From contig OZ024741.1 in the NCBI GenBank assembly GCA_964016885.1, positions 17,174,001-17,238,000 of the forward strand: DNA of 64,000 nucleotides. Reading direction: 5' to 3'. Of the stretch, positions 1-64,000 are shown piece by piece. Position 1 is the first letter of the stretch. Each line of letters begins with the position of its first letter. The DNA comes from Eledone cirrhosa. Its lineage: Eukaryota. The notes beneath the pieces were generated by a model that was not told the origin of the DNA, ran no database searches, and worked only from the letters and a program-made list of their open reading frames with translations. A program made the translations under genes and the position numbers.

Positions 1-29478: not shown

Positions 29479-29840
29479 TATATATATATATATATATTTA
29501 TATACGGAGAGAGAAAGATAGGTAGATATAGATAGACAGATTAAGTAGTTATTGAAAGACTGACAAAGCCGATAACAGGTGAGATTTCGAAGTCACTATC
29601 ATCAACTTATAATTTTCTAGAAATAAATTCTAAATATTCTACATAATATTGAGTGGCTTTTCAGTTAATGTTTGATTGCTAGAATCCCCCCTCCCCCACC
29701 ACACACTCATACTCACACACACTTATACACACACACACGTACACAAGCAATCAAAATAAACACACCCAAATTATCATGATATATGCCATTAATTATGCAA
29801 ATATATGCTATGTAATCAACGACACACCCACACAGGCGTC

Positions 29841-29901
<61 letters not shown>

Positions 29902-29927
29902 GTATATATATATGTATACACACACAC

Positions 29928-30026
<99 letters not shown>

Positions 30027-30189
30027 TTTATATATATATACATATATATATATATGTATACACACATATTTATATATATATACATATGTATATATATATA
30101 TGAGAATAAACGTGCTGCGTGGTTGCAAATGGGTTACATATGAATAAAGTGGTCCTTCATCAGTGATCTTCCAACCATCATCGGTATTT

Positions 30190-30263
<74 letters not shown>

Positions 30264-30285
30264 ACAGACCCTCCATCTCAACTCA

Positions 30286-30323
30286 CCTTTTGAAAAGCAG
30301 AAGAACTGCGAAACCGGTAAAGG
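30286..30323 (+). ncRNA. Minimal hammerhead, U3-A8 variant, all stems perfect
   Basis: CCTT-TTGAAAA-GCAG-aagaa-CTGC-GAA-ACCGGT-A-AAGG. Confidence 0.85.
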
Positions 30324-30454
30324 AACCAAATAAATATATATATTTAAAAAAAAAATAACACTCCAGTTGCATTTTCGATTTCATCTCTTTTTCTTTATAC
30401 TTTCACTCGTGTAGGACACCTCGGTTATTTTTCATTTTGTAAAAAAAACCTCAC

Positions 30455-30560
<106 letters not shown>

Positions 30561-30575
30561 TTATATATATATAAA

Positions 30576-30609
<34 letters not shown>

Positions 30610-30615
30610 GATATA

Positions 30616-30805
30616 TAACGAAGGAATTGTGGAAAGGAACCAGATGGACCATAATGCACCAGAGTACTCAATACTTAGGGTAGTAGAGCAGGTAATAGGA
30701 AAAAGTATGATCCCGACGGCAGAGCTCAAGCCGTTTCGACGGCTATTTCAGTCCAGAAATAAATGTCGAAACGGCTTGAGCTCTGCCGTCGGGGTCATAC
30801 TTTTT

Positions 30806-30810
<5 letters not shown>
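30616..30810 (-). mobile_element. Family C short fold-back element
   Basis: Palindrome at about 30695-30810 plus tail on the left, (TA)n on both sides. Confidence 0.9.
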
Positions 30811-30858
<48 letters not shown>

Positions 30859-31338
30859 ATACACACACACATATATATATATATATACATAATATATATA
30901 TATATATATATATAATCATTTATATGTATATTTGTAAACATTTGAACTTAGTGTCTACATATATAGACGCATACATATACACATATATACTTATACACAC
31001 ACAGACGTAAATGACTATACAATGGAATGGTACACCTTTCGATTCCAAATTCCCATACTTACCTATGCAAATATATATACACCCATCCACACACATATAC
31101 ACACCCTTACACACACATACCTATATATATGTATATAGATAGACATTCCATCGTGCAGGCACACACATGTATAGATACACATATATATATATATACACAT
31201 ACCACCATACAGATACATATACAAAGAAGCACGCACGTGTACACACACGTACATTCCATCATTCAGACATATACAAATTCTCTCACATACATTCATTTAC
31301 ACACACACACACACACGCGCGCGCGCACACACACACAC

Positions 31339-31450
<112 letters not shown>

Positions 31451-31868
31451 CCATATAAATTTCTCCACGTAAAAACATATAAAGCCACACTTATATACAC
31501 ACATATGGACATTCCTTCATATAGACACATGTATAAACATACATGTTCTTCACACAGACTCACATATACACATAGACAGAAATATATATATATACACACA
31601 CAAACATTCCTCCACACAGGCCCATACGCAGACACCCCCACCACCTCCAACACAACCACGAACGCCACCACCACCACCACCACCACCACCATCACCATCA
31701 TCATCACCACCACCACCATCATGATGATAGCGGTGATGGCCACCACCACCGCTATCATCACCACCATCAACAATACTACAATGCCTGACATACCAATGTT
31801 ATCCCTCTTAAAACATGTACAGCTATGACCATTATTACACTGTAAATGAATACCTACTACTACTTCTT

Positions 31869-31950
<82 letters not shown>

Positions 31951-32111
31951 TACTACCACCACCACCAACAACAACAACTGTTCCGCTCTGAAACACCAAC
32001 AAAAAAAGCGGAACAGTGGATTTAAACTAGTGACCTCTGAACAGGTAACACCTTATCTCTCCGATCATTTCTCTCTCTCGCATAATATTCCATATATATA
32101 TATATATATAT

Positions 32112-32314
32112 ATAGGAAATAGGAGAAGGTATAACCCCGACGGCAGAGATCAAGCCGTTTCGACGGATATTTCTGGACTGAAATATCCGTCGAAATGGCT
32201 TGAGCTCTGCCGTCGGGGTTATACCTTCTCCTATTTCCTACTCTACTACCCTAAGTATTGAGTACTCTGGTGCGTTATGGTCCATCTGGTTCCTTACCAC
32301 AATTCCTTTGTTAT
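32112..32314 (+). mobile_element. Family C short fold-back element
   Basis: Palindrome centred at about 32175 plus tail ending GTTA-(TA)n. Confidence 0.9.
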
Positions 32315-33599
32315 ATATATATATATACGATGTGTGTTCTTGTATATATATATATGTATGTATACACCCAATTATATCTATATTTACCTCTCTCTCCTCA
32401 TACATACACAAACAGACAGTCACACTCACACGTGTGTGTGAGTGAGTGTATGACTGGTGGAATTTTGGGTGTTCTAGTAAAAATATCGCCTCTTGACCTT
32501 AAAAGGTCAATAGAAACTAATAGAAACAAAGAGTAAATATATAAACAATAATAATAAAAAGAAAAACCGAAGAAAAAACAAACAATAAGGAATCCGGGAA
32601 GAAAAGAATATAAAATACATATAAAGTATATAGAAAAAAAATATATATAAAAATATATAGAAAATATATATAAAAATAATTTATAATAGAAGTTGACAGT
32701 GAGTGAGAGAGAGAGAAAGAAAGAGAGAGAGAGAGGGGAGGATGGAGAGAGAGAAGCTTTGCCCCCCCCCCCCACACACAATATCCACTGACAATTTATT
32801 TGTTTACGAATAAAGACAAGGGACCTAGTGACAACGGACATATGAGGTGCAGAGAGAGTGATGAAATGAGATATGGTAGCAGCTGGGATTTGGTCAACTG
32901 GTACACTTAAAAGTTCTCTATTGTGTCTACCATATTTACTTTCATGATTGCAGCCCCCTTATCACCTTCCCCATCCCACACACCTTTCATCTCTCATCTC
33001 AGACCTCTCATACCAGATATCCCTTTCCACCATCTTAAACTTTCTGTCCCAGATATCCTGTTTCCTAACTCCCGTCTCAGACCTTCCATCACAAAGCGCT
33101 CATCTCCTATTCAAGGCCTTCCGTCCAAGATTTCCCCTCTCTCATCCTCATCCCTGAACTTTCATCCTAGATCTTTCCTTAGACCTTCCATCTCCCGTCT
33201 CCCACCCCATAGCATCTACCTCCCATCTCAGATCCCCGACCACACATTCCAGACCTTCCATCTCAAATATCTCATCTTGGATCTTCTATCTCCGAACGAC
33301 AAAGAACAAAGATTCTACCAAGAAAAAAAATCGATATGCCGTTGTGTTGGATATAATTTGTTCCAAACCCAAATATAATTAGTACTTCACTATGACAGGA
33401 AGGCTTTGATTAATGGTTCTGTTGGATCAGCTCAGACCTGGGGCTAAAACAACATCAACACTAATCTATGGGCGGAAGATTCTCCGCGGGAGAAGGACCT
33501 TCCCCACCATCGCTCGTTCCCCTCACACTACCATCCTCATTAAATAAAAGGAACGATTGACTTTCATCAAATCGGACCGAGGAAGCAATGTTTCCATCG

Positions 33600-33765
33600 G
33601 TCTTTCCAGTCGCTAATACTATCTATCGGTCTCAACTCCAGGTAGAAGGAGCAACGTGAAATAAAGTGTCTTGCTCAAGGACATAACGCATCGCCCGGTC
33701 CAGGAATCGAACCCACAACTTCAAGATTGCGAATCCAATTCTCTAATACTGAGCCACGCGCCTTC
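33600..33765 (-). mobile_element. tRNA-derived SINE (family S2, CORE-like central domain)
   Basis: Minus strand: GGCGCGTGGCTCAGT..GGTTCGATTCC..TGTCCTTGAGCAAGACACTT. Second copy at about 63105-63236. Confidence 0.8.
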
Positions 33766-34609
33766 ACTCATTAAATAAAGGACACATTAAATAAGGAAGT
33801 TTTTTTTAATATATACTACGTGTGAATAAAACCTGTGTTGGAATTTGACTAAATTACTAAGGGCTTGTCCAGATATGAAAAGCTCCCTTTTTGAACCTAT
33901 CATGTGCAGCCACCACATCATTCCCTTCACTATTTATTTTCCTTCCTTATCAAAGGAATGTAATGGTTCCATCTTCACAACACACTCCGCCAACAATCGG
34001 ATTCAATAATAGGTATTTTCTCAGAGCTAATACTTTTAATAATCATAATAAACCAAACGACACAAAGATACAAATATTATGGAAGAACAATCAACCATAT
34101 TTTTGTATATGCACGACCTCGAGATGTACATTGCACACATTAAACAACTAGAAACACTGCTACAGACAGTACACGGATTTACTAAAGAATTTATACGAAA
34201 TTCAAATTAGAAAAAATCGCCAAGGTAACCTTGAAGAGAGAAAAATTAATTAAGGACACTGAAATCATGCTAAATAAAGTAATAACGATAAGATAATTAC
34301 ACCAATCACGGACTTACAGATACACAGGAATCAATAAAGTAGACAAACAACATACATGTACAAATGGAAAAAAATCCCAGAGAATATAATAAACGCATTA
34401 AATCAATACTTAAATAGAACTAAAAACAATAAATAAATATGTATCGATACCTTGTCTGACCTTGCAATATGTTATAATTACAATATTCTTGATTGGACAC
34501 TCAACAGAATTAGCATGACATGATAGAAAAAAAAAAAAAAAAACTAAACAAAACGTATTACTATATTTAGAACACACCACGCAGAATTGACTTCGAAAAA
34601 TTATATTTA

Positions 34610-35195
34610 CCACGAATACAGTGAGTTGGGAGATCTCATACACAAAGATATTAGAATTGGTGCTCTGAAATAGCGATGTATACACGAATGCATGTATAGT
34701 ATATTTGGCAATATACCGTATGTTTAATTAAAAATATTTAGAAGAACATACGCTATCAGTTTTAAAGTAGTGACTATGTCACTTACTTCTTTTCGGCGAA
34801 AGAGGGGGAGAAGCTGACAGTCTGTTTCACGCTGGTTAGCGTTCATCAGAGCCACGTACTCCCCTGCTTTCGTCGAAAATTATAGAAGCTGGATTCTTAT
34901 AGAATTCCAGTAATAATCAGGAGCTGATTATACAGACCGATTGCCGGTCCAGCAAAAATTAGGTATTAGGATTGGTGTTCTGAAATAGCGATGTATACAG
35001 GAATGTATGTATAGTATATTTGGCAATATACCGTATGTTTAATTAAAAACATTTAGAAGACCATATGCTATCAGTTTTTAAGTAGTGACTATGTCACTTT
35101 ACCACGAATACAGAGAGTTAGGAGACCTCATACACATAGAAAATTATAACTACCACGAATACAGAGAGTTAGGATATCTCATACACATAGAAAAT
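34610..35195 (-). mobile_element. Family O PLE-type end with HHR (34812-34853) and partial tandem duplication
   Basis: Minus strand: GGCT-CTGATGA-ACGCT-aacc-AGCGT-GAA-ACAGACTGT-C-AGCT. 34650-34785 is repeated at 34965-35099. Confidence 0.85.
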
Positions 35196-35879
35196 TGTTG
35201 TAAAATATCTAGAAAAGAATAATGGCAATCTAATATAAATAGCTACATAAATGTGTTCTGTCTTTAAGGAAGTTAACAAATAGAAAACAGAGCTTGAAGT
35301 GACAGAAAGTCATGGGGAGAACAACAACATAACTAAAGAAATATATATAAAAGATTAAGCTAAAAAAAAACTGAGGCGGTGAATTGGCAGCCGTTAGTGC
35401 TTTGGAATCGGTTACTATACACCATGGGGAATCACTCATTGTCCATTACTGGAGAAACATGGAAGGGTTGAGTGAGGTAGAGGAAGAAAGTATTACAGTC
35501 TCATCTTATAGAAACACTGATATGTTACTGGAACTATCCAAGGACGAATCGATGTGCTGCACAGCATGATGGAACGGAAATACATATGAAATATAATACA
35601 CACACACACACACACACACACATATGTATATATATTTATTTATATATATACATACACACCCACGCATATATATATATAAGATATAAGATTCGTACCTCAT
35701 ACAATCTTATATTTTATACATATGTATAAACACATGCACACACACATATATATATATATGCGCACACATATATATATATATATAATTATGTGTGTGTGTG
35801 TAAACTTAACAAGATAAGCTAATATTTGACCAAAACATACAACAAAGACAAACAAACAAAGCAAACAGATTTGATTAAA

Positions 35880-36785
35880 TATTTGATCGAACTTTGGCTG
35901 TAGATGTCAGAGGGTGAAATATTTGATGGGACTTTGGTTGCAGAGGTCAGAGGGTGAAATATTTGATGGGACTTTGGTTGCAGAGGTCAGAGGGTGAAAT
36001 ATTTGATGGGACTTTGGTTGCAGAGGTCAGAGGGTGAAATATTTGATGGGACTTTGGTTGCAGAGGTCAGAGGGTGAAATATTTGATGGGACTTTGGTTG
36101 CAGAGGTCAGAGGGTGAAATATTTGATGGGACTTTGGCTGTAGATGTTAGAGGGTGAAATATTTGATGGGACTTTGGTTGCAGAGGTCAGAGGGTGAAAT
36201 ATTTGATGGGACTTTGGCTGTAGATGTCAGAGGGTGAAATATTTGATGGGACTTTGGCTGTAGATGTCAGAGGGTGAAATATTTGATGGGACTTTGGTTG
36301 CAGAGGTCAGAGGGTGAAATATTTGATGGGACTTTGGTTGCAGAGGTCAGAGGGTGAAATATTTGATGGGACTTTGGTTGCAGAGGTCAGAGGGTGAAAT
36401 ATTTGATGGGACTTTGGTTGCAGAGGTCAGAGGGTGAAATATTTGATGGGACTTTGGTTGCAGAGGTCAGAGGGTGAAATATTTGATGGGACTTTGGCTG
36501 TAGATGTCAGAGGGTGAAATATTTGATGGGACTTTGGCTGTAGATGTCAGAGGGTGAAATATTTGATGGGACTTTGGTTGCAGAGGTCAGAGGGTGAAAT
36601 ATTTGATGGGACTTTGGCTGTAGATGTCAGAGGGTGAAATATTTGATGGGACTTTGGCTGTAGATGTCAGAGGGTGAAATATTTGATGGGACTTTGGTTG
36701 CAGAGGTCAGAGGGTGAAATATTTGATGGGACTTTGGTTGCAGAGGTTAGAGGGTGAAATATTTGATCGGGCTTTGGCTGTAAGG
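35880..36785. repeat. 40-bp minisatellite, about 22 copies, two alternating variants
   Basis: Unit ATTTGATGGGACTTTGG(TTGCAGAGG/CTGTAGATG)TCAGAGGGTGAAAT. Confidence 0.97.
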
Positions 36786-37442
36786 GCATTAAAACATACA
36801 CAATGGGTAAACATTGCTGTTGTTATTGTTATTATGGTCGAAACTTTTCCAACCGTGGTCTTCCCCTGCTTTCATGACTCATTATCCAATGATTCTTTCC
36901 CATTTTAAGACAGTTATGTGTGATTTCAAGAAGATTTGACTATTATTTCTAGCATGTCGGTCAACTAACTACATGGGAACTATCAAGTTGGTTGTTGGTG
37001 GTGGTCTTAATGGTTTAGTGATAATGGCAGAGTTGTTGTTGTTGGTGGTGGTGTTTACATTAGTAACCTCAACACTATTATATTCCAACAGCAGCAGCAG
37101 CAGCAACACCACCACTACCACAACAACAACAACAACAACATCAATAGTAATATCAATGGTAACACCATCAACATCAATATCAATACATTATCAACGACAA
37201 CAACATCAAGGTCAACAACAACACCAACAACAACATTAACATCAGGATGAACGACAACAATAATGTCAAGATCAACAACAACAACGTCAACAAGAGTAAC
37301 AACAACAACATCAATAAAAATACAGTATTCGGCATACACCAATGTCAGTTTCGTTACTGAGTTTTTGACCAACGATGAGAAATGTCTTTAGACAGTGACA
37401 AAATAATTCACTGATTGACTGAGCACATGACCACAGGATGTT

Positions 37443-40400
37443 GGCAACTCTGGTTAACAACTTCTCCCTTTCTCGGATCCCAAGACAGTGGCAACTCTGG
37501 TTAATAACTTCTCCCTTTCTCGGATCCCAAGACTGTTGCAACTCTGGTTAATAACTTCTCCCTTTCTCGGATCCCAAGACAGTGGCAACTCTGGTTAATA
37601 ACTTCTCCCTTTCTCGGATCCCAAGACTGTGGCAACTCTGGTTAACAACTTCTCCCTTTCTCGGATCCCAAGACTGTTGCAACTCTGGTTAATAACTTCT
37701 CCCTTTCTCGGATCCCAAGACTGTTGCAACTCTGGTTAATAACTTCTCCCTTTCTCGGATCCCAAGACTGTGGCAACTCTGGTTAATAACTTCTCCCTTT
37801 CTCGGATCCCAAGACTGTTGCAACTCTGGTTAATAACTTCTCCCTTTCTCGGAACCCAAGACTGTTGCAACTCTGGTTAATAACTTCTCCCTTTCTCGGA
37901 TCCCAAGACTGTGGCAACTCTGGTTAATAACTTCTCCCTTTCTCAGATCCCAAGACTGTGGCAACTCTGGTTAATAACTTCTCCCTTTCTCGGATCCCAA
38001 GACTGTGGCAACTCTGTTTAATAACTTCTCCCTTTCTCGGATCCCAAGACTGTTGCAACTCTGGTTAATAACTTCTGCCTTTCTCGGATCCCAAGACTGT
38101 GGCAACTCTGGTTAATAACTTCTCCCTTTCTCGGATCCCAAGACTGTGGCAACTCTGGTTAATAACTTCTCCCTTTCTCGGATCCCAAGACTGTTGAAAC
38201 TCTGGTTAATAACTTCTCCCTTTCTCGGATCACAAGACTGTTGAAACTCTGGTTAATAACTTCTCCCTTTCTCGGATCCCAAGACTGTTGCAACTCTGGT
38301 TAATAACTTCTCCCTTTCTCGGATCCCAAGACTGTGGCAACTCTGGTTAATAACTTCTCCCTTTCTCAGATCCCAAGACTGTTGCAACTCTGGTTAATAA
38401 CTTCTCCCTTTCTCGGATCCCAAGACTGTTGCAACTCTGGTTAATAACTTCTCCCTTTCTCGGATCCCAAGACTGTTGCAACTCTGGTTAATAACTTCTC
38501 CCTTTCTCGGATCCCAAGACTGTGGCAACTCTGGTTAATAACTTCTCCCTTTCTCGGATCCCAAGACTGTGGCAACTCTGGTTAATAACTTCTCCCTTTC
38601 TCGGATCCCAAGACTGTTGCAACTCTGGTTAATAACTTCTCCCTTTCTCAGATCCCAAGACTGTTGCAACTCTGGTTAATAACTTCTCCCTTTCTCGGAT
38701 CCCAAGACTGTTGCAACTCTGGTTAATAACTTCTCCCTTTCTCGGATCCCAAGACTGTTGCAACTCTGGTTAATAACTTCTCCCTTTCTCGGATCCCAAG
38801 ACTGTGGCAACTCTGGTTAACAACTTCTCCCTTTCTCAGATCCCAAGACTGTTGCAACTCTGGTTAATAACTTCTCCCTTTCTCGGATCCCAAGACTGTG
38901 GCAACTCTGGTTAACTTCTCCCTTTCTCGGATCCCAAGACTGTTGCAACTCTGGTTAATAACTTCTCCCTTTCTCAGATCCCAAGACTGTGGCAACTCTG
39001 GTTAATAACTTCTCCCTTTCTCAGATGCCAAGACTGTGGCAACTCTGGTTAATAACTTCTCCCTTTCTCAGATCCCAAGACTGTGGCAACTCTGGTTAAT
39101 AACTTCTCCCTTTCTCGGATCCCAAGACTGTTGCAACTCTGGTTAATAACTTCTCCCTTTCTCAGATCCCAAGACTGTGGCAACTCTGGTTAATAACTTC
39201 TCCCTTTCTCGGATCCCAAGACTGTGGCAACTCTGGTTAATAACTTCTCCCTTTCTCGGATCCCAAGACTGTGGCAACTCTGGTTAATAACTTCTCCTTT
39301 TCTCAGATCCCAAGACTGTGGCAACTCTGGTTAATAACTTCTCCCTTTCTCGGATCCCAAGACTGTGGCAACTCTGGTTAATAACTTCTCCCTTTCTCGG
39401 ATCCCAAGACTGTGGCAACTCTGGTTAATAACTTCTCCCTTTCTCGGATCCCAAGACTGTGGCAACTCTGGTTAACAACTTCTCCCTTTCTCAGATCCCA
39501 AGACTGTTGCAACTCTGGTTAATAACTTCTCCCTTTCTCGGATCCCAAGACTGTGGTAACTCTGGTTAACAACTTCTCCCTTTCTCGGATCCCAAGACTG
39601 TGGCAACTCTGGTTAACAACTTCTCCCTTTCTCAGATCCCAAGACTGTGGCAACTCTGGTTAACAACTTCTCCCTTTCTCGGATCCCAAGACTGTTGCAA
39701 CTCTGGTTAATAACTTCTCCCTTTCTCGGATCCCAAGACTTGCAACTCTGGTTAATAACTTCTCCCTTTCTCAGATCCCAAGACTGTTGCAACTCTGGTT
39801 AATAACTTCTCCCTTTCTCGGATCCCAAGACTGTGGCAACTCTGGTTAATAACTTCTCCCTTTCTCGGATCCCAAGACTGTGGCAACTCTGGTTAACAAC
39901 TTCTCCCTTTCTCGGATCCCAAGACTGTGGCAACTCTGGTTAATAACTTCTCCCTTTCTCGGATCCCAAGACTGTTGCAACTCTGGTTAATAACTTCTCC
40001 CTTTCTCGGATCCCAAGACTGTGGCAACTCTGGTTAATAACTTCTCCCTTTGTCGGATCCCAAGACTGTGGCAACTCTGGTTAATAACTTCTCCCTTTCT
40101 CGGATCCCAAGACTGTGGCAACTCTGGTTAATAACTTCTCCCTTTCTCGGATCCCAAGACTGTGGCAACTCTGGTTAATAACTTCTTCCTTTCTCGGATC
40201 CCAAGACTGTGGCAACTCTGGTTAATAACTTCTTCCTTTCTCGGATCCCAAGACTGTGGCAACTCTGGTTAATAACTTCTCCCTTTCTCGGATCCCAAGA
40301 CTGTTGAAACTCTGGTTAATAACTTCTCCCTTTCTCGGATCCCAAGACTGTGGCAACTCTGGTTAATAACTTCTCCCTTTCTCGGATCCCAAGACTGTGG

Positions 40401-40715
40401 CAACTCTGGTTAATAACTTCTCCCTTTCTCGGATCCCAAGACTGTTGCAACTCTGGTTAATAACTTCTCCCTTTCTCAGATCCCAAGACTGTGGCAACTC
40501 TGGTTAATAACTTCTCCCTTTCTCGGATCCCAAGACTGTTGCAACTCTGGTTAATAACTTCTCCCTTTCTCAGATCCCAAGACTGTTGCAACTCTGGTTA
40601 ATAACTTCTCCCTTTCTCGGATCCCAAGACTGTGGCAACTCTGGTTAATAACTTCTCCCTTTCTCGGATCCCAAGACTGGCAATTCTAGCTAATAATTTC
40701 TCCCTTTGTCAGATC
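37443..40715. repeat. 47-bp minisatellite, about 70 copies
   Basis: Unit GCAACTCTGGTTAATAACTTCTCCCTTTCTCGGATCCCAAGACTGT(G/T). No unique spacers. Confidence 0.98.
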
Positions 40716-42784
40716 AAAGGCCTATAGCTGTTTTATATTTGGTGGTCATTGGTGATGGTGGTAGGTGTGGTGGTTATGGTAGTAGTGTTTCTGAGTGTGG
40801 TAGTGGCGGTTGTGGAGGTTGTACTATTGGTTCTGATTGTGATTGTTGTGGTAGAAGTGGTGGTGGTGAAGGATATAGCGGTGGTGGTGGTGGCAGTGGT
40901 GGTGGTGGTGGTGGTTGTGAGTGGAGTAATAGTGGTGGTAGCGAGCATGGTTCTGGTAGTGCTGGTTGTGAGTGTGGCGGTTGTAATGATAGTTTGATAG
41001 CTGTTATGGTGATTATGATTAGTGTGGTTATTGTGATGGTGGTAGTGGAGGTTGAAAGTGTGGGGGTTATAGTTGTAGGAAGTGTGGTGATGGTAAGGGT
41101 GGGACTAGTTGTAGTGATGTATTGGTAGTTGTGGTGGTAATGGCGGTGTTGTTGGCAGCAGTTGCGGAGGTGGTGGTGGTATTATTGAATGAGGGTAGGT
41201 GAGGGGGGCGATTTCAAATAGATGATACTAAGATAGGCAAAGAAAGAAAGGAGTTTGTGAGAGGAGGAGGAGGTGGAGGAGAAGGAGGGGAGGAGGTGGA
41301 AGATAATCTGTCTTACCTTCACCCCTGCACTCCATCTTGGTTTAAATTTGATCTCACGGCGTCTAGGTGTCTACTGCTGGTGATATTGGCAATGGTGGTC
41401 TAGGTCGGATTGGGGGTGGTAGTTATGTGGTCTAGGCGTGTGGTGGTATTGGTTGTTAGGGTTAACCTGGGCTAGTGGTGGTGGTGAGTAGTTTAGGTGG
41501 TTGTGGTGGTGATGGTATTGTGGTAGAAGCGTTGATACCGTTTGTAGCTTTAAGGGCAGTGATTGTTGTGGTTTTGTTGTCGGTAGTAGAAGTGGTGGTT
41601 TAGTGCTGGTTTTAGTGGTAGTGTTGGTAGTGTTACAACTAAAGGTAGGTATGGTGTTAGTTGTGTGGGAGTTCATGATGTTGGTGTAGTGACCATACGA
41701 ATCCTTTCTCGCATAAGCACAAGACCCCTTATTTTGTGGGAGAGCCTTAGACGAAGACGTGAGGGTCGATATACTCTGTATAGTGAGTCGTTCCCCTCTA
41801 AAACAAGTTTAGTCATTTAAATTACAACCGTAATGAAGAGAAAGGTCATTAGTGCTAATGATAATACTTATCAAGTTAGACAAGGGAGGTAAACCTGAAG
41901 TTCAAAACAAGAGACACAGAATAGGATCTTTGGTAAGTATGGCGAAAACGTTATAGTCGAGCATTTCGCATGTAAAAACTTGATTTAGATCAAGTTAGTA
42001 ATCTCTTTGTTATCAATACAATATATCCAGAATCGTTCATATTTTGTAAGGAACAAAGGAGATAAGTTTTTTTTCTTATAAGAATTCAAAGAAAGATGTC
42101 AGTTAGTCTTCTCAGGACAGCTGCTATTGGACTTGTATTTAAAGGAATATTATATTTGAATCAATTGTGATAATTTCAATATATCTGGATTCGTTCAATT
42201 CTTTTTTTTTTCTTTTGCTTGGTGGGTCTAGATGACGAGGCCGTACCCATGGTTAGCATAGGCCCTCCGAGACTGGAAGCCTTGTAAAGCCTGAATCTAA
42301 ATTCATGGTTATACGTGAGAAATATTCTCAACGATTTTCACCACAAATGGTTTTTTTGTATGAAAACAAGACCAATAGTTTCAACAAGGAACTCTTCTTA
42401 TTTCACTGACAGACAACTGAAACCTGAAACAGACGAAGATTTCCATCGTAGGGAATAGGAAGCTAATATTTAACATTATTGCTGACCCTCCCGCCGTTAG
42501 ATTGAGAGAAATAAATCCTAGAACTCTTCATCACACTATTATACCTCTCATCTCATTTCTAGAACTACACAAAACTGTTTCACTATAAAGGGAAATATTT
42601 TGAAATGGCTGGTGTAAATAAAGATTTTCTTTAAATAATCTGTTGTAGTTTTGTTGTCGGTAGTAGAAGTGGTGGTATTAGTGCTGGTTTTAGTGGAGCT
42701 ACACTAAAGGGACTGGAATATTCGAAATACGTCCGCAGATTTATAAAATAGTTCTTTAAATACATACAAAGTAGATTAACTTCT

Positions 42785-43085
42785 TATTGACCATGCGCCT
42801 ATAGGCTAGTTAATTTGAGGAGGAGAGAGGTGCTCTCCCCGGGTGCCCTAGAAGCGCAGGGTGGTTCAGGATTGGTGGGGTACCTGAGTCACCCCAGGGT
42901 CGTCCACCCCTATAGGGGAATTTATTTTGTTATATTTATGCATAGTTTATTTTATATTTTTATATCTTCCTTGTTAAATTAATCTTGCCATTGTGCACTT
43001 TTACTCGACCTTATTGTAAAGTCCCACTGGCTGTGTCTTTGTATTGTACCCTACATGTTGACCGTTGTGGCCAATAAATGAACTC
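42785..43085 (+). mobile_element. 3' UTR fragment of an L1/Tx1-type LINE
   Basis: Similar to 25140-25373 and to the reverse complement of 62260-62520. Ends GTGGCCAATAAATGAAC. Confidence 0.7.
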
Positions 43086-43095
43086 ATTATTTAGT

Positions 43096-43477
43096 GGCGG
43101 TGGATTGGCAGTATCGGTAGAGGGTCGGACGCCATGCTTTCCAGCATAGTTACGTCCCTTTATGATCTGAGTTCAAATCCCGCCGAGGTTGACTTTGCTT
43201 TCATCCTTACGGGGTCGATAAAATAAAGTACCAGTAATGCACTGGGTAATTTGCTGGCCTTGTGCCTAAAGTAGAAACAATTATTTAGTGGCGGTGGATT
43301 GGCAGTATCGGTAGAGGGTCGGACGCCTTGCTTTCCAGCATAGTTATGTCCCTTTACGATCTGAGTTCAAATCCCGCCGAGGTTGACTTTGCCTTTCATC
43401 CTTACGGGGTCGATAAAATAAAGTACCAGTAATGTACTGGGTAATTGCTGGCCTTGTGCCTAAAGTAGAAACAATTA
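43096..43477 (+). mobile_element. Head-to-tail tandem dimer of SINE S1
   Basis: Two full copies with A and B boxes, separated and flanked by ATTATTTAGTG-like repeats. Confidence 0.92.
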
Positions 43478-44044
43478 TTTAGTGTTTTCTATCTAAAATA
43501 AAATTGCCTTCAATTCTATTGAAAAGTATAGAACGAACACGAGCTTATCGTGTGTGTATGACAAATAATATATTTCTGACCTCTTCCCCATTCAGCAATG
43601 TTTTCCTTTTTACTTGTCACACCTACAGATATTGCTACACACACACACACATATTTAGTTGCTGATATAAATGAACGGGGAAGAAGTGAGTACTCAATAC
43701 CATAATATAGTGTAGTAGAGCATGTAGGGGTGATCCAGTAGCTTATTACTCTGGAGTTTCCCTGACGTTTGGTTTGTTTCTCAGAGAGAAAAACAAAATG
43801 GATCCAGATATTGGTTTCCTGTCTGAGGAACCTACCACATGCTCCGGACACTCCAGAAAGTGGGTTTTTGGAGCACCTTAAACAGCACACACACACACGG
43901 ATATATATGTATGCATGTACACAAAAACATACACACACACACACTATATATATATATATATACATACATACTTCTCTGATAATGTATCTCTGATTTTCCT
44001 TGCCCATTTGTCGCTGGTACTTGTGGTAGTGTTAAGGTTGTAGT

Positions 44045-44113
44045 ATGGTTGTGGTGGTGGTGGTGTCAGTAGTTGTGGTGGTAGTGGTGGTGGTAGTAGT
44101 GGTAGTAGTAGTG

Positions 44114-44146
<33 letters not shown>

Positions 44147-44569
44147 TTAACAGTAGTAGTAGTTGTGGTTGTTGTTGTGGTAGTAGTAGTAGTAGTAGTA
44201 GTTGTAGCAGTAGTAGTAGTAGTTGTGGTTGTTGTTGTGGTGGTAGTAGTAGTAGCAGCAGTAGTTCTAGTAGTAGTAGTAGTCTAATTGTTTAACCCCA
44301 GGTTAGTACAGATGAAACAGTAGCGAATGTGCAGTGTGTGTATGTGTGTGTGTGAGTATGTGTGAGTATGTGTGAGAATGTGCGTATGTGTGTGTGTATG
44401 TGTGAGTATGTATGTGTGTTTGAGGAATATACCGCTGTTATTTCTAGCATTGTACCATTGTAGTGGTATAGGTGTAAGTACTAGTAGTGGTAGTAGTTTA
44501 AGTAGTAATAGTGGTAGTGGTGGTAGTAGTAGTAGTAATAGTAGTAGTAGTAGTTGTAGTGGTTGAGTG

Positions 44570-44618
<49 letters not shown>

Positions 44619-44660
44619 CAGCAGCAGTAGTAGTAGCAGCAGCAGCAGTATTATTATTAT

Positions 44661-44696
<36 letters not shown>

Positions 44697-44781
44697 CAGT
44701 AGTAGTAGTAGTAGCAGTAGCAGCAGTAGTAGTAGTAGTAGTAGTAGTAGCAGCAGCAGCAGCAGTAATAGTAGTAGTAGT

Positions 44782-44822
<41 letters not shown>

Positions 44823-44854
44823 TAGTAGTAGTTGTAGTAGTAGTAGTAGTAGTT

Positions 44855-44886
<32 letters not shown>

Positions 44887-46690
44887 TGAGTGGTTGTTGC
44901 GATGAACAGGTGGTTGTAAAAGTATGGCAACAGATGTGGAGTTAGAGGTGATGGTTGTCATAGCGACAGCGGTAGTGGTGAAGGTTGTTATGGTGACAGA
45001 TCTGGTGGTGGTGGGGTGTTAGATGTGTCGTTGTCATGGTAGCAGATGTATTATGGAATGTGAAGTTTATTCTTGCGGTATAGTGTTAGTTGTAGTGTTG
45101 GTGGTAGTACTGTAGTGGTTTAGTATTAGTTATAGTGTTGGTGGTAGTATTGTAGTGATATAGAGTTAGTTCTGGTGTTGGTGGTGGCACTCTATCGTTG
45201 TAGTGTTGGTGGTAGTGTTAGCTTTAGTGTTAGTGGTATAGTGTTGGCCGTGGTACCTGTGTTGGAGTGTTGATGGTAGTACTTTAGTGGTATAATGGTA
45301 GTGGTACCTGTGTTGGTGGTAGTACTTTAATGGTATAGTGTTAGTGGTGGTACTTATATTGTAGTGTTGGTGGTAGTACTTTAGTGGTATAGAGTTAGTT
45401 GTGGTACCTGTATTATAGTGTTGGTGGTAGTACTTTAGTAGTATAGTGGTAGTGGTGGTGTTATTTGTGTTGTACTCTACTGGCAGTGTTGAAAGTTGTA
45501 TAGTTTGGGTGATGGTAGAGTTGAAAGTGGTGTAGTGATGGTGGTGGTGGTGGTGAAAGTTGTGTTGTGTTGGTGGTGGTGGTGAAAGTTGTGTTGGTGG
45601 TGGTTTAGGTGGAGATAATGTAGTGTTGGGGCTGATGATGTAGTGCTGTAGTGTAGTGTAGTGATGGTGGTGGTGGTGGTGGTGGTGTAGTGTTGGTGGT
45701 GGTGGTGTAGTGTAGTGTTTGTGGTGTAGTGTATTGTTGGTGGTGGTGGTGGTGGTGTAGTGTAGTGTTGGTGGTGGTGGTGTAGTGTTGTTGTTGGTGG
45801 TGGTGTAGTGTAGTGTAGTGCTAATGGTGGTGGTGTAGTGTAGTGCTGGTGGTAGTGGTGTAGTGTAGTGTAGTGTAGTGTAATGTAGTGTAGTGTAGTG
45901 TAGTGTAGTGTAGTGTAGTGTAGTGTAGTGATGATAGCAATGTTATCGGTGGTTGATGACGTGTTTTATATTGTTGTTGTTTGATGATATTATTATTGTC
46001 GTCACTGCTGTTGTTGTTGTTGTCGCTGTTGTTGTTGGCGTCGTTGTTGTTGTTGTTGCTGTTGTTGTTGTTGTCGCTGTTGTTGTTGGTGTCGTTGTTG
46101 TTGTTGTTGTCGCTGTTGTTGTCGCTGTTGTTGTTGTTGTCGCTGTTGTTGTTGGTGTCGTTGTTGTTGTTGCTGTTGTTGTCGCTGTTGTTGTTGGTGT
46201 CGTCGCTGTTGTTGTTGTTGTTGTTGCTGCTGTTGGTGTCGTCGCTGTTGTTGTTGTTGTTGTTGCTGCTGTTGGTGTCGTCGCTGTTGTTGTTGTTGTT
46301 GCTGCTGTTGGTGTCGTCGCTGTTGTTGTTGTTGTTGTTGCTGCTGTTGGTGTCGTCGCTGTTGTTGTTGTTGTTGTTGCTGCTGTTGGTGTCGTCGCTG
46401 TTGTTGTTGTTGTTGCTGCTGTTGGTGTCGTCGCTGTTGTTGTTGGTGTCGTCGCTGTTGTTGTTGTTGTTGTCGCTGTTGTTGTTGTTGTTGTCGCTGT
46501 TGTTGTTGGTGTCGTCGCTGTTGTTGTTGTTGTCGTCGCTGTTGTCATTGTCGTCGTCGTTGTTGTCGTTGTTGCTGTCGTCGCTGTTGTTGTTGTTGCT
46601 GTCGTCGCTGTTGTTGTTGTTGTCGTCGCTGTTGTTGTTGTTGTCATCGTTGTCGTCGTTGTTGTCGTTGTTGTTGTTGTTGTTGTTAGT
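44045..46690. repeat. Compound (GTA)n/(GGT)n/(GTAGT)n/(GTT)n low-complexity block
   Basis: Read directly. Confidence 0.9.
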
Positions 46691-46778
46691 CTTCCCTTCA
46701 ACATGAGTCATTCATCATTTGGCATATTCTTGCACCTGCTGGTTTTCCGTACATTTCCAAAATTTCTTGTAGGCTTAT

Positions 46779-46850
<72 letters not shown>

Positions 46851-46865
46851 ATATATATATATATG

Positions 46866-46908
<43 letters not shown>

Positions 46909-47051
46909 AACTTGCACTCCTGCGTTGTTGTTTTTATATTCCTATATATATATATATGTATATATATATATACACACACAGATATATATATATACACACA
47001 CAGATATATATATATACACACACAGATATATATATATATATATATATTTAT

Positions 47052-47150
<99 letters not shown>

Positions 47151-47187
47151 TGTATATATATATATATATGTATATATGTATGCATAT

Positions 47188-47256
<69 letters not shown>

Positions 47257-48363
47257 CATATATATATATATATATATATATTTATATGTGTGTGTGTAGA
47301 AAGAGCAGCATGAGGCAGCTGATCAATATATACACATATATGGAAACACACACACATACACACAGACACTCACACACATACATTCACGCACACACACACT
47401 CACACACTCACACACATACACACACACATACACACACACATTCACACACACAGAAATGTAATATATAAACATAGATATGTGTAAATATATTGTTCAGAAG
47501 CTCCTTTCTCTCCTTACCCCCTCTCTCTCCCACATAGACACTCACCATTACCTCTTCCTCTCCTCACCCCTTTCTTCCCTACTCCCCCCTCTCTCTCCCC
47601 CTTACACTCACCAATGCCATCACTCATTCCACCCCCTCCCCTCACATACTTCCCGACGCCATGACACAACTTCGCAGTCGTTTTGGAAACTTCTTTCCAA
47701 ATTTCTTGATTATTTCCTTGTATATTATTTGATGATGATGATGATGATAATAGTGGCGGTGGTGGTGCCGATGGTGGTGATGGTGGTGGTGGTGGTGATG
47801 GTGGTGGTGGTAGCGGTGGTGGTGATGGTGGTGCAGATGGTGGTGGTGGTGGTGGTGCAGAAGATGGTGGTGGTGGTGGTGATGGTGGTGGTGGTGGTGG
47901 TGGTGGTGATGGTGGTGGTGCTGATGGTGGTGGTGGTGATGGTGGTGGTGGTGGTGATGGTGGTGGTGATGGCAGTGGTGGTGGTGGTGGTGGTGATGGT
48001 GGTGGTGGTAGCGGTGGTGGTGCTCATGGTGGTGATGGTGGTGGTGGTGGTGCTGATGGTGGTGGTGGTGGCAGTGGTGGTGCTCATGGTGGTGATGATG
48101 ATGGTAATAGCGATGACGTTGTTCGATGCGCAAAACTTGGTCAATTAATGCGTTGGTAGGGTTTGGTTGGGGGATCGAATTCAAACAAAATCTAGTCAAT
48201 TTCTATATCATAGCCATTTGTTAAAAGTTACACGGAGTCACCCCCCCCCTTCCACTACAGACCTTTCCTCTCCTATCTTCTCTTCTCCAGTGTTAAACGT
48301 AACAAACGATTATCTAGAGATATCTCGGTGTGTGTGTGTATGAGAGAGAAGGATAGTGTGTGA

Positions 48364-48450
<87 letters not shown>

Positions 48451-48597
48451 CACTATAAATAACCCAATATCGAGACATCAACTGCCCATAACCGAAATTA
48501 TATTCAACTGCAACGGAACAAACCATAGCTCTTCAGAGGAAACTACTCCCCAAATGTCTATAAAACATGAGTACTGCAGGCGGAAAATACCGATTAA

Positions 48598-49714
48598 CCC
48601 TTTAGCATTTACATTACTCTATATTTACTATTGTATTTTCACAGTAAAGGCTTTACCTCACATAATATCTCACATAGCATTTACATTACTCTATATATAC
48701 TATTGTATTTTCACAGTAAAGGCTTTACCTCACATAATATCTCACATAACATTTACATTACTCTATATTTACTATTGTATTTTCACAGTAAAGGCTTTAC
48801 CTCACATAATATCTCACATAACATTTACATTACTCTATATTTACTATTGTATTTTCACAGTAAAGGCTTTACCTCACATAATATCTCACATAGCATTTAC
48901 ATTACTCTATATTTACTATTGTATTTTCACAGTAAAGGCTTTACCTCACATAATATCTCACATAGCATTTACATTACTCTATATTTACTATTGTATTTTC
49001 ACAGTAAAGGCTTTACCTCACATAATATCTCACATAGCATTTACATTACTCTATATATACTATTGTATTTTCACAGTAAAGGCTTTACCTCACATAATAT
49101 CTCACATAACATTTACATTACTCTATATTTACTATTGTATTTTCACAGTAAAGGCTTTACCTCACATAATATCTCACATAACATTTACATTACTCTATAT
49201 TTACTATTGTATTTTCACAGTAAAGGCTTTACCTCACATAATATCTCACATAGCATTTACATTACTCTATATTTACTATTGTATTTTCACAGTAAAGGCT
49301 TTACCTCACATAATATCTCACATAGCATTTACATTACTCTATATTTACTATTGTATTTTCACAGTAAAGGCTTTACCTCACATAATATCTCACATAGCAT
49401 TTACATTACTCTATATTTACTATTGTATTTTCACAGTAAAGGCTTTACCTCACATAATATCTCACATAACATTTACATTACTCTATATTTACTATTGTAT
49501 TTTCACAGTAAAGGCTTTACCTCACATAATATCTCACATAACATTTACATTACTCTATATTTACTATTGTATTTTCACAGTAAAGGCTTTACCTCACATA
49601 ATATCTCACATAACATTTACCTTAATGTCAGTATGAGTGGCCAGTTGAAGCTGGTTTGAACATAAAGAGGTGAGAGAATTCTGGCCGGATACAGCTAGTT
49701 TAAATGTTAAAGGG
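48598..49714. mobile_element. piggyBac-type MITE containing a 72-bp tandem array (about 14 copies, 48603-49620)
   Basis: TTAA|CCCTTTAGCATTTA ... TAAATGTTAAAGGG|TTAA. 24-codon period in the ORF track. Confidence 0.85.
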
Positions 49715-49759
49715 TTAAAACCGTAATATAACGAAACAACTACTGCACCTCATTCAATA

Positions 49760-50290
49760 CCATATTTACTCTTAGTCCACCTTGTTCCGCCCGGAGCATA
49801 ATGCAACTAATCGTCTCCAATGCTCTCGGTCGGCGGCAGCTCGATGACATCTGTGTCAGGTGATGTTGACGGTTTGTAGGTCATTTTGGAATGTCCGCCG
49901 CCTGGTCATCTCCAGTCGACCTCTTTTCCTCTTGTCCTCATGGGGAAGTCCATATCATCACCGTTTTGAACGGACGATATTCTGGGAGGCGCAGAATGTG
50001 AACCGCAGAACGGAATCGATGTTCCGTGACGATCTCTTGCTATGTACTCGAACCTGCTCTCCCAAGGATCTCTTCCTTCTTTACCCGATCTCACCAGGTG
50101 ATCTTTAGAATTTTATGTTGGCAACTTTGATGGAATGTGTATAGACTCTTATCTATCATGGCAGAGCGTTAACGGCCGTAGATGGTCGTGGGAAGTACAA
50201 TGTTGGTGTACAAGCGCAGATTGATGTACGTACTGATGGCTGCGTTTGACCAAATCCAGTGCATCTTTTGGAACTGAACACACAACTTAT
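49760..50290 (-). pseudogene. RTE-clade LINE RT C-terminal fragment
   Basis: Frameshifted R-F-C-G-S-H-(I-L-R-L-P)...K-R-K-R-G-R...T-R-R segment typical of RTE ORF ends. Confidence 0.65.
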
Positions 50291-50437
50291 ACAGTCATTT
50301 GCAATACATACTGGAAAAGTCCACTCGATGTACATTTAAAGGGGGATATGTATATCATTATAAATTGGGCATTGATACTGCTGCCCAATATGTAAACGAT
50401 TTCAAGATAAGCTAATTATGTGGTGCAGAGAAATAAT

Positions 50438-50648
50438 GATTTCTAGTATAGGCACAAGGCCAGTAATTTGGGGGGAGGGGAAAGTCGATTAAATCGACCC
50501 TAGTACGTTACTGGTACTTTATTTTAGCAAACCCGTAAGGATGACAGGCAAAGCTAACCTCGGCGGGATTTGAACTCAGATCATAAAGGGCCGTAACTCT
50601 ATTCGTCAAAGCATGGCGTCCGACCCTCTACCGAAACTGCCAATCCAC
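50438..50648 (-). mobile_element. tRNA-derived SINE S1, longer-tail variant
   Basis: TSD GCA(G/C)AGAAATAATG on both sides. Confidence 0.9.
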
Positions 50649-50989
50649 GCACAGAAATAATGGCACAAAAAATATACTGGCTGAATGAGGTGATGTTAGG
50701 TTGCAGGCACCAACATGAAAATAAATTCATTTCTAGAAATGGGTTTGAATTGTATACAAAGTAAATATATCAGATAATAGAGTAAATAACAGAATACAAT
50801 AGATACTCATCTAAATAAACAACAACAATATAGATCAGCCAGAAGAAAAGGGGGTTCTGATTGAAGCATAAATATCCATCAATTTTGTATAGAGGAAATC
50901 AACTATATCCTGTTATCCTCTGTTTCATTGAACCTGGAAAGATTAATAACAAAATACCGAAAGAAATACCACAAAGGACTTCGTACAAC

Positions 50990-51250
50990 CGGGGCCGGAT
51001 TTAATGGGGAACACATTCTCCGGTCCCCTGCAGTGGGAGGCCTCACCAGCTGGGCCTTTTAGTTTTAGGATGGTTAGGATTTTTTAATTTAATACCTGTA
51101 TGTATAACTTTTCAATTCCAATTACTTGCGCCAAACTCACTTTGATATATAAAATTGTGGAGGGGGGTTGCTGTGTATTCCAATTTTTTTGTGTATGATG
51201 CCCCACCAGCTGAGTGCCCTGGGACCCCCAAGGTCTAAATCCTAACTCTG
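50990..51250. mobile_element. hAT-type MITE, second copy
   Basis: GGGGCCGGATTTA start, shared core ATAACTTTTCAA.TCCAATTACTTG with 17682-17934, degenerate 8-bp TSD. Confidence 0.65.
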
Positions 51251-51398
51251 CGTACGATGTGCTACTAATTCTAACAATGCAAGATCCTTAATAAAAGTCT
51301 AAAGATAACAGTGGAATATAACACGATATCAAGCGTTAAACTAATAAATGACTTTATTGTACTCTATTATTTGCTTTGTTGTTTTCCGTTTATATATT

Positions 51399-51482
<84 letters not shown>

Positions 51483-52149
51483 ACACACAGACATACACAC
51501 ACACACAGACACAGATGCACACACACACACTCTCACACAGACACATATATATATTCAAAAAACAAAAGGAAATAATAAAGCAAACGTCACAGCACAATGA
51601 AGAAAAGTATTAGTATTGATATAGTAGGAAAAGAATCTTAACGTTTTGGACGCTAGTCCTTTATCAGAAAATAGGATGAGAAATTAAAGAATAAATAAAT
51701 AAATAAATATATATACAGCCCCACATTATACCCTAACGGATAGTACGATCTATACGCGGATATTTTATGTCTTGATGTGGTAGCTAAGTATATGTTATGT
51801 TGATACCATTACTTATTTGCATAGGTAAGTATATATTACCTGTATGTTTTGTGAAGGTACGTATACTTTCTCGTACGTAATTTTGATTGTATATGTTATA
51901 GCGTATATTTTTATATATTCTGGTGTATATGCTTTTGGTTATGTGTATACGCGAGTTTGCGTCTGTGTGAGTATGCGGGTTCGTACGTATGTAGGGTGTG
52001 TGTGTATGTGTACTTGGTGTTTTGGTTGACGTACGTCTCCGAACATACGTGTATTTACATGTAGGTATGCGTGTGCGTTTGTTATATACGTATTTATTTA
52101 TTTATATACGTTTATCTAATTATTTGTATACACGCACACACATGTATTT

Positions 52150-52690
52150 ATTTAATTTCAATTATCTCTGTATTTTATTTACTTTATTCTTAACTCTGAA
52201 GCCGAGAATCATTCGGTTTCCTAGTTAGAATTTTAGTCTACGTCTTCAGCTATACCATTTACGTGGTTTTGTCTTTGCGTGCAATTGTTTTCCCCGCTCC
52301 ACATATGACGTATTATCTTCATTTTTTCCGTTCATTGCCAGAGAACGTCTCTATGAACTACCTAAGAGAATATTAGTCTACGACTTCTTTTATACCATAA
52401 ACGTGGTTTTGTCTTTGCGTGTAATTGTTTTTCACCACTCCAATTAATGACGTATTATATTCGTTTTTTCCCGTTCTTTGTCAAGGAACGTTTCCATGAA
52501 CCAAAGTATCGTCTTCCTGTCTTCCTCCGGTTGCAAAGTTTTTTGAAATATTCACTTCTGCGTTCACAGATTGACTTTGTTAGTTTCAGAAGATCCCGTT
52601 AAGGGTGAAAGCAGCGATTCTTTGTTTAAACTTTAATCTGTTATTTTAATGAATATTTGCTCTAGGGTTCTTATATATTTGATATATATA
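52150..52690 (+). mobile_element. Family B body with atypical HHR-like motif (52587-52620)
   Basis: Homologous to 59720-60163. Internal duplication of about 140 bp. Confidence 0.8.
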
Positions 52691-52919
52691 TATATCAATA
52701 TGTGGTATATATCAATATATACCACACATATATATATCAATATACCACAGCAACCTAAACCACACTACACCAAACATAGCATTACACTGTGTCACACTAC
52801 ACCACACTACACAACACAAGACTACATGACACCACGCCACGCTATACATGTGTCTCTCACGTGTAAAGCCGACCATATTTACAATTCATCACTAGATCAC
52901 ATTATATTAAGTAAATCTC

Positions 52920-52970
52920 ACTGTAATGCACTGGGTAATTGCTGGCCTTGTGCCTAAAGTAGAAACAATT
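52920..52970 (+). mobile_element. 5'-truncated SINE S1 tail
   Basis: 17-bp TSD ATTATATTAAGTAAATC. Confidence 0.85.
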
Positions 52971-53259
52971 ATATTAAGTAAATCACACGTGGGGCTTCTG
53001 TTTCTTATAATGTGTGGAGGTGTGTGTATAGGCTGTAATGTGTTGGTGTGTGTTTCTGTATATAGATGTGTGTATATATAAGTATATATAGATATGTGTG
53101 GGTTAGCGTGATTGTACACACATGCACATGCAAGTGTGAAACATGAGACAATCACAGAACAATTACACAGGTTTCTCACTGGAAATGAAAGGTTTACATA
53201 GCAACGAAGGATGTACATAACACTCATACATATACACATATACATATACACGTGTGTGT

Positions 53260-53296
<37 letters not shown>

Positions 53297-53300
<4 letters not shown>

Positions 53301-53397
53301 AATAAATATTTGCCCTACGGTTCTTATATATTTGATATATATTTATCCTTATCGAGCCCTCTTTGGATTCTAGTCTTCAAATTTATTATTATTACTA
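53297..53397 (+). mobile_element. Solo family B tail within (TA)n
   Basis: Matches 60064-60163. Confidence 0.85.
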
Positions 53398-53436
53398 TTT
53401 ATAAATATATATATAAATATATATTTATATATATAC

Positions 53437-53483
<47 letters not shown>

Positions 53484-53673
53484 TATATATATATGTATAT
53501 ATGTATGTATATATATATGTATATATATATATATGTATGTATATATATATGTATATATATGTATGTATATATATATATGTATATATATATGTACATATCT
53601 CTCTCTATATATATATGTATATATATGTATATATATATATGTATGTATATATATATGTATATATATATGTATA

Positions 53674-53736
<63 letters not shown>

Positions 53737-53789
53737 GTATGTATGATATATATATGTATATGTATATATATACATATATGTATATATAC

Positions 53790-53887
<98 letters not shown>

Positions 53888-53948
53888 GTATGTATGATAT
53901 ATATATGTATATGTATATATATACATATATGTATATATACATATATAA

Positions 53949-54151
<203 letters not shown>

Positions 54152-54634
54152 TGTATATTTTAAACCTTAAACAGTGAAGGTCAATAATTTATTACTACCT
54201 TATTTTTATTTTTATTTTTCTATACAAAAAATACCCTACCACTACAACCACCATAATACTCTTGCTTACCCGCTTAAAGTGCTTGCATTACCATTACATG
54301 TAACACTTGCCACACAATAATCGTATAAAAATGAGACACACTTGCATGCTCCACGTGTAGCTAACGCATACACTACCTACTAGACCTGACTATCAAACTA
54401 TCCTCCTGCATTATCTGTGTTATCTGCCGAATGTATTTTAATTTTGATTTTAATTTTAATTTTAATTTTGATTTTGATCATGAATTTGAATTTGAATTGC
54501 TGTACAGAAATAGTATAGTATAATATATGCCACTCCACTGTACATCAATATATATATATATATATATATATGTATCTGTATGTCTCTTGCGTTGGAAAGG
54601 AGGTCAATTATGTGTACAAACATTGAAAAATGGT

Positions 54635-54675
54635 CCGAAGACTCCAAGCCTAGGCTTGGATGAAACAATTGTAAG
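54635..54675 (+). ncRNA. Minimal hammerhead, U4C variant (family L)
   Basis: CCGAAGA-C-TCCAAGCC-ta-GGCTTGGA-T-GAA-ACAATTGT-A. Confidence 0.75.
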
Positions 54676-54716
54676 TGAATAAATGCTTTGAACATAGCTT
54701 TGATTTTTGTGAATTC

Positions 54717-54765
<49 letters not shown>

Positions 54766-55520
54766 ATATATATTTATATATATATATACACACTTATTAC
54801 CGCCCATTTTCACACATGCGAATGCAGAAGATCTGAATAATTTATCAACAGTTTTGTTACATCAGATAACGAAATATATGTTACCTCCACCACCACACTA
54901 CCACACCACAACATTACCACAACCACAACAACAACAACACTACCACCACCACCACCACCACTACCACCACCAATAACAACAACAAAAATAGCAACAGAAC
55001 CGTCACCGCCACCATCAGGGTCACAATGTCACCTCCATTATGATAATGCCCACCGCCGCCACCATCACCACCACCACAACAACACCACTACCACCACCAT
55101 CGCCACATTTACCAACATTACCCCCATCACCGTGCCATGGTGCCATCCAAGAGTGGTGTGCCATGTCTCAAGGGGAGACTGAGGTGATAAATGGAACATC
55201 ACTTTATAACTTCTGTATAGATTCAGTAGGAGACGTCAGAATACCAGGCACCTCCACCACCAACACCTCCATCATCACAAACTTCACCACAACCATCCCC
55301 ACCATCTCCATCACCACCACCAACGCCTCCCCCATCTCCACCACCACCACCATAGTCATTACTATCAAAGCCATCACTACAGTGACACCTCCCCTACTTT
55401 CACCACCACTACACACACAACCATCTCCTGCAACACCACCACCTCTAACACCACCAAAGTCACATCACCACACACACACACACACACACCACGTAGTTGT
55501 GTGTGTGTGCGCACCCAAAT

Positions 55521-55552
<32 letters not shown>

Positions 55553-55560
55553 TATATACA

Positions 55561-55773
55561 TAACGCACCAGAGTACACAATATTTAGGGTAGTAGAGTGG
55601 GTAATAGGAGAAAGTATGACCCCGACGGCAGAGCTCAAGCCGTTTTTTCACGACTATTTCTGGACTAAATTAGAATTTTTAGCTTGGTAAATATTTACCA
55701 CGCTAAAAATTCTAATTTAGTCCAGAAATAGCTGTCGAAACGGCTTGAGCTCTGCCGTCGGGGTCATACATTT

Positions 55774-55778
<5 letters not shown>
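55561..55778 (-). mobile_element. Family C fold-back element, centre 55692/55693
   Basis: Axis GGTAAAT|ATTTACC. Partial tail on the left. Confidence 0.88.
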
Positions 55779-55812
<34 letters not shown>

Positions 55813-55856
55813 TATATTTCGTTTCATGACTCTCCCAAAGTAAAACAATATATATA

Positions 55857-56290
55857 TATATATTATAAAGAAAACGAAAAATCAGTGATGCATCTGGACT
55901 TAGTTTATTTCGTGTTACAAATGTTTCGCCGGCATGTAGCTCGAGTCATGGTCCTTGTATGGATCTGGCTGATTCTACTTCTGCGGGTTCTTTCAGACAC
56001 GGGTGTTATGTCCGGAGCAAATTTTATCACGTGATAAAATTTGCTCCGGACATAACACCCGTGTCTGAAAGAACCCGCAGAAGTAGAATCAGCCAGATCC
56101 ATACAAGGACCATGACTCGAGCTACATGCCGGCGAAACATTTGTAACACGAAATAAACTAAGTCCAGATGCATCACTGATTTTTCGTTTTCTTTATAATA
56201 TATACACTCTACTCTGATGAATATCGAGTGCTAATTTTGGCATACCGCCTATGGAAGCACCATAGCTACCACTATACACAAATACCCCCC
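55857..56290 (+). mobile_element. Family F perfect palindrome (about 170-bp arms, centre 56030/56031), HHR in each arm (56060-56150 on plus), tail 56205-56290
   Basis: Identical ORF on both strands in the track. CGTGT-CTGAAAGA...GAA-ACA-tt-TGT-A-ACACG. Confidence 0.92.
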
Positions 56291-56293
56291 CCC

Positions 56294-56372
<79 letters not shown>

Positions 56373-56376
<4 letters not shown>

Positions 56377-56914
56377 AGGGTGTTAAAGTTTGCTTGAAGC
56401 ATTGTGAAATGTGTAAAATATGTAGTTTAGAAAGCCACAACAATGCAGATGGGAAATCTCGAGGTAGGAAGTGAGTGAGAAATAGGAGAAAAGTGAAAAT
56501 TGAGAGAAACGAAAATGAAAACAAAACAAAGGTAGAAGGGTTACCGTAGTGGAGATTTAATCCCAATATTTCGGGCTTACGCCCATCAACGGGGGAAAAT
56601 TCCAAAAGGGGGGGAACAGGCTAAGCCGGAGAAAGTTGTATTGTCGTTAAAACATAGGAATGCCGGCATTCCTATGTTTTAACGACAATACAACTTTCTC
56701 CGGCTTAGCCTGTTCCCCCCCTTTTGGAACTTTCCCCCGTTGATGGGCGTAAGCCCGAAATATTGGGATTAAATCTCCACTACGGTAACCCTTCTACCTT
56801 TGTTTTGTTTTCAGTTTCGTTTCTCTCAATTTTCACTTTTCTCCTATTTCTCACTCACTTCCTACCTCGAGATTTCCCATCTGCATTGTTGTGGCTTCTA
56901 AACTACATATTTTA
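56373..56914 (-). mobile_element. Family G near-perfect palindrome (about 250-bp arms, centre 56664/56665), variant HHR in each arm, tail 56373-56413
   Basis: Axis AATGCC|GGCATT. CCGTTGA-T-GGGC-gtaa-GCCC-GAA-ATAT-T at 56737-56764. Confidence 0.9.
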
Positions 56915-56936
56915 TATATATATATATGTTTATATA

Positions 56937-56979
<43 letters not shown>

Positions 56980-57012
56980 GTATATATATATATGTGTATA
57001 TATATATATGTG

Positions 57013-57061
<49 letters not shown>

Positions 57062-57065
<4 letters not shown>

Positions 57066-57254
57066 TTAATATAGATGAGATTCTACAGGACTAGAACTGT
57101 TTCATTCATTAGAAATCATCAGGAATCCTGATGATTTCTAATGAATGAAACAGTTCTAGTCCTGTAGAATCTCATCTATATTAAAACTGTTATACTCTGC
57201 TATGTATTGAGTACCTTACTTACTGTGGTTACCTCCGATTCAACCCGGAATAAC

Positions 57255-57255
<1 letters not shown>
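57062..57255 (+). mobile_element. Family D perfect palindrome (63-bp arms, centre 57125), back-to-back HHRs, tail 57189-57255
   Basis: ATCATCAGGA-A-TCCTGATGAT, then CTGATGA-T-TTC-taat-GAA-T-GAAACAGTTC. Confidence 0.92.
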
Positions 57256-57301
<46 letters not shown>

Positions 57302-57304
<3 letters not shown>

Positions 57305-57437
57305 CGAAGGAAGTGTGGTAAGGAACCAGATGGACCATAACGCACCAGAGTACTCAATACGTAGGGTAGTGGAGTGGACAGTCCAGAAATAGCCATCGAA
57401 ACGGCTTGAGCTCTGCCGACGAGGTTGAACATTTTCC

Positions 57438-57440
<3 letters not shown>
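57302..57440. mobile_element. Family C element with one arm deleted
   Basis: Reverse tail joined directly to TGGAC-A-GTCCA and a single arm. Confidence 0.8.
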
Positions 57441-57491
<51 letters not shown>

Positions 57492-57675
57492 AATATATAA
57501 GCAAATGAATGAGTGAATGAAAGAGCTACAAGCCGTTAAAACATTTCTTTATATAACTCTTACACGTGTTTCGCCCAGAAGGGCACACTACGCATCGGCT
57601 ATTGGGATTTAGTATTCTGTATCACACCTCTTTGTATCTCTCTCTGCTTCATCCTATCCTACGATACTTTAACCC

Positions 57676-57771
<96 letters not shown>

Positions 57772-57780
57772 GTATATATG

Positions 57781-57861
<81 letters not shown>

Positions 57862-57864
57862 ATA

Positions 57865-57917
<53 letters not shown>

Positions 57918-57919
<2 letters not shown>

Positions 57920-58200
57920 AAGGCGGGTAAAATTCCCGAGATCCATGGACGAGTTCTCTCCAGCGGTCTCTGTCCCTCATTATCGCTGCCATGTCCTGCG
58001 TCTCCAACAGACCAGTGTCTGTCCTTAGGGCATCAACATATGTTAACCTTGGTCTTCCACTTCTAGTGTGTCCATGTAGGGGCTCCCGCAGGAGCACTGA
58101 GTGCAATGTCAACTCTGGATGTCGGTGAGCATGTCCAGCTAACATCAGTCTCCTCTGTGTCACTTTTGAGCTGACTTTTGGGATGCTCCCATACAGCTCT
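57918..58200 (-). mobile_element. 5'-truncated RTE-clade LINE 3' end
   Basis: RRLMLAGHAHRHPE...GRPRLTYVD...DRDRWRELV. Confidence 0.88.
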
Positions 58201-58304
58201 GTATATATATATATATAATCTATATATATATAATCAGTATACACTGAGTATATATATATGTATATATATATATAAATATATATATATTTATATATATATA
58301 TATA

Positions 58305-58615
58305 AACGGTTAGTACAGAAACTAAGTAGAAAAGAAGACTATTTCTGAAAAGAATCTGCACTTTTCCATTGGAAGTCCCTAGGATTTCCAATCTTTTGTT
58401 CAGTGAAACCGTCGGTAAAAGCAAATGGAATAGGTAAATATTTAAATTATATTTTTTAATTTATTTTAAAAAATTGTTTGAATCTTACTTGCTCCGCTTA
58501 TCTCAATGTTATAGTTCTAGTATGTCAAATTAATACCTTGGAACAACCACTGTATCATAGACACCCTATATATTTCCAGGGATACTTAGTATCTCTGGAG
58601 ATATTGATCTTCTTT
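58305..58615 (+). mobile_element. Family I copy with degenerate HHR (58345-58417) and tail hairpin (58514-58544)
   Basis: Homologous to the reverse complement of 16755-16940. Contains GAAACCGTCGGTA. Confidence 0.75.
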
Positions 58616-58714
58616 TATATATATATATATGTGTGTGTGTGTACGTGTGTGTGTGTCTCTCTCTCTCTCAGTCCCTCTCCCTCTCACTCTCCCTCTCTCT
58701 CTCACTCCCTCTAT

Positions 58715-58755
<41 letters not shown>

Positions 58756-59209
58756 GTAAAGCCAGCAATCAAGATTAAAGAATTACACACAATTAGGTCA
58801 CTTCCGTTCAGAATAATAAAAGTATTTTACAGAGATTTAGTAATAAATAACAATCTATGATAAACTGTGAAATATTTGGAGGTTATACAGAACGAAACAT
58901 TTTAAAATGATATATTGACGGCCAATGGATAAAACTGCTTGTGGTGTTGAGTTATATCCCTTTATATTTTGATTACATGTAACACCATGGTCTAATTTGC
59001 TTTTGAAACCAGTTGGGTTGTTAAAATTTGTACCAGTTTAGTATTGGGGGGTTGATATAATCAACTACATCATGACTATAACCAGTTAAATAATGGGTGA
59101 GGAATCAACACCACCACATCCTACATGTTAAATACTAAATACTCTTAATATATTCCCCCAACCCTAATGTTTGTATCCGCAATCAGCGTTATTCTTAAAT
59201 TTGCTTATT

Positions 59210-59480
59210 TATATAGCGATATATATATATGAATGTATATACAGTGTATTTTGCAATACACTGTATGCTTAATTAAAAGCATTTTAAAGACCTTACGCTA
59301 TTGTTTTAAAATAGTGAGAATGTCACTTATTTAAATTTTCAGCAAACAGGGGAGATAAACTGACAGAGCTCTGTTTCGTACTTTTTGGTACATATCAAAG
59401 CTAACTACTCCTCCTGTTTGCTGAAAATTATGTGTGTTGGATTCTTATAAAATTCCAGTAATAATCAGGAACTGATTTAT
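59210..59480 (-). mobile_element. Family O copy with U3-A8 HHR variant (59358-59402)
   Basis: Minus strand: TTGATAT-GTAC..GTAC-GAA-ACAGAGCTCTGT-C. Homologous to 34670-34930. Confidence 0.8.
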
Positions 59481-59719
59481 ATACGTTTATATGTATACGC
59501 GCGCACACACACACACACACGTGTATATATTTTTTATATATGTTCTATGTGTATTTGGTGTATACGTTCGTAGGTGTGCGGGTACAGGCGTTGCGTGGGT
59601 TTCTGTATGTGTGCGCGTGTTTTTGTGTACGTGCCTGTATTTGCAATCCCACGGCGGGTGTTTCGCGTATGCATGTGTATGTACGTATATGGATGCGAGC
59701 ATGTATATATTTAATTGTT

Positions 59720-60162
59720 GTTGATTTCAATAACCTCTGTAATTTATTTACATTATTCTTAACTCTGAATCATTCGGTTTCCTAAATAGAATTTTAGTCT
59801 ACGACTTCAGTTATACTATAAACATGGTTTTGTCTTTGCGTGTAATTGTTCTCTATGGTCCACATAATGACGTATTATCTTCGTGTTTTTCCGTTCTTTG
59901 TCAGGGAACGTTTCCACGAACCAAAGTATCGTCTTCCTGTCTTCCTTCGGTTGCAACGTATTTTGAAATATTTACTTCTGCGTTCACAGATTGATTTTTT
60001 TAGTTTCAGAAGATCCCGTTAAGGGTGAAAGCAGCGATTCTTTGCTTAAACTGTAATCTGTTATTTTAATAAATATTTGCTCTACGGTTCTTATATATTT
60101 GATATATATTTATCCTTATCGAGCCCTCTTTGGATTTTAGTCTTCAAATTTATTATTATTAC

Positions 60163-60163
<1 letters not shown>
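59720..60163 (+). mobile_element. Family B body plus complete tail, followed by (TA)n
   Basis: HHR-like motif at 60007-60040. Tail hairpin GCTC-TA..TA-TC-GAGC at 60079-60124. Confidence 0.85.
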
Positions 60164-60206
<43 letters not shown>

Positions 60207-60280
60207 CCTTCGTTATATATATATATATATATATACAATATATTAATAAATGGAAACTATATTTATAAAACCATATTTAT

Positions 60281-60340
60281 TTTATTATATATATTTCAAG
60301 GGCAACCAAGACAAATTATGGTGCGCTTTCATCAGATAAA
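60281..60340 (-). ncRNA. Type I hammerhead
   Basis: Minus strand: TTTAT-CTGATGA-AAG..CTT-GAA-ATATATAT-A-ATAAA. Confidence 0.8.
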
Positions 60341-60426
60341 ATACAGATTTGTTTTATAAATAAATATTGACATACCCGGAAAAAAGACAACCTTAACGGT
60401 TGCAGCTTCATTATATATATATTTAT

Positions 60427-60622
60427 ATAATGAAGGAATTGTGGTAAGGAACCAGATGGACCATAACGCACCAAAGTACTCAATACTTAGTGTAGTAGAG
60501 TGGGTAATAGGAAAGAGTATGACCCCGACGGCAGAGCTCAAGCCGTTTCGACGGCTATTTCTGGACAGTCCAGAAATAGCCGTCGAAACGGCTTGAGCTC
60601 TGCCGTCGGGGTCATACTTTTT

Positions 60623-60626
<4 letters not shown>
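60427..60626 (-). mobile_element. Family C short fold-back element, centre 60567
   Basis: Axis TTTCTGGAC-A-GTCCAGAAA. Full tail on the left. Confidence 0.92.
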
Positions 60627-60659
<33 letters not shown>

Positions 60660-60811
60660 ATACTTTGGGAGGGTCATGTTGCCAATAAGAAACACACGCA
60701 CCAGTTGCTTTCACTCCAATTTATTATAAATTAAATTTATAAATCTAAGAATTCATAAATTTCTGGTTGGTTGGTTGGTTGGTTCCACAACCGGACGGTT
60801 GTTCATATATT

Positions 60812-60854
60812 GTCAAAGTTCTTTCGTCACACATTCTGTGACCTCTTCAGTGAC
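60812..60854 (-). ncRNA. Minimal hammerhead within element 60655-60920
   Basis: Minus strand: GTCA-CTGAAGA-G-GTCACA..TGTGAC-GAA-AGAACT-T-TGAC. The element's 3' tip recurs alone at 55825-55850. Confidence 0.82.
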
Positions 60855-61010
60855 TGGGCATTCTTCTCTTTGTTTTGTGCCTCTCCTTTGTTCTGTCCTA
60901 CGCCATCTTGTTTTTGTGTATCTATATACATATATATATATATATCAAGCGTTAACCTAATATATCCCTTCCATATACTGTACCGATTGTGTTGTTATTT
61001 CTGTTTACCC

Positions 61011-61130
<120 letters not shown>

Positions 61131-61604
61131 AAAAGTAAACGGAAAACAACACACCAAAACTATACAATACAATGAAGATTTAATAGTTTAATGCTTGCTA
61201 TAACGTTAAGGAAGGAACAAATGCCTTCCATGTAAGGTCATAATTTCTTAACTTATAGTGTGTAACTGCTGTTACAGAAATATCTTTATATCTCTATTCC
61301 TCGTGTGATATTATTTGTGATAACATATTAGTTCCGTTTTATTTCACTTTTGTATCGTTGCAGCAAACATTCCAGAATGTTATATGACGTTTCTCCAGTT
61401 TCTCTCGCTTACTTCAGTCGTGCTAGAAACAAAAGAAGTTGTCAAAATACTGGTAAGGTTCGCGGCGGGGTGGGTTATATACAGAGAGTACAAAGATACT
61501 CATAGACGATTTATTGTCTCTTGTCCTAGTGGACACAAATATACAGGAGACTGGTGACATTTGAAACTACAGTGTGAGAGAAAGAAAAACACTGCCAGTG
61601 AGGA

Positions 61605-61672
<68 letters not shown>

Positions 61673-61724
61673 ATATATGTTTTCATTTTCCCATTTTCAC
61701 ACCTACGGCTATTTATTAGACACG

Positions 61725-61824
<100 letters not shown>

Positions 61825-61844
61825 CGTATATATGTTACACACAA

Positions 61845-62130
61845 ACAGCGGACAACAAAGGCCACGTACCGTTCCTCTCCGACAGATAACTTTCCCACCC
61901 GGAAAACCCCCCAGTTGATGGATGCGAATCCGAAATATAGGGACAATTAAATCTCTCCCAAGGTAACTCTATCTCGTGTTATTATTTTCTTTTTTACGCT
62001 CTTCCCTACGTTCCTCTACACACTATACATCTCATTCTACACTCCCTTACATCTCTCTCTTCACCACCGGATTCTGTTACCCGGAGATTTACCCATCTGC
62101 ATTGTTGAGGCTTCCACAACGACCATATAT
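61845..62130 (+). mobile_element. Family G relative with variant HHR (61907-61943)
   Basis: CAGTTGA-T-GGAT-gcga-ATCC-GAA-ATAT-A-GGGA. Shares CCCATCTGCATTGTTG with about 56876. Confidence 0.75.
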
Positions 62131-62258
62131 CACAGGTTTGCTGTAGAAATAAATTCTAAAACAGAGCTGTTTACTGGAATATACTTTTGCTTTTTCTTTT
62201 TCTTTTATTCTTTTATATTTTATAGAGAAATCGCAGAATTGTTAGAGTCGAATATAAT

Positions 62259-62846
62259 AGTTTCATTTATTACCCACAAGGGCCGACATATAGGGGACAA
62301 TACAAAAGACAGGGACAGTGGGGGTTTACATATACAACGTGTAACCAATATAAGTAACAATAACAAAATAACAATAAAAATACAACAAGGAAAATTCCCC
62401 AATAGGGGGGATGACCACCCAGGGTTAACTCAGGTACTCCACCAATCCTGAACGACCATACGCTTCGAGAGCCCCCGGGAAGGACACCCCTCTCCTCCTC
62501 AAATTCACCCACCTATAGGCGCATGATCAGTGTAGGCCCAGTCACACGGGCCATTCTCGTCACATTCACCCACCTTTCAGCAAATGTACTGGGGGCAGCA
62601 CTTCTCTCTCCACCCTCACCTTCCTTTTCAAGTGAAACTTGAAAAAGTTGATGAGGGATTGGCCGAAGAGATAAGTGTCTGTATTCAGTCCTTTCAACCT
62701 GGTGCACCATACAACCTCTTTCGCTACTGCCACCAGGCAGAGAAAAATTGCCTGCCCTTCCTGGCCAAATTAAGGCGGCGGGTCGATCTTCACTATGGAC
62801 TCGGCCGATAGCTGGATCCGTTCTACACGCGACAACAGCTGTTCGT
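62259..62846 (-). mobile_element. 5'-truncated L1/Tx1-type LINE inserted into a SINE head
   Basis: ERWVNVTRMARVTGP matches the 25050-25100 region. 17-bp TSD TTAGAGTCGAATATAAT at 62242-62258 and 62847-62863. Confidence 0.88.
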
Positions 62847-63104
62847 TTAGAGTCGAATATAATGAGTTGCTGTTCTTTACATTCTGAGTTCAAATCCTAC
62901 CGGGGTCAAATATATATGCCTCTCGCCTGTACCAGGACCAGTCAAGTACTGAGGTCGATTTAATCGATTTTTTCCTCCCCTGAAAATACTGCTCTTGGAG
63001 ATGGTAGGGTAGATTAAGAGAATCTTTTGAGCGTCAGACAAAATGCTTTGCAGTATTTCTTCCGACTGTCCACCGCAGGGTTAAACCCCCAGCTATTACT
63101 GGTA

Positions 63105-63236
63105 CTCATTTTCATCTGAGTATACTAAACAAAGTGAAATGAAGTGTTTTGCTCAAGAACATAACTCACAACTCAGTCTAGGAATCGAACCCATGACGTT
63201 ATGATCGTAAGCACAACACCCTTACCACTAAGCCAG
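63105..63236 (-). mobile_element. tRNA-derived SINE S2
   Basis: Minus strand: TGGCTTAGTGGTAAG..GGTTCGATTCC..GTTCTTGAGCAAAACACTT. Confidence 0.78.
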
Positions 63237-63655
63237 GTAGGTGCCTTGCAGACACCTGTACACAGGTAGAATAGTTAACATTATCATTAGTTATATAAAT
63301 TATTTTCAGGTGCAATAATTATCAACAGGTACAATAATAATAATAATGGGCAGGTACGATATCTAATCAGTGAGTACAATAGTTAACTAGCAGGTAGAAT
63401 AATAACCACCAGGTACAACAATAATAATCACCTGGCACACACACCAGTAATCAGCAGGTACAATAGTTAATTATCAGCTATATTAATTATCAACTGCAAT
63501 CATCATCTTTTGATGACTGGCGGCTTATTCATCTGGTTTGTTTTATACCAAAATAAACGTCTAAAACTCATTAACTTAACTTTCCTTAATTACTAACTTG
63601 AAATACAAGGTTGAAACTATATATATATATATATATACCCACCCACACATACACA

Positions 63656-63691
<36 letters not shown>

Positions 63692-63729
63692 CACACCTAT
63701 ATATATATACACCCACCCACACATACACA

Positions 63730-63783
<54 letters not shown>

Positions 63784-63893
63784 CACACCTATATATATAT
63801 ACACCCACCCACACATACACACCTATATATATATATATATACATATATACATACACACCTATATATATATACACCCACCCACACATACACACC

Positions 63894-63949
<56 letters not shown>

Positions 63950-64000
63950 CATATATATATACATCCACACCTATATATATATATATATATATTATATATA

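Follow-up and report, generated by a model that had tools for sequence, protein, structure and literature searches.

Inverted pLTRs, one-sided tails and junction palindromes are already on record for PLEs, together with a self-priming proposal from 2013 (PMC3846280, PMC8557442; here and below, statements on published work refer to the covered parts of the cited sources). In Penelope of D. virilis as well as in Pen2a and Pen3a_Av, a head-to-head inverted, 5'-truncated copy is found together with a one-sided tail and a palindrome at the junction, and the tail overlaps the start of the ORF (PMC2377424, PMC3846280, PMC8557442). For Penelope, the pLTR has been documented to contain a promoter (PMC2377424). 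The origin of the inverted pLTRs and one-sided tails of PLEs was named as unsolved in PMC8557442, and the covered part of PMC5753468 contains nothing on palindromes. Members of the Hydra clade (Craig et al. 2021, PMC8557442) insert into (TA)n, carry a hammerhead in the pLTR and are generally shorter than 3 kb; their proteins have an RWK-like motif, DKT in place of DKG, a CxCX5C linker, and a GIY-YIG endonuclease without CCHH but with CxxC and CxH around a conserved E and N. PAc, a Poseidon element from Anolis, belongs to a clade different from those of the families analysed here (Frangieh et al. 2024, PMC11167929). In vitro, its protein cuts and extends both strands of an AT-rich target and initiates reverse transcription at two positions of the RNA that delimit the tail, and a dimer has been predicted; parts 1-2 of that article make no link to inverted pLTRs. 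Non-LTR retrozymes are short repeats of PLE origin that lack coding sequence, contain a type I hammerhead and form head-to-tail tandem arrays (bioRxiv 10.64898/2026.07.22.740005). In the openly accessible literature, screened mostly at the level of listings, we found neither twin priming nor start-site run-off applied to the inverted pLTRs of PLEs.

We analysed a stretch of 64,000 nucleotides from contig OZ024741.1 of Eledone cirrhosa (hereafter the window), the host genome of which comprises 3.0 Gb. Within a TA microsatellite, the window contains three short mirror-image PLE insertions of the families F, G and D, each consisting of a pLTR and a tail. In contrast to Penelope, Pen2a and Pen3a_Av, the entire insert is made up of two pLTRs, and tails measure 38-80 nt instead of 30-40 nt. 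The thousands of copies in this genome also allow junctions to be evaluated statistically, and the outcome speaks for two cDNAs rather than self-priming.

Materials and Methods

Exact tail patterns matched 7,171 places for D, 80 for F and 1,140 for G, with 0 control matches; exact patterns were used for D, the arm of which consists of words too common for a DNA search. Tail-anchored copies were chosen by tail only and in listing order, resulting in 75 D, 72 F and 71 G copies (n = 218). For D, one duplicate and one microsatellite artefact were removed from the first 77 of the 7,171 places. For F, the first 74 of the 80 places were reduced by one duplicate with identical flanks and by one double-tail copy counted once; the window copy is included. 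For G, two of the first 75 of the 1,140 places were dropped by the filter, one was a duplicate, and one double-tail copy was counted once. Ends were mapped with trimmed references and a complexity filter against (TA)n matches. For dating, we calculated the probability of zero differences at the family-average arm divergence. The frame of the G start codon was taken from the tandem copies L036, L050 and L091, and motif criteria for the Hydra clade from section 11 of PMC8557442 (covered in part).

Results

The arms of family F measure 174/174 nt with 100% identity and no spacer, followed by an 80-nt tail at the right. Family G has arms of 251/250 nt that differ by two substitutions and one indel, again without spacer, and a 38-nt tail at the left, which overlaps the likely ORF start as in Penelope, Pen2a and Pen3a_Av. 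Family D has arms of 63/63 nt with 100% identity, a 1-nt spacer and a 67-nt tail at the right (Table 1). The order (TA)n-arm-axis-arm-tail-(TA)n, which the first-pass annotation had read in all three, thus applies to F and D, and to G only when read on the minus strand. The same annotation regarded the families as unrelated, which agrees with the lack of any blastn match among F, G and D (E <= 1), but not with the homologous proteins of the F and D parents (41-43% identity).

Table 1. Features of the F, G and D insertions, with positions counted from the first base of the window
Feature	Position	Strand	Remarks
F tail-less inverted arm	55857..56030	-	From inner start site (80 nt inside tail end) to family 5'-end hot spot
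F sense arm (pLTR)	56031..56204	+	Begins at hot-spot position -254
F hammerhead-like motif	56060..56150	+	Mirror copy within left arm; cleavage predicted from the sequence
F tail, 80 nt	56205..56284	+	In ORF-bearing copies (L129, L142/L309), runs on into start of Hydra-type ORF
C11 tract, then (TA)n target tract (F-G interval)	56285..56375
G tail, 38 nt	56376..56413	-	Includes the probable start codon of the ORF (56402-56400) and the initial codons
G tail-bearing sense arm (pLTR)	56414..56664	-	No hammerhead found
G tail-less inverted arm	56665..56914	+	Join at self-complementary CG of natural sequence
Degenerate (TA)n/(TG)n tract (G-D interval)	56915..57061
D tail-less inverted arm	57062..57124	-
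D sense arm	57126..57188	+	Core CTGATGA 57128-57134, GAAA 57147-57150; predicted cut after 57166
D tail, 67 nt	57189..57255	+	In L307, leads on to intact 712-aa Hydra-type ORF

The surroundings of the three insertions show several further features. The tract of 11 C (56285-56295) stands in place of TA right after the F tail and before the next (TA)n; among four F copies without (TA)3 after the tail, it is present only in the window copy. A further family, C, has the same arm-axis-arm-tail layout at 55559-55777 and 57303-57437, on either side of the trio, so that five elements lie in a row. Other family C copies are located near 14525, 27343, 28508, 30617, 32115 and 60429, and the 5' ends of this family cluster near an initiator-like (C)AGTCC. 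The D and C tails (57209-57220 and 57350-57364) have a common 15-nt stretch around TATTGAGTAC, possibly a shared protein-binding or initiation motif. Strong clustering of different families was rejected in favour of a weak tendency, as another of the four families was found within 300 nt upstream in 13/160 cases and at 700-1000 nt in 8/160. A run of five elements is uncommon but plausible, because copy numbers are high. The window also contains long minisatellite arrays at 37442-40715, 4269-5822 and 35877-36777, with units of 47, 48 and 40 nt.

Parents with ORFs for RT and GIY-YIG endonuclease sit in the same genome. In the D parent L307, pLTR and tail lead straight into an intact ORF of 712 aa, for which Pfam returned only a weak GIY-YIG match below the cut-off (E = 0.019) and no RVT_1; the RT motif YRDD was read from the sequence, and the Atlas neighbours of this ORF are animal HTH_animal/GIY-YIG/RVT_1 clusters (0.96-0.99). 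The F tail runs into broken ORFs in L308 and L309, which provided the above-mentioned identity to the D ORF. The G parent L091 (RVT_1, E = 1.6e-10; GIY-YIG, E = 4.5e-5) carries pLTRs both in tandem and inverted, as in the arrangement of EN+ PLEs, and its protein can barely be aligned to that of D. RWK-like and DKT motifs are represented by IRWRAF and SDKT in D, and by MRWHA or MMWRAF and SDKT in F (L309). The CxCX5C linker reads CNCLNKEAC in D and CNCRASTQC in F (in another frame of a broken copy), and the endonucleases lack CCHH and contain CDLC and CMH (D) or CRLC and CRH (F). Furthermore, (TA)3 occurs within 16 nt after the tail end in 71/75 D and 68/72 F copies. Judged by these motifs, D and F carry the signature of the Hydra clade, and G belongs to another clade. 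However, the units of L307 and L309, extended by long 3' regions rich in microsatellites, reach about 5-6 kb, in contrast to the short units published for Hydra elements; F additionally has an extra base in the ribozyme core, and D is present in at least 7,171 copies. Compared with Neptune and Nematis, G possesses a CCHH-type core (CDKC, HV..H), but its linker is CX4CX6C and not CX2-5CxxC. Membership in Naiad/Chlamys was rejected, the endonuclease being C-terminal and not N-terminal in all three parents, and the same applies to non-LTR retrozymes, since the window copies are single, head-to-head, truncated and derived from ORF-bearing elements.

Further candidates were inspected in this context. 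In L092, an ORF of 969 residues (L092:1826-4732, minus strand) precedes a D copy; it was rejected as D parent, as it belongs to another PLE family, which ends before a (TA)n tract. This ORF comprises RT, GIY-YIG, a CX4CxxC linker and an Asn-rich N-terminus, and its end resembles positions 55819-55847 of the window. L093 and L094 revealed no direct link of F to an ORF, and a PDB search gave one weak RT match only (E = 0.2). L096 (C1:83678500-83688400) is a head-to-tail array of units of about 1.07 kb, each with D pLTR and tail, which represents either a retrozyme-like structure or tandem amplification.

At first look, the genome contained 1,862 candidates for F and 1,449 for G. Near-symmetric axes at the same position were recorded at 3,487 D, 41 F and 3 G loci; the exact F centre of the window is found in 6 of the 41 F loci, window included. 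In three further samples, 8 raw RAD reads were mapped across a D-type axis, and at least three of these span all 53 bases. This support is at the family level: no read or contig across this particular locus was found, and mapping to the whole stretch gave pile-ups of reads derived from other copies, which do not confirm the locus itself. The missing spanning read and the difficulty of sequencing long palindromes would suit a fold-back read or assembly artefact. However, the mirror halts at fixed element boundaries and the flanks differ between the two sides, which argues against a fold-back read; in addition, the G arms differ at three places, and copies number in the thousands with varied centres. 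Together with the recurring axes and the RAD reads, this makes an artefact extremely improbable. At the family level, the first-pass view that the palindromes are not artefacts was therefore borne out, and so was its description of the elements as PLEs that inserted into (TA)n and carry inverted pLTRs with a tail on one side only. The anatomy is real, already known and common in this genome, and the elements are new members of known PLE kinds. Arm identity had also been taken to date F and D as very recent. Relative to its family, F is indeed young, with a probability of 0.009 for zero differences, although arm-to-arm conversion could mimic such youth, whereas the 63 identical bases of D are uninformative (0.47) and G is average.

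An inverted partner was identified in at least 120 of the 218 sampled copies, which is a lower bound because partners past about 1.6 kb were out of view. The outer end of these partners lay at a fixed inner site in 108 cases (48 D, 32 F and 28 G), at the tail end in four and elsewhere in eight; for F, it was positioned at -80 in 27 of the 32 inner-site copies. Among the 108 copies, the tail-less arm was longer in 49 and the tail arm in 24, while 35 were symmetric. With a margin of at least 15 nt, the split was 38 to 18 in favour of the tail-less arm (p = 0.010). None of the 56 junctions with such asymmetry contained (TA)3 between the arms, so the arms are not separate insertions. In F, the tail-bearing arm scarcely exceeded the tail in 8/32 copies, and 9 of 18 short tail arms stopped at -94 to -70, i.e., around the inner site (p about 1e-4). 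The corresponding stop cluster comprised 2/48 copies in D and 1/28 in G and is clear only in F, where it resembles a primer collision. Four copies have a double tail and two solo copies are tail-less (L039 and L059), which indicates that either site can prime. Arm divergence in copies with a longer tail-less arm compared to symmetric copies was 1.0% vs 1.1% in G, 2.7% vs 2.5% in F and 2.8% vs 1.2% in D, the higher D value stemming mostly from two copies. In three of the 32 F copies (L146, L150 and L295), a brief sense segment beginning close to the hot spot is followed by a jump; these copies resemble either a palindrome that was later shortened by a deletion or a fold-back bridge.

Template variants are common to the two arms of a copy. 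Divergence was lower from a copy's own partner than from the median other copy in all families (0.8% vs 5.8% in G, 1.8% vs 3.5% in D, 2.8% vs 5.1% in F), and in G the partner was strictly the closest in 12/26 cases; gene conversion could likewise homogenise arms. Ends at most 4 nt apart were observed 23 times against 13.9 by permutation in D (n = 48), 10 against 1.7 in G (n = 28) and 4 against 4.3 in F (n = 32). Away from the hot spot, such coupling was seen 3 times against 0.27 in D and 6 times against 0.75 in G, although two of the six G cases have long central inserts. Spacers of 0-2 nt were found in 22 of the 35 symmetric copies. As a fold-back loop in RNA or DNA requires at least 3 nt, these spacers are too tight for a base-paired fold-back. 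At the F axes, arms meet within a few bases in 39/41 loci with varied centres, and no natural micro-hairpin able to prime fold-back was detected there; moreover, natural F and G sequence is unable to pair so as to yield the observed centres. The asymmetric junctions (n = 73) displayed microhomology of at least 2 nt in 31 cases and inserts of at least 5 nt in 15. Several inserts copy nearby sequence of the element itself, similar to synthesis-dependent end-joining, and sense-strand fillers occur at the axes of L146, L260 and L046. L053 (C3:179497927-179498077) carries four repeats of the G axis spaced 41 nt apart, an iterated template-switch scar.

5' ends accumulate in a single interval per family, which holds 68/120 ends in D, 34/97 in F, where 28 ends fall on just three bases, and 21/94 in G. 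These fractions are understated, because the denominators include ends where mapping stopped at microsatellites. All three axes of the window fall inside the hot spot of their family. In D, TATAAATA is located exactly at -30 from the initiator-like A of CCAGATT, the TATA-like box is retained in 21/21 copies reaching that far, and the full-length copy L307 starts at the hot spot; among the ORF-bearing copies, only one of seven begins at its own hot spot. The F hot spot coincides with an initiator-like CAGT and also with the foot of a hairpin of -15.8 kcal/mol, where RT may stall. Stalling at a hairpin was rejected for D (-3.3 kcal/mol) and G (-2.8 kcal/mol upstream), and the G hot spot is 15 nt wide with neither a TATA box nor a strong hairpin. 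Going by such promoter-like motifs, the shared 5' end is probably the transcription start.

The first-pass annotation had described outward-facing ribozymes in all three palindromes. Judged by motif, this applies to D and, with a variant, to F, whereas none was found in G. D carries a predicted canonical type I hammerhead with CTGATGA in 42/42 matched copies, a helix I of 6 bp, a helix III of 4 bp and a weak helix II; in the window copy, the axis removes four of the six bases of the 5' strand of helix I. The candidate motif of F has the variant core CTGAAAGA in 34/35 matched copies, a 5-bp helix I (CGTGT/ACACG), a long helix II, a 2-bp helix III and a predicted cut after 56145. Hammerhead-type topology arose in 1-2 of 1000 shuffles (F: 2/1000). 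In G, no such topology was detected on either strand of the whole unit, and GTTGATGGG is present in 46/49 matched copies. Rfam gave no hammerhead match at the gathering score nor up to E = 10, and sub-gathering matches of miRNA type were rejected as generic hairpin matches. Outside the palindrome, the minimum-energy structure is still 4-5 kcal/mol more stable than the ribozyme fold. Within the palindrome, the hairpin is favoured by 153 (F) and 78 (D) kcal/mol, and read-through transcripts are therefore predicted to be plain dsRNA hairpins, the palindrome sequestering both hammerheads in the folding model. The idea of a ribozyme on whichever strand is transcribed thus fails in G and would be expected to fail in F and D. 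Hammerhead cleavage was also rejected as the cause of the 5'-end hot spots, because these lie upstream of the ribozyme and few ends map near the predicted cut (only L104, L194 and L204 in D, and L141 in F). In L104 and L194, junction microhomology involves both strands of helix I, and the tail arm begins at the predicted cut site. Additional CTGANGA...GAAA motifs were noted in the window at 186(-), 1355(-), 15079(+), 19173(-), 21916(-), 34849(-), 52249(-) and 60850(-); they are probably pLTRs of other PLE families, with 21916 being a D copy.

Discussion

On balance, we consider it probable that these insertions arise by twin priming: reverse transcription would start at two sites of the RNA, one at either boundary of the tail, both cDNAs would run off at a common 5' end, and end-joining would follow. 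This is the simplest scheme to account for every class of copy, and it agrees with the in vitro behaviour of PAc (PMC11167929). It is inferred from finished insertions, for which we observed the parents, the constant position of outer ends, asymmetry in both directions, variants common to both arms, hot spots of 5' ends and the sequences at the junctions. An RT-endonuclease protein, probably a dimer, would nick both strands of the (TA)n tract, and the two free 3' ends would prime on element RNA at different places, namely the tail end and the fixed inner site; one primer of each kind would result in one tail per insertion. Both cDNAs would head for the 5' end of the RNA, mostly on the same molecule, and the rear enzyme, as set by the order of priming, would either stop at the inner primer, leaving a tail-only arm, or displace the first cDNA. 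Both would then reach the same end, usually the transcription start of the pLTR. Joining of the cDNA 3' ends, bluntly or via 1-6 nt of microhomology and sometimes with templated filler, would yield a palindrome with a spacer of 0-2 nt, and an early stop or trimming of one cDNA may leave either arm longer. Deletion after insertion could also lengthen either arm in relative terms. For L1, twin priming, said to have been described by Ostertag and Kazazian in 2001, reportedly involves two target ends that prime on one RNA and cDNAs that are joined at microhomology; the second primer is said to anneal at variable internal sites, giving an inversion with little duplication. The tail-only arms described here resemble primer collision in that system, whereas both priming sites are fixed here and the same region is often copied twice, which leads to palindromes.

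A tail-primed snap-back had been the initial reading of the palindromes, i.e., a single cDNA that folds back on itself and is copied as far as the tail boundary. Under this model, the reversed asymmetry would come from later central deletions of unstable palindromes. Self-priming has been proposed for PLE junction palindromes (covered part of PMC3846280), and such a route accounts for shared variants, for symmetric axes off the hot spots and for the three F copies that resemble a palindrome with a deletion. However, a snap-back copy cannot exceed its template, so the tail-less arm should be a subset of the tail arm, yet it is the longer one in 49/108 copies. Later deletion should not favour the tail-bearing arm either, which is at odds with the 38 to 18 split, and reversed copies are not older in F or G. 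Snap-back also offers no reason for a stop at the inner site, the spacers are too tight for its loop, and the symmetry of F is fully explained by both ends halting at the hot spot. As a general route, it thus appears distinctly unlikely. The two routes cannot be told apart in the 24 copies whose tail arm is the longer one, because fold-back with a loop of at least 3 nt and joining of two cDNAs yield the same sequence.

Unlikely, too, is a hybrid of both routes, in which both target ends prime and one cDNA, often the tail-less one, folds back to make a sense strand that pairs with the other cDNA and thereby bridges the gap. It explains how two cDNAs of the same polarity become joined and fits the microhomology at 31/73 asymmetric junctions; the fillers of L146, L260 and L046 and the iterated axis of L053 show fold-back-type synthesis near the junction, and fold-back inversions at breaks are known in yeast (covered part of PMC11724301). 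Against it stand the 0-2-nt spacers in 22/35 symmetric copies, natural F and G sequence that cannot pair to the observed centres, and tail-only arms, which lack an overlap for annealing. Arkhipova and colleagues proposed for head-to-head pLTRs that an antisense transcript primes itself and the hairpin cDNA is integrated afterwards. This was published for the same anatomy (PMC3846280, in the part covered), but in vitro initiation takes place on sense RNA at two tail-bounding sites (PMC11167929, likewise), and tail-only arms joined to long inverted arms are not predicted, so we regard it as very unlikely for the copies studied here.

Extending the preferred twin-priming mechanism to PLEs in general is more tentative and falls a little short of an even chance: two-ended priming on one RNA at fixed tail-flanking sites would be shared by at least two clades, the element's own mRNA would be copied twice by run-off at its 5' end to give the short palindromes, the axis would map the transcription start site, and a single scheme would cover both tail and inverted pLTR. 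What makes the present data valuable is their junction statistics, which suggest a model of integration that can be tested. Thousands of minimal insertions are available in this genome, and their junctions discriminate between integration models. The results tie both-strand extension and two start sites, as seen in vitro, to a genomic signature and allow sharp predictions for 5' RACE and reconstitution, and the intact Hydra-type ORF of L307 is usable for biochemistry. For the host, the thousands of short perfect palindromes are potential sources of cruciforms and dsRNA.
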